A stretch of 64,000 bases of DNA from positions 15,844 through 79,843 of the IMG/VR virus record IMGVR_UViG_3300008108_004834, one strand, 5' to 3'. The notes under the pieces are model-generated. The model worked only from the letters and a program-made list of their open reading frames with translations, was not told the origin of the DNA and ran no database searches. Position 1 is the stretch's first letter; the number at the start of each line of letters is the position of its first letter. This DNA comes from a virus. Of the stretch, positions 1 through 64,000 are shown piece after piece. Made by a program: the position numbers and the translations under genes.

Positions 1-468
1 GCAAAGATAGACTATAGGAAACGCCAGCATATGTTTCAGGGTATTAGCAGTCTCTGGTTTGCTGGTAATAATGCGGATAATAGATTTGACCCCTCAAAAA
101 ATTATTTGGGAGAATGGGACAAAGAAACATTACATAGAGAGTTGACCGAATATGGAAATCTTGTTCTTTTAAGTGATGGTGAAGCACACCCATTGGTTTG
201 TATGGAAGCATTTTCTGCGGGATTGGGTGTGGTAATTAGTCAGTGGGCAGCAGCAAATCTTGATGCAAACAAGAATTTCATTACAGTTATACCAGAAAAT
301 AAAGTAATGGACGTAGATTTTGTTGAGGAATGCATTCAAAATAATAGAAAATATTCCGTTAACCATAGAGATGAAATATTAGACTATGCAAAACAATTTG
401 AATGGTGTAGAATGTTAGAAAATTATTACATCCCAAATATTCATAAAATTATCAATGGACAAAAATAA
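1..468 (+). CDS. Glycosyltransferase (GT-B/GT4-like), C-terminal part; 5' end lies outside the window
   Basis: Frame is open from base 1 (AKIDYRKRQHMFQ...). Contains the GT4 donor-binding motif 'LLSDGEAHPLVCMEAFSAG' and ends in 'AKQFEW'. Confidence 0.7.
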   Translation, partial: AKIDYRKRQHMFQGISSLWFAGNNADNRFDPSKNYLGEWDKETLHRELTEYGNLVLLSDGEAHPLVCMEAFSAGLGVVISQWAAANLDANKNFITVIPENKVMDVDFVEECIQNNRKYSVNHRDEILDYAKQFEWCRMLENYYIPNIHKIINGQK

Positions 469-1246
469 ATCAACATACAAACTTAAAAATTTTGGTCCAA
501 TATATTATCTGAATCTAGATGGGCAACCAGAAAGAAAGGAATATATGGAATCTCAGTTTAAATATTGGGAGATTGAAAATTATACTCGTATTTCTGCTTA
601 TGATGGCCGTGATGATGACTTGAGTGATATTATAAAGGGAAAGTATCCAGATATGATGAGTTCTGGAGAAATAGGATGCGTCACCTCACATTTAAGGGCA
701 ATTAATCATTGGTATGAAACCTCCGATAGTCCGTATGCAATCATAATGGAAGATGATTGTAATATTGATCTTGCTAGATATTGGAATTTTACCTGGCAAG
801 ATTTTATTGCACGGGCACCTTATGCTTGGGATGTAATTCAACTTGCAATTATTTGTACGGGAGATATTCACGTTCCAATTCATACTAGATTTGTAAATGA
901 TTTTTCAACTGCTTGTTATGTGATTACACGGCATCATGCAGAGAAGTTGATTAGAAATCATATTCGCGGAGATAAGTATAAGTTGGATAATGGAGTTAAA
1001 CCACGCCCAGTTGCTGATGATTTAATTTATAACTCAGGAGTGACGTATGCCACTCCATTATTGCTTTATAAGATGGAATTGGGATCTTCTATTCACCCTG
1101 AGCACATTGATATTTTCCATAAGAATAGTCACGATGCATTGCTCAATTTCTGGTCTCAGAGAGGAGCAGAGTTGACAATTGAGCAGATTACAAACTATGA
1201 TCCTTATCTGGGTAGGATATCCGAACCAACTACCCAACAGACTTGA
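455..1246 (+). CDS. Glycosyltransferase family 25
   Basis: GT25 motifs: YYLNLDGQPER, GEIGCVTSH, IMEDD, STACYVIT, PVADD. Confidence 0.85.
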   Translation: MDKNKSTYKLKNFGPIYYLNLDGQPERKEYMESQFKYWEIENYTRISAYDGRDDDLSDIIKGKYPDMMSSGEIGCVTSHLRAINHWYETSDSPYAIIMEDDCNIDLARYWNFTWQDFIARAPYAWDVIQLAIICTGDIHVPIHTRFVNDFSTACYVITRHHAEKLIRNHIRGDKYKLDNGVKPRPVADDLIYNSGVTYATPLLLYKMELGSSIHPEHIDIFHKNSHDALLNFWSQRGAELTIEQITNYDPYLGRISEPTTQQT

Positions 1247-1276
1247 CAGAAATCAAGTAATCAACTATACTAAATA
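1243..1276 (+). promoter_or_regulatory. Sigma70-type promoter overlapping a T4-like late promoter
   Basis: TTGACA(1243)-17 nt-TATACT(1266), followed by CTAAATA at 1270-1276. Confidence 0.75.
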
Positions 1277-1338
1277 AGTTCTTGAAGTCCTGTAGGATTT
1301 CTTAACAATTGTCGTTTAGATCTAAAACAAACAAAACT

Positions 1339-2220
1339 ATGATGATTCGTTCTTTTATTGCTGCCTCCGCAGTTGTTGCTACTATTGCTGCTCCTGCTAT
1401 GGCACAAGTTACCAGTGTTTCACAACTGCGTGATGTTCAACCTACTGAGTGGTCTTATCAGGCTATCTCTAATCTAGTTTCACGCTATGGTTGTGTTGCT
1501 GGTTATCCTGATGGCACATTCCGTTCTGGTCAACATGCTACCCGTGCCGAACTTGCTGCCCTGACCAATGCTTGCCTTGATAGCATTACTCAATTCTACA
1601 CTGAGGCAGATGCTCGCACCGCTGCTGCCCTTCGTGCAGAATTCTCCCGTGAGATTGCTGCTACTAATACTCGCGTAAGTGCTCTTGAACTTGCTGCTGC
1701 TCAGAAAGCACAAGGCGTTGGTAACTATCTGGGTGCTGGTGTTCTCCTAAATCAGCAAGGTGTTGAGGGTAATGGTTATGATGCTGAGCGTACCGTTGCT
1801 GGTGGTACTGTACAAGGTCGTTATGCTGTAAAGACTTTCAGCAATCAGAACGCTGTTTCACTTCGTCCTTATATCAACGCTGTTGGTACTCCTGCTGGTG
1901 AAATCGGTGCTGGTGGTGGTGCTCTGCTTTCTTACGATTGGAGTATTGCCCGTGCTGCTTCTGGCGTAAGCAAGGCAAACCTCTACACTGGTGTTGGTTA
2001 TCAGATTCCTTTCGTAAACAACACTGATGCTAACTTCCAATCCGCTGTGGGTGATCGTGGTCAAGTTGTATTCGCACTTGGCGTTGAAGGTCGTCTGACC
2101 AACTCTCTGGTTGGTTTTGCTGATCTGAAGTTCCCTACCACTAATGCTGCTAACAGTTATGGTGCTACTGACGGAACCTATTCCCCAGTGCTCACCACTG
2201 GTCTTGGTTTTAAGTTCTGA
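1339..2220 (+). CDS. SLH-domain outer-membrane protein (short relative of cyanobacterial Som/iron-uptake porins)
   Basis: Signal peptide ending AMA-Q. SLH motif 'DVQPTEWSYQAISNLVSRYGCVAGYPDGTF...TRAELAA', then coiled coil, amphipathic beta-strands and C-terminal Phe (GLGFKF). ATG 1339 preferred over TTG 1309. Confidence 0.8.
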   Translation: MMIRSFIAASAVVATIAAPAMAQVTSVSQLRDVQPTEWSYQAISNLVSRYGCVAGYPDGTFRSGQHATRAELAALTNACLDSITQFYTEADARTAAALRAEFSREIAATNTRVSALELAAAQKAQGVGNYLGAGVLLNQQGVEGNGYDAERTVAGGTVQGRYAVKTFSNQNAVSLRPYINAVGTPAGEIGAGGGALLSYDWSIARAASGVSKANLYTGVGYQIPFVNNTDANFQSAVGDRGQVVFALGVEGRLTNSLVGFADLKFPTTNAANSYGATDGTYSPVLTTGLGFKF

Positions 2221-2243
2221 TAAATCACTCCTAAGTTGAGTGG

Positions 2244-2270
2244 AAGCACCCCTTTCTGGGGTGCTTTTTT
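2244..2270 (+). terminator. Rho-independent terminator
   Basis: AAGCACCCC-TTTCT-GGGGTGCTT followed by a T-run. Confidence 0.85.
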
Positions 2271-2296
2271 ATAAATTTATCTTGCAATAGTCTAAA

Positions 2297-2572
2297 ATGA
2301 AACCCAAAATTGAAATTAGAGACCATAGAGGCCCAATCACAGATGACCCTCTTTTAGAAAAACTTATTCCTTGTCATCGTTGCGAAACAGTTGACAATCC
2401 TATTATTAAACCAAGATATAGGATTTCTAATAGAATGAAAAAGGATGATAATGGAAGATATCAACCGCACGATTATGTTCTTCAGCATATGTGCTCTGAC
2501 GCAAAATCAACATCAATTGATGAGTTTACTCGCGAAGAACTAGTGAATAAATGGAATAATCTTAATGTGTGA
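2297..2572 (+). CDS. Hypothetical Zn-ribbon protein, Lar (restriction alleviation)-like pattern
   Basis: LIPCHRC...HMC...TREELVNKWN resembles the Lar pattern LxPCxxC...C...ExAxxxWN. Confidence 0.4.
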   Translation: MKPKIEIRDHRGPITDDPLLEKLIPCHRCETVDNPIIKPRYRISNRMKKDDNGRYQPHDYVLQHMCSDAKSTSIDEFTREELVNKWNNLNV

Positions 2573-2597
2573 TAATCTTAAAAACAACAAAAAATTT

Positions 2598-3563
2598 ATG
2601 AAACTCAAAAACTTTATTGCTATCGGTCTGCTTGCTGCTCCTACTGCTGCACTTGCAGGCACTACCTTGAATGGCGCTGGTGCTACCTTTCCAGCACCTC
2701 TGTATCAGCGATGGTTCCAAGACTATGCTGCCACATCTGGTAATCGCGTGAATTATCAGTCTGTTGGTTCTGGTGCTGGTGTTCGCCAATTCATTGCGGG
2801 CACAGTTGACTTCGCAGCAAGTGATGAACCAATCAAGGCATCCGAAGCATCCAAAGTAAAACGTGGTGTTGTTCAGTTCCCTGCTGTGGGTGGAACAATT
2901 GCGATTGCTTATAACAAACCTGGATGTTCTCTCAAACTCACTCAGAAGCAAACTGTGGATATTTTCCAAGGTGAGATTAAAGACTGGAAGCAACTTCCTA
3001 ATTGTGGTAATGGCCCTATTCGCGTCGTACACCGTTCTGATGGTTCTGGTACTACCTTTGCCTTTACTAACTCTCTGAATGCCTTTGATTCCTCTTGGAA
3101 GCAGGTTGCGAAGGCAATTAATTGGCCCGTTGGTGTTGGTGCCAAAGGTAATGAAGGTGTTGCTGGAAATATTCGCAATACTCCCGGTTCTATTGGTTAT
3201 GTGAACACTGGATTTGTAAAGGCAAACAAACTCCAGGCTGCTGCTATTCAAAACAAGGCAGGAAAGTTTGTTCTTCCTTCTGCTAAGTCAGGTGCTTCTG
3301 CTCTGAATAGTATTGCTCTTGATTCAAATCTTGCTGGAGAAAATCCCAATCCTTCTGGTGCTGGTTCTTATCCAATTTCTACTTTGACTTGGATTCTTGC
3401 ATATAAGAATGGTAATGGCGCCAAAACTAACCAACTTCAAAGTGCCTTTAACTATGTTCTAAGTGGAAAGGCACAAATGATTGCTGATGATCTTGGATAT
3501 GTTCCTCTTTCTGGAAGCATCCTCAACAAATCCCGAATTGCCGTAAAACGGGTTGGTCAGTAA
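2598..3563 (+). CDS. pstS: Phosphate ABC transporter substrate-binding protein
   Basis: GAGATFPAPLY, YQSVGSGAG, DFAASD, HRSDGSGTT, GAKGNEGV, YPI motifs; signal peptide. Confidence 0.97.
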   Translation: MKLKNFIAIGLLAAPTAALAGTTLNGAGATFPAPLYQRWFQDYAATSGNRVNYQSVGSGAGVRQFIAGTVDFAASDEPIKASEASKVKRGVVQFPAVGGTIAIAYNKPGCSLKLTQKQTVDIFQGEIKDWKQLPNCGNGPIRVVHRSDGSGTTFAFTNSLNAFDSSWKQVAKAINWPVGVGAKGNEGVAGNIRNTPGSIGYVNTGFVKANKLQAAAIQNKAGKFVLPSAKSGASALNSIALDSNLAGENPNPSGAGSYPISTLTWILAYKNGNGAKTNQLQSAFNYVLSGKAQMIADDLGYVPLSGSILNKSRIAVKRVGQ

Positions 3564-3572
3564 ATCATAACA

Positions 3573-3611
3573 GGGAGGGGGCTTGACACCCCCTTCTTTT
3601 TCCTATATACT
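3573..3611 (+). promoter_or_regulatory. Terminator hairpin whose loop carries the -35 box of the downstream promoter
   Basis: GGGAGGGGG-CTTGACA-CCCCCTTCTTTTT. TTGACA(3583)-17 nt-TATACT(3606). Confidence 0.75.
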
Positions 3612-3638
3612 GTTGTAACACTTCTTAATAAAACTAAA

Positions 3639-3833
3639 ATGACTGTAACAACGAATGATCGTGGGCAACAAAATATGTTTGCTAAAGAACCCGTGATGTA
3701 CTACGAAAACTATGGTATGCTTACCCCTAATCAAATTAGGGAGCGTACTAATGGTCGTTGGGCAATGATGGGTTTTGTTGCTGGCATCATTTCTTATGCT
3801 ATTACTGGCAATTTCTTCTTTGGCGTATTTTGA
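3639..3833 (+). CDS. hli: High-light inducible protein
   Basis: Chlorophyll-binding motif ERTNGRWAMMGF; N-terminal 'GQQNMFAKEP' typical of long HLIPs. Confidence 0.95.
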   Translation: MTVTTNDRGQQNMFAKEPVMYYENYGMLTPNQIRERTNGRWAMMGFVAGIISYAITGNFFFGVF

Positions 3834-3919
3834 TGACTGAAGTAATTTTCACCATTACCTCAATTGCATTTTTTGTACTTCTGGGGTATTCTGTAGAACA
3901 ACTTTCCGAAACTTATTAA
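3833..3919 (+). CDS. 28-aa single-TM hypothetical protein (MTEVIFTITSIAFFVLLGYSVEQLSETY); not in ORF track
   Basis: TGATG coupling to the hli stop; fills the gap to petF. Confidence 0.65.
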   Translation: MTEVIFTITSIAFFVLLGYSVEQLSETY

Positions 3920-3922
3920 AAA

Positions 3923-4213
3923 ATGACTTTTAACGTTACACTTCAAACTCCTGACGGCACCGAAACCACTATTCAGTGTGCCGATGACCAATATATTCTT
4001 GAGGCAGCAGAAGAAGCAGGTATTGATCTTCCTTATTCATGTAAGGCAGGCGCTTGTTCTTCCTGTGCTGGTAAGGTGATTTCCGGCGAAATTGACAATG
4101 AGGAACAATCATTCCTTGATGATGATCAAATGGCAGAAGGTTGGGCACTTCTTTGTGTTGCCTATCCTAAGTCCGATTGTGTAATTCTCACTGAGCAGGA
4201 GGAGAATCTATGA
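3923..4213 (+). CDS. petF: Plant-type [2Fe-2S] ferredoxin
   Basis: [15 protein letters not shown]...LLCVAYP. Confidence 0.97.
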
Positions 4214-4533
4214 AAGCACTTCTAGCATTTCTTGCTGTATTCTTTCTTGCTCTTCCAGCATGGGCAGTAGATGTTACAATGGGATCCAATGGCAATCTTG
4301 TCTTTGAACCCGCCGAAATCTCAATCTCTGCTGGTGATACTGTTCATTTTGTGAATGGTATGCTTCCTCCTCATAATGTAATTGTTGAGGATCATCCAGA
4401 ACTTTCTCACGATGCACTTCTTTTTATGCCCGGTGAGAGTTTTGATGTCACTTTTACCGAAGCAGGAGATTATACTTATTGGTGTGCTCCCCATAAAAGT
4501 GCTGGTATGATTGGACATGCTCATGTGGAGTGA
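4210..4533 (+). CDS. petE: Plastocyanin
   Basis: Signal peptide; type-1 Cu ligands in PHNV and [11 protein letters not shown]. Confidence 0.95.
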
Positions 4534-4534
4534 T

Positions 4535-4690
4535 ATGATCTTTCTTTGTGCTGCTCATCATCAACCACAAACCGTCATCAATCACGATATTATTCATATG
4601 TTTGTATGTTGTCTTGCTATCGCTGGAGGAGTTGCGGCAATCGTATATGCCGTAAATCAATCTAGAAAAAATAAGGATCACAATTCATGA
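4535..4690 (+). CDS. 51-aa hypothetical membrane protein; not in ORF track
   Basis: MIFLCAAHHQ...MFVCCLAIAGGVAAIVYAV...; ATGA overlap with the next gene. Confidence 0.55.
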   Translation: MIFLCAAHHQPQTVINHDIIHMFVCCLAIAGGVAAIVYAVNQSRKNKDHNS

Positions 4691-4962
4691 GTGCTGATAT
4701 GTTAGGGCAATTTGCAATTGCTCTTGAAAAACTTGGATGGGATGCCAATGATGAACTAGAAGTAAACATTGGTGGAGTGGCAGTCACAGGAACTGCTACT
4801 AATCCCGACGCTAATCCAAAATGGGCAAAACCATTTGGAACTGTGACTTATCAAAATGATGCGTTTATCGTCATCAAAAATAAAAACAGAAATCCAGTAG
4901 TTTCGTCTAACCCAAATCCTGATCTTAAACAACAACACCCCTATCAAGGAGAAAACAAATGA
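4687..4962 (+). CDS. Hypothetical protein
   Basis: 91-aa ORF coupled to both neighbours. Confidence 0.7.
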   Translation: MSADMLGQFAIALEKLGWDANDELEVNIGGVAVTGTATNPDANPKWAKPFGTVTYQNDAFIVIKNKNRNPVVSSNPNPDLKQQHPYQGENK

Positions 4963-5078
4963 ACAAAATTTTTACTGAAAATGCTGAACTCTGGAACGGT
5001 CGCTTTGCAATGATTGGATTCATTGCTGCTGCTGGTTCCTATCTGATTACTGGTCAAGTAATTCCTGGCGTATTTTGA
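4959..5078 (+). CDS. hli: High-light inducible protein (39 aa); not in ORF track
   Basis: MNKIFTENAELWNGRFAMIGFIAAAGSYLITGQVIPGVF; AGGAG RBS upstream. Confidence 0.95.
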   Translation: MNKIFTENAELWNGRFAMIGFIAAAGSYLITGQVIPGVF

Positions 5079-5089
5079 TGGAGGTTACT

Positions 5090-5617
5090 ATGCGTAAAGA
5101 GGGATACGAAGTTCCACAGGTAGAATTTATTTTTCGTGAGTCTGGTGAGTTTGTAACTCGCAAATCTTCAGAACTATTTGATAACAAACGTGTAGTGATT
5201 TTCTCACTTCCTGGTGCATTCACTCCTACTTGTAGTGCTTATCAACTACCCGGATTTGAGGAAAACTATGGAGCATTTAGGGACTTGGGCATTGATGCTA
5301 TTTACTGCATTTCTGTTAATGACGCTTTTACGATGAATGCTTGGTCACAAGATCAGGACATTCGAAATGTAAAACTGATTCCTGATGGCAACGCTTACTT
5401 CACTCGCTCTATGGGTCAACTCGTTGCCAAGACCAATCTTGGTTTTGGTCAGCGTTCTTGGCGATATGCTGCTGTGGTAACTGATGGAATTATTGAAAGA
5501 CTTTTTGAGGAACCAGGAAAATGCGATAATGCAGATTCTGATCCTTATGAAGTTACAACTCCAGAAAATGTCTTGAATTATATTCGGACTTCTGTGTTAG
5601 AACTAGAAATTGTTTGA
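5090..5617 (+). CDS. Peroxiredoxin (Prx5/type II)
   Basis: LPGAFTPTCS, SVNDAF, PDGN, RSWRYA motifs; GGAGG RBS before ATG 5090. Confidence 0.93.
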   Translation: MRKEGYEVPQVEFIFRESGEFVTRKSSELFDNKRVVIFSLPGAFTPTCSAYQLPGFEENYGAFRDLGIDAIYCISVNDAFTMNAWSQDQDIRNVKLIPDGNAYFTRSMGQLVAKTNLGFGQRSWRYAAVVTDGIIERLFEEPGKCDNADSDPYEVTTPENVLNYIRTSVLELEIV

Positions 5618-5622
5618 ATGTG

Positions 5623-5647
5623 AGGAGGGTTAATACCCTCCTTTTTT
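5623..5647 (+). terminator. Rho-independent terminator, followed by late promoter AATAAATA
   Basis: AGGAGGG-TTAATA-CCCTCCT plus T-run. Confidence 0.8.
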
Positions 5648-5678
5648 AATAAATAGATTTACTGAATGAATAGGGACA

Positions 5679-6374
5679 ATGAAAGTAGATCTGCATAATT
5701 TCTTTAAGCATTATGATGAAAACAACCCAAATCATATTGCTTCAGTAGAAAAACTGGAAGAAGCACTTGCAAATAAGCAACCTGAATTACTTGAAGACAT
5801 TGCAGACTGGGTTATCACCTATAGAAAGAAACCTTCTGTTCCTGGAATTCTAAACGTTCCTTTCTACCCACAAACAGATAATTATAGGGATGCTCAACGA
5901 ACCTGTAATTCATCTGCTTGTGCTATGTGTCTAGAGTATTTTAAACCAGGCACTTTAAAAGGGGTAAAAGGAGATGATACCTACATTCAAAAGGTATTCT
6001 CAGTTGGTGATACAACAGATCATTCGGTTCAAACCAGTGTTCTCAATTCTTATGGGATTAAGTCTGGGTTTAAGTATAATCTTGGGTTTTCTGATCTTGA
6101 TCGTGAGCTTGCTGCTGGGAGACCCGTTGTTATCGGTATCTTGCATCGCGGTACTTTATCTGCTCCTACTGGTGGTCATATGCTCGTAGTGATTGGAAAG
6201 AAAGGTGATGATTATGTTGTTAATGACCCTTATGGATCTTTGAATGATGATTACACTGGCCCAGTGACAAATGGCAAAGGTGCTGTGTATAAGAGATCTG
6301 ATCTTGAGTATCGTTGGTTGGAACGCGCAAAAGATAAGACCGGTTGGGGCAGAATCTTTGATGCAAAAAAGTAG
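5679..6374 (+). CDS. Endolysin part 1: N-terminal helical domain plus C39-like cysteine peptidase
   Basis: Triad-like motifs 'YPQTD...TCNSSACAM', 'GGHMLVVIG', 'VNDPYG'. Ends GCA AAA AAG TAG. Confidence 0.8.
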   Translation: MKVDLHNFFKHYDENNPNHIASVEKLEEALANKQPELLEDIADWVITYRKKPSVPGILNVPFYPQTDNYRDAQRTCNSSACAMCLEYFKPGTLKGVKGDDTYIQKVFSVGDTTDHSVQTSVLNSYGIKSGFKYNLGFSDLDRELAAGRPVVIGILHRGTLSAPTGGHMLVVIGKKGDDYVVNDPYGSLNDDYTGPVTNGKGAVYKRSDLEYRWLERAKDKTGWGRIFDAKK

Positions 6375-6405
6375 AAAGTTCTATTCCGCAAGTAGGAATA
6401 GAACT
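6365..6405 (+). promoter_or_regulatory. Putative -1 programmed ribosomal frameshift signal
   Basis: In-frame heptamer A_AAA_AAG (6365-6371), 5-nt spacer, perfect 11-bp stem AGTTCTATTCC(6377-6387)/GGAATAGAACT(6395-6405) with a 7-nt loop. Confidence 0.8.
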
Positions 6406-6844
6406 CATCAAAAAATATGAACAATGTAAACTTGCAGTATATCCAGATCCCAAAACTAAGGGAAAACCATACACTGTTGGTTGGGGAAGTACTCGTAAGA
6501 AAGATGGAAGTCCCTTTAAATTGGGAGAAAGGATTACACGACAAGAAGCAGATGAGTTATTTGATTGGCAGATTCAAAATGAATTCCTTCCGTCACTTTC
6601 AAAAATTCCATATTGGGAGGAAATGAATGACAATCAAAGAGGGGCTTTACTTTGCTTTGCTTACAATCTTGGTGCAGATTTCTATGGTAGTCCTTACTTT
6701 ACGACACTTACAAGGGTCTTGAAAAATAAAGAGTGGAATAAGGTTCCTGATACACTTTGTCTTTATAGAGATCCCGGAACAGATGTAGAAGAGGGATTGC
6801 TAAGAAGAAGAAAGGAAGAAGGTGCTTTATGGGCCAAAAAATAA
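6371..6844 (+). CDS. Endolysin part 2: GH24 lysozyme domain in the -1 frame
   Basis: -1 frame reads VESSIPQVGIELIKKYEQCKLAVYPDPKTKGKPYTVGWGST...ALLCFAYNLG...GLLRRRKEE. The catalytic E/D/T lie upstream of the first possible start (TTG 6521). Confidence 0.85.
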   Translation, partial: VESSIPQVGIELIKKYEQCKLAVYPDPKTKGKPYTVGWGSTRKKDGSPFKLGERITRQEADELFDWQIQNEFLPSLSKIPYWEEMNDNQRGALLCFAYNLGADFYGSPYFTTLTRVLKNKEWNKVPDTLCLYRDPGTDVEEGLLRRRKEEGALWAKK

Positions 6845-6991
6845 CTTTCTTCCCTTTTTGCAGGGTCTTCTAATAAAACGAATAACCTCTGGTGGTTGCC
6901 TTTTTGGTTGAGGTCTTCTTTTGTCTAGCATAAGACCATCATTCGTCGTCAGTCTTAGTGTGATTATGATTAGAAGAATTACTTTCTTCAT
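6827..6991 (-). CDS. 54-aa basic hypothetical protein (MKKVILLIIITLRL...); not in ORF track
   Basis: Hand translation; hydrophobic N-terminus, basic Pro-rich tail. Confidence 0.45.
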   Translation of the reverse strand: MKKVILLIIITLRLTTNDGLMLDKRRPQPKRQPPEVIRFIRRPCKKGRKLFFGP

Positions 6992-7082
6992 TTGCTAGGA
7001 TTATGATTTTGTATAGAACAATTGCTACTCCTATGAGTCCAATTCCTAAAAGTATATTTACTGACCAAACTACTTCATTCAT
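6939..7082 (-). CDS. 47-aa single-TM hypothetical protein (MNEVVWSVNILLGIGLIGVAIVLYKIIILA...); not in ORF track
   Basis: Hand translation; overlaps the stop of 7075..7269. Confidence 0.55.
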   Translation of the reverse strand: MNEVVWSVNILLGIGLIGVAIVLYKIIILANEESNSSNHNHTKTDDE

Positions 7083-7269
7083 TATTTTCTTTCCTATGAA
7101 TCCATTCTTTTAGTTCTTTTACATAGTTTCTTAGATATTGTGCTTTTTCTAAGTGCCAACTATTTTTGGTTTTGAAATATTCTTGATTGTGATTATCAAT
7201 TGCCTTCAGTATTCTATGTATTATAGAATTCCAATTTTCCCTTTGCGGAGTGTTAAATTCTCTTGGCAT
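7075..7269 (-). CDS. Hypothetical protein
   Basis: 64-aa ORF heading a small minus-strand operon. Confidence 0.7.
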   Translation of the reverse strand: MPREFNTPQRENWNSIIHRILKAIDNHNQEYFKTKNSWHLEKAQYLRNYVKELKEWIHRKENNE

Positions 7270-7323
7270 TTTGTTAGTTATTTTCTAAATACTTATAGTC
7301 CGATGCTTTATATATTAAGAAAA

Positions 7324-7503
7324 ATGGAGAAACGGAAGGATCATGATAGGAGACAATGCGAAAGAAGAACATATGATAGAAGATGTGAACATAAAACTCC
7401 AGAATATAGAGAATTGGAATATGAACTACGATGCAAAAATGAAGAAATTCAGAAACTTAAAGATGAAATTCACAGTATGAATGATGATCTTTTTGGGCAG
7501 TAA
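7324..7503 (+). CDS. 59-aa Arg-rich (DRR/ERR repeat) coiled-coil protein
   Basis: MEKRKDHDRRQCERRTYDRRCEH...; late promoter CTAAATA at 7285-7291. The ORF-track start at 7153 overlaps the opposite-strand gene. Confidence 0.6.
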   Translation: MEKRKDHDRRQCERRTYDRRCEHKTPEYRELEYELRCKNEEIQKLKDEIHSMNDDLFGQ

Positions 7504-7510
7504 TTTCCAA

Positions 7511-7846
7511 TCACATATACTTAACAGCAAATCCTTCCTGTAACATTCTTTCATTTATAGAAAAACAATCGTCTTTGGTATATAATTCTCCAAGCATTCT
7601 TCCATACTTATCTTCTTTAGTTGTCTTAATTGTAATTTCTTTATCTTTAAGTTCTCTTTCCAACCATTCCTTTGCCTTTAGACCTTTATCTTTTTCTTGA
7701 AGATCTAAGGTTCTTGTTTCTGGAGCATCAATTCCCTTAAGACGGATTCTTTGTTGAACGTAAATATAAAATCCGGCATCAATTACCACATCAATCGTAT
7801 CTCCATCCACGATTCTCACGATTTCTTTTACTTTGTAAGTATACAT
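7511..7846 (-). CDS. Thermonuclease (SNase-like)
   Basis: VDGDTIDV, RIRLKGIDAPE, DKYGRMLG motifs; late promoter on the minus strand at 7860-7866. Confidence 0.9.
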   Translation of the reverse strand: MYTYKVKEIVRIVDGDTIDVVIDAGFYIYVQQRIRLKGIDAPETRTLDLQEKDKGLKAKEWLERELKDKEITIKTTKEDKYGRMLGELYTKDDCFSINERMLQEGFAVKYM

Positions 7847-7903
7847 TGGAGTTTTTGATTATTTAGGTTAAACTAAATATTATATGCAATCACTATTTTA
7901 GTT

Positions 7904-8233
7904 ATGTCAAACGATAGAAATAGAGAAAGAAAAATCATTGATATCGGGTCTCATCCATTGAAAGTAGAGTTTGTTGTGGATAACGAAATATATTTTACGG
8001 GAAAGATATCGGATATTAGTTCAATGGGATTGGGAGTTATAGTAGCATCTAATGATCGCATTGAAGTTGAATCTGGCCAGAAAGGAGTTTTACATATATG
8101 GAAAGTTACTAATAAATTTGTGGATATTCCCGTAACATGTAAGTGGATGAACAAAAATTATGGGGTAAAGTTTTATGGATTTGAAACTGAGGTAAATCTA
8201 TACGACACAGAACTCAGGCAGTATTTGGAATAA
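7904..8233 (+). CDS. PilZ-domain protein (putative c-di-GMP receptor)
   Basis: RxxxR (RNRER) and DxSxxG (DISSMG) motifs, C-terminal 'CKW...YGFE' strand pattern, 109 aa; late promoter CTAAATA at 7873-7879. Confidence 0.75.
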   Translation: MSNDRNRERKIIDIGSHPLKVEFVVDNEIYFTGKISDISSMGLGVIVASNDRIEVESGQKGVLHIWKVTNKFVDIPVTCKWMNKNYGVKFYGFETEVNLYDTELRQYLE

Positions 8234-8263
8234 ATACTCTTAAGAAATATTGGTAGATTATAC

Positions 8264-9100
8264 GTGGCATTAGATAGACCTTCAGACATAGAAGATACCT
8301 TAGATCTTTCTGATTTTTTTTCTTTAGTAAATACTGAGAAAAAAAGACAAAAGGAGGAGTTCTCTTCTATTGTCGGTGATTTGGGTTTAGATTCTATTTT
8401 TGAAGAAGTAAAGACATTAAAAAAGAAAAATAAAATAAAGAAAAAAAAGGACAAAAAAACTTTAGAAACTTTTGAGAATTGGTTGTATTCAGATAATACA
8501 AAAAAGCAACCAATACAAGAGGTGCAAGAAATTGTGGAGGAAGTTATTGAAGAAGTTCAAGAAATTGTAGATAATATAGTAGAAGAATCTTCGGAAAAAC
8601 CTAAAGAAAATTCAACTCTTATAGAAAAATCTTTAGGTCTTCTTGCAGAACCATCGGACGCTAAAATTCAACAAGACTCACTAACTCCACTGAATCAAAA
8701 GTTTGCGACACTTGAGGATCTTCAGAAACATTATAATCTTTTCCTTTCGAGAATTCAGCAACAACTTTCTACGTTAGGTGGAGGTGGTGAGACAAATCTG
8801 GCATATATGGATATGCCTCTTACATATGTCACTACTTCATCTTATACAGTAACTCCACAAGATTATTATATTGGTGTTAATTATGCAGGAGCAGTTACAA
8901 TCACTCTTCCAACACCAAGGAAGGATGGAAAGACCTACATAGTAAAAGATGAACTTGGAGAAGCGTCCAAGGGAGTAAATAGGTATATCACGATCCTCCC
9001 ATCTGGTTCTGATACTATTGATGGTAGAGACAGGGCATTTATTGCTTATGATTATGGGTCACTTACTTTTGTTTATAGAAACGGTTGGAGAGTAGTCTAA
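8264..9100 (+). CDS. Hypothetical, probably virion-associated protein
   Basis: Charged N-terminus, 'LSRIQQQLSTLGGGGE' linker, beta-rich C-terminal domain (YYIGVNYAGAVTITLP...IVKDE). Confidence 0.7.
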   Translation: MALDRPSDIEDTLDLSDFFSLVNTEKKRQKEEFSSIVGDLGLDSIFEEVKTLKKKNKIKKKKDKKTLETFENWLYSDNTKKQPIQEVQEIVEEVIEEVQEIVDNIVEESSEKPKENSTLIEKSLGLLAEPSDAKIQQDSLTPLNQKFATLEDLQKHYNLFLSRIQQQLSTLGGGGETNLAYMDMPLTYVTTSSYTVTPQDYYIGVNYAGAVTITLPTPRKDGKTYIVKDELGEASKGVNRYITILPSGSDTIDGRDRAFIAYDYGSLTFVYRNGWRVV

Positions 9101-10350
9101 TGTCACACTTATATAATCCATGGAAACCAGAAGATGATGCTTTTGGTAGATTAAGAACATCAAATCCATATACTCTTGGAGATTATAAGCATCTTTATTC
9201 CATTGACCCGGATTTTGTAGATGTGAAAGTTGGTACGGGAGCAACTATAACTTTTGATGTAAATCAAGCTGCAGCAATTTTAAGTTCTGGTATCAGTACT
9301 AATGGATATACTATTCACCAGACAAAAAGATATCATCATTACATGCCCGGTAAATCTCAATTGATTTTCTCTACATTTAATTTTGGTGCAGCACAACAAA
9401 ATGTATATAAGAGAACTGGATACTTTGATGATAGAGATGGTATTTTCTTTGAACAAGCACCAGATGGAACTTTGAGTTTTGTAATTAGATCTTATGTAAC
9501 CGGTATTGCTTCAGATAGAAGAGTTACTCAATCCGAATGGAATAGAGATAGGTTGAATGGACAAGACCCTTCTGGATTTACATTAGATATTACTAAAACT
9601 CAATTGTTCTTTACTGACTTTGAATGGTTGGGTGTTGGTAGAGTTCGTTGTGGATTTGCACTTGATGGTAAGAATGTTGTCTGTCACGAATTTTATAATG
9701 CAAATCATATTCCAACAGTTTATATGTCCAATCCAAATCTTCCAGTAAGATGTGAGGTTAGAAATACTGGAACGCAAGTAGGTGCTGGTGGTTCCTTTAT
9801 TCAAATTTGTTCTACTGTAATGAGTGAAGGTGGATATGTAGAGGCAGGTAGAGAATTTTCGCATACAACAAATCTTAGAACTGTTGGTGTGGGTACTACA
9901 GTTCCTATTATTGCAATTAGACTCAAGAATTCATATAAAGGATATCCAAATAGAGCAACAGTAAAACTTGAAGATGTTTCTGTGTTTAGTAATGGATCAA
10001 ATGTAAAATATGAAGTTGTAAAATTTAGAAGTTCTGTTGGAATTAATACAACAGGAACTTGGGAATCTGAGAATACAGAATCAGTTGTTGAATTTAATCA
10101 ATCTGCAACTGGAATTAGTACTGCGTATTTTGAAGACTTTATGGGTGGTTATGCTGCAGGAGAAAGTCAAAACTCACAAAAACCAACGGCAACAACTGCA
10201 GATGCTCAATCTGGACCAACATCTAAGAAAAATTATATAACACAAAATTTTGATTCAACGGACTCAGAACTCTTTTCAGTCCGAGTAAGTAATATAGGTG
10301 ATGCTAGTACCAATGTAGGTGTCTCTATAAGGTGGAGAGAAATTTATTGA
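9100..10350 (+). CDS. Hypothetical beta-rich protein, probably structural
   Basis: ATG coupled to the upstream TAA; DAFGRLRTS, YMPGKS and EWLGVG motifs. Confidence 0.7.
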   Translation: MSHLYNPWKPEDDAFGRLRTSNPYTLGDYKHLYSIDPDFVDVKVGTGATITFDVNQAAAILSSGISTNGYTIHQTKRYHHYMPGKSQLIFSTFNFGAAQQNVYKRTGYFDDRDGIFFEQAPDGTLSFVIRSYVTGIASDRRVTQSEWNRDRLNGQDPSGFTLDITKTQLFFTDFEWLGVGRVRCGFALDGKNVVCHEFYNANHIPTVYMSNPNLPVRCEVRNTGTQVGAGGSFIQICSTVMSEGGYVEAGREFSHTTNLRTVGVGTTVPIIAIRLKNSYKGYPNRATVKLEDVSVFSNGSNVKYEVVKFRSSVGINTTGTWESENTESVVEFNQSATGISTAYFEDFMGGYAAGESQNSQKPTATTADAQSGPTSKKNYITQNFDSTDSELFSVRVSNIGDASTNVGVSIRWREIY

Positions 10351-10394
10351 GGGGATGGGGGGACACCTTTGAAACTGGACCCTCACCAGGCCCC

Positions 10395-10428
10395 TTGACG
10401 GACGGGTGAAGTTCTGTTACAATAAATA
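10395..10428 (+). promoter_or_regulatory. psbA promoter: sigma70 type plus overlapping late promoter
   Basis: TTGACG(10395)-17 nt-TACAAT(10418); AATAAATA at 10421-10428. Confidence 0.75.
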
Positions 10429-10464
10429 CATACACGGGTTAAGGAATGTAACGATTTCTAATCC

Positions 10465-10565
10465 GTGTCTTCTCCAACCGGGATCAAGAGAAGTAAAGCA
10501 TCCCTCATATCCACATCGGAGGGTGATGTGGAGATATTTCGTACCATTCAGTACCCCCTGAATTA
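10465..10565 (+). ncRNA. Structured psbA 5' leader, PhotoRC-II-like motif
   Basis: Possible pairings CTTCTC/GAGAAG, GGGAT/ATCCC and TCCACATC/GATGTGGA with a GAGGGT loop. Position matches the known cyanophage PhotoRC-II motif. Confidence 0.55.
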
Positions 10566-10584
10566 CTACTTACCCTTTTAACAA

Positions 10585-11667
10585 ATGACTGCTACAATTG
10601 CTTCACGCCGTTCTGGCGAAAACCTCTGGGAATCTTTCTGCCAGTGGATTACTTCAACCGATAACCGTCTTTATGTTGGTTGGTTCGGTGTTCTAATGAT
10701 TCCGACGTTGCTTGCTGCGACTACTTGCTTCATTATCGCATTCATCGGTGCTCCTCCTGTGGACATTGATGGCATTCGTGAACCAGTCGCTGGTTCTCTG
10801 ATGTACGGAAACAACATCATCTCTGGTGCCGTTGTTCCTTCCTCTAATGCTATCGGACTTCACTTCTATCCTATCTGGGAAGCAGCGAGTCTTGATGAAT
10901 GGCTTTACAACGGTGGGCCTTTCCAACTTGTTGTATTTCACTTCCTGATTGGCATTTATGCTTACATGGGACGTGAATGGGAACTCTCTTACCGTCTAGG
11001 TATGCGTCCTTGGATCTGCGTTGCTTACAGTGCTCCTGTTGCTGCTGCTTCTGCTGTATTCCTGGTCTATCCTTTCGGTCAAGGTTCTTTCTCTGATGCA
11101 ATGCCTCTTGGTATTAGTGGAACTTTCAACTACATGCTTGTTTTCCAAGCAGAACACAATATTCTGATGCACCCCTTCCACATGCTTGGAGTTGCTGGTG
11201 TGTTCGGTGGTTCTCTGTTCTCTGCGATGCACGGTTCGCTTGTAACCTCTTCGCTGGTTCGTGAAACTACTGAGAACGAGTCACAGAACTATGGTTATAA
11301 GTTCGGTCAAGAAGAAGAGACCTACAACATTGTTGCTGCTCATGGTTACTTTGGTCGTCTTATCTTCCAATATGCTTCGTTCAACAACTCACGTTCACTT
11401 CACTTCTTCCTTGCTGCCTGGCCCGTTGTAGGCATCTGGTTCACTGCTCTTGGTGTTTCCACGATGGCATTCAATTTGAATGGCTTCAACTTTAACCAGA
11501 GCATCACTGATAGTCAGAACCGTGTAGTAAATACTTGGGCTGATGTTCTAAACCGTGCTGGACTCGGATTAGAGGTGATGCATGAGAGAAACGCACACAA
11601 CTTTCCTTTGGACCTTGCTGCTGTTGAGAACACACCTGTTGCCTTGACTGCTCCAACCATCGGTTGA
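10585..11667 (+). CDS. psbA: Photosystem II D1 protein (intron-less, E130-type)
   Basis: Full-length 360-aa D1: [30 protein letters not shown]. Confidence 0.99.
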
Positions 11668-11692
11668 GTTTCTTAAAACAGAATACTTCACG

Positions 11693-11718
11693 AAAGAGAC
11701 CTTCGGGTCTCTTTTTTT
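11693..11718 (+). terminator. Rho-independent terminator with UUCG loop
   Basis: AAAGAGACC-TTCG-GGTCTCTTT plus T-run. Confidence 0.9.
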
Positions 11719-11763
11719 ATGCTATAATGCATAAATAGTTCCATACCAAACTTCCATACCATA

Positions 11764-12129
11764 ATGAAAACTTGTAGCAGATGCGGGCAAACAAAAGAAC
11801 TTGATGGGTTCTCTAAAAGAAGCAGCAGACCTTCTGGTGTTCAATCAAAGTGTAAGGACTGTGAACGGGAAGTTCGTAGGCAGTACTATAAGACCCACGA
11901 ATATGCCAGACGTAGATTTAAACTTACTGAAGACCAATATAATGACCTGATGAAAAATGAGAAATGTCAAATATGTAATGTAGAACTAACAAAGAAATGT
12001 ATAGACCACTGCCACTCTACAAATAAGGTTCGTGGTGTTCTCTGCAATAACTGCAACACGGCTCTTGGTCTTGTAGGAGATAATATAGATACCTTACAAA
12101 AAATGATTCAATATCTAAATGTCTCATAA
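11764..12129 (+). mobile_element. Free-standing homing endonuclease, endonuclease VII family (F-CphI-like position)
   Basis: N-terminal CxxC...CxxC; CQIC...IDHCHSTNKVRGVLCNNCNTALG; own late promoter CATAAATA at 11730-11737; directly downstream of psbA. Confidence 0.85.
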
Positions 12130-12235
12130 TACTCAACACGAACCTATGCCAAACTGGGTAATCTGGGCAGGCATAGGTATGCTAGTTTTCATAGTTCTCG
12201 TATTTGTCCTGTTCACCCTTGGGCAGATTTATTGA
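12119..12235 (+). CDS. 38-aa single-TM protein (MSHNTQHEPMPNWVIWAGIGMLVFIVLVFVLFTLGQIY); not in ORF track
   Basis: Hand translation; overlaps the endonuclease stop. Confidence 0.6.
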   Translation: MSHNTQHEPMPNWVIWAGIGMLVFIVLVFVLFTLGQIY

Positions 12236-12254
12236 GAATAAGCAATAATACTCA

Positions 12255-12288
12255 TTGACTCTTTTGTTAAGAAGTGTTAACATAAATA
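12255..12288 (+). promoter_or_regulatory. Promoter of the psbD unit, sigma70 type plus late type
   Basis: TTGACT(12255)-17 nt-TAACAT(12278); CATAAATA at 12281-12288. Confidence 0.65.
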
Positions 12289-12313
12289 CAACAAATCTTA
12301 ATGGAGGGATTTT

Positions 12314-12547
12314 GTGATTGGCAATCTTGAACCTGAAGAAAATGTTCTTCAATGGTTTGAACAAACTTCGGATGAGCCTTATACTCGTCACGATTATAAA
12401 ATAGTTTATACCAATAAAAAACCTGTAGTTTTTGATAACTATGAGGACTTTAGGAAATCCTGGTGGGAAACTCCTAATCAGTTTTTAAGTCACAGTGAAG
12501 TTTTAGATCACAAAGAAAAGAAAAATAAATCTGGAGGATTTAAATAA
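12314..12547 (+). CDS. Hypothetical protein
   Basis: GGAGG RBS and GTG start; ends KSGGFK. Confidence 0.7.
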
Positions 12548-12549
12548 CA

Positions 12550-13611
12550 ATGGTTTCATCAACGCTCACACAACCTATTTCACGGAGAGGATGGTTTGAT
12601 GTCTTGGATGACTGGCTTAAACGAGATCGCTTTGTCTTTGTGGGTTGGTCTGGATTACTTCTTTTTCCCACTGCTTATCTGGCCCTTGGTGGCTGGCTTA
12701 CTGGCACAACGTTTGTTACTAGTTGGTACACCCACGGGTTGGCGTCTTCTTACCTTGAGGGCGCTAATTTCCTCACAGCAGCTGTGTCAACGCCTGCTGA
12801 TGCTATGGGTCATTCTCTTCTTCTACTTTGGGGCCCTGAGTCTCAAGGGGATTTCGTCAGGTGGTGCCAACTTGGCGGACTCTGGCCTTTTGTGGCACTC
12901 CACGGGTCTTTCGCTCTAATTGGATTCATGCTTCGTCAGTTTGAGATTGCTCGTCTGGTAGGCATCCGTCCTTACAATGCAATCGCATTCTCTGGTCCTA
13001 TTGCCGTATTCGTTTCTGTATTCCTGATGTATCCACTGGGTCAATCCAGTTGGTTCTTTGCTCCCTCCTTTGGAGTCGCAGCAATCTTCAGGTTCCTTCT
13101 GTTTCTTCAGGGTTTCCACAACTGGACCCTCAACCCCTTCCATATGATGGGAGTTGCTGGTATACTGGGTGGAGCACTGCTCTGTGCCATTCACGGAGCA
13201 ACTGTAGAAAACACTCTATTTGAAGATGGTGAACAAGCAAACACATTCAAGGCATTTGAACCTACCCAGGAAGAAGAAACCTATTCAATGGTTACTGCAA
13301 ATCGTTTCTGGTCACAGATCTTTGGTATCGCTTTTAGTAATAAGCGTTGGCTGCATTTCTTTATGCTTTTCGTCCCTGTTATGGGGCTTTGGACCTCTTC
13401 AATTGGTATTATTGGGCTTGCTCTTAATCTTCGTGCTTACGATTTCGTAAGTCAGGAGATTCGTGCCGCAGAAGATCCTGAGTTTGAAACGTTCTATACA
13501 AAGAACATTCTTCTGAATGAAGGACTTCGTGCTTGGATGGCACCAGTAGACCAACCACATGAACAATTTGTATTCCCTGAGGAAGTTCTTCCAAGAGGCA
13601 ATGCACTGTGA
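12550..13611 (+). CDS. psbD: Photosystem II D2 protein
   Basis: [16 protein letters not shown] ... [10 protein letters not shown]. Confidence 0.99.
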
Positions 13612-13742
13612 ACCCTCAGTATATTCTGTACTTGGTTCTCTTTGTATTTGCTCTAATCATTATTCTCAATGAGGATCATGATAATGATGATGATCAAGAT
13701 GGGGGAATTTTACAACCCGTTTATTCGCAAGGACAAACTTAA
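13608..13742 (+). CDS. 44-aa TM protein with acidic tail ([39 protein letters not shown]...); not in ORF track
   Basis: GTGA overlap with the psbD stop. Confidence 0.65.
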
Positions 13743-13751
13743 AATAAATAA

Positions 13752-13775
13752 GGGAGTCCTCTGGACTCCTTTTTT
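13752..13775 (+). terminator. Rho-independent terminator
   Basis: GGAGTCC-TCT-GGACTCC plus T-run. Confidence 0.8.
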
Positions 13776-13923
13776 ATGCTACTAATACTCACATTCTTCA
13801 TATTCTTCGGAATCTTCATGTTCGTAGTGTCTCTATTTCCTTGATTCAATATCTTCATCCCATAACAATCTGATGACAGTAAAAAAGAACTAGGTATAAT
13901 TACTAAGGAGTTCTTTTTCTTTT

Positions 13924-14583
13924 ATGAAGATCTTTTTAGATACAGCAGATGTTTCAATGATTACTCCAGCATATGACGCTGGACTACTAGATGGAGTTAC
14001 TACAAATCCCACTTTGATTCTTAAAAGTGGCAGACAACTCCAAGAAGTTATTAGTGAAATTGCAACAATATTTCCAGAGTTAGAAAGCATTTCGGCAGAA
14101 GTCGTTGCTGATACTTCTGAAGAAATGCTTTCGCAGGCACAAAAGTATTACACAATTTCGCCAGCAGTTACGATTAAAGTTCCTTGTACTGTAGAAGGAT
14201 TGAAGGCTTGTAAGCATCTTTCTTCACTTGGAATCAAAACAAATGTAACTCTTGTGTTCTCTGTAGCACAAGCAATTCTGGCATCAAAGGCAGGGGCAAC
14301 TTATATCTCACCATTTGTTGGAAGATGGATGGATAATTCTGTAGACGGTATTGAACTCATCAAGAATATTCGTGAGGTGTTTGACCGTTCATATACTCCT
14401 ACAGAAATTCTTGCTGCATCTATTCGTGACGTAAGGCAAGTAGAATTGTGTGCAAAGTATGGTGCAGATGTAGTCACAATTCCTCCAATTGTCTTCTGGT
14501 CAATGTATAAGAACATTATGACTGAGAAAGGTTTGGAGCAATTTGATAAGGATTGGAAAGAAGTTCTTAAAGAAAAGGAATGA
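13924..14583 (+). CDS. talC: Transaldolase (TalC/FSA family)
   Basis: IFLDTAD, GVTTNPTL, IKVP, NVTLVFS, YISPFVGR, ILAASIR. Confidence 0.95.
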   Translation: MKIFLDTADVSMITPAYDAGLLDGVTTNPTLILKSGRQLQEVISEIATIFPELESISAEVVADTSEEMLSQAQKYYTISPAVTIKVPCTVEGLKACKHLSSLGIKTNVTLVFSVAQAILASKAGATYISPFVGRWMDNSVDGIELIKNIREVFDRSYTPTEILAASIRDVRQVELCAKYGADVVTIPPIVFWSMYKNIMTEKGLEQFDKDWKEVLKEKE

Positions 14584-14786
14584 AAAGAGAAGAACAGTGT
14601 TGGCACTTCGTAATGTCTTCATTTGCTAGAACATATGGAGTTGAAGTATCTACACGCGAACAAAAATTTCACGAAATTGCACTTCAATGGTGTGACGATC
14701 ATAATTATACTTGCGATGTTCATCTGGACGATTTAGATAAAGTTGATTTGTATTTTAGAAACATTTACGAAAACTGGGAGAATTAA
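14580..14786 (+). CDS. Hypothetical protein
   Basis: 68-aa ORF coupled between talC and gnd. Confidence 0.7.
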   Translation: MKREEQCWHFVMSSFARTYGVEVSTREQKFHEIALQWCDDHNYTCDVHLDDLDKVDLYFRNIYENWEN

Positions 14787-15830
14787 ATGAAAGTAGGGAT
14801 GATTGGTTTAGGACGAATGGGGGAAGGAATGTCTCGTCGTATGATGAAGGCAGGAATTGAAGTCTGGGGTTATAGGAGAAACCTAGATAAGGCAAATGAA
14901 TCTTTTGAAAAGGGATATGTAAACGGAATTGCAACTTCCATACAAACTCTTGCTCAAGTAGTAAAACATACCCAGAGTGGAGTATCGGACAAATATGGTC
15001 CAGGAATTTTTATGATGGTTGTGCCAGCAGAAAATGTAGAGGAGACAATTAATGAGTTACTACGATATTGTGACGAAGGAGATATTATTATTGATCATGG
15101 CAATAGCAATTTTAAAGACAGTCGGAAGAGAGCAGAACGTCTGGCAAAACTTGGTATCCAATATATTGATTGTGGCACTAGCGGTGGTGTTTACGGCCTG
15201 GATCGTGGATACTGTCTTATGGTTGGCGGTGGAGATACTGCAGTCGCCACTTGTAAGAGCATTTTTAATGCCCTTGCCCCAGGAGTCGGTGCTGCCCCAA
15301 GGACTGAGTTTGACTCACCTGTAACTTCTGCAGAGCACGGTTGGTTGCATTGTGGTGGACCAGGCGCAGGACATTTCGTGAAGATGGTGCATAATGGCAT
15401 TGAGTATGGTATGATGCAGGCATATGCAGAAGGATTCAACATTATCAAGAATGCTAACAATGGAGCACAATATGTTAGAGAAGGAGACGCAGAGGTTGCT
15501 CCAATGGCAGACCCAGAAAGTTATTGCTATGACATTGACGTTGCTGAAGTTGCTGAGTTATGGCGTCGTGGTAGTGTCGTTGGTAGTTGGTTACTTGATC
15601 TTACTGCTTCTGTGCTGCGAGGCAACCCAAATCTTACACAATTCTCTGGAGGCGTATCCGATAGTGGTGAGGGTCGTTGGACTGTCAATGCCGCTGTTGA
15701 TCTGGGGATTCCTGCTCCTGTCATCACTACTGCCCTTTATGAAAGATTTAACTCAAGACTTTTGGGGTCATTCGGAGCAAAAATCTTGAACGGAATGCGT
15801 TATATGTTTGGTGGACATTTGACAAGATAA
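14787..15830 (+). CDS. gnd: 6-phosphogluconate dehydrogenase (short form)
   Basis: GMIGLGRMG, IDHGNS, DCGTSGG, GAGHFVKMVHNGIEYG, DSGEGRW, FGGH. Confidence 0.97.
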   Translation: MKVGMIGLGRMGEGMSRRMMKAGIEVWGYRRNLDKANESFEKGYVNGIATSIQTLAQVVKHTQSGVSDKYGPGIFMMVVPAENVEETINELLRYCDEGDIIIDHGNSNFKDSRKRAERLAKLGIQYIDCGTSGGVYGLDRGYCLMVGGGDTAVATCKSIFNALAPGVGAAPRTEFDSPVTSAEHGWLHCGGPGAGHFVKMVHNGIEYGMMQAYAEGFNIIKNANNGAQYVREGDAEVAPMADPESYCYDIDVAEVAELWRRGSVVGSWLLDLTASVLRGNPNLTQFSGGVSDSGEGRWTVNAAVDLGIPAPVITTALYERFNSRLLGSFGAKILNGMRYMFGGHLTR

Positions 15831-15943
15831 AATGTCTGTTGAAATTTGAAAATCAAAATTCTTGACCATTTTTCATAAATACTTTATGTTGAGTCAAGAG
15901 TATTATAATGATATGCCCCATTATAAAGAGGATTAAAAAAATT

Positions 15944-16354
15944 ATGGCCGACTTTACTTCCCGCGTTAAAAGACTATTTGAACTTCTTACTGTAGGTAGA
16001 GAAGAACTTCTTGCAGAAAATGCAGACCTTAAAGGAAGACTTGCTGCTGCTTTGGCAAATGATGCTGCCGATGCAGAAACCGTTGCTGCTGCTGAAGCTG
16101 CTGCTGCAGAGGCAGTTGCTGCTGCTACTGCTGCTGTTGCCGAGACCGAAAGACTCAGAGGACTTGTAGAGGCAGACACCGCTGAGGATGCTGCTCTAGA
16201 GGAACTCCTGGGCGCCCTGGAAGCGTCTGTAGCACCCGCCGCAGAGGCACCAGCAGCACCCGTAGAGGTTGCTCCTGAGGCACCCGTAGAGGTTCCTGCA
16301 GAGGCACCTGTAGAGGTTGTGGAAGCACCAGCAGAAGAACCTGCTGCTGAGTGA
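15944..16354 (+). CDS. Ala/Glu/Pro-rich low-complexity coiled-coil protein
   Basis: ORF track; AGAGGA RBS favours ATG 15944. Confidence 0.75.
   Translation: MADFTSRVKRLFELLTVGREELLAENADLKGRLAAALANDAADAETVAAAEAAAAEAVAAATAAVAETERLRGLVEADTAEDAALEELLGALEASVAPAAEAPAAPVEVAPEAPVEVPAEAPVEVVEAPAEEPAAE
16256..16318 (+). repeat. Three 24-nt-period coding repeats (APVEV)
   Basis: GCACCYGTAGAGGTT at 16256, 16280 and 16304. Confidence 0.85.
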
Positions 16355-16409
16355 TTGACTTTATAAAACTTACCTAATATACTGGGGGTCTTCGGATCCC
16401 CCTTTTTTG
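16355..16409 (+). promoter_or_regulatory. Sigma70 promoter followed directly by a terminator hairpin
   Basis: TTGACT(16355)-17 nt-TATACT(16378); GGGGGTC-TTCG-GATCCCC plus T-run. Confidence 0.65.
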
Positions 16410-16410
16410 T

Positions 16411-16557
16411 ATGATAGATTCAACAACACCATACAAGGTTTCCGAAATCATTAGAGATACCTGGCCTAATCTTTATCATCCTCCAAAGGATTATAAACCT
16501 CCTTCAAATTATAGGATACTTAAAAATGAATCAAATTCAAAAACTTCAACAGATTGA
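16411..16557 (+). CDS. 48-aa hypothetical protein (MIDSTTPYKVSEIIRDTWPNLY...); not in ORF track
   Basis: Hand translation. Confidence 0.55.
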   Translation: MIDSTTPYKVSEIIRDTWPNLYHPPKDYKPPSNYRILKNESNSKTSTD

Positions 16558-16789
16558 ATATACGGACCATTATTCTGTTTTTAATAGAAATGGAAATAAG
16601 ATTTGTGATTCTGCCACACTTCAGGATGCTCTTTTGATGTGTTCTTTTGATTCCACAAGAACCTATAAGCAAGTTAAAATTCTTATGGATCAAGTAGTAA
16701 ATGTTCCATCAACAAGAATGGAAGATGATAAGCAATTGAATGCTCAGAATATACTTCCAGATAGAGTTGCTGAACCATTTGTTGTTTAA
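16526..16789 (+). CDS. Hypothetical protein
   Basis: ORF track. Confidence 0.65.
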   Translation: MNQIQKLQQIEYTDHYSVFNRNGNKICDSATLQDALLMCSFDSTRTYKQVKILMDQVVNVPSTRMEDDKQLNAQNILPDRVAEPFVV

Positions 16790-16824
16790 TCAATAATCTA
16801 AATAATTTAAATCGCATTTTTTAC

Positions 16825-17184
16825 ATGCCATTATATTCAACTCCAGAAGAATGTATGTTTAATCTTGAAACATTTTCTTCAAGTGAGGCGAAACGGAAAT
16901 GGAAAAATTCAATTAAAGAACATTGGGGAGAATGTGCATATTGTGGATCTGAAAATGATTTAACTTTAGATCACATAACTCCCAGATCAAAAGGTGGAAG
17001 AGACCGACTTACAAACATGCTATGTGCATGTAGAGACTGCAATATATCAAAAGGACATCAATTATGGTCTGATTGGTATTTGAACCAAAGTTTCTTTACA
17101 ACCGAAAGGTTGAGTGCTATTATTGAGTGGCAGAATCAAATCACCGACAAACACTTAGAAGTTTACATTCCTAGAAAAATATGA
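16825..17184 (+). CDS. HNH endonuclease
   Basis: CAYCG...LTLDHITPRSKGG...NMLCACRDCNISKG. Confidence 0.9.
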   Translation: MPLYSTPEECMFNLETFSSSEAKRKWKNSIKEHWGECAYCGSENDLTLDHITPRSKGGRDRLTNMLCACRDCNISKGHQLWSDWYLNQSFFTTERLSAIIEWQNQITDKHLEVYIPRKI

Positions 17185-17420
17185 AATTTACAGTTTATTC
17201 AAAAGACGGTTGCCCCTATTGCAGCAAGATCAAACAAGTGCTAGAGTTGGCAAACCTTGAACATGTTGTCTATACTCTTGGGGAGAACTTTGAGAGAGAC
17301 CAGTTTTATGCTGAGTTTGGACAAGGTTCTACATTTCCCCAAGTAATTTTAAATGACCAAGAACATCTTGGTGGGTGTACGGATACTGTTCAATATCTAA
17401 AGGAGCAAAATTTGGTCTAA
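17181..17420 (+). CDS. nrdC: Glutaredoxin
   Basis: CPYC, TFPQV, LGGCTD. Confidence 0.92.
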   Translation: MKFTVYSKDGCPYCSKIKQVLELANLEHVVYTLGENFERDQFYAEFGQGSTFPQVILNDQEHLGGCTDTVQYLKEQNLV

Positions 17421-17779
17421 TGGAAAGTACCTTTCATGAAGTTTATTATGATGTAGAGAGGGCAATTGATCTTGCCTTTGATGGTCACTTTGTTCTTAAG
17501 TTTTATGATTATTTGAAAGTTAAGAGCGTTTTAAAAAGAGAAGTTGTGGAATTTATTGAGAGTCCTACCGCAAATAACATCAGCAACATCGTAATGGATC
17601 TTGATGAATATCTTGAAGGTGGTGCTGACAATATGCATAAGCAACTTCGTGAAGCATATGGACATATTCCAAAACCATACGCAAGAAAAATAAGAAATTA
17701 CCTTTATGGTATTCTTGAGGATGCCTGGAGATATAATAATGACAAAAGACCAGGGCGGCGAAAAAAGAAAACTAAATAA
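17420..17779 (+). CDS. Hypothetical protein
   Basis: ATG coupled to the nrdC stop; LREAYGHIPKP motif. Confidence 0.75.
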   Translation: MESTFHEVYYDVERAIDLAFDGHFVLKFYDYLKVKSVLKREVVEFIESPTANNISNIVMDLDEYLEGGADNMHKQLREAYGHIPKPYARKIRNYLYGILEDAWRYNNDKRPGRRKKKTK

Positions 17780-17945
17780 ACCTGAACCCCAAATTAATCG
17801 GGGAGTTGAACTATTACTACGCAATAGGAGGAAGAAAGCATCCGAACCAAAGACTTTTCAAGTGAAGTTTGGTAAAATGATTTCTTTCTTCCGCAGAGAG
17901 TTTCATTTTTTTATTGAATTTCACTTTGACGTTAAAAAGAAATAA
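17706..17945 (+). CDS. Hypothetical protein (start uncertain)
   Basis: ORF track; INRGVELLLR. Confidence 0.5.
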   Translation: MVFLRMPGDIIMTKDQGGEKRKLNKPEPQINRGVELLLRNRRKKASEPKTFQVKFGKMISFFRREFHFFIEFHFDVKKK

Positions 17946-17962
17946 ATTCTCTGGAGAAAAAA

Positions 17963-18196
17963 ATGGAAACAGCATATGTAATAACATTCACAATAATGTT
18001 CACTTTGCTTTTTTTTATGGTAGGAAGTATAATTGGATGGTTGACGTATAGGCATTTACTAGAAACAAGACCTCCATATTTACATCCAGAGTTTTTTGAT
18101 GAAAATGGTCAACTCATACCTGATGAAATAGTATCCGTAAGATTTGAAAACGAAAGCGATTATGACTACACCGACGAAGACGAAGAAGAAGATTGA
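17963..18196 (+). CDS. Hypothetical membrane protein
   Basis: TM helix, HPEFFDENG motif, acidic tail. Confidence 0.75.
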   Translation: METAYVITFTIMFTLLFFMVGSIIGWLTYRHLLETRPPYLHPEFFDENGQLIPDEIVSVRFENESDYDYTDEDEEED

Positions 18197-18737
18197 AACT
18201 CCAGTTGAAAATCTTCCAACAAATCCGTTTGCTTTTGAAGTCTTGGCACTTGTGTCAAAGCAAAGGACAAATGCGAAAAAAGTAGAACTACTTAAGAAAT
18301 ACGAAGATCCTTCATTAAAAACAATTCTGATTTGGAATTTTGATGAGACTGTAATTTCGCTTCTTCCACCAGGAGATGTTCCGTATGCAAGTACAGGAGA
18401 ACAAACATCCTACAGTGGCACTTTGAGTGGAAAAATTGATGATGCCGTCACAAAGATGCAAGAGTTGAATTCAAATTCCCTTGGTTCTATGGATCAAGGT
18501 AGGTCTTCAATTCGTAAAGAATATCATATGTTCTATAACTTTGTGAAAGGAGGAAATGATGGTCTGAGTTCTCTCCGTAGAGAAACTATGTTCATTAATA
18601 TTCTTCAAGGATTGCATCCTCTTGAAGCAGAAATTGTCTGTTTAGTGAAGGATAAAAAACTAAGCGACAAATATAAAATCACTAAAGAAATCGTAAGCGA
18701 GGCATATCCAGATATTCAATGGGGAGGCCGTTCGTGA
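18162..18737 (+). CDS. Conserved T4-like phage hypothetical protein
   Basis: LPPGDVPY, RRETMFINILQGLHPLEAE motifs. Confidence 0.8.
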   Translation: MTTPTKTKKKIETPVENLPTNPFAFEVLALVSKQRTNAKKVELLKKYEDPSLKTILIWNFDETVISLLPPGDVPYASTGEQTSYSGTLSGKIDDAVTKMQELNSNSLGSMDQGRSSIRKEYHMFYNFVKGGNDGLSSLRRETMFINILQGLHPLEAEIVCLVKDKKLSDKYKITKEIVSEAYPDIQWGGRS

Positions 18738-19087
18738 GTAAACTTCATGATGTTGTAAAAAAAGCACAGGAGGAAGTTATGGCAGAGGATGTAAAAAAGG
18801 AAAAACAAATTCTGCCAAAAGAATATGGGTGCGAAATTCTTTTAGAAAGAACTACTGTTGAGAGAGCAAATGATGCTTCTTTTCCTAATGATGCATATTT
18901 GATTTGGTATATTGTAGATGGCGTAACATATGTGGATCTGACACGGTGCCATAAGAAAGTAAATCTATTTGATATGTACTATGATAAGTATGGCCCCGGT
19001 TCGGTTCAAAAAATTGATTTTGGATATGGCAGGAAAAACCCAAAACTTTGGGGAGAAAAACCAGTGGAGAAAAAGAAGAAAAAATGA
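18734..19087 (+). CDS. Hypothetical protein
   Basis: GTGA coupling; FDMYYDKYG, GYGRKNPKLWG. Confidence 0.75.
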   Translation: MSKLHDVVKKAQEEVMAEDVKKEKQILPKEYGCEILLERTTVERANDASFPNDAYLIWYIVDGVTYVDLTRCHKKVNLFDMYYDKYGPGSVQKIDFGYGRKNPKLWGEKPVEKKKKK

Positions 19088-19296
19088 CTGCAGGATTTGG
19101 CGGACAAGGAAAAGAAAATAGGATTGGTAAGGATGCCAATATTACTATAGATTTAGACAATATAGATATTGTTTTGAAGCAGTACAAAAAAATTAAAAAA
19201 TACCAAAAATCATCTCTGTATGCTATCAAAACGATGGACGGCACAGAAGATATTGTGAGTTCATTGATTAGAGAAGCAGAGGAGAATCCACTATAA
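19084..19296 (+). CDS. Hypothetical protein
   Basis: ATGA coupling. Confidence 0.65.
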   Translation: MTAGFGGQGKENRIGKDANITIDLDNIDIVLKQYKKIKKYQKSSLYAIKTMDGTEDIVSSLIREAEENPL

Positions 19297-19622
19297 TGGG
19301 AAAGCATTATCTTTTAAACCTTTACGAATGTTCTTTTTTATTACTAAATGACGAGAACTTTCTTATTGATTTGTTGGAAAATGCTGCGATAGCAAGTGGT
19401 GCCACAGTATGTCAAACAATCCACAAAAAGTTTGAGCCTCAGGGAGTTACTGTACTTTGCCTACTTTCTGAAAGTCATATCAGTATCCATACTTGGCCAG
19501 AAGAAGGAAAGGCTGCGTGTGATGTTTATTGTTGCGGTGATGCCAATCCCAAGATAGGTTGTGACATCATTATTCAACAATTACAATCTCAAAATCATAC
19601 TTTGAGTTACATAGAAAGATAA
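19296..19622 (+). CDS. speD: S-adenosylmethionine decarboxylase proenzyme
   Basis: MGKH...FEPQGVT...LSESHISIHTWPE...DVYCCG. Confidence 0.92.
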   Translation: MGKHYLLNLYECSFLLLNDENFLIDLLENAAIASGATVCQTIHKKFEPQGVTVLCLLSESHISIHTWPEEGKAACDVYCCGDANPKIGCDIIIQQLQSQNHTLSYIER

Positions 19623-19638
19623 AAATTGGACTTAAATA

Positions 19639-19677
19639 AAAAGAGGGATTGACACCCTCTCTTTTTTTGACTACAAT
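19639..19677 (+). promoter_or_regulatory. Terminator hairpin with -35 box in its loop
   Basis: AGAGGG-ATTGACA-CCCTCT plus T-run; TTGACA(19649)-17 nt-TACAAT(19672). Confidence 0.75.
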
Positions 19678-19700
19678 GAAATTGACAATTGACAAGCAAA

Positions 19701-19862
19701 ATGAATCAAGAAAAATTAAAATTAATAGTAAAAAATCTGGAACTATTAGTTCAATCTTTAAAGGAAGAACTTGATTTGAATGATAGACCAGAATATAACT
19801 ACGAACAAATTTCGCCATATGTTCAAGATTATGACGAAGTATTTTATGACGACGAGGAATGA
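19701..19862 (+). CDS. 53-aa hypothetical protein (MNQEKLKLIVKNLELLVQSLKEE...); not in ORF track
   Basis: Hand translation. Confidence 0.7.
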   Translation: MNQEKLKLIVKNLELLVQSLKEELDLNDRPEYNYEQISPYVQDYDEVFYDDEE

Positions 19863-19871
19863 GGAAGGAAA

Positions 19872-20624
19872 ATGAAACCAATCAAATCAAAAGATCTTCT
19901 TGAACTGGATAAAAATCTTGAAGTAGTTAAACTTCAATCTTATCCTATCCCAGAGCAAGTAATTTGGCAGGCAGGAAAAGGTGATTATTCTGAAGTTCCC
20001 ATTCATGAAGTAGAAGTTCCTAACAACACTAAATGTGGAGAATGGGTTGTAGAGCAACTTCTTGCAAACGAGAGGGGACACTGGGGACCATTGGAGCATC
20101 CTCAGATTACATTCTCTTGTGCTGGTTTTGTTCACAATGTAATCGTTCAGGCAAGAACCCATCGTATCGGAACAACTTGGGATGTTCAATCACAGCGATA
20201 TACTGGAAAGCGTGTAGTCAAGGTTGCCAAGGGTGAACTTGATGTTGAGAAAGTCTTCTATGTGCGTCCTGTGGGGTTCTATACCAACCGTAAGGGTAAG
20301 AAGTATGAATGGACCGAAGAGAACCGTCAACGCAAATTGGGGCGCATTCTGAGCGAGTGTGAGGAGTATGCTGAGTACTATGAGCAGGGAATGTGTGAGG
20401 AACATATTCGGGATTACCTTCCACAGGCAATTCGTCAGAACTTTGTAGTATCTTTCAATCTTCGTTCGGTACTTCACTTTATGGATCTTCGGTCCAAACT
20501 TGATGCTCAACTTGAAATTCAAGCATTATGTGATGCGTTTGCTCCAGAACTTCAGAAGTGGACGCCGAATGTTTGGAAGTATTATGAGGAAAAGAGACTC
20601 CATAAAGCAAGACTTTCTCCTTGA
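19872..20624 (+). CDS. thyX: FAD-dependent thymidylate synthase
   Basis: GHWGPLEH, QARTHR, VQSQRY, NLRSVLHFMDLR, AQLEI. Confidence 0.95.
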   Translation: MKPIKSKDLLELDKNLEVVKLQSYPIPEQVIWQAGKGDYSEVPIHEVEVPNNTKCGEWVVEQLLANERGHWGPLEHPQITFSCAGFVHNVIVQARTHRIGTTWDVQSQRYTGKRVVKVAKGELDVEKVFYVRPVGFYTNRKGKKYEWTEENRQRKLGRILSECEEYAEYYEQGMCEEHIRDYLPQAIRQNFVVSFNLRSVLHFMDLRSKLDAQLEIQALCDAFAPELQKWTPNVWKYYEEKRLHKARLSP

Positions 20625-20630
20625 GGTATT

Positions 20631-20789
20631 ATGAAAAGTTGGTGCTTAGTAGATCACGCCACGGGTCGGGTATTTAAAGTCATTGTGACTGAGGAACAAC
20701 TAAAAGAATATTTTGTTCAAAATCCAAATATATCCGAATGTGTTGATTGTATTGAATGTGACGATGCAGACAGTATTACTTTAGAGTGA
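20631..20789 (+). CDS. 52-aa hypothetical protein with CxxCxxC; not in ORF track
   Basis: GAGGT RBS; MKSWCLVDHATG...ECVDCIECDD. Confidence 0.6.
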   Translation: MKSWCLVDHATGRVFKVIVTEEQLKEYFVQNPNISECVDCIECDDADSITLE

Positions 20790-20821
20790 TAAATATCCTT
20801 ACACACTATGGAGGAATAAAA

Positions 20822-21064
20822 TTGGCTGTATATCCAATTATTAACAAAGAAACTGGAGAACAAAAGGTCATTGAGATGAGTGTCAACGACATTATGCAAT
20901 GGTATAATGATAATCCAGAATGGACACGCGATTGGTCCCAAGGTTGTGCATCTCCTGGAGAAGTAGGGGAGTGGCAAAATAAATTAGTTTCCAAGCATCC
21001 TGGATGGAATGATGTACTTTCTCGTGCATCAAAAATGCCAGGTTCAAAAGTTAAAAAAATCTAA
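20822..21064 (+). CDS. Hypothetical protein
   Basis: GGAGG RBS before TTG 20822. Confidence 0.75.
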   Translation: MAVYPIINKETGEQKVIEMSVNDIMQWYNDNPEWTRDWSQGCASPGEVGEWQNKLVSKHPGWNDVLSRASKMPGSKVKKI

Positions 21065-21080
21065 TCCAAAATAATATCAT

Positions 21081-21833
21081 ATGGCAAGAAGAAAAAGAGA
21101 AGAGCAACCAATTGGCATAGGTTTAACTGCTAGACAAATGAAGCGGAGAAAACCGATCAGTTCTGATTTAATGAGAGAGATTGGTCCTCTTACAGAAAAT
21201 CAGAAAAAACTGTATGAATATTATGGGCAAGGTAAGAATATTTTTGCTCACGGTGTTCCTGGTTCTGGAAAAACATTTATTCTACTTTATAATGCATTAA
21301 AGGATGTTCTTGATGAAAGAACCCCTTATGAAAAAATTTATATTGTAAGGTCTCTTGTTCAGACTAGAGAAATTGGATTTTTGCCTGGATCTGAAGACGA
21401 CAAAAAATCTCTCTTTGAAATACCATACAAAAATATGGTAAAGTATATGTTTGAGATGCCAGATGATGCCTCTTTTGAAATGCTTTACGCAAATCTAAAG
21501 GCACAAGGAACTATTAGTTTTTGGTGTACCTCTTTTATTCGTGGAGTAACTCTTGACAACGCTATCATTATTGTAGACGAAGCACAAAATTGCTCAGCAC
21601 ACGAAAGTTTCTCAGTAATTTCCAGATGTGGATTTAATACAAAAATTATGTTTGCTGGCGATATAGAGCAGAGTGATTTAACTAGAATGAGTGAGAGAAA
21701 TGGTATTATTGATTTCATCCGTGTTATTGAGGTAATGCCTTCATTTGAAAAAATTGAATTTCAAGTTGATGATATTGTCAGATCTTCTTTGGTAAAAGAA
21801 TTCGTAATAGCTAAAAAATCTCTTGGTCTTTAA
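21081..21833 (+). CDS. phoH: PhoH-like ATPase
   Basis: GVPGSGKT, REIGFLPG, FIRGVT, VDEAQN, GDIEQSD, DIVRS. Confidence 0.95.
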   Translation: MARRKREEQPIGIGLTARQMKRRKPISSDLMREIGPLTENQKKLYEYYGQGKNIFAHGVPGSGKTFILLYNALKDVLDERTPYEKIYIVRSLVQTREIGFLPGSEDDKKSLFEIPYKNMVKYMFEMPDDASFEMLYANLKAQGTISFWCTSFIRGVTLDNAIIIVDEAQNCSAHESFSVISRCGFNTKIMFAGDIEQSDLTRMSERNGIIDFIRVIEVMPSFEKIEFQVDDIVRSSLVKEFVIAKKSLGL

Positions 21834-21835
21834 TA

Positions 21836-22504
21836 ATGTTTAATCATATAGAATTGAATTTGCCCGTTCTTGAAAGGGAACTGATTGGTGGTGTGAGGTA
21901 TTACAAATTACCTTTGGGAAATAAGAAGTTAGTATCAGTTACTTCTGTTATTAGTCATTATAAAAAAGATTTCTTTGATAAGTGGAGAAAGAGAGTTGGT
22001 GTAGAGGAGGCCAATAAGATTACAAAAAGGGCAACCAGTCGTGGAACTGATACACATACTCTTATTGAAAACTATCTTCTAAATCGCGATTTACCTTCCG
22101 TTCAACCAATCTCCGAACATTTATTTAAGATTTCTAAACCAACTCTTCAACGCATAAATAATATTCATTGTCTTGAAGGATCACTTTATAGTGAGATTTT
22201 AGGAATTGCAGGAACTGTAGATACAATAGCAGAATTTGATGGCGAACTTGCTGTTATTGACTATAAGACTTCCGCAAAACCAAAACCAAGAGAATGGATA
22301 GAAGGTTATTTCGTTCAGTGTGCTGCCTATGCAGCAATGCTCTATGAACTTACTGGAATATCTGTAAAGAAGTTTGTGATTATTATGACCTGTGAAGACG
22401 GGGAGTGTGTCGTCTATGAAGAAAGAGATAAGAAAAAGTATCTAAAACTTCTCATTGAATATATTGAAAAATTTGTCAATGACAAACTGGAAGAATTGAC
22501 TTGA
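21836..22504 (+). CDS. PD-(D/E)XK exonuclease
   Basis: SVTSV, RGTDTH, AGTVD, IDYKTS, QCAAYA. Confidence 0.85.
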   Translation: MFNHIELNLPVLERELIGGVRYYKLPLGNKKLVSVTSVISHYKKDFFDKWRKRVGVEEANKITKRATSRGTDTHTLIENYLLNRDLPSVQPISEHLFKISKPTLQRINNIHCLEGSLYSEILGIAGTVDTIAEFDGELAVIDYKTSAKPKPREWIEGYFVQCAAYAAMLYELTGISVKKFVIIMTCEDGECVVYEERDKKKYLKLLIEYIEKFVNDKLEELT

Positions 22505-22524
22505 TCAATTTTTATTGCTATACT
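22496..22524 (+). promoter_or_regulatory. Sigma70 promoter
   Basis: TTGACT-17 nt-TATACT. Confidence 0.7.
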
Positions 22525-22573
22525 TCAGTTAAGTTCGTTTTTTAAAGTCTTGTATATTACAGTATTGGGTCAA

Positions 22574-22831
22574 ATGGAGAATGAGTTAGAAAAGGTATTA
22601 GAGAGTAAATTCTTTTGTCCATCGCGATTTGCACAAGAGATTGAGAATATCGTACAGGTTAATCCTGATATGAATTACATTGATGCAATCGTTCATTTTT
22701 GCGAAAAGAATAGTATAGATTTAGAATCAGTTCCAAAACTCATTTCAAAACCACTTAAAGAAAAGATTAAATATGAAGCAATGGAACTGAATTTTCTTAA
22801 AAAGACTTCCCGTGCAAAATTAGTTTTTTGA
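22574..22831 (+). CDS. gp33: Late promoter transcription co-activator gp33
   Basis: FAQEIE...YIDAIVHFCE...LKEKIKYEAMELNFLK; synteny with gp59 and gp32. Confidence 0.88.
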   Translation: MENELEKVLESKFFCPSRFAQEIENIVQVNPDMNYIDAIVHFCEKNSIDLESVPKLISKPLKEKIKYEAMELNFLKKTSRAKLVF

Positions 22832-22838
22832 ATTTTAA

Positions 22839-23435
22839 ATGGCACCTTTTGATGTATATGTCAAGTATCTTTGTTTGAAGAATCACTTTAACAAAGATAC
22901 TTATGATTATTTTAAGTATAATAAGAAAACCAGAGCAAGTCTTCAATCCTTCTATAAGAGACGCGATAGATTTTGGTTTGAAAAAATTTCAAGACAAAGA
23001 AACGAAAAAGAAGTAGAAGATTTTTTTGTTGCAAACTTTGTTTCTTGTAATGATCCAGAAACTCTTTGGATTGGTGAAATGATTAAAGAAGGAGAAGGAA
23101 GATATAATAATTGGCAGAAAAAGATTCAGTCATTATCATATCTGTTTAAAGAAGAATCACAATCACTGTTTGAAGAAAACAAATTTGATGAAGTATTTAA
23201 TTGCTCAAAAGGACATCCTCCTCTTCTTAAAAAATTCCTGAGCGGGAATATTAGTCTGGAAACATTGGTCATTTATGATAAAATATTCCTGTTCGGGAAT
23301 AAGTTTGATAAGAAACTCAATGACCCCATATGGCAAACTGTAGGACGTAGAATTAAAAAGTATTCTCCTTTTTTGAATATAGATACATTACGTTATAGAA
23401 AAATTTTAAAAGAAATTATTACTGGAGAAAAATGA
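22839..23435 (+). CDS. gp59: Helicase loader gp59
   Basis: YLCLKNHF...YDYFKY...F.KRRDR. Confidence 0.88.
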   Translation: MAPFDVYVKYLCLKNHFNKDTYDYFKYNKKTRASLQSFYKRRDRFWFEKISRQRNEKEVEDFFVANFVSCNDPETLWIGEMIKEGEGRYNNWQKKIQSLSYLFKEESQSLFEENKFDEVFNCSKGHPPLLKKFLSGNISLETLVIYDKIFLFGNKFDKKLNDPIWQTVGRRIKKYSPFLNIDTLRYRKILKEIITGEK

Positions 23436-23776
23436 GTTTTTTTGATTCTGAGGTTGTTCGCGCAGAAATGGCAGAAATATCTGAACTTCAAGAGGAAATA
23501 TATGGAAGTGTCTTTACATTTCCAACAATGACCAAAGAAGAAAAAATCCGCCACGTAGATCTTCTTGACAGGTTATTGAATAAACAGAGAATTCTTTATA
23601 CTAGATTGAGTCTTTCTGATGATCCTGAAGCAAAGGAAATGAAAGAAAGAGTTATTACTGCCGCTTTAATGATGGGTCTTCCTTCAAATGTTGATATGAA
23701 TGTCCTTTTTGGTAATATGACGAAAATGCTTGAGGCGATGAAGGAAGAGATTGACAAAACTGGTTCCGACCTGTAG
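23432..23776 (+). CDS. DUF1825-like protein
   Basis: MSFFDSEVV...Q.ILYTRLSLSDDPEA. Confidence 0.75.
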   Translation: MSFFDSEVVRAEMAEISELQEEIYGSVFTFPTMTKEEKIRHVDLLDRLLNKQRILYTRLSLSDDPEAKEMKERVITAALMMGLPSNVDMNVLFGNMTKMLEAMKEEIDKTGSDL

Positions 23777-23779
23777 AAT
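23751..23779 (+). promoter_or_regulatory. Sigma70 promoter for gene 32
   Basis: TTGACA-17 nt-TAGAAT. The ORF-track TTG start is this -35 box. Confidence 0.75.
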
Positions 23780-23846
23780 GATTTGGGCTGGACGATCCCT
23801 TAAGCAAAGTCATAAAAGCCAAATACAATTATCTAAAGGTAATCCA

Positions 23847-24797
23847 ATGTCATTTCAAAATCTTAAGAAACAATCCTCTCTTGGTTCTCTGACTGAAAAG
23901 TTGGTTAAGCAAGTAGAAAAAATGAGCACTACTTCTGGTGGTGCTGATGAGCGTCTGTGGAAACCGGAGATGGATAAAACCGGTGTCGGTTCTGCAATTA
24001 TTCGTTTTCTTCCCGCACCTGACGGAGAAGAACTTCCTTGGGTGAAGATGTATTCTCACGCTTTCCAAGGTCCTGGTGGATGGTATATTGAAAATAGTCT
24101 GACCACAATCGGACAAAAAGATCCTCTGGGAGAGCATAATCGTGCTCTCTGGAATACTGGTAGTGAGAAGGATAAGGAAACTGTGCGTAAGCAAAAGCGT
24201 AAGCTTTCTTACTACAGCAACATTTACGTTGTAAAGGATCCTGCAAATCCTGATAATGAAGGTAAAGTATTTCTCTTCAAGTATGGTAAGAAAATCTTTG
24301 ACAAGATTCTGAATGCTATGCAACCAGAGTTTGAGGACGAAGAACCAATCAATCCTTTTGATTTCTGGGTGGGAGCTAACTTCAAACTCAAAATCGTAAA
24401 AAAGGATGGTTATTGGAACTACGACAAATCTGAGTTTGATCGCATTTCTGTTCTTAATGGAGATGATGATGTTCTGGAAGCAATCTGGAAAAAGGAGTAT
24501 TCCCTAACCGCGATTACTGCTCCGGACCAATTCAAGTCTTATGAAGAACTTGAGAAGCGTATGAATATGGTTCTTGGAATTTCCCAGACCACTTCACCTA
24601 CAAAATCTCGTGCAGTAGTGGAACAGGAAGATGAGTACGAATCGTACAGTCAACCTGTAAGTCGTGAAGACAAAGTGATGGAAGAACTTGAGCAATCTTA
24701 TAGTCGTTCAAAGACTCCTTCTCTTCCTCAAATCTCACAAGACGATGAAGAGGAAGATGATACACTTTCATACTTCCAGAAATTGGTCAACGACTGA
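23847..24797 (+). CDS. gp32: Single-stranded DNA-binding protein gp32
   Basis: IIRFLP, WYIENSLTT, YGKKIFDKI, GANFKLKI, NYDKSEF; acidic tail. Confidence 0.95.
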   Translation: MSFQNLKKQSSLGSLTEKLVKQVEKMSTTSGGADERLWKPEMDKTGVGSAIIRFLPAPDGEELPWVKMYSHAFQGPGGWYIENSLTTIGQKDPLGEHNRALWNTGSEKDKETVRKQKRKLSYYSNIYVVKDPANPDNEGKVFLFKYGKKIFDKILNAMQPEFEDEEPINPFDFWVGANFKLKIVKKDGYWNYDKSEFDRISVLNGDDDVLEAIWKKEYSLTAITAPDQFKSYEELEKRMNMVLGISQTTSPTKSRAVVEQEDEYESYSQPVSREDKVMEELEQSYSRSKTPSLPQISQDDEEEDDTLSYFQKLVND

Positions 24798-25817
24798 TTA
24801 AGTATACAGTCTAATATTATCGCCTCTCTTAAGGGTCTCGGACACATATTGACGAGACCCTTTTTTGTATGGCATAATATCATCCATATCATTAAAGACT
24901 ACATTCAAGTATCTTGGTTTTAGGACGTAGATATTTCTTTTTGATTCCTGCAATTCGTTTTCGTACTCATAATTTGTTACTGTTCTGACAAAGGAAGTGG
25001 AAGAAATTTGAGTAGAATACCCAAGTCCAGGATCCCAATACTCATAATAATATGAGTTGGCAGTAATTTCTGATGTTCCTTGAATTGTGAAAAGCACTTC
25101 TTCTTTTCTTGGTTCTGTTAAAGTGGGCAAAGCAATATCAGGAATAAATGAAAGTTCATACCTAAATGCAGTTACATTACCATCAAATTGTCCTAATATT
25201 TCTGTTATTATATGTCTCCCATTATACTGTGGTTCTGAAACATTATTAATTGCTATTTGAGACCCTACCTCTAGATTTGGAATTGAATCTATCATATAAA
25301 CTGTAACAACATTTGATGGGATTACAGAATCTCCAGAAGAAATATTTGCAATTTTTGAATTGATTATTTCTAAGAAGTTGCCATTAGTTTTCCAGGTAGG
25401 ATTAATTTTAATTCCAGATTTTAATACAGTAACTCCCAATGAATTCTTAATTTCTTCCGTTTCATAATGATGTATTCCACTATACAGTTCATCATAAGAA
25501 CCATATTTTTTCAACATAACCTTGTCAAAGGTATACTGAGTCATTGGCCATTCTGATTGAATATTTAAAATATTATTAGATAGGAGAACGACCCAATCAA
25601 GAGTTTCGTCATTGTAGAATTTATATGCAACACTATCAGGTCTTTCATCTCCAATAATTGAATACTTTTCAAAGAACTGTAGGTTTCCAAAAATATCTTC
25701 TCTTAACTTTCCGCGTTTAAAGAGATTCTTTACTGGAACATAATCGGAAATATGATGATCTCCTTTGTTTCTGGAGACATATTCAAAGTTTGGGACTTGT
25801 CTAAAATAAGATGCCAT
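24798..25817 (-). CDS. gp53: Baseplate wedge subunit gp53
   Basis: ERPDSVAYKFY...WVVLLSNNI...EWP, HHYET, VTNYEYE...KRNIYVLKP. Confidence 0.85.
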   Translation of the reverse strand: MASYFRQVPNFEYVSRNKGDHHISDYVPVKNLFKRGKLREDIFGNLQFFEKYSIIGDERPDSVAYKFYNDETLDWVVLLSNNILNIQSEWPMTQYTFDKVMLKKYGSYDELYSGIHHYETEEIKNSLGVTVLKSGIKINPTWKTNGNFLEIINSKIANISSGDSVIPSNVVTVYMIDSIPNLEVGSQIAINNVSEPQYNGRHIITEILGQFDGNVTAFRYELSFIPDIALPTLTEPRKEEVLFTIQGTSEITANSYYYEYWDPGLGYSTQISSTSFVRTVTNYEYENELQESKRNIYVLKPRYLNVVFNDMDDIMPYKKGSRQYVSETLKRGDNIRLYT

Positions 25818-25818
25818 T

Positions 25819-27057
25819 TTAGTAACCTATGAGACCATCATCACTTTGTCCATAATCATCATCAAATAGAGGTTCAATTTCACCAAAGGTTAATGTCATA
25901 TCATATTGAGTCATTGCACCGTCATCATATGTCGCATAGTTTCCTGCGGGAGTATAGTTAACGACGCAGTTTTGTAAAGCGCAAGTTTTTATTTTATTGA
26001 TGTATGTATGCTCAGAACCTTTATAATAGTACTGAATATCAAAAATATTTGGCGTTTGTAAAAATAGTGCAGATTCTGACCTTTTTACTGACATACCTTG
26101 TTTGAAAAATCTTATAATTTTTCTAATTTCTTCTGCTTCTTTGCTAAACCGAGCTGACATTGAAAAATTGAAAGTAAATGAACGAAGTGATGGACCTTGG
26201 AATAATAGTTCCATATTGCTGTTCAAAACAGCACCCGTTGCTCTTGTTAAAAATCCTTGATTTGCCCCAGTTGCCTGGCCAGCAAAAGATGCTGCTATTG
26301 CTTTTTGTATATCTCCTTTGTAATCTTTTACTGCCTTTGCGGCAGTATTTCCCGATTCTCCAAGATTTTCTGCCCCCCCTTTAATCGCTGATAATGCTAG
26401 AGCTGCTCCGGCAGCAGAAATCGCATCCATAGAATTCTCTCCCCAAGAAACTAGATTAGAATCGGAAATACCAGGTTGTATAGGGAGCATGACAGTTCCC
26501 ATAGAATTTCCTTTATTGGATCCAGAAAATGTTCCAAGATCACTAGTCAATTCAACTTTCTTTGGTTTAGCCCTATACATCGTAAATTTAATACAATCTT
26601 GTTCAGACATAAATTTTGCATCTTTGGGATACTTTAGATTACCATAACTCTGTCTTATGCCACCTTTTTTATCTCCTATCTTTAAATCCGATAGAGTTTT
26701 ATTAAAGTCTGTTGCAGATCCTGTAGACCCTGCAGTTGCAGAATTTGGTGATAGTAATTGTTGTGCATTTGTTGCTCCTGCTTTAGTTGCAGTCTCAATT
26801 GACTTATCTTTAATAATTTTTATATTTTTAGTGTCAGATAATGCTTTTTTTTCGGAATCCGTTAAATTTGCATTAGCATCTGGAGTAAATTGCCCTGTTG
26901 ATGGATTGTAAGTTCCTATACTTTGTTGCGTAGTTGCTGCCCCACCACGGTAAACCTGGGTTATTCCATTAGTTGCATTTACTTCGTTGGATAATATTCC
27001 CCCAATACCAGGAATTAAATATGTATTTGTTCCCGCTGCTCCATAAGTTCCTGCCAT
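25819..27057 (-). CDS. gp48: Baseplate tail-tube cap gp48
   Basis: NSNMELLFQGPSLRSFTFNF, IRFFKQGM, VNYTP, LTFGEIEP. Confidence 0.85.
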   Translation of the reverse strand: MAGTYGAAGTNTYLIPGIGGILSNEVNATNGITQVYRGGAATTQQSIGTYNPSTGQFTPDANANLTDSEKKALSDTKNIKIIKDKSIETATKAGATNAQQLLSPNSATAGSTGSATDFNKTLSDLKIGDKKGGIRQSYGNLKYPKDAKFMSEQDCIKFTMYRAKPKKVELTSDLGTFSGSNKGNSMGTVMLPIQPGISDSNLVSWGENSMDAISAAGAALALSAIKGGAENLGESGNTAAKAVKDYKGDIQKAIAASFAGQATGANQGFLTRATGAVLNSNMELLFQGPSLRSFTFNFSMSARFSKEAEEIRKIIRFFKQGMSVKRSESALFLQTPNIFDIQYYYKGSEHTYINKIKTCALQNCVVNYTPAGNYATYDDGAMTQYDMTLTFGEIEPLFDDDYGQSDDGLIGY

Positions 27058-27135
27058 CAAACCTCCTCCTTACTTGCGGAAGAATTAATAATCTCAATTA
27101 TTTGTAGAGTATGAGACATTGATATGAAGAGGTTT

Positions 27136-27531
27136 TTATTTATTTAGACGGAATTTTGCATAAGGTATAGAAAGTAACTCATCCAACTCATTATACTTAA
27201 CAACGTGAAGTTTTCCGGAAACTTCTCCCCACGTATATTGTCTTGATTGTCTCCAATGAAAATTGATTGCTTTAAATCCCCATCCATAAAGTTCTGTGCA
27301 GGCAATTAATGGGTGCTGGTCATATTCAATTTCTGGTGTCTTTGGAGTATAAACGAATGTATAAAACTTTCCTGGTTCTGGATATAATACTTCTTCCTTT
27401 AAGGCATCCATTATCATCAACATTAGGTCTTCTGGATCACTGGTTCCATTCTCAACAATTCTTCTCTTAAGTTCTTCTATTCTTGCTGTTGTTGAGGATT
27501 TCTCTACATATTGCCCAAAACCTTTTGCCAT
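27136..27531 (-). CDS. gp2-like DNA end protector (short form)
   Basis: PGKFYTFVYTPK...YDQHPLI...GFKAINFH; adjacent to gp4. Confidence 0.6.
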   Translation of the reverse strand: MAKGFGQYVEKSSTTARIEELKRRIVENGTSDPEDLMLMIMDALKEEVLYPEPGKFYTFVYTPKTPEIEYDQHPLIACTELYGWGFKAINFHWRQSRQYTWGEVSGKLHVVKYNELDELLSIPYAKFRLNK

Positions 27532-27984
27532 TTACTTGATACCAAGTTCGTTTTCTGTGACGATAAGAAATTTTATTAAGTGGTCATCGCACCATTCTTG
27601 AATTGTTTTCCACTTTGATTGATTAACAGCATAAGTATTCACTTCATTAATATAAGTTTTTGTTTTCTTATTTCCCTTAATTGGCGGAACTGTTTGCCTT
27701 TTTGGTTTTATTTCAATCACATACTTTTGAGTCTTTCCATTATTTTCTAGTACTTCAATAATAAAATCTGGAAAGTATCTACACACTTTTTCCTTTACTG
27801 GATTATAATAAGGAATACAAAATTCTTCAGACCCATACCTAAGAATACTTGGAGACCTATCACACCATTGCATAAACTTGAGTTCCCAACTACTTCTATA
27901 TACTATATTTTTGGGGTCTCCAATATATTTTTGGGGATTTTGTGGATGAAAAAGTCCTTGACAATATTTTGAATCGCGAGACAT
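27532..27984 (-). CDS. gp4: Head completion nuclease gp4
   Basis: NPQKYIGD, YRSSWE, RYFPDF, EIKPKRQT, NQSKW; late promoter TATAAATA on the minus strand at 28021-28028. Confidence 0.92.
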   Translation of the reverse strand: MSRDSKYCQGLFHPQNPQKYIGDPKNIVYRSSWELKFMQWCDRSPSILRYGSEEFCIPYYNPVKEKVCRYFPDFIIEVLENNGKTQKYVIEIKPKRQTVPPIKGNKKTKTYINEVNTYAVNQSKWKTIQEWCDDHLIKFLIVTENELGIK

Positions 27985-28029
27985 TCTTTCTTTTTATATA
28001 CATAATATATCAACTAAAAGTATTTATAG

Positions 28030-29010
28030 ATGGCCATCAACGGTTTTGCAAGTGGTTTAGATCTTGGGGTCAATACTCCAACAATTAATCTTCAAAATGC
28101 AAATCTTGCAGCAAATATAAACAATAATACTTCAGTGGCATTTGATCAAAATACAAATCTCGTTCCCGGAGTTCCCAATCCTTCCCAAGCAGAAGAACAA
28201 ACTCAAACAACAAATTCTGGTGGCAATGCCCCACAACCAAAAAAAGTTTCTACTGATATTATAAAGGCAAGAATACTCCAACCTTCCTTAACCTCACATT
28301 TCGAGTGTTACTTTGCGCCGCCGCCTCCTCCTTGTGCTGCTTTTATTAAGCAAGGAGTTCCTGATGTTGATGTTGAAGGTCTTTTGATGTTGACTTGTTC
28401 CGAAGCATCTCTTCCTGGATCAAGTTTAACAACTCACGAATTAAATAATGATATAACAGGAGTAACTCAAAGACACGCATATCGTCGTTTATATGATGAT
28501 CGTGCTGATTTTACATTTTATGTAAATAACTCATACACACAGATTAGATACTTTGAGTCTTGGATAAGATTTATTGCAGGCGAACAAGTAGCAAAGGAAG
28601 TTTCATCCGACTTATATCGCCCATATAGAGTTAAATATCCCCAAGATTATAAAACTAGTGTTTATATCACCAAATTCGAAAGAGATACTCAAGCGATAGG
28701 TGCCAAAAACCCCCAAAGAATTGTTTACACATTTCACAATGCGTTCCCACTTCAAGTACAATCAATGCCAGTCTCTTATGATTCCTCCCAGTTATTGAAG
28801 TGTACAGTGTCATTTACTTATGATAGGTACACTGCATCAAATACTTCAGTTTCTTCTACTTATACTCGGACGGAAGAACCCACCCAATCAACAGCAACTG
28901 GGGTTCCAAATCTTGCTGTAGATAATCTTTTTACGAATACGCAATTACAATTTGGTGTTGGTGGTGTTCCTGAACTTCCCGGATTAGTTGGCACTGGTGC
29001 ATTGGCATAA
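28030..29010 (+). CDS. Tail tube-like baseplate protein (gp54/gp19 family)
   Basis: CSEASLPGSSL, YRRLYD, FTFYV, NAFP, CTVSFTY. Confidence 0.75.
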   Translation: MAINGFASGLDLGVNTPTINLQNANLAANINNNTSVAFDQNTNLVPGVPNPSQAEEQTQTTNSGGNAPQPKKVSTDIIKARILQPSLTSHFECYFAPPPPPCAAFIKQGVPDVDVEGLLMLTCSEASLPGSSLTTHELNNDITGVTQRHAYRRLYDDRADFTFYVNNSYTQIRYFESWIRFIAGEQVAKEVSSDLYRPYRVKYPQDYKTSVYITKFERDTQAIGAKNPQRIVYTFHNAFPLQVQSMPVSYDSSQLLKCTVSFTYDRYTASNTSVSSTYTRTEEPTQSTATGVPNLAVDNLFTNTQLQFGVGGVPELPGLVGTGALA

Positions 29011-29011
29011 A

Positions 29012-29037
29012 AAAAGAGGGCCTCAAGACCCTCTTTT
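29012..29037. terminator. Bidirectional terminator
   Basis: AAAAGAGGG...CCCTCTTTT between convergent genes. Confidence 0.8.
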
Positions 29038-29182
29038 AATTTGGAAATGTTGAACCATTGTCTAGATTTTTTGTTGCTTCTTGAAGTAGATATACACCAA
29101 GAACTATAAAACTTGTAGTTCCTATCCAGGCAAGACTTAAAATTAAACTAAGTTTTATTAAATTTCTAAAAAATTTAATCAT
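29036..29182 (-). CDS. 48-aa single-TM protein (MIKFFRNLIKLSLILSLAWIGTTSFIVLGVYLLQ...); not in ORF track
   Basis: ATGA coupling to 29179..29418. Confidence 0.6.
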   Translation of the reverse strand: MIKFFRNLIKLSLILSLAWIGTTSFIVLGVYLLQEATKNLDNGSTFPN

Positions 29183-29418
29183 TTTTTATTGGAGTTATTC
29201 ATACAAAGTCCGATAGCAGCTACAACGGTGATCAAATTGCCCAATAAAAACCAATTTCCTTCTGCTGCAACGTTCATTCGATGACGTATTTCTGCATGAT
29301 GGGATTCTGTCTTAACTGCATTTTCTAGAAGAGACATATCTCTTACTGTTTCATATGCCACATATCCAGAACCAAGAATTCCGTAAATGAATACAAGACT
29401 AAAAAAGAGTTTTTGCAT
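29179..29418 (-). CDS. Two-TM hypothetical protein
   Basis: ORF track; TATAAT -10 box upstream on the minus strand. Confidence 0.7.
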   Translation of the reverse strand: MQKLFFSLVFIYGILGSGYVAYETVRDMSLLENAVKTESHHAEIRHRMNVAAEGNWFLLGNLITVVAAIGLCMNNSNKK

Positions 29419-29535
29419 TTGATTGTTTGTTTACTGTTTTATTATAGCACCCAAAATGACCAAAAATGTTTTAAGTGGCCACTTCATCTTCTGTCCACCT
29501 ACCATAAATAAATTAACTGAATTGTATAGGAGATT

Positions 29536-30255
29536 ATGCCTTTACCAAAAATTGCCACACCAACATATGAGTTGGAATTACCTTCAACTGGTCAAACTAT
29601 AAAATTTAGACCATTTTTAGTCAAAGAAGAAAAATTGCTAGTCATCGCTTTAGAATCTGAAGATACTAAGCAAATTACTAATGCAATTAAAACAGTAATT
29701 AAAAACTGTATTGAAACTAAGAATGTCAAAGTGGAAAATTTACCTACATTTGATATAGAGTATCTTTTCCTTAACATTCGGGGTAAGTCTGTTGGTGAAG
29801 AGATAGAAGTAAATGTATTCTGCCCAGATGACGGAGAAACTTCTGTTCCTGTTAAAATTAACGTAGACGATATCAAAGTTCAACGTAATAATAAACACTC
29901 CAATAAAATTAAACTTGACGATTCTCTAATGATGGAAATGAAGTATCCATCTCTAGATCAGTTCATTAAAAACAATTTTGACTTGTCTAGTAATAATGCA
30001 ATGGAGCAATCATTTGAACTTGTTGCTTCTTGTGTGGATAAAATTTACACAGAAGATGAAGTTTGGGCATCTGCTGATGTATCTAAGAAAGAACTTTTAG
30101 AATTTCTGGACCAAATGAATTCTTCTCAATTTAAACAAATTGAAAGGTTCTTTGAAACAATGCCCAAACTTTCTCATAAAATCAAGGTTAAAAATCCAAG
30201 GACTGAGGTTGAAAGTGAAGTTGTTCTTGAGGGACTATCAAGTTTTTTCGCATAG
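29536..30255 (+). CDS. gp26: Baseplate hub subunit gp26
   Basis: MPLPKI, FRPFLVKEEK, FDIEYLFLNIRGKSVGE, FFETMPKL. Confidence 0.92.
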   Translation: MPLPKIATPTYELELPSTGQTIKFRPFLVKEEKLLVIALESEDTKQITNAIKTVIKNCIETKNVKVENLPTFDIEYLFLNIRGKSVGEEIEVNVFCPDDGETSVPVKINVDDIKVQRNNKHSNKIKLDDSLMMEMKYPSLDQFIKNNFDLSSNNAMEQSFELVASCVDKIYTEDEVWASADVSKKELLEFLDQMNSSQFKQIERFFETMPKLSHKIKVKNPRTEVESEVVLEGLSSFFA

Positions 30256-30257
30256 GA

Positions 30258-30440
30258 ATGTCCCATATGGATCTCAAGGCTTATTTTAGTCTCAACTTTT
30301 CGTTAATGCAGTATCATAAATATTCATTGACTGAAATTGAAAATATGATTCCTTGGGAGAGGGATATTTATGTTGAATTCCTAAGACAGCATTTAGAAGA
30401 AGAAGAGTTAAAACAGAAACAACAAACTAATGGCTGGTAA
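30258..30440 (+). CDS. gp51: Baseplate hub assembly chaperone gp51-like
   Basis: NFSLMQYHKYSLTEIENMIPWERDIY. Confidence 0.85.
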   Translation: MSHMDLKAYFSLNFSLMQYHKYSLTEIENMIPWERDIYVEFLRQHLEEEELKQKQQTNGW

Positions 30441-33252
30441 TTTTACTCTACCTACAGAAAATATTGATGAGGTAATTTTAAGATTACTGGCCTTAGAACC
30501 TAATGAAATAGATGAACTTGATTACGAGACTTATAAAAACAATTTAAGAGAAATTTTAGTCGGAGTAACCACATTAAAAAGAAAAATTGGTGATACTGAA
30601 TTTAATCTTATAAAAGATGAATTTAAAAGAGTAAGAGGAAAGAAAGGTAGATTTAAAATTAAATTCAAGAAATCAAAGGTAACTGCCAATGGGTTAGGTC
30701 TTGGTGGAGTTAGAAAGCAGGTTGCAGGGACTCAAAGGAGACTGATGATTGCTCCTGTTGGGGGAGTTCCTAGAGGGGCTAAAGAAAAAATAGAAACGGT
30801 TTCTAAAGGAAGAGACAGTCAGTTTAATATTTTAGAAAGAATTAGTAATTCATTAGATTCTATTGTTAAAACATTAACAGATATTAATAAAGATAATAAA
30901 AAAAGAATTGATACTGAAAGAAAAGATACGGAAAGTAAAAAAAGATTTGGTAAGGAGAGGGAATTAGAATCTAAAGTATTTGATGGAATAAAAAATGTAG
31001 TATCTGCTATTACCAAACCTTTTCAATCTATTTGGGATAAAATTATTAATTTTATTAAAAATATTATTCTTGGTAGAATTTTAATAAAGTTAGTAGATTG
31101 GATTGCTGATCCAAAAAATCAAGGAAAAATAAAAAGTATTATTAGATTCTTTAAAGATTGGTGGCCAGCACTACTTGGTGGTTATGTTTTATTTGGCACA
31201 ACTTTTGGAAAACTTGTTCGTTCCACTGTGGGGATGGTGGGAAGATTTATCTTTCAAATCGGAAAGGTTGCAATTCCACAACTTTTAAAGTTCATTAAAA
31301 CACCTTTGGGAAAAGGAGTTGCTCTATTCACTGCAGGAGCAACTATACCGGCAATGTTCCCCGGAACTGTTAATGAACAAGAGAGAAAGACTTCACAATC
31401 TCCGGGAAGTGCAGCGGATAAAATAAGACAACTTCAACAACAAAAAGCAAGTCTTAATATATTTGAACGATTGCAAGGAAAAGGATCTGAGATTGATGAA
31501 CAGATACGTTATTTACAAACTGGAAAAACTAAATCATATGGATTTAATGGTGGTGGATTTGCCGGTCTAATAAGAGGTCCAAAAGGAAGAGATAAAGTAC
31601 CAGCGATGCTCACCGATGGTGAGTTTGTGATGTCTGCTGGTGCAGTTCAAAAGTATGGTATTAATACTCTGGAAGCAATGAATGCTTCTGGAGGTGGAAC
31701 AAATCAACCCCAAGTCGTTGCAGGAACAACATATGCTTATGGTGGAGGACGTATTGGGGGCCCTGAGAAAGACTCTGGGGGATATTCTGGTAATTTATCT
31801 AACGATCCAGTATCTTCCATTAAAAAGTTTATAAAGCACAAACTTGGATATGATGTAGATAAACCAAATACTTGGGGGTCATCTTTTCGTACAGGAATTT
31901 CTGGTATATCAGGATCAGGATCAGTATCAGGTTCCAGATATAAATTTCCAGAAAAGTTACCCAATTTAAGAGATATTACTAATCGTGGATTAGAGTTAGC
32001 AAATCAGTCTTATAATACTATTAAAAATCCAAATATACAAAGAGATATTACTAATCGTGGGCTAGAGTTAGCAAATCAGTCTTATAATACTATTAAAAAT
32101 CCAAATACACTAAGATATGGAAAAGATAGGTTAAATGATATTGGAACAACAATAAAAGATAAACTTGTTCAATATTATGATTATCCATTAGCATCTCTTG
32201 AAAAATATGGAACAAATAGGGAAGATGCATTAATTAAATCTGGCGAACTGAAACCTGGAGCAGCTCTAACAAAAACGACACAAGCAAATCTTGATAAAAG
32301 TGACGCTTGGATTAATAGTCTTTATGATTCCAAGAGAGATAAAGGTCCAATCGGATCGGTCAAGAAAAGATTTCAAGATATTCAAAATAAAGGACTTTTT
32401 GCGGATCCTACTGCATTATTGGGACTAAAAAGTGAAGGGTTTGAAAAATTCGTGGAAAAGGCATCGGGGGGAAGAATTAAAAATTTTGGTGCCAAATTAA
32501 CTGGTCTGCAATATGCAGCAAAAGGATTAATGGGTCCACTTGGAAAGGCATCTAGAATTGATGATGGTGGATCTCTAGGTAGATATGTTAGACCTGCGAT
32601 GTTGGAGGCACAGAGAAGAGGTCAAGGGGGTGTTGGGGCAATTGGACTGGGACAGAATGATTACAATAGATTGATGGGAGATAAACTTGCTAATCTTGCT
32701 TTGGGGCAATTCAACTTTAGGGTTGATAAGAGTGGAAGAGCAACAACTGATGATACTTATGAAGCAAATAAATCTGCAGGTGAATATTTTAAGACTGCAA
32801 GACAATCATTGAAATCTGGTGACGTTGGTGGAGCTTTATTTAAGGCTGTTTCTGGGGTATTGAGAATAAATCAAAATACTGGTTGGGGAAATTTGAGACC
32901 GGGTGGATTGGGTATTGACCTGGGGGGTGGTTTTACGCCAACGGATAATAAGGGAAAACCATTACCGCCAACAAAATCAAAATCTCCAGTTACTATGTAC
33001 GGTCCTAATGATCCACGAAGAAAGCAATCTGGGTCATATAAATCTAGATTTGCTCGCCCAAGAAACGCTGGAGTTGCACCAGTAAAACCACCGGTTAGAC
33101 CAAAACGAAGAACAAAATCAGACTTAGTTGGTAGTGGGGGAAGAAGCAGTGGAATAAAATCTTCCAATACCCAAAAACCAAAAACAGTAAGTCCAACACA
33201 TCCAAAGGGAACAAGAACTTCTCAATCTACACTGGGAATTAATAAAAGATAA
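30430..33252 (+). CDS. Large baseplate hub / tape-measure-like virion protein
   Basis: 940 aa; helical and amphipathic segments; GGG...DKVPAMLTDGEFV motif typical of tape-measure-type proteins; position after gp51. Confidence 0.65.
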   Translation: MAGNFTLPTENIDEVILRLLALEPNEIDELDYETYKNNLREILVGVTTLKRKIGDTEFNLIKDEFKRVRGKKGRFKIKFKKSKVTANGLGLGGVRKQVAGTQRRLMIAPVGGVPRGAKEKIETVSKGRDSQFNILERISNSLDSIVKTLTDINKDNKKRIDTERKDTESKKRFGKERELESKVFDGIKNVVSAITKPFQSIWDKIINFIKNIILGRILIKLVDWIADPKNQGKIKSIIRFFKDWWPALLGGYVLFGTTFGKLVRSTVGMVGRFIFQIGKVAIPQLLKFIKTPLGKGVALFTAGATIPAMFPGTVNEQERKTSQSPGSAADKIRQLQQQKASLNIFERLQGKGSEIDEQIRYLQTGKTKSYGFNGGGFAGLIRGPKGRDKVPAMLTDGEFVMSAGAVQKYGINTLEAMNASGGGTNQPQVVAGTTYAYGGGRIGGPEKDSGGYSGNLSNDPVSSIKKFIKHKLGYDVDKPNTWGSSFRTGISGISGSGSVSGSRYKFPEKLPNLRDITNRGLELANQSYNTIKNPNIQRDITNRGLELANQSYNTIKNPNTLRYGKDRLNDIGTTIKDKLVQYYDYPLASLEKYGTNREDALIKSGELKPGAALTKTTQANLDKSDAWINSLYDSKRDKGPIGSVKKRFQDIQNKGLFADPTALLGLKSEGFEKFVEKASGGRIKNFGAKLTGLQYAAKGLMGPLGKASRIDDGGSLGRYVRPAMLEAQRRGQGGVGAIGLGQNDYNRLMGDKLANLALGQFNFRVDKSGRATTDDTYEANKSAGEYFKTARQSLKSGDVGGALFKAVSGVLRINQNTGWGNLRPGGLGIDLGGGFTPTDNKGKPLPPTKSKSPVTMYGPNDPRRKQSGSYKSRFARPRNAGVAPVKPPVRPKRRTKSDLVGSGGRSSGIKSSNTQKPKTVSPTHPKGTRTSQSTLGINKR
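31969..32107 (+). repeat. 72-nt-period tandem duplication (RDITNRGLELANQSYNTIKNPN x2)
   Basis: Copies start at 31969 and 32041; two synonymous mismatches. Confidence 0.9.
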
Positions 33253-36200
33253 TGACAAAATTACTCCCTTCTTCAACTTCTGCTATTATTAAATCACAAA
33301 AAAGTGCGGTTATAAATTCCAAAAAACTTTTTAATATAAAATCAAAAACTACTCTTCTTGATGGATTCGCTGATCAAAAAGTGGGATCTTTTAACGGGTC
33401 TCTATCTCATATTGAGAAAAAAATTATTATAGTTGATAAACTTTTAAAGGAATCTTTATTTCTATCAAGAAAAGAAGACCAATCAAAAAGAAAAGGCAAA
33501 GAACAAGAAAAGTTTTCTTCTAAGGAAAAGGAGTTAGAAACAAAGAAACCACCCACAGTAAAAGGTATAAAACTTCCAAGTCTACCGAAAATGGGATTTT
33601 TTGGGTGGATTAAAAATTTTATTACACAAACTATTCTTGGATTTTTTGCGGTAAGATTAATAGAATTTCTTCCTCAACTTTTGAAAATACTTCCAGTAAT
33701 TATTAAAGTAAGTGATTTTATTGTTAATGTTGGGGGTAAATTACTTGATGGACTTATAACTTTTGTTGATTGGGGATATAAAGCATATGATACTACTCGC
33801 GGATTTGTTAAAAATACTTTTGGCGAAAATGGGGCAAAACAATTTGATCATCTTTCCAGTTTATTAAATAAGTTTTTAAATCTTGCAATCATTGCTGGAA
33901 TGGTTGCTTCTGGGTCTGGAAGATTTAGTAGTGGTAAAGGACCTACGCCAAGTACAAGACCAAGGCCTGGAACTGGAGGAAGACCAAGAGTAACAACGTC
34001 AGGTGGAGGCCGGGCTGGTGGATTTGACTTAAGAAATCCTTTTAGACAAAGACCAACGATTACTACAAGTGCCGGTAAAAAAGGATTACTCTCTTCTATT
34101 AGACCTCTTCTTAAGAGAATACCACTACCTGTTATTGGCGCATTAATTGATTTTGGGTTGTCTGTAGCACTTGGAGAAAATCCAGGAAGAGCAGCATTTA
34201 GAGCAATTGGAGCGGGCCTTCTTGGCGCTGTTGGAGTAGCAGCAGGATCAGTTATTCCAGTTGCTGGTAATTTTATTGGCGGATTACTTGGTGGTGCGGC
34301 TGGAGATGCAATTGGTGGTGCTCTGTATGATGCATTTTTCGGATCTGGAGTTAAACCAAATAAAGGAAAAACAGTCAAAGCTGCAGGTGGAGGGAGACCT
34401 AGTACTAAATCCGGAAGAACTATTAAGAAAAAAAGAAAATCAAGAACACTATCATTTACGCCAAGAAGAATAAGACCCGGTGCTAATGCTGGGGGAGAAG
34501 ATAAAGTTCAATCAATTTTTCCAAATCCATCTAAACCTGGAGGAATGTTTGGATTTTTGGGTGGATTGTTTGGCGAGAATAAACAAGAAGAACCACAAAA
34601 ACCAAAAGAAAAAACAGCAAACCCTCAAGAGTTTTTGGTTAAAAGTAATGATGTTCTTGGAAAATCTGATTTCTTCGGTCCATTCTTTACACTTGCAATT
34701 AAAACAGTTCTTGGGCAAAAACCAGATATTTTAGATTATAGAAATGCTGGAAGAGGATTAAATGCCTGGATGCAGACTACCTTTAAATCAAGTTCTATTG
34801 GGTTTGCTGGAGGTGGTGAAGTAGACATTAAACAACTTTTCTCCGGAGAAGACCTCTCAGATGCGATTGCAAAATCTGTTGAAGATTCTGTATCAAAGGA
34901 AGTTGATATGACTATTCGTGATTTGGCGAAAGAAATATCTTTGAGACCAGTTGGTAGAGAAGAGATGATTCGAGAGAATATTAAGAAGGGTACTGAAGCA
35001 GGAGCAACTGGAGGTGGTGGAGGTGGTGAAGTGGGAGGAACTACTGGTGTAGGAACAGTAGAGCAGAGAGCAATGCTTGATGCAATATCTTTTGCCGAAG
35101 GAACTAAAGCAAGTTATGGCACTGTTTTTGGTGGGAAAGTTATTCCGGAATTGGCTAGAGGTGAAATGACTGTCTCCCAAGTTCTTGAAATGCAAAGAAC
35201 TGGAAGGTTTAACGGAATACAATACATACCACCCAATTCTTATGATTCTGATGCAACTGGTAGATATCAGTTTATGTCTTATACTTTGAAAGAAGAAATT
35301 GGAAAACAAGGTGTAAAAATGGATGACAAATTTACACCATCTCTTCAAGATAAATTGATATTGGGAAGAATAACTAGAATGAGGGGAGTTACTGCAGAAC
35401 TTCTTAAAAAAGAAGGAATGAGTGCGGCAGTAATGGATAGGTTGGCCCCAGAGTTTGCTTCTTTTCCATATTCACCAAAAGGAAATAGAAGTTATTATGG
35501 ACAACCAGTGAAAAGTCCGGAATCTATTAGAAACGCATATAACAAAGCACTTGGAATTCAAAGAGAACTTGCTTCTACACAATCTGAAAAAGGAGGAGGA
35601 ACACTTGGATCTAAAAAAGGAAATTTAGATGAAGCTCAAAGAATTGCCCAAAGTATGGGTCTTACAATGACTAGTGGAACAAGAGGACCTCGTTATCCAG
35701 GCGATAGAAGTCTTCATATACAGGGAAGAGCAAGAGATTTTTCTAATGATTCTGTTGGTAGAGGAACTCCACAACAATTAGCATATGCCAAAAAGATGGT
35801 AAATGAGTTTGGGTCATCTCTTACTCAATTAATATATACGCCTTTGGGATATGGAATTGCCAACGGAAAAAAGGTTCCGTTAAGTTACTGGGGAGAGAGT
35901 ACTAATAGAGGACACTATAATCACGTTCACGTTGCATATGAAAAAGGTGGAGAAACATTGGATGGCCCACATACAGCATTAATTGGAGAAAAGGGGAAAG
36001 AATATGTTATTGATGCAGATTCATATGAAGAGACAGAAAGAGTTGCACCTGGATTATTGGACATCCTTAACTATAATGTCCACGATAAAACTTCATTGCA
36101 AAAAAATATGCCAGCAATCATTGGTTCTCTAAGTCAATATGCCGATTATGAAATGACGTATTCTGAACCAGAAGTTGCATTTATACCGATACCTTTGCAA

Positions 36201-36311
36201 GATTCTGTTGGTGACTATGGAACTACATCTAGACCCTCAGTTTCTTATGATAGTATATCATCTATAGATAGTATATCATCACAAATCAGCGACTCTTTAA
36301 TGTACGGATAA
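33252..36311 (+). CDS. Large virion protein with lambda-type muramidase and M15-like peptidase domains
   Basis: LDAISFAEGT...ATGRYQF...QD...EFASFP (about 35060-35550); SGTR...SLH..GRARD...HYNHVHV (about 35630-35940). Confidence 0.75.
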   Translation: MTKLLPSSTSAIIKSQKSAVINSKKLFNIKSKTTLLDGFADQKVGSFNGSLSHIEKKIIIVDKLLKESLFLSRKEDQSKRKGKEQEKFSSKEKELETKKPPTVKGIKLPSLPKMGFFGWIKNFITQTILGFFAVRLIEFLPQLLKILPVIIKVSDFIVNVGGKLLDGLITFVDWGYKAYDTTRGFVKNTFGENGAKQFDHLSSLLNKFLNLAIIAGMVASGSGRFSSGKGPTPSTRPRPGTGGRPRVTTSGGGRAGGFDLRNPFRQRPTITTSAGKKGLLSSIRPLLKRIPLPVIGALIDFGLSVALGENPGRAAFRAIGAGLLGAVGVAAGSVIPVAGNFIGGLLGGAAGDAIGGALYDAFFGSGVKPNKGKTVKAAGGGRPSTKSGRTIKKKRKSRTLSFTPRRIRPGANAGGEDKVQSIFPNPSKPGGMFGFLGGLFGENKQEEPQKPKEKTANPQEFLVKSNDVLGKSDFFGPFFTLAIKTVLGQKPDILDYRNAGRGLNAWMQTTFKSSSIGFAGGGEVDIKQLFSGEDLSDAIAKSVEDSVSKEVDMTIRDLAKEISLRPVGREEMIRENIKKGTEAGATGGGGGGEVGGTTGVGTVEQRAMLDAISFAEGTKASYGTVFGGKVIPELARGEMTVSQVLEMQRTGRFNGIQYIPPNSYDSDATGRYQFMSYTLKEEIGKQGVKMDDKFTPSLQDKLILGRITRMRGVTAELLKKEGMSAAVMDRLAPEFASFPYSPKGNRSYYGQPVKSPESIRNAYNKALGIQRELASTQSEKGGGTLGSKKGNLDEAQRIAQSMGLTMTSGTRGPRYPGDRSLHIQGRARDFSNDSVGRGTPQQLAYAKKMVNEFGSSLTQLIYTPLGYGIANGKKVPLSYWGESTNRGHYNHVHVAYEKGGETLDGPHTALIGEKGKEYVIDADSYEETERVAPGLLDILNYNVHDKTSLQKNMPAIIGSLSQYADYEMTYSEPEVAFIPIPLQDSVGDYGTTSRPSVSYDSISSIDSISSQISDSLMYG

Positions 36312-36314
36312 GAA

Positions 36315-37658
36315 ATGATAGATGTAACAGAATCACTCAAGAAGAGTAATAATAACATTCCTATTTTTGAACTTTTTCCAAATGCAGGAGGGGACCCAAT
36401 TGCATTAAATAAGGGAGTTGCAGAATTACATTATTACGAAAATATCTTATCAGAGAGTATTCGTATTTCTGCAGTAGTTGTTGATACTGGAAATGCTTCG
36501 CCTGCAAATGATGGTACTGGAGCATCAATAGGATTTGCAGAAGCTCTTAAAATAGGTAATGGGGAAAAGATCTATTTACAGATAGAAGATGGATTTAATC
36601 CTCCAAATAAACTTTCCTTTATTACCGAGGAAAAATCATTTCATCTGAATCAAACGGAAAAAATATCAGAGCATACTCAAAAGAGCGTTTTTTCGCTTGA
36701 TATAGTATCAAAGGAATTTCTTAAAAATGAATTATCAGACACAAGAGTAGTTAAAAGATATGATGGAAAAATATCAGATCATATTGAAAAAATCTTAAAG
36801 GAAAACTTAAAAACAGAAAAGGAACTTGATATTGAAGTAACCGAAAATAGATTCAATTTTATTGGAACAACTAAAAAACCATTTTGGACAATCTATTGGT
36901 TAGCAAAAAAATCAATTCCAAATATACCAGATGCTTTTGGTAAAACTGCTGGATTCCTATTTTTTGAAACTGCCGATGGATATAAATTTAAATCAGTAGA
37001 TAAACTTTTTGATCGTATTGCAATCAAAAAATACATCTTTAATAACACAACTTCAACTATAGTTCCTGTTGGATATGATGGAAAAATCTTGAATTATGAA
37101 TCAACGGATTCTAGTGATTTTCAATCAAAACTACAAATAGGAACATATAATTCTGAAAATAAAGGAGTTGATGCTTTTGAAAGTTTTTACAATCAAAAAC
37201 CAATTGATCTGGATTTACAAGAACCTGTAGTTATCACAGGAGGAACTGACTTTAAGTTTGTAAATAAAGAATTTACAAATTTTCCAAGTCGTTTTAGTTG
37301 GAGTTTAGATTCTGTTGGATTCTTACCTGATGGAAATAGTTTAACAGAACAACTTAAGAAATCAAAGGAACTTGATATTGACAAACAACAAATACAAAGT
37401 CGGGCTGCATCAAGATATAATCAATTATTTACAGTAACACTAAAAATAACTCTTGCTGGCGACTTTAGTTTGCGGGCGGGTGACTTAATACATTGCGATT
37501 TTCCAGAACTTTCTACTAAACCAAATCCAAGTTATAATCCAAGAATGAGTGGAGTTTATATGATTTCTGCATTATGCCATTCTATTTCTAATAATGAAAC
37601 ATATACTAACTTAGAATTAATTCGCGATTCTTATGGAAGAAAACCTGCACAGATGTAA
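36315..37658 (+). CDS. Baseplate hub protein, gp27-like
   Basis: YYENILSES, KKPFW, FLFFETADGYKFKS, GDFSLRAGD, SGVYMISALCH, LIRDS. Confidence 0.7.
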   Translation: MIDVTESLKKSNNNIPIFELFPNAGGDPIALNKGVAELHYYENILSESIRISAVVVDTGNASPANDGTGASIGFAEALKIGNGEKIYLQIEDGFNPPNKLSFITEEKSFHLNQTEKISEHTQKSVFSLDIVSKEFLKNELSDTRVVKRYDGKISDHIEKILKENLKTEKELDIEVTENRFNFIGTTKKPFWTIYWLAKKSIPNIPDAFGKTAGFLFFETADGYKFKSVDKLFDRIAIKKYIFNNTTSTIVPVGYDGKILNYESTDSSDFQSKLQIGTYNSENKGVDAFESFYNQKPIDLDLQEPVVITGGTDFKFVNKEFTNFPSRFSWSLDSVGFLPDGNSLTEQLKKSKELDIDKQQIQSRAASRYNQLFTVTLKITLAGDFSLRAGDLIHCDFPELSTKPNPSYNPRMSGVYMISALCHSISNNETYTNLELIRDSYGRKPAQM

Positions 37659-37690
37659 TAAATAATAATTAAATGTACATAGTATCCCAT

Positions 37691-37906
37691 ATGGGAAGAA
37701 CACTACAGCAGCACATTAATGATGATAGAAATGAATTAGACAATCCAAATACAAATGGGCAACGTAGGCGTCATTTGGAAGATGAGTTAACTTCTCTTGA
37801 GAAGTATCAAACCAATCATCCAGAAGATGAGCACGATCCTTCATCGTTAGAATTGTATTGCGATTCTAATCCAGATGCTTTTGAATGTAGAATTTATGAA
37901 GATTGA
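37691..37906 (+). CDS. cp12: CP12 (Calvin cycle inhibitor), phage type
   Basis: C-terminal LELYCDSNPDAFECRIYED. Confidence 0.9.
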   Translation: MGRTLQQHINDDRNELDNPNTNGQRRRHLEDELTSLEKYQTNHPEDEHDPSSLELYCDSNPDAFECRIYED

Positions 37907-37908
37907 TT

Positions 37909-39684
37909 ATGTCTGACGTAACAACTGGAAAAGGTTTTGATTCTGAGTTTTTAACACATCCGCCAAGGTGGTTTGGTCGTATTGAATCCAGTGAAACTTG
38001 GAGAGATAATATTGCCGCACAAAAATTTGATCAATTACCTGATATAAAAGGTTGGGGATATCGTTATAAAGTAAGAATCTTTAGTTGGCATACTGGAGAT
38101 ATGAATGTAGTACCTCCAGATCAAATGGTAATGGCAAATGTAATTTTGCCAGTGACTTCTGGATCTGGTTTAGGTGGATTTGGAGAAACTCCATGTCTTT
38201 CTGCCGGATGCATTGTTACCGGATTTTTTATGGATGGAATGGGTGGTCAAGAACCCTATATTGATGGAGTTCTTGGAAACTCAAACAATAACGTACCTAA
38301 AGAGAGGGGCGGACCGCCGCCAAATAATAATCCAACTCCCTCGGGTTCTTCTGCGCAGAATTTAGATAATTTAACTACTGCTCAATTAAAAAATCTTTTA
38401 AATCCAGCAAAAACGCCAACAAAAGAAGAATTTGCTGCGGCTTCGGCGGCGCGACAAGCAGCGACATCTGCGGGTCTTCCCAAAGACGAAATTGAAAGGC
38501 AAGTTCTTTTGGCAACAGTAAAGGCATCTCAACCTGAGCAATCTACTCCTAGACAATTAAAAGAAGTTCAGAGTACCCTTGGTTATCAGTTATATGATTC
38601 AACTTTTAATAATCCAAATATAGCAAAACTTCCAGATTTTAGAACGGTTAGTAAGTTAAATCTTGGTGGCGTTCCTGGACCATCTAACTTTCCACTATAT
38701 ACTTTTGATTCTTTACATCTCGATCCAGTTAAATCTTACTTGATGCAGGATGAAGATAAAAAGATTTTAAGACCATTGATTAGTCCTTGTAAGAAAAAAA
38801 ATTCGGAATTAAAGGGCATTCAAAGAGTTATTAAAAATTTATTAAATACAGTAGAGCAACTTAAAAAGTATGCGGGAGAGGCAACCGCATTTGCAAATTC
38901 AATACTAACAAAAGTTCAAAATGCCGTAAGTGAAGCCTCATCATATATTTCTTCATTTATGACATCTATACTTGGTAATGTAATGTCTTATATCCAGAAT
39001 AAGATTTCTGATGGAGTGAAAGAAATTAAAGGATTTTTATTTCCGGGAGAATTTCCGGGATTTACTTCAATAGTGGAAACTGGACTGGAAGGTATTAATT
39101 GTGTTTTTCAGAAAATAGGTAGAGCATTAAAATCTATTTTTGAGGATCTTCTTCTCAAACTTCTGGATAACGCAATTAATGGACCTTTATGTGCAACTGA
39201 AACTTTGATTTCTGATTTTCTTGCTGGTGGGGTATTGGATAAAATTAGCAATATAATAAATTCTGTTATTAGTCAAATTACACAATTTATTGGTGGCGGA
39301 ATAACTTCTGTTGTTAGTAATATTTTTAATGCTCTTGATTTTGTAACTGGAATTTTAGAATTTTTTAAGTGTGATGAGGAAAAATCTTGTCCAGATTATA
39401 ATGAAATAAATCTTGCTGGACCTGCAGTACCTGGAGGAGATACTCCTTTACCAGTACCTGGAGGTAATAAAACACCTTCTGATGGCGATAAGAATGTTGT
39501 TGCAGATTCTCAGAATACATCTGAAGGATTAAGTGAAGGTAAGGCAGAAGCACAACCACAATCTAATGTTGCTGTCGGAACCGAAAAACCAACAAATCAA
39601 CTTCAAGTTGGAGAATCTAATCAACAAACTAGAGATGCTGCTAAGCAAGAGAGAGACTTAATTAAAAAGACACTAGAATTTTAG
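37909..39684 (+). CDS. gp5-like baseplate hub protein (N-terminal OB-fold)
   Basis: WFGRI...RYKVRI...H...A.V.LP...VTGFFMDG..GQEPYI.G. Confidence 0.75.
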   Translation: MSDVTTGKGFDSEFLTHPPRWFGRIESSETWRDNIAAQKFDQLPDIKGWGYRYKVRIFSWHTGDMNVVPPDQMVMANVILPVTSGSGLGGFGETPCLSAGCIVTGFFMDGMGGQEPYIDGVLGNSNNNVPKERGGPPPNNNPTPSGSSAQNLDNLTTAQLKNLLNPAKTPTKEEFAAASAARQAATSAGLPKDEIERQVLLATVKASQPEQSTPRQLKEVQSTLGYQLYDSTFNNPNIAKLPDFRTVSKLNLGGVPGPSNFPLYTFDSLHLDPVKSYLMQDEDKKILRPLISPCKKKNSELKGIQRVIKNLLNTVEQLKKYAGEATAFANSILTKVQNAVSEASSYISSFMTSILGNVMSYIQNKISDGVKEIKGFLFPGEFPGFTSIVETGLEGINCVFQKIGRALKSIFEDLLLKLLDNAINGPLCATETLISDFLAGGVLDKISNIINSVISQITQFIGGGITSVVSNIFNALDFVTGILEFFKCDEEKSCPDYNEINLAGPAVPGGDTPLPVPGGNKTPSDGDKNVVADSQNTSEGLSEGKAEAQPQSNVAVGTEKPTNQLQVGESNQQTRDAAKQERDLIKKTLEF

Positions 39685-39686
39685 TA

Positions 39687-40892
39687 ATGGCATTTACAAA
39701 TAAAGTTCCAGATAGATCAATACGGGTTTCATTTTATGATAACGATGGGGTTCGTGTAGATAATGTAACTAAAGATCAAGCAAAAACGATAGAGGCTGCA
39801 AGTCCCGGAAAATTATTTTATTTTCAAGACAAGAACGGTCTTCAAAGAGAACTGACAATTGAGGAAGTTTTAAAACTTACACCAGAAAAAGATTTAATCA
39901 GTAATACTGCATCAACTCGTTCTGGGTGTCCAACAGCACCTCAACCCTGTGGGCCGCCAAAAGTTCAATTTTTTGGTGGAGAAGGTGTTGGTGCTATGGC
40001 TAATGCTGTAATTAGCCCAATTTCTTCTGGGGTAATGGCATTTGATATAGTCAATCCCGGAAAAGATTATAAAAATGCTCCTTTTGCGGTTTTAGATGAT
40101 GAGTGTGGTAAAGGAAGTGGCAGTTCTTTAAAAGTTATTACAGAACCTTCCGGAAAAATAGACAATATCAGTGGCAAAGATATTCTGCAAGTCAAAAATG
40201 TGATTATTAATACCCAAGGGCACGGATATTTAAGCAATTTTGATGGGAGTTTGGGGGGAAACGGAAGAACTTGGAAAGAAGCGGATGAAGGATATGTACA
40301 GACAAAAGAAGGAAAGTATTATACTGTTCCTGATGGTAAGCAACCATCAACATTAACTCCAGGAGACACTTGGAATCCTCCATTCGATCCGCCAGTGGAT
40401 GTTCCGGAAGATTTTGAACCAGGAGATCCTCTTCCTCCTACACCTCCAGTTCCTCCCACACCTCCAGTTCCTCCCACACCTCCAGTTCCTCCTACACCTC
40501 CAGTTCCTCCTACACCTCCTTCGCTGACTTACAAAGTTCTTGTTTGTCTTGATGGAGTTGTTATTGATGATCCTGGGTTTAATTATAAACCTGGCGATAA
40601 AATTAAAATGATTCCTGACAATGGATCTACTTTGGAACCAATAATTAATAATAGAGGTGAAGTTATTGAAGTTAAAATCACATCAAAAGGATGTGGATTC
40701 CAAGATTTACCTCAGATTATATTAGAGTCTTCAACCGGATTTAATGCAATCATTAAGCCGATTTTAAATGTAACAAGAATCATTAATGAAGAAGAACTCC
40801 TAAATGTACCTGCCGGAGTTCCACTTGTTTCTGTTATTGATTGTGTTGGAAAAATAGCACCAAAAACTACATTTGACATAGTACCGAGATGA
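39687..40892 (+). CDS. Baseplate-associated structural protein with Pro-rich linker
   Basis: PG.xY beta-repeats; position inside the gp5 cluster. Confidence 0.65.
   Translation: MAFTNKVPDRSIRVSFYDNDGVRVDNVTKDQAKTIEAASPGKLFYFQDKNGLQRELTIEEVLKLTPEKDLISNTASTRSGCPTAPQPCGPPKVQFFGGEGVGAMANAVISPISSGVMAFDIVNPGKDYKNAPFAVLDDECGKGSGSSLKVITEPSGKIDNISGKDILQVKNVIINTQGHGYLSNFDGSLGGNGRTWKEADEGYVQTKEGKYYTVPDGKQPSTLTPGDTWNPPFDPPVDVPEDFEPGDPLPPTPPVPPTPPVPPTPPVPPTPPVPPTPPSLTYKVLVCLDGVVIDDPGFNYKPGDKIKMIPDNGSTLEPIINNRGEVIEVKITSKGCGFQDLPQIILESSTGFNAIIKPILNVTRIINEEELLNVPAGVPLVSVIDCVGKIAPKTTFDIVPR
40434..40520 (+). repeat. 18-nt tandem repeat, about 5 copies, encoding PPTPPV
   Basis: CCTCCYACACCTCCAGTT units. Confidence 0.95.
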
Positions 40893-41467
40893 CAAAAGCA
40901 ACTAACTACGAAACTAAAGATATTCACTCAAAAGACGGAAATTTGAGATTTGGTCATATACATAAAGATCAGGTCATTTCATCCGCAATGATTCAGGGTC
41001 AAGGTGGTCTTGAATATATTACGATTGACCAAACTGACCCAAGAAAAGGTTGGATTACTTCAAGATGTAGAGGAAGATATCAGATTAAATGTGGTGATGA
41101 TATACCAAAAGAGCAACCTGCATTTTGGTTAGATGCTGCAAGTGGGGATATTGTTATTTCTACCCGTGGTCGTATCCGTATGGAAGCAGAAAATATTGAT
41201 ATTATTGCATACGGGGAAAATACCTCTAATGGATATGTAAATATATTAGGTAAGGAGGGGGTGAATATTGAAGCAAAAACTGTAAATGTAAATGGCAACG
41301 AAAAAATGTCCATCTTTACTGATGGTTCAATGCAAATGACCGCAATGAATATATTGAAAATGTACACGGGCGATATGCAAAGTTTAACCGCATCTTCTAA
41401 CCTCAAACCACCAGAACTACCTATGCTTGGTAGCATACTAAATAAAGTATTCCCATTAAACCTGTAA
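40889..41467 (+). CDS. gp5 C-terminal-like beta-helix (spike) protein
   Basis: Repeating short beta-strand pattern (GDIVIST.GRIRMEAENIDI.A). Confidence 0.55.
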   Translation: MTKATNYETKDIHSKDGNLRFGHIHKDQVISSAMIQGQGGLEYITIDQTDPRKGWITSRCRGRYQIKCGDDIPKEQPAFWLDAASGDIVISTRGRIRMEAENIDIIAYGENTSNGYVNILGKEGVNIEAKTVNVNGNEKMSIFTDGSMQMTAMNILKMYTGDMQSLTASSNLKPPELPMLGSILNKVFPLNL

Positions 41468-41473
41468 TATAAT

Positions 41474-42511
41474 ATGGCAAGTTTTGATGATATTTTATGT
41501 CACAAACAACTTCATTCAACTAAAGAAGCATCTACTCCTGAAGCATTGGGAAAGGGAGATAATTGTATCAAGGGGTCCGCATACCTTCAAGGTCCAGTTC
41601 AGTTTGGAAATGATAAGACATTCCACCCAGAAATAGAACCAAAATTTCCTCCCCCAATACCAAAACCAGAAGCGACCGTGATGATCGGTCCCTTAAAAAA
41701 CACCGACTCTCCTTTACCGACTGTTTGTGATAATTACAAATTTATTAAGAAATGGGAAATATCTCCATGTGGTGTTACTGGAATTGGTGCAGAAAAGTAT
41801 GAAGAGAAACTTGCTAATCCATATTCTTTAGTTGTCAGATCTGGTCCTCACATTAGTAAAAATCAACAATGTGGTTCTGAAGGAATAAAAGAATTTTATG
41901 GGCCTGCTGCTGCAATGTTTATTGGTGACGTTGATATCTATGGATATACCCGGATAAAGGATAAATTATCTGTATGCGAAAAAGCAGATTTTAATAATGA
42001 TATTGTGATAAGACAAGATGTAATTGTAGGATCTGATGTTGTAGCAAAAGGAAATATAACAGCTAAAGGAGAAGTTAAATCTCAGTGCGGTTCTCACGTA
42101 TTATCTGCAAAGAAAAATTTTGATATTCCTCACCCATCAAAAGAAGGTTGGAGACTTACTCACACTTGCGTAGAAGGTCCAGAAGCAGCGGTTTATATTA
42201 GAGGTAGAGTAAAAAATAGTACAGAGATTCATTTACCTTCTTATTGGAAAGATTTTGTTGATATTCAATCAATTACAGTAAACCTGACTCCCATAGGTTC
42301 TCATCAAGACGTAATTGTTAAAAGGTGGGATGATAAGAAAGTTTATCTCCAGTCAAAAGGTGGAATGCCTATAGATTGTTTTTACTATATTATGGCAGAA
42401 AGAATTGATACTGAAAAATTAATTCCAGAGTATCAAGGAACTATTGATGATTATCCGGGAGATAATTCTCAAAGGTCTATTGCTGGATATCACTACGATG
42501 TAAAGGAGTAA
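41474..42511 (+). CDS. Structural protein with C-terminal FDIPHP...EGPE domain
   Basis: C-terminal domain is paralogous to that of the next ORF. Confidence 0.65.
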   Translation: MASFDDILCHKQLHSTKEASTPEALGKGDNCIKGSAYLQGPVQFGNDKTFHPEIEPKFPPPIPKPEATVMIGPLKNTDSPLPTVCDNYKFIKKWEISPCGVTGIGAEKYEEKLANPYSLVVRSGPHISKNQQCGSEGIKEFYGPAAAMFIGDVDIYGYTRIKDKLSVCEKADFNNDIVIRQDVIVGSDVVAKGNITAKGEVKSQCGSHVLSAKKNFDIPHPSKEGWRLTHTCVEGPEAAVYIRGRVKNSTEIHLPSYWKDFVDIQSITVNLTPIGSHQDVIVKRWDDKKVYLQSKGGMPIDCFYYIMAERIDTEKLIPEYQGTIDDYPGDNSQRSIAGYHYDVKE

Positions 42512-42515
42512 TAAA

Positions 42516-43727
42516 ATGACATATTTTCCACCAGATACTCAAAATGGAACTATAGATCCATGGCCACCAACTATCATAATAAGAAATGATAGTTCATATG
42601 AATATGCCAGAAGATATGGAACTCTAGAAGATCCCCCAGATCTGGGAAGTATAGCAACTGGCAAATTTGCAATATTGGGAATTGCTACAAGTCCAACATT
42701 CTTCAAATCAATTGATATCCTCCCCTCAATTGGAAGTAGTGTTACTCAGTATGTTTCTGTTCATTCTGAACCTACTTTATATGATGCTTCTCTATTAAAA
42801 GTTTGGCATTTTAGGGCGGATTCTTTAATATCAGATGCTGAGTATGAGTTTGGTCACTCTTTCACTAGAGGATCTACAGATAACTCATATGGATTTTATT
42901 ATGGAAGTAATGTTGGAGTTGCTACAACAGGATATTGGGGAGTTTTTATTGATGATGAAGTTTCTAATTATTTTGATGACCTGGTATTAGTTGGAAGAAC
43001 TGTGCCAATAAAGATTAATAATACCATTACTCCTATTGTTCAAATATTCAATAATAATGATAAGAGTGGATTATATGTTCAAGGAAACGTGGATATTGGG
43101 GGAAACTTAAAGGTTGGTGGGTCAGGAGATATTGATTCAACTCTTAATGTTGGTGCCAGATTAACTGTAGAATCTGGTGGATATGGTGTCACAGGAAATT
43201 CAAATATTACAGGAACTTTGAATGTTACTTCAACAGTAACAGCACCAACTTTTGTTGGAAATGTTACTGGAACTGCAAGTGGTAATAAATTACTTGCTGC
43301 TTTTGATATTCCTCATGTAAAGAAAAAAGGAAAAAGAATTCGCCATATTATTACAGAAGGTCCTGAAGCGGGAATTTATATTAGAGGAAAACTTAAAGAT
43401 TCTAATGTGATAGAACTTCCCGAATATTGGGATGGTTTAATTGACCCAGAAACAATCACGGTATCTTTAACTCAAATTGGATATTCGCAAGATTTGATTG
43501 TCGATAGAATTGAGTGGGGTAAGAAAATTATTATTCGTTCTGGTGTTGGTGCGAATATTGATTGTTATTATGAAGTTTGGGCAGCAAGGTGGATTAATCC
43601 TATGGATCACAGTGAAGAATTGCATGTTGTTTATGAAGGAGAAACGCCAGATGATTATCCAGGAAATAACGATAGTTTCCTAGTTGGAGGATGGGACTAT
43701 GATAAGAGGAATCCTCAATGGTCTTGA
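42516..43727 (+). CDS. Structural protein with C-terminal FDIPH...EGPE domain
   Basis: Beta-helix-like segment, then the shared C-terminal domain. Confidence 0.65.
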   Translation: MTYFPPDTQNGTIDPWPPTIIIRNDSSYEYARRYGTLEDPPDLGSIATGKFAILGIATSPTFFKSIDILPSIGSSVTQYVSVHSEPTLYDASLLKVWHFRADSLISDAEYEFGHSFTRGSTDNSYGFYYGSNVGVATTGYWGVFIDDEVSNYFDDLVLVGRTVPIKINNTITPIVQIFNNNDKSGLYVQGNVDIGGNLKVGGSGDIDSTLNVGARLTVESGGYGVTGNSNITGTLNVTSTVTAPTFVGNVTGTASGNKLLAAFDIPHVKKKGKRIRHIITEGPEAGIYIRGKLKDSNVIELPEYWDGLIDPETITVSLTQIGYSQDLIVDRIEWGKKIIIRSGVGANIDCYYEVWAARWINPMDHSEELHVVYEGETPDDYPGNNDSFLVGGWDYDKRNPQWS

Positions 43728-43752
43728 CACCAGGACCTGACCATGCTATGAT
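43724..43752 (+). promoter_or_regulatory. Sigma70 promoter
   Basis: TTGACA-17 nt-TATGAT. Confidence 0.7.
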
Positions 43753-43778
43753 ACTGTGGTAATCACGAAACTGCCTGA

Positions 43779-43961
43779 ATGCAAGATGAATACCTGACAC
43801 GATGCGTGATTGATCCTATTAAACGAACAGTCTATCTGTATTCCAGCGAAGGAACAGAAAAGCAAGTAGAGTGTGATACTGTTGATGAGTTTATGAATGT
43901 ACTAATGTTTGTTCGTGCAACCGTGAGTGAAGATATACTCTCATATGCAAATCCGCTTTAA
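43779..43961 (+). CDS. Hypothetical protein
   Basis: ORF track. Confidence 0.7.
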   Translation: MQDEYLTRCVIDPIKRTVYLYSSEGTEKQVECDTVDEFMNVLMFVRATVSEDILSYANPL

Positions 43962-44024
43962 TTTCCATTTTAGGTCGAAAAAATTCCCGGCAAAAAATTG
44001 CTCCTATTAGATTTTTCAAAAAGT

Positions 44025-44231
44025 ATGAATCCTTACAGAATTAACTACAAATCTCTAAAAGAAGAACCAGTAAAGACAACTCCAGAAAATGTTAAGGAAT
44101 CAAATGAAGGATTATTTTACTCTAAAATGAATCTTCCACAAGCAGCAAAGCATTGTGGAATGAGTCAAAAGGAAATGAAATTGACTTTTTTTGAGTTTTT
44201 AAAGTATAATCCAGTCACATATAAAGCATAA
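44025..44231 (+). CDS. Hypothetical protein (possible HTH: MNLPQAAKHCGMS)
   Basis: ORF track; ATG 44025. Confidence 0.65.
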   Translation: MNPYRINYKSLKEEPVKTTPENVKESNEGLFYSKMNLPQAAKHCGMSQKEMKLTFFEFLKYNPVTYKA

Positions 44232-44255
44232 ATACCCAAAAAAGGAAGGTCTTCT

Positions 44256-44525
44256 ATGAAGTACCGTATAGATACAAAGTATTGCTGGTACAATAAAGGA
44301 ACTCAAATCGTTCTTATGTACTTCATAAACAACATTCCTTTTACTTTTGACGAACTTCCCGACGAATCAATATACGACTTGAGTTTAATAGAAGTAGCAG
44401 ATAAAGAAAGGCAATATGATCCAGAACATCTTTTTCTTTCCTCATTTTATCTCATAGACGAAGAATGTCATCCTTTGTTATTTGAATTAGATTTAGAAAA
44501 TCCCGAAATGTTACCTAAAGATTAA
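44256..44525 (+). CDS. Hypothetical protein
   Basis: ORF track; late promoter CATAAATA upstream. Confidence 0.7.
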   Translation: MKYRIDTKYCWYNKGTQIVLMYFINNIPFTFDELPDESIYDLSLIEVADKERQYDPEHLFLSSFYLIDEECHPLLFELDLENPEMLPKD

Positions 44526-44526
44526 A

Positions 44527-44682
44527 ATGTCATTGTTATCAAAAAAAGACCGAAATCTTGCACTTGAGGCATTAGATTTCTATCTCTTCAATAAGAAATT
44601 TGATTTTACTGAAGAGAAAAGAATGGAAGTCAATGCTCTTATTAATTGGATTAAATTGGAACAATATAAAAATGAAAATTAA
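44527..44682 (+). CDS. 51-aa hypothetical protein (MSLLSKKDRNLALEALDFY...); not in ORF track
   Basis: Hand translation. Confidence 0.65.
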   Translation: MSLLSKKDRNLALEALDFYLFNKKFDFTEEKRMEVNALINWIKLEQYKNEN

Positions 44683-44857
44683 TTTGTGGTGGTGTGAATC
44701 TATGAAGAAATGGAGATGGACACTAATTGATGATTATAGACCTATTGTTAAACAAGAATCTGGACAACAACCAGATCTTCGTCTTGCTATGAACGATATT
44801 GCAAATACAGTAGAATATATTATCAGCAAGCAAAATGACCCCTTAAACGAAGAGTGA
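44672..44857 (+). CDS. Hypothetical protein
   Basis: MKINLWWCESMKKWRWTL... Confidence 0.65.
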   Translation: MKINLWWCESMKKWRWTLIDDYRPIVKQESGQQPDLRLAMNDIANTVEYIISKQNDPLNEE

Positions 44858-44870
44858 TGTTGACTTATAA

Positions 44871-44898
44871 GACCTCCGAGCAATCGGGGGTTTTCTTG
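44871..44898 (+). terminator. Rho-independent terminator
   Basis: GACCTCCGA-GCAA-TCGGGGGTT plus T-run; late promoter AATAAATA follows. Confidence 0.75.
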
Positions 44899-44939
44899 TG
44901 AATAAATAACTCATAACGGAAACTATAAGTACTAATAAG

Positions 44940-47900
44940 ATGGGTCTCTCACGTCTCGATAATTTTTTGAAGTCCGCAAGAGGAACTATTCTTTATGTTG
45001 ATCCAAACAGTCTTGATTCAACTGACAGCATTGAAAACTCAGGAAATAGTTTAACGAGACCTTTTAAAACTATTCAAAGAGCCTTAATTGAAGCAGCAAG
45101 ATTTTCATATCAACGTGGTCCAGATAACGATAGATTTAATAAAACAACAATTCTTCTATACCCTGGCGATCATATTGTAGATAATCGTCCAGGATATATT
45201 CCTACTGGTTCCGGTACTTTTTCTTCTAGAGATGGTTCTACTGGTCTTTCGGATTTAGTTCAATGGGATTTGGATACTAGATTTGATTTGACAGTATCTG
45301 ATAATACACTATACAAATTGAATTCCATTTATGGTGGGGTTATTATTCCTCGTGGAACCTCAATTGTTGGTATGGATCTTCGTAAGACTAGAATTCGTCC
45401 TACGTTTATTCCAAATCCAGAAAATGACAATATTGACAGATCTTGTGTTTTCCGCGTAACTGGCTCTTGCTATCTGTGGCAATTTACCCTTTTGGATGCA
45501 GATCCCAATGGAATCTGCTATAAAGACTATACGACAAATACATTTGTTCCTAATTTTTCTCACCATAAACTCGCTGGTTTTGAATATGCAGATGGAGTAA
45601 ATGGAGTTGAAATTAATGACGATTTCCTTAATGGAGGAAATGCAATTTCTACAACCAGAACTGATCTGGATATGTATTATGAAAAGGTTGCGCGTGTTTA
45701 TGGTCCTTCTTCTGGTAGAGAGATTGTTCCTGATTATGGTGACGGAGTAATTGATATTCAACCTGTTATAGACGAATATCGTATTGTTGGAACCAAAGGA
45801 AGATCAGTAGGAATCAGTAGCATCAGGTCAGGAAATGGTTCTACCGCAACAACTACAATTACAGTTGATCTTGCCGAGGCAATTGAAGACTTAAGTGTAG
45901 ATAGTCCTATTCAAATTTCTGGCGTTAGTGCTGCGGGATATGATGGACAGTATGTAATTTATAGCGTTCCAAGTACTACTCAAATAACATATCAAGTCCA
46001 ATCTCCACCTAAAAATGCACTTCCGGGCATTTCTGGTGCAACTTTAAATCTTACGATAGATACTGTTACTTCATCTTCTCCATATATCTTTAACATATCC
46101 TTACGTTCTGTTTATGGAATGTGCGGATTGCTTGCGGATGGTGATAAATCAACTGGATTTAAATCAATGGTTGTTGCTCAATATACTGGTATTGGGCTTC
46201 AAAAGGACGACAATGCGTTTGTGAAGTATGATTCTTTTGCTGGAGATTATGAAGATTCTACTACTGTAAGCAATCTTCATACAGATTCAAACTCAAGATT
46301 TAAACCGGAATATGAAAATTTCCACATTAAAGCAACTAACGATGCTTTCTTACAATTAGTTTCTGTTTTTGCAATTGGTTATGCTCAACATTTTGTGGCA
46401 GAAAGTGGTGGTGATATTGCAATTAATAACTCAAATTCAAATTTCGGAGCAAAATCACTAGTATCTTATGGATTCAAGAGAAATGCATTTGGTCAGGATG
46501 ATTATGGATATATCACACATATTCTTCCACCAAAAGAAATTGAATCTGATGCTGTTAGTATTGAATTTAATTCTTTAGATGTTGGATTAACTACTTCCAA
46601 ATCTGTAGGTGCAGCAACAACTAGCAGTCTTTATATCTACAATGAGACTGACCAGAATATTCCACCAAGAGTAATTATTGATGGATATCATATTGGTGCA
46701 AAAGAAAATGAACTCTTGACAGTTGAAGTTTTCCAAAATGGATTTACTACATCATATTCTTCAAGAGTAGTGATGCCTACTGGAACTTATAACTCAACTC
46801 AATCCTCATCAGAAAAAGTATTTACCGTAGGAAGAAGTTCCGCTGGAATTAACACTATTGTTTCAAATACCCTTACTCTTACTCAACCCCATTCCTTTAT
46901 AAATGGAGAATCAATTCGTATTCTTGCTGATAATGGACATTTACCTGACGGATTAAATTCAAATCAAACCTACTATGTAATCACCAAAGATTCTGCAACA
47001 GGAATTGGATCTGATCAAATTCGTATCGCTCAAACATTGAGTGATGCTCTCAATGGTTCTTCTTCCGGAAGTGCAATTCAGATTAACAATAAAGGAGGAA
47101 CCTTAAGTATTATAAGTAGAGTCTCTGATAAAAATGCAGGGGATATTGGGCATCCAGTACAGTGGGATACTAGTGGAAATTGGTATATTAATGTTGCAAC
47201 AGCAACAAATGGAATTTATGATGCCATGAATTCTTTGGGTGTTGCTGGATTAGGAAATGCAACCACAAGAACTTATGTAACTCGTAAACCTGATTCTAGA
47301 GGATTAATTGATACCCTTTATAGAGTTCGTTATGTTTTACCAAAAGATTCCCCAATTACATCAAGACCTCCTATTGATGGATATATTCTTCAAGAGTCTA
47401 ATAATATTATTGGAACTGGATCGGATGAAATTTCGCAACTTTACAATACTTCCGGATCTATTTCAAATTCCACAATATTAAGAAATCCAAAATTTATTGC
47501 GGATGCCTCTTGGTCTTCCAATGTAGTGACAATTACTTCTGAATTGCCACACGAATTAAGTGTTGGTGATCAAGTAGAAATTGATAATATATTGCCAGCA
47601 CTGTATAATGGAACTTACAGTGTCACTTCTATAATTGACAGGAAAAAATTTACTTACACTTTAACTTCCAGTCCAGGAACATTTGCAAGTAACACTTCAG
47701 CAAGAGATGAAGATCTTCCGTATTTTAGAAGAAAAAGATATACAAAAACTTATCAAGTTTATAGAACTCAAGAAATTCAATCATATATTCCAAATTCACA
47801 AGACGGAATATATTACTTAACTCTAATCAACCACTCAAATTATCCAACAGTAACTCCTTTTAGGGAACTAGGATTTGCGCAACCAGTTGAAAATCTTTAT

Positions 47901-50822
47901 CCACAATCAAACAACGACAATCCAAAATCCGATCCAGATTCATCAGTTTCTCACGCATTACCTGATCCTATCGGAAAGGTTGTAATTGATGACCCACAAA
48001 ATAGTATTACCAAAGAAACGTTAGAATCTTTTATTGTTGGATTTGGAATTACTAATATACAATCCACAAGTGGAACTTCCCACACAATCTTTACTACAAT
48101 TGATCATGGATTCTCTGGAATCACTTCAGTCAGTATTGTAAGTGGTGGAACTGCATATGGTAATGGTTCCTCAGGAAGTCTTTATAACGCACAATTAGTT
48201 GGATTTGCTGGATCAACTACTGGTTCAAATGCCACTGCAAAAATTACAGTCAATGGTTCTGGATCTATTACTAATGTCAAAATTATTGATAGTGGTTCTG
48301 CCTATGGCATAGGAAATACCCTAAGAGTTGTTGGAGTCGCAACAACTTCAGGATTTGTTGAGGGTGTTGTTACAGTTTCTGCGATCACTAATAATATTGG
48401 AGACACTATTCAGATTTCGGGAATTTCCTCAGCATCTAATTCCGATTACAATACTCTTTATAGAATTTCTGGAATTTCAACTGGAAAACCAAAAGAAATT
48501 ACTGCAGTATCCGCAAATACTGTTTCGGCATTTTCCGCATCTGGATTGGGATTAACCGTAACATCTAACGCAGAGTATATTCCAACAGGAAAAGCTATCG
48601 GAATATCTACATTCCTTTATGATTCAGTGACTGGACTCGCCACCGTTGGATTTACAACAAGCCACGGATTTTTAGTTAACAACAAAATAAGAATTGGTGG
48701 TGCAAATGAATTAACATTTAATAAAGATTTTATCGTTAAAAATATCAATAGTCTCACTTCAGTAGTCGCTAATATTGGAGTTGCAGTAACAAATACACCA
48801 ACAGGTGATTTGTATGCTTATCGTCCAATTTTCACTTCTTATGGTGGAGATTTAACTAAAGATACAGAAAGTACTTCTGGGCGTTTAAATTATGAGTATG
48901 CAGGAGTTACTGCTATTCTTAAAACCTCATATTTTACTGAGTATTCAGACCAGTTAACTAATCTTGAAATTGCAAATGCGGTTTCTCTTGGATTAAATCT
49001 CGGAGACTATTTGCTTATTAATAATGAGGTCTTTAGAATTAGAACTGCTGTTACTTCAGATTCGGTTTCAATCTTTAGGTCAATTCTTGGTTCTCCTAGA
49101 CAATCTCATATTTCTGGTTCTGTAGTACGCAAGATTAAGGTATATCCCGTTGAACTCCGTCGCAACTCTATTATTCGTGCTTCGGGACATACCTTTGAAT
49201 ATCTTGGATTTGGTCCAGGTAATTATTCTACTTCATTACCCGAAAAACAAAATCGCATTCTATCCAGTTCAGAAAAATTCTTAGCACAGGCAACAAAATC
49301 TGATGGAGGTATTGTTGTTTATACCGGAATGAATAGTGATGGAGACTTCTTTGCGGGCAATAAGAAAATTAACTCTGCCACAGGAAAAGAAGAATCTTTT
49401 GATACTCCAGTTCCAACAATTACTGGGGAAAAAGAATCAAATTCTATTGTAAATATTACAGATACTCAAAAATTATTTGTAGAGTCTTCATTAAAAGTTG
49501 AAGGCGGAAAGGATAAAAATTCAATATCAGAATTTGATGGTCCTGTTATTTTCAACAATAAAGTCACTTCAAACTCTGATATTGAAGCAAATTCAATACT
49601 TCTTCAGGGAGAAGAGAAGGTATCTAGAAAAATTAGTATATCAAATGAAGAACCAACAATTTCTTCAACCTATGGAGATATTATTTTCAACTCCGAACCA
49701 AGCAAATATGACTTTATTGGTTGGACATATGTAACAGAAAATAAATGGGAACCATTTGGTTTTGTTGGTGGTCAAGGCGTAGGAATTTCTTCCGGTGGGG
49801 ATTATGTTGGATTTGCAACTCTCGTAGATCTTGTTGCAATTGGATTTACATTTAATGTAGATTATGACAATAATACTGGAATAAGTACTCTTACTTTTGA
49901 TGCAGATCCAAGAGTTGCTATTTCCACCGGAGCATTGAATACTATCCTAGGAAGAGTACAACAATTAAACTTTGTTGGAGCAGGAATTACTTTAACTGGA
50001 GACAGTACCAGTGGTATTGCAACTATCAATATTCCTGTAGTGGCTGTTGGAGGGACAATTGCAGGAACTCCCTATAATTCTCTTCAGTGGAATGATAATG
50101 ACAAGTTTTCTGGAGTTCCTATTACAATATATGACGATATTAATAATTTATTAGTTTTTGGTGATTATAGTTCATACGTCAATACTGATATCTCCAAGTC
50201 AATAGTCTTTAATAATGCAGGTAGTGTAGGATTTGCGTGTACTTTACCAACTGCAAAAATTGAAATTGTTGCAGATAATGAAACTTCTATTTACATCAGA
50301 TCAACAAGTGGAAGTGACATTATTAAAGTTGAGAATACTTCCGACGATACTACGCCATTTATTATTGACGCAAATGGAAATGTTGGTATTAACACGGGAG
50401 CAACAATTGCTCCACTTGATGTATTTGGAAATGCTGCTGTTACTGGTCAGATCCGAATTTACAAATCGGATAGAACCAATTATATTGGATTAGGTGTAAG
50501 TTCTCTAGCCTCAGATCTTAATTTTACGCTTCCAAATTCATATGGTTCTTCCGGACAAGTTCTTTCTACATCTGGTTCAGGAGTTCTTATCTGGAAACAA
50601 ACATCTAACCAAGAAGTAGTTGCTGGTGCCGGTATTACAATTACATATGTAACGGTAGGAACCGGACTTACAGTAGCAACAATTAGCAATTCTGGCGTGA
50701 AGAGTTTGTCTGCAGGTAGTGGTATTTCTATTACTGGAACAGAAGGAAACTATACAATTACAGCAACTCGCGATGCATCACCATATCCATATACAACTAC
50801 TGGATTTGGAATGATTATTTAA
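44940..50822 (+). CDS. Very large virion structural protein (baseplate/fibre-associated)
   Basis: 1960 aa; MGLSRLDNFLK...RPFKTIQRALIEAARFSY; Ser/Thr/Gly-rich beta-repeats. Confidence 0.8.
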   Translation: MGLSRLDNFLKSARGTILYVDPNSLDSTDSIENSGNSLTRPFKTIQRALIEAARFSYQRGPDNDRFNKTTILLYPGDHIVDNRPGYIPTGSGTFSSRDGSTGLSDLVQWDLDTRFDLTVSDNTLYKLNSIYGGVIIPRGTSIVGMDLRKTRIRPTFIPNPENDNIDRSCVFRVTGSCYLWQFTLLDADPNGICYKDYTTNTFVPNFSHHKLAGFEYADGVNGVEINDDFLNGGNAISTTRTDLDMYYEKVARVYGPSSGREIVPDYGDGVIDIQPVIDEYRIVGTKGRSVGISSIRSGNGSTATTTITVDLAEAIEDLSVDSPIQISGVSAAGYDGQYVIYSVPSTTQITYQVQSPPKNALPGISGATLNLTIDTVTSSSPYIFNISLRSVYGMCGLLADGDKSTGFKSMVVAQYTGIGLQKDDNAFVKYDSFAGDYEDSTTVSNLHTDSNSRFKPEYENFHIKATNDAFLQLVSVFAIGYAQHFVAESGGDIAINNSNSNFGAKSLVSYGFKRNAFGQDDYGYITHILPPKEIESDAVSIEFNSLDVGLTTSKSVGAATTSSLYIYNETDQNIPPRVIIDGYHIGAKENELLTVEVFQNGFTTSYSSRVVMPTGTYNSTQSSSEKVFTVGRSSAGINTIVSNTLTLTQPHSFINGESIRILADNGHLPDGLNSNQTYYVITKDSATGIGSDQIRIAQTLSDALNGSSSGSAIQINNKGGTLSIISRVSDKNAGDIGHPVQWDTSGNWYINVATATNGIYDAMNSLGVAGLGNATTRTYVTRKPDSRGLIDTLYRVRYVLPKDSPITSRPPIDGYILQESNNIIGTGSDEISQLYNTSGSISNSTILRNPKFIADASWSSNVVTITSELPHELSVGDQVEIDNILPALYNGTYSVTSIIDRKKFTYTLTSSPGTFASNTSARDEDLPYFRRKRYTKTYQVYRTQEIQSYIPNSQDGIYYLTLINHSNYPTVTPFRELGFAQPVENLYPQSNNDNPKSDPDSSVSHALPDPIGKVVIDDPQNSITKETLESFIVGFGITNIQSTSGTSHTIFTTIDHGFSGITSVSIVSGGTAYGNGSSGSLYNAQLVGFAGSTTGSNATAKITVNGSGSITNVKIIDSGSAYGIGNTLRVVGVATTSGFVEGVVTVSAITNNIGDTIQISGISSASNSDYNTLYRISGISTGKPKEITAVSANTVSAFSASGLGLTVTSNAEYIPTGKAIGISTFLYDSVTGLATVGFTTSHGFLVNNKIRIGGANELTFNKDFIVKNINSLTSVVANIGVAVTNTPTGDLYAYRPIFTSYGGDLTKDTESTSGRLNYEYAGVTAILKTSYFTEYSDQLTNLEIANAVSLGLNLGDYLLINNEVFRIRTAVTSDSVSIFRSILGSPRQSHISGSVVRKIKVYPVELRRNSIIRASGHTFEYLGFGPGNYSTSLPEKQNRILSSSEKFLAQATKSDGGIVVYTGMNSDGDFFAGNKKINSATGKEESFDTPVPTITGEKESNSIVNITDTQKLFVESSLKVEGGKDKNSISEFDGPVIFNNKVTSNSDIEANSILLQGEEKVSRKISISNEEPTISSTYGDIIFNSEPSKYDFIGWTYVTENKWEPFGFVGGQGVGISSGGDYVGFATLVDLVAIGFTFNVDYDNNTGISTLTFDADPRVAISTGALNTILGRVQQLNFVGAGITLTGDSTSGIATINIPVVAVGGTIAGTPYNSLQWNDNDKFSGVPITIYDDINNLLVFGDYSSYVNTDISKSIVFNNAGSVGFACTLPTAKIEIVADNETSIYIRSTSGSDIIKVENTSDDTTPFIIDANGNVGINTGATIAPLDVFGNAAVTGQIRIYKSDRTNYIGLGVSSLASDLNFTLPNSYGSSGQVLSTSGSGVLIWKQTSNQEVVAGAGITITYVTVGTGLTVATISNSGVKSLSAGSGISITGTEGNYTITATRDASPYPYTTTGFGMII

Positions 50823-51310
50823 TTTCCATCTTCTTTAATTGCTACAATATTGTAGGCTCCACAAATGGCACTAAACGTTTGACCTGGAGCCAAAAATATT
50901 TCCAAAGGCAATGCAACCGAAAGAGAAAATCCAGAAATATTATCTACAGAGAAAAGCCACCTTCTAAAACCTCTTCTGGTTTTAGTAAACTCCACTTCTG
51001 TTACAGGTAATCTGATGGCTGCATTTTGTGTACTTAAAGTTGCTCTTGGATTTAGGTTATATCCTTTAGCAAACCACCATCTCCAAAGAGTAAATGGAGA
51101 CCAGAAGTAATCTCCATAGAATGCGTTAGCACAAGCAATATTTTTTCCAATAGATTCTACATCAGATTCAGATATACTAATTCCTGCCCAATTCATAGTA
51201 ATATCTCCATTTACAGTGGAATCCATAAAATTAATTACAATTCTCACATTTTGTCCAGTGTTATTTGTATATGTTGGATTACTATTTCCACTCAATACTT
51301 GTGATGCCAT
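50819..51310 (-). CDS. Hypothetical protein
   Basis: ORF track; driven by a palindromic late promoter. Confidence 0.7.
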   Translation of the reverse strand: MASQVLSGNSNPTYTNNTGQNVRIVINFMDSTVNGDITMNWAGISISESDVESIGKNIACANAFYGDYFWSPFTLWRWWFAKGYNLNPRATLSTQNAAIRLPVTEVEFTKTRRGFRRWLFSVDNISGFSLSVALPLEIFLAPGQTFSAICGAYNIVAIKEDGN

Positions 51311-51335
51311 ATAAATTCTCTGAATGATTTTTTAT

Positions 51336-51347
51336 TATTTATAAATA
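51336..51347. promoter_or_regulatory. Back-to-back T4 late promoters in one palindrome
   Basis: TATTTATAAATA reads TATAAATA on both strands, between divergent genes. Confidence 0.75.
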
Positions 51348-51374
51348 ACTAAAACAGGTAGGCGCTCTCCACCT

Positions 51375-51878
51375 ATGGCAATTCAAAAGAACTTTGTCAT
51401 CAAAAATGGATTAGAGGTCAATAGTAATCTTATTTTTGCTGATACAAATTCCAATAAAGTTGGTATTGCAACAACTTCTCCGCAATATACTTTGCACGTT
51501 AATGGGGGAATAGGAGCAACTTCTTTAAATGTAACTGGAGTTTCCACAGTTAATTCATTAAGCATTAACGGCACTTTAAGTGTAGGGAATAGTACTGGAA
51601 CAAGTAATCAATACTTAGCATCCATCGGAACTGGTGTAACCTGGAAAAATGTAGTAGTTCCAAGAACATCCACTGTTTATTCTGCAGGTATTGGTTCTAC
51701 TTCATTCTCCGCATCATATTCTGTAGGGTTAATTGATGTGTATATAAATGGAGTGAGATTAGTTCCTCCACCATCTTCTTATGCAGAATTTACTGCGTCT
51801 AACGGAACTTCCATACTATTGAATGATCCTTGTTTTGGTGGTGAAATTGTAGAATTAGTTGTTTATAATTCACTCTAA
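51375..51878 (+). CDS. Tail fibre-related protein
   Basis: KNFVIKNGL, VGIATTSP, DVYINGVRL. Confidence 0.7.
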   Translation: MAIQKNFVIKNGLEVNSNLIFADTNSNKVGIATTSPQYTLHVNGGIGATSLNVTGVSTVNSLSINGTLSVGNSTGTSNQYLASIGTGVTWKNVVVPRTSTVYSAGIGSTSFSASYSVGLIDVYINGVRLVPPPSSYAEFTASNGTSILLNDPCFGGEIVELVVYNSL

Positions 51879-51890
51879 GAGGAACTTAAA

Positions 51891-53174
51891 ATGGCACAAA
51901 AAAATAGAGAACTTTCACAATTTAGTTCCTTTTTAGAGGTTGATAATTCTAATCAAAATATTGGAATTGCTACTACAGCAACTCCTTATATTGGAATTGG
52001 AACTACAAATCCATCCGCAAAACTCACTGTTGTAGGTGATACAAATATTTCTGGAATTATTTCTGCTTCCGGATATTATCTAAATGGAATTCAATTAGTA
52101 AGTGCTGCACTTCAAACTTGGGAAATTTCCGGATCTGATGTATACAGAAGTGCTGGAAATGTTGGTATAGGAACCACAATACCTGCAGCGAAACTTCAGG
52201 TTATTGGAAATATCAATTCAACAACATATACTTCTACTGTTTCAACAGGAACTGCACCATTAGTTGTAAGTTCTACAACTCAAGTAAGCAATCTAAATGC
52301 ATCACTTTTAGCGGGAAAATCTGCACCTTCCGGAGATCTTGTAGGTACTAGTGATGAGCAAACTCTTACTAATAAGACTCTAACAAGTCCAAAAATATCT
52401 TCAATTATTAATGGTACTTTCACTTCAACATTACCATCAGTAAATGGAACTTTAGTTAGTACCGGATCTACTGGAGTTGTGACCTCCAATATGATTGCAG
52501 ATTTGAATATTGTAAATGCAGATGTGGCAGTTGGTGCAGCAATTACTTACGGCAAATTATCGCTTTCCAATTCTATTTTAGCATCAGATATTGTAACTGG
52601 TGCCGGAATTACTTATGGCAAATTAAATCTAACAGGATTTGTTACCAATTCTGATATTGCCACTAACGCGGGAATTTCAACTGGAAAATTATCTGCATTT
52701 ACTATTTCTGGAGTTCCTCTTGGAAGTAATCTTGCAACATTAACTTTTGGAACTTATATGACTGGCACTTCTTATAATGGAAGTACTGGTGTTACTATTG
52801 CAACCAATGCAACTAACTCAAATACACCATCAACTATTGTTGCTAGAGATGGAAGTGGAAACTTTACTGCAGGGACGATTACTTGTACGGATTTAAATTC
52901 AACTTCGGATATTAATTTGAAGAAGAATGTTGAAACATTTGAAAATTCGCTATCTGTTATTTCACAATTGAGAGGAGTCAATTTTACTTGGAAATCAAAT
53001 GATAAGCAATCTATCGGTGTAATTGCACAAGAACTTGAGGAAGTTCTTCCCCAATTAGTTGCTACTTCAGATAATAAGTCTGTAAATTATAATGGTCTAA
53101 TTGGTGTTTTGATTGAAGCAGTAAAAGAATTATCTGCAGAGGTTGATCAACTTAAGCAACAACTAAATAAGTAA
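51891..53174 (+). CDS. Tail fibre with C-terminal S74 intramolecular chaperone
   Basis: GIGTTNP repeats, QTLTNKTLT; TSDINLKKNV...GVIAQE...VNYNGLIGVLIEAVKEL. Confidence 0.88.
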   Translation: MAQKNRELSQFSSFLEVDNSNQNIGIATTATPYIGIGTTNPSAKLTVVGDTNISGIISASGYYLNGIQLVSAALQTWEISGSDVYRSAGNVGIGTTIPAAKLQVIGNINSTTYTSTVSTGTAPLVVSSTTQVSNLNASLLAGKSAPSGDLVGTSDEQTLTNKTLTSPKISSIINGTFTSTLPSVNGTLVSTGSTGVVTSNMIADLNIVNADVAVGAAITYGKLSLSNSILASDIVTGAGITYGKLNLTGFVTNSDIATNAGISTGKLSAFTISGVPLGSNLATLTFGTYMTGTSYNGSTGVTIATNATNSNTPSTIVARDGSGNFTAGTITCTDLNSTSDINLKKNVETFENSLSVISQLRGVNFTWKSNDKQSIGVIAQELEEVLPQLVATSDNKSVNYNGLIGVLIEAVKELSAEVDQLKQQLNK

Positions 53175-53193
53175 AAGCCGAGTGTAAACGAAG

Positions 53194-54174
53194 ATGGCGA
53201 TTAAGATTAATAATAATACAGTTATTGATGATAGTCAAAATTTTATTGGCGTTGGTCTGACTCTTACTGGGCCCATTTACATTAGTGGTTCTCCAGGTTC
53301 TTCTGGTCAAGTTATTAAATCTACTGGTTCTGGTCTTCAGTGGGCAGATGATAATACTGGAGGTGGAGGAGCTGGAGGATCTGGGTCTGGTTCTTTTGAT
53401 TCTGGAATTACAACGTCAGTATTTGTTTCTGTAACTTCAGGTATTGCAACAGGTATTGGAACCGCAGGTATTTCCACCGCATTATCGCAAACTACCCGAA
53501 ATAATGATATTTTTATTGGACCAGGAATTGCATTTTCTTTTCCAAGTACTGTAGGCGTCAAGTATGTAATAGAATCAATACATTTGACAAATACTTTCGC
53601 AAATGAACTTTATGTTTCAGGAAGACAAGATTATAATGGAGGAAGAAATATTCCAATTGCAAATAAAGTTATAGTACCTTATCAAGGTGCAACCGAACTA
53701 CTAGAACAACCTGCAATTGCTTCTCCTTCAGACATTATTCGCCTCCAAGCATTTACTGGAATTGGTTCAACTGCATCTGGTATTGATGGTGGTATTGATG
53801 GATTTATAGTATACTCCAGAAAATCCGATACCAAGTATGTTGGAATTGGTTCAACAGTTACAAATGCATCTGGTCAAGAAATTTATACTGCATCCACATA
53901 TCAAACAGTATTACAATCTATACGATTAGTCAATTACAATAATAATATAGATGTTGATACTTCAGTATCCATTTATAGGGGAGGAACGGTAGGTGGCATT
54001 TTAACTACGGGCGTAAGGCAAGGATACTTAGCATACAATTTAACAGTGCCAAGGAATAGTACAGTTGAAATTTTAGAACAACCAAAATATCTTGCAATTA
54101 GAGACTCAATTGTTGTTGGTGCGGCTGCATCTAATTCAATTGCAATTCACATCGCTGGATTGGGTTATACATAA
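53194..54174 (+). CDS. Fibre-associated structural protein with two internal beta domains
   Basis: Duplicated motif ESIHLTN...ELLEQP / QSIRLVN...EILEQP. Confidence 0.65.
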   Translation: MAIKINNNTVIDDSQNFIGVGLTLTGPIYISGSPGSSGQVIKSTGSGLQWADDNTGGGGAGGSGSGSFDSGITTSVFVSVTSGIATGIGTAGISTALSQTTRNNDIFIGPGIAFSFPSTVGVKYVIESIHLTNTFANELYVSGRQDYNGGRNIPIANKVIVPYQGATELLEQPAIASPSDIIRLQAFTGIGSTASGIDGGIDGFIVYSRKSDTKYVGIGSTVTNASGQEIYTASTYQTVLQSIRLVNYNNNIDVDTSVSIYRGGTVGGILTTGVRQGYLAYNLTVPRNSTVEILEQPKYLAIRDSIVVGAAASNSIAIHIAGLGYT

Positions 54175-54200
54175 TATAACGATTTAAAAATGGAGTGATT

Positions 54201-54860
54201 ATGTCGGTATTAATTGCAATGCCTTGCTATGGTGGTATGGTTAGCGATAAGACTGCAAAGGGTCTTTTTAATCTTGGAAAAGAATTAAGAACTGCAGGAG
54301 TAGATCACGGATTGATTACCATTGCCAACGAAAGTCTTGTCACAAAAGCGAGATCTAGAATTGCCAATTTCTTTATAAACAATACAGAATATGAATACAT
54401 TCTGTTTATTGATTCTGATATTGGATTTACTCCAGAAGATGTATTTAAATTGTTTCAAAGTAATAAAGAAATTACTTGTGGAGCATATCCAATGAAGGGT
54501 ATTCCTCTTCGTTATAATTATAATATCTCTAAACCAGAGGTGAAAGATGGTGATCTAATTAAGATTGAAAACATTGGATTTGGATTTGCTCTGATTCATC
54601 GTAAGGTTTTTGAGAGTATTATCTCTAAATATGGAGAAGAGTTAAAATATTATCCACCAACGAATAATAGTTCTTATCCTCCTACAGAAAAAGAATATCA
54701 TAATTCTTATCATTATTTCTTAGAATTGAAAAAAGATATGAACTATCTACCAGAAGATTTTTCATTTTTTGAAAGAGCAGGAAGCGTTGGATATGATGCT
54801 TGGTTAAATACTACTATAAGATTGGCACACGTCGGTTCTCACGTATATCAGGAAGAGTAA
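54201..54860 (+). CDS. GT-A fold glycosyltransferase-like protein
   Basis: IAMPCYGG, ESLVTKARS, LFIDSDI (DxD), GFGFALI, EDFSF, HVG. Confidence 0.75.
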   Translation: MSVLIAMPCYGGMVSDKTAKGLFNLGKELRTAGVDHGLITIANESLVTKARSRIANFFINNTEYEYILFIDSDIGFTPEDVFKLFQSNKEITCGAYPMKGIPLRYNYNISKPEVKDGDLIKIENIGFGFALIHRKVFESIISKYGEELKYYPPTNNSSYPPTEKEYHNSYHYFLELKKDMNYLPEDFSFFERAGSVGYDAWLNTTIRLAHVGSHVYQEE

Positions 54861-54864
54861 TTAA

Positions 54865-56739
54865 ATGGCAAGCGGAGTTTTCGGTCTTAAGAAGATTTAC
54901 AAAAGACAAGTTGAAAATGTAATTAATAACAACTTCAACAGTTGGACTGAAGACTTCACTGATGCTTATATTATTGCCGGAAATAGGCCATCAAATGCCT
55001 CCCAAACATCTATAATAAAATACTCATACTTTTCTAACTCCAGTGTTATTCTTCCCTCAGCATCTAATATTTCTCCCACTTGTGGGTTATCTAATGCATT
55101 TGGAGTATCAAATGATACCTATGGGTATTATGCTGCAGGAACAAATAGTAATAGTAATGTAGTATCAAGACTTGATTTTTCTACAGACCTATCATCTTTA
55201 CCAGGCAAAAATTTACCAACGGTTGTTGATTATGGTGGGTCAATATCAAGAATTGATTTTGGATATGGTTATTTTGTTGGTGGACAAAATGGAACACTAC
55301 CAAATCCAAATGAAATTTCAACAATTACAAGATTAGATTTTGCAACAGAAACTATATCTCCTACAACAAATCTTCCCACATCCTTATTCCAAATAAGGGC
55401 ATTCAATGGTTCTACTTATGGATATGCAATAGGAGGAACTGATCCTACCAATACAGCAAAAAATACAATTTATCGTTTAGATTTTTCAAATGATACTTTG
55501 GCAATTTCTCTTCCATCCAAAAATTTTGCTAGTAATAGATCAGGATCTTGTGTTAATGAAAGTCCACTGTATGGGTATGCAGTTTCGGGGCAAAATGTAA
55601 GTACTATAGAGCGTCTTGATTTTGCTTCAGAAACAGTTTCTGCATTATCTTCACTATCAGCAGGACCTGGATCTAGTGGATCTTATTTCTCATCTTTATC
55701 TGATGGATATGTACTAGCAAATGCTGCTTCTGGCGATTTTTCTAGATTAGATTTTTCCAATGAAACTGTACAACTTTCTCTTGGAATTGTTGAAGCCAGA
55801 GAAAAATCATCTTGTGTGAGTGCCAGACATAAAACATACAATAAAAATACAAATACTTTTATGTATGCAAACAGAGGCACCCAAGGTGGGGAAATAGATA
55901 AGTTGTCCTATCAAACAGAAACCTGGACAACTAACCTTGATGCTACTGCCCAAGAACAATCGGAAACAAGTGGAGCATCAACAAATTCTTATGGGTATAT
56001 TTTTGGTGGGAAAAAGGGAACCGGAACAACTACATTGATTTCAAGATTGGATTTTTCAAGTGATACTCTTACTTCTGGAGCAAAAGAGGATAAGTCTAAA
56101 CTTTCTATAATTCTCCCTTCCACCTCATCTACAACACAATTTGGAACAACCCAAACAAATTCTTATGCATACATAATTGGTGGATCAAATCCAGGATCTT
56201 CATCTATTTGGAGAATGGATTTTTCAACGGATAGTCTTGTTCCAAGTGGAATTTATCCACAATCAAGAACAAATATACGTTCGGTAAAAAGTGCAACAAC
56301 ATCATATCTTAATTTTGGTGGCGGTTCTATAAGTACAATAATGCGATTAAATTTTTCATCAGAAACTCTAAGTACATCACCGACGAATTATCCTATTGCT
56401 CTTATTCAAGACGTGGCTGCAACTGCAACTTCTGCAAATTATTCTTATGGGTATTTTCTGGGTGGTCGTAATCCTGGAGCATCTCCAAATGTTGTCAGTT
56501 CAATTTATAGATTAGATTTTACAAACGAAACATTTACTCTATCTTCAAATAGTGTTTCGAGTAGTGGTAATAGTATTGGAGGATATGCCTATAATGATAT
56601 GTATGGATATTTTAATGTATTACAAAGTGGACAATCTTCTTTATTCCGAATGGATTTTGGGACAGAATTACTTACGACACAAGCACCATCTCCATCAAAC
56701 AGACAAAGCGGTGTTGCTTACACTAATTCAAATGTATAA
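54865..56739 (+). CDS. Kelch-like double beta-propeller protein 1 (diverged repeats)
   Basis: About 12 repeats of YGY..GG...I.RLDFS.ET. Confidence 0.8.
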   Translation: MASGVFGLKKIYKRQVENVINNNFNSWTEDFTDAYIIAGNRPSNASQTSIIKYSYFSNSSVILPSASNISPTCGLSNAFGVSNDTYGYYAAGTNSNSNVVSRLDFSTDLSSLPGKNLPTVVDYGGSISRIDFGYGYFVGGQNGTLPNPNEISTITRLDFATETISPTTNLPTSLFQIRAFNGSTYGYAIGGTDPTNTAKNTIYRLDFSNDTLAISLPSKNFASNRSGSCVNESPLYGYAVSGQNVSTIERLDFASETVSALSSLSAGPGSSGSYFSSLSDGYVLANAASGDFSRLDFSNETVQLSLGIVEAREKSSCVSARHKTYNKNTNTFMYANRGTQGGEIDKLSYQTETWTTNLDATAQEQSETSGASTNSYGYIFGGKKGTGTTTLISRLDFSSDTLTSGAKEDKSKLSIILPSTSSTTQFGTTQTNSYAYIIGGSNPGSSSIWRMDFSTDSLVPSGIYPQSRTNIRSVKSATTSYLNFGGGSISTIMRLNFSSETLSTSPTNYPIALIQDVAATATSANYSYGYFLGGRNPGASPNVVSSIYRLDFTNETFTLSSNSVSSSGNSIGGYAYNDMYGYFNVLQSGQSSLFRMDFGTELLTTQAPSPSNRQSGVAYTNSNV

Positions 56740-56796
56740 TCAAATGAATAAATATAAAAAGGAGTTATACTCCAAAGAATTCTATATTGAAATCTA

Positions 56797-58623
56797 ATGG
56801 CACAAGGAGTATTTTCGCTACTGGAAGTTAGGTCAGAGCAAGTTAGTAATGTAGCAAATAATAACTTTTCTTCTTGGCCTGAAGGTGCTACTTATGGTTA
56901 TTATGGGGGTGGTGCTGAAGTTCCTACTCGTATAAACACCATTACCCGTATTGATTTCTCTAATGAAACTATCAGTGACCCTGGCAAGAACTTACCTACA
57001 ATAAGAAGTTCTCCGACAGCATCTTCAAGTAGTTCCTATGGTTACTTTGGTGGAGGTCTAACTGGTCCTACTACTTACTTAAACACCATTACTCGTATTG
57101 ATTTCTCTAATGAAATAGTTAGTAATCCTGGTAATAACTTTCCTTCAACAAGAGCATCATTTGCAGCAGTCTCAAATAGTTTTTATGGTTATTTTGGGGG
57201 TAGCTCCACGTTTGTTGATATAAACACCATTACCCGTATTGATTTCTCTAATGAAACTATCAGTGACCCTGGCAAGAACTTACCTGCAGAAACAAGTAGA
57301 CTTGCATCAGTCTCAAGCAGTTCTTATGGTTACTTTGGTGGTGGATTTTCTCCTACTTCTCCTACTACTGCCGTAAACACTATCAGTCGCCTTGATTTTT
57401 CTAATGAAACAGTTAGTAATCCTGGCAAGAACTTTTCTTCGACAAAAAGCGAATTTGCAGGAACCTCAAGTAGTTCTTATGGTTACTTTGGCGGTGGTTC
57501 TGGTTCTATAAGCACTATCACCCGTCTTGATTTTTCTAATGAAACAGTTAGTGATCCGGGAAAGAATTTGCCTTCAGTAAGAGAAGATATTGCAACATCC
57601 CAAAATAATTCTTATGGTTATTTTGGTGGTGGTTTTAGTCCCGCCCAAATAAACATAATCAGTCGTCTTGATTTTTCCAATGAAACCGTTAGTGATCCAG
57701 GAAAGAATTTGCCTTCAGCAAGAAATAATTTAACAGCACTCTCTGGAGGAGCATCTACGTTTAGATTGAATAAAAGTTATGTATATTTTGGTGGCGGAGA
57801 TAATTTAGGACTTAATGTTGTCAAATTGGATGTTTTTTCTGAAACAACGTCAACACTTTTGAGTACTCTTGATCAAAGTAAAGAAGGATATTCTGCAGCA
57901 TCAAGCAATTTTTATGGATATTTTGCTGGAGGTGGTCCGTCTTTAATTAGTACAGTTAATCGTTTAGATTTTTCAAACGATTCAATTAGTTTGCCAGGAA
58001 ACAATTTTCCTTCAAATAGAGGTTTTGTTGGAGCAACAGCAAGTAATTCTTATGTATATTTTGGTGGGGGAAATAATAACCTTAATACAGTTGTTCGTTT
58101 AGATTTTTCAAACGATTCAATCAGTTTGCCAGGAAAAAATTTATCCGCATCTAGGGGATCTTTGGCTACAGTATTTAATTCTTCTTATGGTTATTATTGT
58201 GGAGGACAGATTCCATCGGGATCAACTACTATCAATACCATTGATAGGATTGATTTTTCAAATGAAACTACGAGTCTTCCTGGAAACAATTTACCTGTGC
58301 AAACTTTTGATCTTGGGGCAGCATCAAGTAATTCCTATGGATATTTTGCAGGTGGAGATGGAACTCCATTAAATACAAACTTAGTAAGTCGTCTTGATTT
58401 TTCAAACGAAACCTTAAGTCTTCCTGGAAAAAATTTAGCAGTAGCAAAAGATGGATTATCTGGTTCTTCTGGCGGTACTAATTATGCTTATTTTTCTGGA
58501 AGTGTCACTCCAAGTTCATCACTGATACAAAGATTGGATTTTTCTACCGAAAGTATAATTGATATTTCGGAAAGATTTCCGATTGCTGGGGGGCATATGG
58601 GAGCAACTTCAAACTCAAACTAA
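56797..58623 (+). CDS. Kelch-like double beta-propeller protein 2
   Basis: 12 repeats (6+6) of SSYGYFGGG-x-INTISRLDFSNETVSDPGKNLP..R. Confidence 0.85.
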   Translation: MAQGVFSLLEVRSEQVSNVANNNFSSWPEGATYGYYGGGAEVPTRINTITRIDFSNETISDPGKNLPTIRSSPTASSSSSYGYFGGGLTGPTTYLNTITRIDFSNEIVSNPGNNFPSTRASFAAVSNSFYGYFGGSSTFVDINTITRIDFSNETISDPGKNLPAETSRLASVSSSSYGYFGGGFSPTSPTTAVNTISRLDFSNETVSNPGKNFSSTKSEFAGTSSSSYGYFGGGSGSISTITRLDFSNETVSDPGKNLPSVREDIATSQNNSYGYFGGGFSPAQINIISRLDFSNETVSDPGKNLPSARNNLTALSGGASTFRLNKSYVYFGGGDNLGLNVVKLDVFSETTSTLLSTLDQSKEGYSAASSNFYGYFAGGGPSLISTVNRLDFSNDSISLPGNNFPSNRGFVGATASNSYVYFGGGNNNLNTVVRLDFSNDSISLPGKNLSASRGSLATVFNSSYGYYCGGQIPSGSTTINTIDRIDFSNETTSLPGNNLPVQTFDLGAASSNSYGYFAGGDGTPLNTNLVSRLDFSNETLSLPGKNLAVAKDGLSGSSGGTNYAYFSGSVTPSSSLIQRLDFSTESIIDISERFPIAGGHMGATSNSN

Positions 58624-58652
58624 ATAAAACACTTACATCATAATCATATGAA
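58600..58652 (+). repeat. Gene-junction repeat, copy 1 (copy 2 at 63006-63057)
   Basis: GGAGCA...TCAAACTCAAACTAAATAA..ACA..TACATCATAA(T)CATATGAA. Confidence 0.9.
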
Positions 58653-60192
58653 ATCTGGAGCAACTGAAAGTTCTTTTCATTATCTTTCAAAATTTTATAA
58701 TATACCCGAACAAGTTCATATCTCAAGATCCGCAGAAGATTTAGTAACATCTGCAAAACCAATCAAAATTCTCTGGGCACACGATAATTGTGATCAACCA
58801 ATTCATTATCGTCTTCCAGAGTTATCTCAACATATCAATGCAATTGTTTGCTTATCTGATTGGGAAAGAAATCAGTATATCAAATTTAACAGAGCACCAG
58901 AAGAAAAGTTGACTGTAATTTATTATGGTCTGGATGAGATGTTTGTACCTTCATCTAAACCAAAATCAAAAACTGCAATTTTCTTTTCTGCACCCCATAA
59001 GGGAATTGCACCACTTCCAAAAATCTGGAAGCAAGTCATCAAACAACATCCAGACGCTCAGTTAAAAGTATTCTCCTCAATGTCACTATATGAGAATGCT
59101 GGAAATTATGAAGAAGAAACCGAAGAATTCAAGGAAGCAATAAAAGAACTCCAATCTCTACCAAATGTTCTTTATTCTCCTTGTATTGAAAGAGAAGAAT
59201 TAGTAACTCATATTCAAGATGCTGCATTCTTTGTTCACCCGAATGTATGGGAAGAAACTTTCTGCCTTTCCTTAGCAGAAGCAATGGCATGTGGATGCTA
59301 TCCAATTACCAGTGACATTGGAGCACTTTCAGAAGTTTCTTTTGGAAGAGGTAAGTATGTTCCAATGACCGGAGAAAATACTCCTTCTGGATGGAAACCT
59401 TCTCCAAAGTTTATTAATGAATTTGCACAAGAGGTTTCTAGATGTTTTGATTTCTTTGAAAAAGAACCTGAAACATTTTACAAAGCAACCAAAGATCTTT
59501 CCGAACTTACAAGAGAAGTTTACGATTGGAAGAAATCTGCAGTTATTTGGAAAGATCTGGTGAATATTATTCAACAAAAAGAGACTCCATTTAATGACGA
59601 CTGGATTTTTAATCAAGTATATCATCAGAATGAATATGGAATAGATTCCTTTTCTTCAGAAGATGTTGTAATTGATATTGGATCACACAAAGGATTTTTT
59701 GCAAAACTTTGTATGGATAAAGGTTGCAAACAAATTCATTGTTTTGAACCCGAAGAAAAAAACTTTGGAGCACTTGTAAATAATCTAAAAGATTATAAGT
59801 ATTTTCAACCATATCCATTTGCTGTTTTAGATAAAAGGAGAAAGAAAAAGTTTGTAATTGTTCCTGGAACTAATACTGGAATGCATTCTTTTTACCAAAA
59901 GAATGGAATTGAAACTGAAATTAATTGTATAGGTCTTGATGATATTCTAATAAACTTTCCAAAGATATCTTTACTTAAAATAGATGCAGAAGGTTCTGAA
60001 TTTGAGATTCTAATGAAATCAAAACTTCTATTTAAAGTGGAAAAGATTGTTGGTGAATATCACGATGATCTAACAGATAAAACTTCAAAGGAATTATTTG
60101 AATTCTTGGAATCAAAGAACTTTATAATTAAACAAGTGAAACCTTATAATTCTACTTCAGGATTTTTCTGTGCGGAAAATACTCATAAATAA
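58648..60192 (+). CDS. GT4 glycosyltransferase - FkbM methyltransferase fusion
   Basis: ETFCLSLAEAMACG..PITSDIGAL (GT4); IDIGSHKG, FEP, LKIDAEGSE (FkbM). Confidence 0.88.
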   Translation: MKSGATESSFHYLSKFYNIPEQVHISRSAEDLVTSAKPIKILWAHDNCDQPIHYRLPELSQHINAIVCLSDWERNQYIKFNRAPEEKLTVIYYGLDEMFVPSSKPKSKTAIFFSAPHKGIAPLPKIWKQVIKQHPDAQLKVFSSMSLYENAGNYEEETEEFKEAIKELQSLPNVLYSPCIEREELVTHIQDAAFFVHPNVWEETFCLSLAEAMACGCYPITSDIGALSEVSFGRGKYVPMTGENTPSGWKPSPKFINEFAQEVSRCFDFFEKEPETFYKATKDLSELTREVYDWKKSAVIWKDLVNIIQQKETPFNDDWIFNQVYHQNEYGIDSFSSEDVVIDIGSHKGFFAKLCMDKGCKQIHCFEPEEKNFGALVNNLKDYKYFQPYPFAVLDKRRKKKFVIVPGTNTGMHSFYQKNGIETEINCIGLDDILINFPKISLLKIDAEGSEFEILMKSKLLFKVEKIVGEYHDDLTDKTSKELFEFLESKNFIIKQVKPYNSTSGFFCAENTHK

Positions 60193-60209
60193 CAAAAGAT
60201 ATTACAAAA

Positions 60210-61067
60210 ATGAAAGAGACTATGACAAATAACTATGAAGCAATTGCTCTTGCAACTTCCAAAGAAGTTCTTGATGATAAGAATGACTTTATGTTCAAAG
60301 TGCTGAATGAAGCAAATCGTTGGGCAGAAAGTGAAGTTGAACTTGCTCAAGGAAGATCTGATTTCCAGATTGAAAAGTTTATTATTCACGATAACTTCAC
60401 GATTCCTTCTGCATTCAAAGCAGCAATCGTCAATCGTCGTAGTGTAGCAGAAGGTCTTCTACAACAAATTATAGAAGCAAAAAGAGTCGCAAGAGAGTTT
60501 CATTATAAGTGGGAAGGAAAGGATAAAACCCAACCAATCTGGTGGAAAACCCGTGATGGTGGTGAAGAACTCTGTTGGTATGATATTGATGAATTCCATT
60601 TTCATCGTATGCTAGAAAACATCAATCGTGGATTCAAAGCATCTGTAGAAGAACTTGAGTGTTTTGATAAACTTATCAGTCGTCTGGTGGAATTGAATGG
60701 TAATCAATTAGTTTCAAGAGATCAGTATAATCAAGATCAACCAAACTATTGGGAGAGAAGACTTGCTAACCAGTCTCTGGATGATCTACTTGCGGCAAGA
60801 ACTGGTGTCAATGCTGGTAATATTCGTTCCATGAGACGCGCAAGTGCCCCTACAGTACTGACCGATGATGTCAATCGTACAAAGGGATCATTTGGTGATC
60901 CTAACAACCCTCTTGAGTTCCTGAACTCTCTTCAGGAAAGTGTTGCTGCTGGCATTCAAGAGATTACTGGATTAGATCAAGCACTTCTTCGTGGTATTGA
61001 AGAGAAAGAAGAAGCAAAACAAATTACAAGTTCATTATTCAATCAAGACCTTAAAATAAAGGAATAA
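60210..61067 (+). CDS. Hypothetical helical protein
   Basis: GRSDFQIEKFI, YWERRLANQ, GVNAGN. Confidence 0.75.
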   Translation: MKETMTNNYEAIALATSKEVLDDKNDFMFKVLNEANRWAESEVELAQGRSDFQIEKFIIHDNFTIPSAFKAAIVNRRSVAEGLLQQIIEAKRVAREFHYKWEGKDKTQPIWWKTRDGGEELCWYDIDEFHFHRMLENINRGFKASVEELECFDKLISRLVELNGNQLVSRDQYNQDQPNYWERRLANQSLDDLLAARTGVNAGNIRSMRRASAPTVLTDDVNRTKGSFGDPNNPLEFLNSLQESVAAGIQEITGLDQALLRGIEEKEEAKQITSSLFNQDLKIKE

Positions 61068-61070
61068 TCA

Positions 61071-63029
61071 ATGGCTGGAATTACCACTTACTATACTCCA
61101 CCAAATCGTATTGGAGATGTATTCGGTTTAGCAACTATATATGAAAGACAGTTGCAAAATATAGAAAGTGGTAATTTTTACTATTGGAATGAAAGTGCGA
61201 CTTATGGTTATTATGGCGGCGGCCCCAGTTTAAACACTATCAGTCGTCTTGATTTTTCAAACGAAATTGTTAGTGATCCCAATAATAATCTACCTTCAAT
61301 AAGAAATGAATTTGCTGCAACCCCAAGTAGTTCTTATGGGTATTTTGGAGGAGGTACTAATCCAGCCAGTCCCACTATTATAAACACTATCAGTCGTCTT
61401 GATTTTTCAAACGAAACTGTTAGTAACCCCAATAAAAATTTACTAGTAGGAAGAAGAAACTTAGCTTCAACTGCAAGTAGTTCTTATGGTTATTTTGGCG
61501 GTGGAGATTCTTTAGCAGATCCATCCACAAATACCATTAGTCGTCTTGACTTTTCAACCGAAACTGTCAGTGATCCTGGAAAAAATTTACTCTCAGATAG
61601 AAATGGATTAGCAGCAACATCAAGTAATTCTTATGGTTATTTTGGGGGTGGTCTTACTTCGCCACCTGCACCAACCACTTTCAATACCATCACTCGTCTT
61701 GACTTTTCTACTGAAACTGTTAGCGAACCTGGTAACAATTTACCTAGCTCAAGACAATTATCAGCAGCAACATCAAGTAATTCTTATGGTTATTTTTCTG
61801 GTGGGGTACTAGTTTCTACTAATATAAGTACTATGAGTCGTCTTGATTTTTCAAACGAAACTGTTAGTAATCCCAATAATAATCTACCAGAAAGAAGAAA
61901 ATTAGATTCAACTGCAAGTAGTTCTTATGGATACTTTGGTGGCGGTTCTGGTCCTACTACTACTATAAACACAATCAGTCGTCTTGATTTTTCTAACGAA
62001 ACAACAAGTAATCCTGGAAGAAATTTATCTACAGGAAGAGATGGTTTAGCAGCAGTTTCTGGAGGAAAATCTGTACTAAGGGACAATAAAACTTATGGTT
62101 ACTTTGTAGGAGGAAATACTGGTACATATCTATCTGAAACTATTACAAGTAATATAACTAAATTTGATTTTTCTTCTGAAGTTCGTAGCGATTCTAATAA
62201 ATATACCACATATGTGTATTTGACAACATTATCAAATAATTCTTATGGGTATTTTTGTAATGGAGGTTTTAGTGGTGGACCAACTGGCACTTCACAAGAA
62301 GTTCTTGCTCGCTTTGATTTACTTAATGAGACTTATGTATTTACTAACATTGCATCCAATATTATCCAGGATACGTATAAATTAGCAGCAACCTCAAGCA
62401 ATTCTTATGGATATATTGCAGGAGGTCGTTATTCTCGTGGTGGTGCCCCTACTTTCCTAGTCAGTGATATAAGTAGACTTGATTTTTCCGATGACAGCGT
62501 TAATAATAGATTGAATTTACCAATAGCTATAGTTGGTCTATCAGCAATTTCAAATAATTCTAATGGTTATTTTTCCGGAGGATATGCTGCTGGACCTTCT
62601 CCAAGTTCCAATATGTATACACTTAATTTTTCAAATGAAACGATAAGTACTTCCAATTTACCTTTTTCACGTACAGAACAAGCATCTTGTTCAAATAATA
62701 ATTATGGGTATTTTGCGGGAGGTACTAGCAATGCAGGAGAAGGAAATCCCGGAGTTTCTAGAACTAGCAATATTTGGAGATTGGATTTTTCTAATACAAC
62801 AACCTCAGTACTACCTCCTGCATCAAATTTATCAGCAGAACTAAGATATGCATCAGCAACAGCAAGTAATAATTATGGATACTTTGCGGGTGGGGATATA
62901 CTTGGAACTCCATTTGGTGCAGGAATATCAACAATTAATCGTTTAGATTTTTCAACTGAAGTCAGATCAAGTCCAGGAAATCTAGGAACAACATTATTCG
63001 GTTCTGGAGCACTCTCAAACTCAAACTAA
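61071..63029 (+). CDS. Kelch-like double beta-propeller protein 3
   Basis: 12 repeats (6+6), same consensus as protein 2. Confidence 0.85.
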   Translation: MAGITTYYTPPNRIGDVFGLATIYERQLQNIESGNFYYWNESATYGYYGGGPSLNTISRLDFSNEIVSDPNNNLPSIRNEFAATPSSSYGYFGGGTNPASPTIINTISRLDFSNETVSNPNKNLLVGRRNLASTASSSYGYFGGGDSLADPSTNTISRLDFSTETVSDPGKNLLSDRNGLAATSSNSYGYFGGGLTSPPAPTTFNTITRLDFSTETVSEPGNNLPSSRQLSAATSSNSYGYFSGGVLVSTNISTMSRLDFSNETVSNPNNNLPERRKLDSTASSSYGYFGGGSGPTTTINTISRLDFSNETTSNPGRNLSTGRDGLAAVSGGKSVLRDNKTYGYFVGGNTGTYLSETITSNITKFDFSSEVRSDSNKYTTYVYLTTLSNNSYGYFCNGGFSGGPTGTSQEVLARFDLLNETYVFTNIASNIIQDTYKLAATSSNSYGYIAGGRYSRGGAPTFLVSDISRLDFSDDSVNNRLNLPIAIVGLSAISNNSNGYFSGGYAAGPSPSSNMYTLNFSNETISTSNLPFSRTEQASCSNNNYGYFAGGTSNAGEGNPGVSRTSNIWRLDFSNTTTSVLPPASNLSAELRYASATASNNYGYFAGGDILGTPFGAGISTINRLDFSTEVRSSPGNLGTTLFGSGALSNSN

Positions 63030-63057
63030 ATAAGACAACTACATCATAACATATGAA
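63006..63057 (+). repeat. Gene-junction repeat, copy 2
   Basis: Near-identical to 58600-58652. Confidence 0.9.
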
Positions 63058-63715
63058 TGACATTCTTGCAAATATTATAATTCAACCGAAAGTATTAACT
63101 CCAGAAGCATGTGATTTTTTGATTAATCACGCAAAAAAATCCAATCAAGAACAGATGGGAGTTTTTGATGCAGAAAGAGCAAATGAAACTGGAGAGAATC
63201 ATCCCGGTAAAATTGACTTATCTTCCAGAAATGTAAAGTGTGCAGATATCTTACCAATCTTACCACAGATCAAAGAACTTTATGACAATATAGTTCATAA
63301 TGTTATCAATCCATTTTATAATTTTAAAATCAGAGACAGTGAATTACCTCAACTTTTAGTATACGAAAGAGGTGGTCACTATAAGGCACACTATGATGCT
63401 GTTGCACAATGGAAATGTCCCGATGGAAATATAATTTGGAAGAAATCTGTGGAAAGAGATTTATCCACAGTTCTTTTTCTTAATGATGACTTTGAGGGTG
63501 GGGAATTTGTATTCCCGGATTTGAGAATTACTATTCGCCCAGAACCAGGACTTCTAATTGCATTCCCATCTTCTCAACATTATTTACATAAAGTTGAACC
63601 AGTTATTTCAGGTACTCGTTATAGTATGGTAAATTGGATGACTGTTCAAGGAATAAAAACCAAAGATGAGATTGATAAAGAGTTATCGGATAAATATGGT
63701 ATAAAGGTCAATTAA
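63053..63715 (+). CDS. 2OG-Fe(II) oxygenase, prolyl-4-hydroxylase-like
   Basis: Y..GGHYKAHYD (HxD), LSTVLFLNDDFEGGE, HKVEPV..GTRYS. Confidence 0.9.
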   Translation: MNDILANIIIQPKVLTPEACDFLINHAKKSNQEQMGVFDAERANETGENHPGKIDLSSRNVKCADILPILPQIKELYDNIVHNVINPFYNFKIRDSELPQLLVYERGGHYKAHYDAVAQWKCPDGNIIWKKSVERDLSTVLFLNDDFEGGEFVFPDLRITIRPEPGLLIAFPSSQHYLHKVEPVISGTRYSMVNWMTVQGIKTKDEIDKELSDKYGIKVN

Positions 63716-63719
63716 ACAA

Positions 63720-64000
63720 ATGTCGCAACTCTTAAAACATTACTGGTTAGATAGAGATAATGGAGCATGGGCAACATATACCAAATTTGGATTAATGATG
63801 CCAAGAATTTCTGGACTGGAAGTTAGTTATAATTTAACTGATGAAAATGAAATTCCTTTTATGTTATCCACTTGCTCAGATGATGTTGTAATTGAGCAAG
63901 TAACTCCAGGAATTCAAGTTCTTACTCAGCAAGAATGGGATAGTGAAATTGCCTCATATGATTCCAGACAAGAGACTAAGAGATATGATGCACTTCGTCC
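63720..64000 (+). CDS. Hypothetical protein, truncated by window end
   Basis: MSQLLKHYWLDRDNGAWATY...; open to base 64000. Confidence 0.65.
   Translation, partial: MSQLLKHYWLDRDNGAWATYTKFGLMMPRISGLEVSYNLTDENEIPFMLSTCSDDVVIEQVTPGIQVLTQQEWDSEIASYDSRQETKRYDALR

Follow-up and report, generated by a model that had tools for sequence, protein, structure and literature searches.

Programmed frameshifting is known for a short list of phage functions, namely tail chaperones and capsid and tail proteins. Host lysis by T4-like cyanophages is poorly understood, and a large share of aquatic picocyanobacteria is killed by these phages. Two products are made from enterococcal and clostridial lysin genes by means of an internal in-frame start. 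In Escherichia coli, the high efficiency of frameshifting at A_AAA_AAG depends on a single tRNA-Lys(UUU) for both AAA and AAG. This heptamer is the most shift-prone in E. coli, and about half of the bacteria have a single tRNA-Lys (PMC5009743). The same review describes a reversed form of the dnaX cassette, in which the long product arises from frameshifting and a stop codon follows immediately past the site, and a three-way junction as the stimulator of IS911 (PMC5009743). The paper describing PRFect lists 'lysins' among the genes containing frameshifts and cites Shearman 1994; as summarized in PMC3111421, that work concerns overlapping genes for a lysin and a holin-like protein rather than a recoded fusion. 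A full-text literature search found no report of frameshifting for either cyanophage lysins or endolysins at large; the mechanism considered here is a textbook one, and its application to an endolysin appears unreported in the literature searched.

The locus described here belongs to a lake-water T4-like cyanophage and lies within an AT-rich window of 64,000 nucleotides (the whole stretch analyzed, positions 15,844 to 79,843 of IMG/VR record IMGVR_UViG_3300008108_004834). The 3' end of its cell-wall peptidase gene probably carries a canonical -1 programmed ribosomal frameshift cassette (probability roughly 85%). The lysozyme encoded downstream has no start codon of its own and is most likely made only by a -1 slip, in the window phage as well as in about a hundred distinct relatives, the laboratory phages S-PM2 and S-CAM7 among them. 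The original prediction, that a programmed -1 frameshift joins the peptidase to the lysozyme, is supported by the heptamer, its phase, the nearby stop, the lysozyme in the -1 frame and a covarying hairpin in 96 junctions.

Anatomy of the lysin locus

The zero-frame peptidase ORF (5679-6374, plus strand) encodes the predicted short product of 231 aa and ends GAT GCA AAA AAG TAG. The slippery heptamer A_AAA_AAG (6365-6371) is in the phase X_XXY_YYZ of the peptidase frame, and the zero-frame stop TAG (6372-6374) abuts the shift site. The -1 frame is closed by TGA at 6359-6361, is open from 6362 to the TAA at 6842-6844 and reads CKKVESSIPQVGIELIKKYEQC... from there. Its continuation past the shift site (6371-6844, plus strand; 157 codons and TAA) encodes a short linker and a complete GH24 lysozyme of the P22/T4 type. 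The predicted long product, 5679-6371 joined to 6371-6844, is a peptidase-lysozyme of 388 aa in which ...FDAKK is followed directly by VESSIPQVGIELIK; the predicted trans-frame junction peptide for the window phage is ...IFDAKKVESSIPQVGIELIK. On recheck the coordinates first given for the end of the peptidase ORF, the heptamer with its phase and the TGA of the -1 frame all hold, and the product sizes first claimed, 231 aa and roughly 388 aa, agree with the 231 and 388 aa predicted from the reading frames. The candidate 3' stimulator is a hairpin at 6377-6405 (plus strand) with a 7-nt loop and a spacer of 5 nt to the heptamer. Its arms (6377-6387 and 6395-6405) form 11 perfect pairs, as had been noticed at the outset, with an MFE of -16.6 kcal/mol (z = -6.1); none of 200 shuffled sequences folded as well. 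The only G-rich stretch 5' of the heptamer is the TGGGG of the GWG codons, which is fixed by the protein sequence and ends 15 nt upstream. No tRNA genes were found within the window.

A terminator-like hairpin with a T-run (5622-5643, plus strand; 9 pairs, 5 of them G-C) closes the upstream peroxiredoxin unit, so that the lysin gene opens its own transcription unit. A possible late promoter, AATAAATA (5648-5655, plus strand), is located 23 nt 5' of the ATG and matches 7 of 8 positions of the T4-type late promoter, TATAAATA. The tentative assignment of the locus as an endolysin, in preference to another role at the cell wall, is based on the domain families, on the PHROG annotation 'endolysin' and on this possible promoter. 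No holin was recognized adjoining the lysin gene in the window. A membrane-like ORF of 47 aa on the minus strand (6942-7082) has PHROG matches of unknown function only and does not resemble the small ORF that follows the lysin gene in S-PM2.

The 231-aa protein is predicted to consist of a helical N-terminal domain of about 50 residues and a C39-like cysteine peptidase of the papain fold. Residues 58-185 match Pfam Peptidase_C39_2 (PF13529) with an E-value of 1.4e-11 (45.6 bits, cut-off 24). The AF2 model of the peptidase is of moderate confidence (pLDDT 70.9), and its best Foldseek match (E 3.7e-5) is the putative C39-like peptidase 3erv; comparison of the peptidase with PDB sequences gave no significant match. 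Q65, C76, C81, H167 and D183 do not vary among 41 homologues, with C76 and C81 as candidates for the catalytic cysteine. The lysozyme half covers all of Pfam Phage_lysozyme (PF00959; profile positions 1-125 of 125, E 2.6e-18, 67 bits, cut-off 22.3) and from its residue 6 aligns with residues 5-143 of the P22 lysozyme 2anv (E 3e-10). Alignment over the whole domain with 2anv and 9kbq includes the motif E...D...T(V/I)G(W/Y)G, with the catalytic Glu, Asp and Thr positions in place. Both halves are covered by a single profile, phrog_3617 (405 positions).

By the proposed mechanism, the majority of ribosomes would read GCA AAA AAG and stop at TAG, yielding the 231-aa peptidase, while the hairpin 5 nt downstream would pause a fraction of them. 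The paused ribosomes would slip back by one base on A_AAA_AAG, with the tRNA-Lys in both the P- and the A-site re-pairing to AAA AAA, and would then read GTA GAA... into the start-less lysozyme, giving the 388-aa peptidase-lysozyme. That slippage occurs on the ribosome, that both products degrade peptidoglycan at lysis and that the cassette sets the ratio of short to long form are inferred.

The junction among relatives

A_AAA_AAG occurs 40 times in the window against 43.6 copies expected. It was therefore dropped as stand-alone evidence, and the case is built on comparison with relatives. A census of junctions, drawn from three IMG/VR scans and from GenBank phages including S-PM2, comprised 96 distinct junctions (163 loci) with an in-phase heptamer, a stop 0-1 codon later and a lysozyme open in the -1 frame. 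The stop follows the heptamer directly in 82 of these and one codon on in the remaining 14. The codon 5' of AAA AAG is GCA, GTA, ACA, ATA or GAA (A, V, T, I or E) and its third base is always A. Thus the site is kept beyond what the protein needs, both in the wobble A before the heptamer and in the use of AAG, not AAA, in 95/96 junctions; the exception, L133, has A_AAA_AAA. The heptamer was absent from all 34 distinct junctions that lack a start-less lysozyme. S-PM2 has GCA AAA AAG TAA and a covarying stem, and S-CAM7 has another heptamer, T_TTT_TTT (a T8 run), with a hairpin of its own. Judged by this comparison, chance falls far short of explaining the combination of signals and its conservation.

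The hairpin is likewise shared. Across 84 junctions the median folding z was -4.1, with z < -2 in 88%; the spacer has a median of 5 nt (range 2-8 nt) and the helices are 8-14 bp long. There are at least five unrelated stem sequences among the relatives and 68 distinct strings of the 5' arm. In the covariance-model alignment (A2), 97.5% of cells are paired, against 27-48% in slid controls, and both sides change in 8 of the 11 pairs (61 cells); these pair counts overstate independence, since A2 was built to fit the structure from sequences that share ancestry. The heptamer-stop arrangement and covarying hairpin proposed for checking in homologous cyanophage loci were found. In the window phage the loop (GCAAGT, 6388-6393) is complementary to ACTTGC at 6430-6435 (plus strand), 24 nt downstream, a possible pseudoknot partner (0 of 200 shuffles). 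This pairing was not seen in the closest relatives and is thus probably due to chance. In other subclades the loop pairs with downstream sequence over 8-14 nt.

The alternative that survives best, although it is improbable, is transcriptional slippage, in which RNA polymerase would extend the A6 run by one A (in S-CAM7, the T8 run by one T), and some mRNAs would encode the fusion with no shift of the ribosome. Homopolymer runs such as the T8 of S-CAM7 are the substrate of this process, and at the junctions the run is lengthened by the A that ends the codon before the heptamer. A run of six A is, however, short compared with the known bacterial cases, those of Thermus and Shigella having longer runs. 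Bacterial examples of transcriptional slippage, Thermus dnaX among them, have been reviewed (PMC5009743). The retention of AAG also speaks against slippage by the polymerase, as AAA would extend the run, and so does the codon phase of the heptamer, which is never broken (96/96). A covarying hairpin at a spacing of 2-8 nt is what characterizes a stimulator acting on the ribosome.

Slightly less probable again is that the lysozyme is made alone, by reinitiation past the TAG or from a non-canonical start (ATT 6383, ATA 6398 or ATC 6407), with the heptamer and hairpin being incidental or serving translational coupling. Strong Shine-Dalgarno sites are often missing from picocyanobacterial genes, which would be compatible with such a start. 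In S-SRM01, L120, L133, L148 and L149 the heptamer is kept, yet an ATG or GTG of the lysozyme overlaps the peptidase stop; the lysozyme can therefore probably work unfused. In the window phage, the first ATG, GTG or TTG of the -1 frame is the TTG at 6521, which lies past the codons for the catalytic Glu (6419-6421), Asp (6446-6448) and Thr (6473-6475), exactly as the original prediction had it. There is no ATG, GTG or TTG between the shift site and the catalytic Glu in 47 of 84 junctions, and a further 32 have just incidental Leu or Val codons within the stem or the LIK helix. The candidate start codons of the window phage are within or next to a stable stem. Independent synthesis would also leave unexplained the strict conservation of heptamer phase and wobble base, as well as L154, in which a GTG start is present and the heptamer is lost. 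An adjacent -1 lysozyme without the heptamer was found in one distinct junction only, and there the start overlaps as GTGA. A fused protein is indicated by the conserved junction peptide and by in-frame fusions, both described below.

It is very unlikely that the hairpin is a transcription terminator of the minus strand or an RNA element unrelated to decoding. On the minus strand this stem is picked up by a terminator scan, with the complement of the A-run after it, but it lies inside coding sequence, at a distance of over 400 nt from the closest end of a minus-strand ORF, and the T-run begins 5 nt past the stem. Moreover, the stem accompanies the heptamer in relatives irrespective of the neighboring genes, and no Rfam family was matched in the region.

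Frameshifting as the source of the long form is also consistent with natural in-frame fusions of the two domains, which are present in ACG-2014f and marine relatives and make the fusion protein a plausible, real design. Of 16 distinct in-frame fusions in the census, 10 do not have the heptamer. Within the frameshift clade, 3 distinct junctions are in-frame against 96 frameshift junctions. Two of them have A7 (L144/L189 and L166/L185-187) and L190 has another indel; these variants retain the hairpin. An A7 run had been named as an outcome that would reduce the locus to a simple fused ORF. Such variants do occur, as two distinct junctions, and form a minority lineage. In relatives with separate lysozymes, the N-terminal domain is followed by a linker K(V/I)EPT, which matches the trans-frame junction KKVE(T/S)PT. 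An AF2 model of the in-frame fusion L185, obtained from a 15-row alignment, had a pLDDT of 56.8 and was set aside.

That the locus reflects a homopolymer error in the sequencing of a simple fused gene, or a recently broken pseudogene, is scarcely credible: the few contigs with in-frame A7 would fit it, but the A6 run is identical in Logan contigs (not raw reads) of three independent studies (X6, X8, X11), as it is in X2, a possible source of this DNA, with 0 differences and 0 gaps over 6272-6599; the ORFs on both sides are intact in 96 distinct junctions; and the S-PM2 arrangement is present in two deposited genome records. The early judgment that an error is unlikely stands on the independent assemblies and the many relatives, whereas the hairpin, which had been offered as an argument against error, is a weak one.

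Possible pairing of the two products

Residues 1-50 (5679-5828, plus strand; MKVDLHNFFKHYDE...WVITYR; alignment A4) are predicted to form an intertwined homodimer, with a complex score of 0.62 against 0.00 for the best control, contact agreement of at least 94% and a pLDDT of at least 81. As this domain is common to the short and the long form, the two may pair through it. In relatives with separate genes, the lysozyme bears a second copy of the N-terminal domain (DSL-LC03/LC02 and L064-type lysozymes). A tentative reading, for which we would give somewhat less than even odds, is that the frameshift determines in what proportion two enzymes enter a wall-degrading complex, in which short and long forms are assembled via the intertwined N-terminal dimer domain. 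The same need would then apparently be met by a frameshift, an in-frame fusion, a reversed fusion, or separate genes each with the N-terminal domain. One-base toggles between A6 and A7 would switch which product needs the shift, and a pseudoknot between the loop and downstream sequence, added in some lineages, would tune the efficiency.

If the frameshift is real, cell-wall hydrolases join the phage functions that use programmed frameshifting. The locus is a concrete candidate lysin whose lysozyme half is truncated or split by annotation, including that of the model phages S-PM2 and S-CAM7. Such splitting had been anticipated and is seen in the 'putative lysin' of 72 aa in S-PM2, the 'lysin' of 90 aa in S-CAM7 and the two 'endolysins' of S-SRM01; gene callers should join both ORFs. 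Close relatives with a frameshift, an in-frame A7, a separate start codon or separate genes with a duplicated domain constitute a natural experiment, and this spread of arrangements can reveal what favors two forms in a fixed ratio.

Comparison with known systems

LysA of mycobacteriophage Ms6 gives rise to two proteins of different length, which have sequence in common and may cooperate (PMC3111421), as is predicted for the present locus. In the Ms6 type, translation of the short, C-terminal form begins at a second start within one shared frame; here the two halves are in different frames, the short form is N-terminal and the long form would be recoded, which sets the locus apart from internal in-frame initiation. 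The in-frame fusions of cyanophages, which exist in both domain orders (ACG-2014f and S-CREM1; phrog_3617 and phrog_10051), have homologous domains with 58-70% identity and a product like the predicted long form. They differ in being encoded in a single frame, and most of the marine ones lack the heptamer.

The OrfA/OrfAB genes of IS3-family elements (IS911, IS150) and the G/GT genes of tail chaperones resemble the proposed lysin cassette in that a second functional domain is gained by a -1 shift close to where the first ORF ends. These shifts often use A_AAA_AAG with a 3' structure and set the ratio of short to long product. The proteins and their roles differ from those of the lysin, and the heptamers of tail chaperones are usually others. 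The tau/gamma cassette of E. coli dnaX has the same heptamer A_AAA_AAG, a simple stem-loop a few nt 3' of it and two products with a common N-terminal part. It encodes a polymerase subunit and has, some 10 nt 5' of the heptamer, a Shine-Dalgarno-like stimulator. No clear counterpart is seen in the lysin gene, whose conserved, protein-fixed GGGG lies 15 nt upstream; the proposed lysin cassette is found in an unrelated gene, that of a phage cell-wall hydrolase, and in a cyanobacterial host. The reversed form of dnaX and the lysin cassette are alike in that the zero-frame stop abuts the site and the long product needs the shift, and the one-base change from A6 to A7 in the lysin swaps the shift-dependent product, as has been described for dnaX (PMC5009743).

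Proposed frameshift site and hairpin in the window

The zero-frame ORF (5679-6374, + strand) encodes the 231-aa C39-like peptidase and ends GAT GCA AAA AAG TAG, so that the heptamer A_AAA_AAG (6365-6371, + strand) lies in X_XXY_YYZ phase with the stop immediately after it. In the -1 frame, a TGA at 6359-6361 is followed by an open stretch that runs to TAA at 6842-6844 and translates as CKKVESSIPQVGIELIKKYEQCKLAVYPDP...YTVGWGST. Its first ATG, GTG or TTG is the TTG at 6521, well past the codons for the catalytic Glu, Asp and Thr of the lysozyme. A perfect stem of 11 bp (6377-6387 / 6395-6405; loop 7 nt) begins 5 nt past the heptamer, and the hairpin has an MFE of -16.6 kcal/mol (z -6.1), with 0 of 200 shuffles folding equally well. 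The heptamer alone carries no weight in this AT-rich DNA (40 copies observed, 43.6 expected). The original prediction was that a -1 frameshift makes two endolysins from one gene (5679-6844); when ORFs and frames were re-read in the sequence, its coordinates and product lengths (231 and 388 aa) were all correct.

Conservation of the site among relatives

The census covered 240 loci from three IMG/VR scans, plus GenBank loci and the window. An in-phase heptamer, a stop 0-1 codon later and a lysozyme open in the -1 frame are conserved at 96 distinct peptidase/lysozyme junctions (163 loci). The heptamer is A_AAA_AAG in all of these except L133 (A_AAA_AAA), and the zero-frame stop comes immediately after it in 82 junctions, one codon on in the other 14. 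The codon preceding AAA AAG is GCA (48), GTA (42), ACA (4), ATA (1) or GAA (1); the amino acid thus varies, while the third base is always A. A -1 lysozyme without the heptamer was found at a single distinct junction, where a GTG overlaps the stop. The heptamer is absent from all 34 distinct junctions in which no start-less lysozyme lies behind the peptidase (peptidase alone, or an ATGA-coupled lysozyme having its own N-domain) and from 10 of the 16 distinct junctions of in-frame fusions.

A stem is present in every junction type and starts 2-8 nt (median 5) past the heptamer. Most of the uninterrupted helices measure 8-14 bp, with 68 distinct 5'-arm strings and at least five unrelated stem sequences (e.g., AGTTCTATTCC, ATCAACACCACA, GCCAACTAAC and CCCCACTA), and each stem finds its pairing partner in the codons immediately ahead of the lysozyme LIK helix. 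Against dinucleotide shuffles, the junctions have a median z-score of -4.1, with z < -2 in 88% of them. A covarying hairpin, proposed earlier as a check at homologous loci, was recovered with a covariance model seeded with seven window-type sequences: in the 44 matches aligned, 97.5% of cells are paired and 8 of 11 pairs are changed on both sides (61 cells), counts that come from related sequences in an alignment fitted to the structure. No shuffle attains these values, and sliding the partner by 1-3 columns lowers pairing to 27-48%. The hairpin is under selection. Transcriptional slippage, which would yield a fusion mRNA, fits poorly with a run only six long, held in codon phase, with the G at heptamer position 7 retained and a covarying stem downstream.

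Independent initiation of the lysozyme fails because most relatives lack start codons. Among the 84 junctions checked for starts, 47 have no ATG, GTG or TTG from the site to the catalytic Glu, and in 32 the sole possible starts are incidental Leu/Val codons, mostly in the stem or at the position five codons before the Glu; an ATG occurs there in 5, in 3 of these overlapping the stop. Sequencing error or gene decay is excluded by independent assemblies and by the conservation. Assembled contigs of public runs from three independent studies (X6, X8, X11) show 0 differences and 0 gaps over 6272-6599, which confirms the A6 run at assembly level; contigs of X2, a possible source of the window DNA, are likewise identical. 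Contigs of co-occurring strains agree with the window as far as the stop, beyond which they diverge and show hairpins of other types. The same stem was flagged by a terminator scan as a minus-strand terminator, a call that falls within coding sequence and accounts for none of the conservation.

Complementarity between the hairpin loop and the codons of the lysozyme catalytic motif F-E-G-C-H, 11-18 nt past the stem, occurs in two subclades (L024, L094, L101, L112, L118, L124, L143, L150 and L212, heptamer to +90 nt; L035:2193-2282, L042:2135-2224, L045:2187-2276). The complementary sequences are ATCCCTCAA and TTGAGGGAT in one subclade and, extending to as many as 14 nt, AAATGACATCCCTC and GAGGGATGTCATTT in the other; they may form either an H-type pseudoknot or a competing hairpin. 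The complementarity is absent where the Glu codon is GAA, not GAG (L021, L058, L079).

Predicted products, gene designs and neighbors

The first ORF contains Peptidase_C39_2 (residues 58-185, E 1.4e-11), with Q65, C76, C81, H167 and D183 invariant in 41 homologues. In a fold comparison, the best match of the peptidase model (pLDDT 70.9) is 3erv (E 3.7e-5), a putative C39-like peptidase from Bacillus anthracis; other papain-fold enzymes, among them the pseudomurein endoisopeptidase PeiR, rank next. The -1-frame part matches the full length of Phage_lysozyme (E 2.6e-18) and aligns from its sixth residue with entire stand-alone lysozymes, e.g., that of P22 (2anv). A small helical domain matching no Pfam family makes up residues 1-50, and prediction places two copies of it in an intertwined dimer (score 0.62, best control 0.00; contact agreement between runs ≥ 94%, pLDDT ≥ 81; in calibration, 20 of the 30 solved homomers reached the mark, as did 1 of the 23 monomers). 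Self-binding of this N-domain is supported by the modeling, not shown. Since the N-domain accompanies the peptidase and, in phages having separate genes, also the lysozyme, a dimer joining the two enzymes in set proportion is a plausible reason for two forms.

The reality of the predicted fused protein is supported by sequence comparison. Natural in-frame fusions occur both outside and inside the frameshift clade, the latter as minority lineages that all retain the hairpin (A7 in L144/L189 and in L166/L185-L187; another indel in L190). Several samples yielded contigs with the L166-type A7 junction, so that an assembly error is unlikely there. Lysozyme genes that stand separately (L064 type) continue from the N-domain into K(V/I)EPT, which matches KKVE(T/S)PT, the trans-frame junction at the frameshift loci, and the phrog_3617 profile (405 positions) spans the peptidase and the lysozyme half of the long product predicted for the window.

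The window phage is a T4-like cyanophage (Kyanoviridae), with the closest GenBank phages at ~70% DNA identity. S-PM2 carries GAT GCA AAA AAG TAA and a start-less lysozyme in the -1 frame, annotated only as a 72-aa 'putative lysin'. S-SRM01 keeps the heptamer with an ATG overlapping the stop, S-CREM1 has a reverse-order fusion, and S-CAM7 combines a different slippery run (GTT TTT TTT) and its own hairpin with a -1 lysozyme that appears in its annotation as a truncated 'lysin'. ACG-2014f encodes peptidase and lysozyme in one frame as a 405-aa fusion. Its group (L006:410-1627, L167-L170) retains in-phase GCA AAA AAG, then TCT GAG and a GGAGGG/CCCTCC hairpin, and has a -1 frame that stops immediately (GTC TGA); this is a dnaX-like mirror design, in which a shift would yield the short form. 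Other marine in-frame fusions (L171-L184) are without the heptamer. DSL-LC03 and DSL-LC02 have separate genes, the lysozyme with its own copy of the peptidase N-terminal ~55 residues. These lysozyme genes (L004:1376-2044, L005:1334-2005) carry in-phase GGA AAA AAG TCT AGT at the boundary of the duplicated N-domain and an Ala/Pro linker (-1 frame GTC TAG), where a shift would free the N-domain alone; the site is perhaps a relic, or perhaps the device is employed here a second time.

The lysin gene begins its own transcription unit, past a terminator-like hairpin (5622-5643). A candidate late promoter, read in the sequence at 5648-5655, is one mismatch from the T4 late promoter consensus. Plastocyanin-like (4210-4533, +; named from sequence alone) and peroxiredoxin-like (5075-5617, +) ORFs lie directly upstream of it, and a peroxiredoxin likewise adjoins the lysin genes of DSL-LC03 and DSL-LC02. 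Convergent with the lysozyme gene end is an ORF of 47 aa containing a single hydrophobic helix (6942-7082, -), perhaps lysis-related, perhaps not, which matches PHROGs 814 and 10723 (unknown function) and has no similarity to the small ORF at the same place in S-PM2. Just downstream lies a 111-aa staphylococcal-nuclease-like endonuclease (7514-7846, -; phrog_452, E 7e-38).

Comparison with known recoding systems

Comparison across the 96 junctions, with the covarying hairpin and the start-less lysozymes, supports a programmed -1 frameshift, and this comparative support is unusually strong. A literature search found no publication describing a peptidase-lysozyme frameshift, and lysozymes and endolysins receive no mention in the available portion of a review on recoding (PMC5009743). 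The proposed signal is thus of a familiar recoding type, in a biological setting without an earlier report. Endolysins known to give two products do so through an internal in-frame start (Ms6 LysA, PMC3111421), a different device from the frameshift proposed here. According to the review, no heptamer in E. coli is more prone to shifting than A_AAA_AAG, a simple stem-loop suffices as stimulator, some bacteria have a reversed dnaX design in which the stop immediately follows the site, and one base change can switch which product requires the shift (PMC5009743). The A6/A7 variants of the cyanophage loci exemplify such a dnaX-type one-base swap, and the proposed cassette would work like E. coli dnaX and the IS3-family elements.
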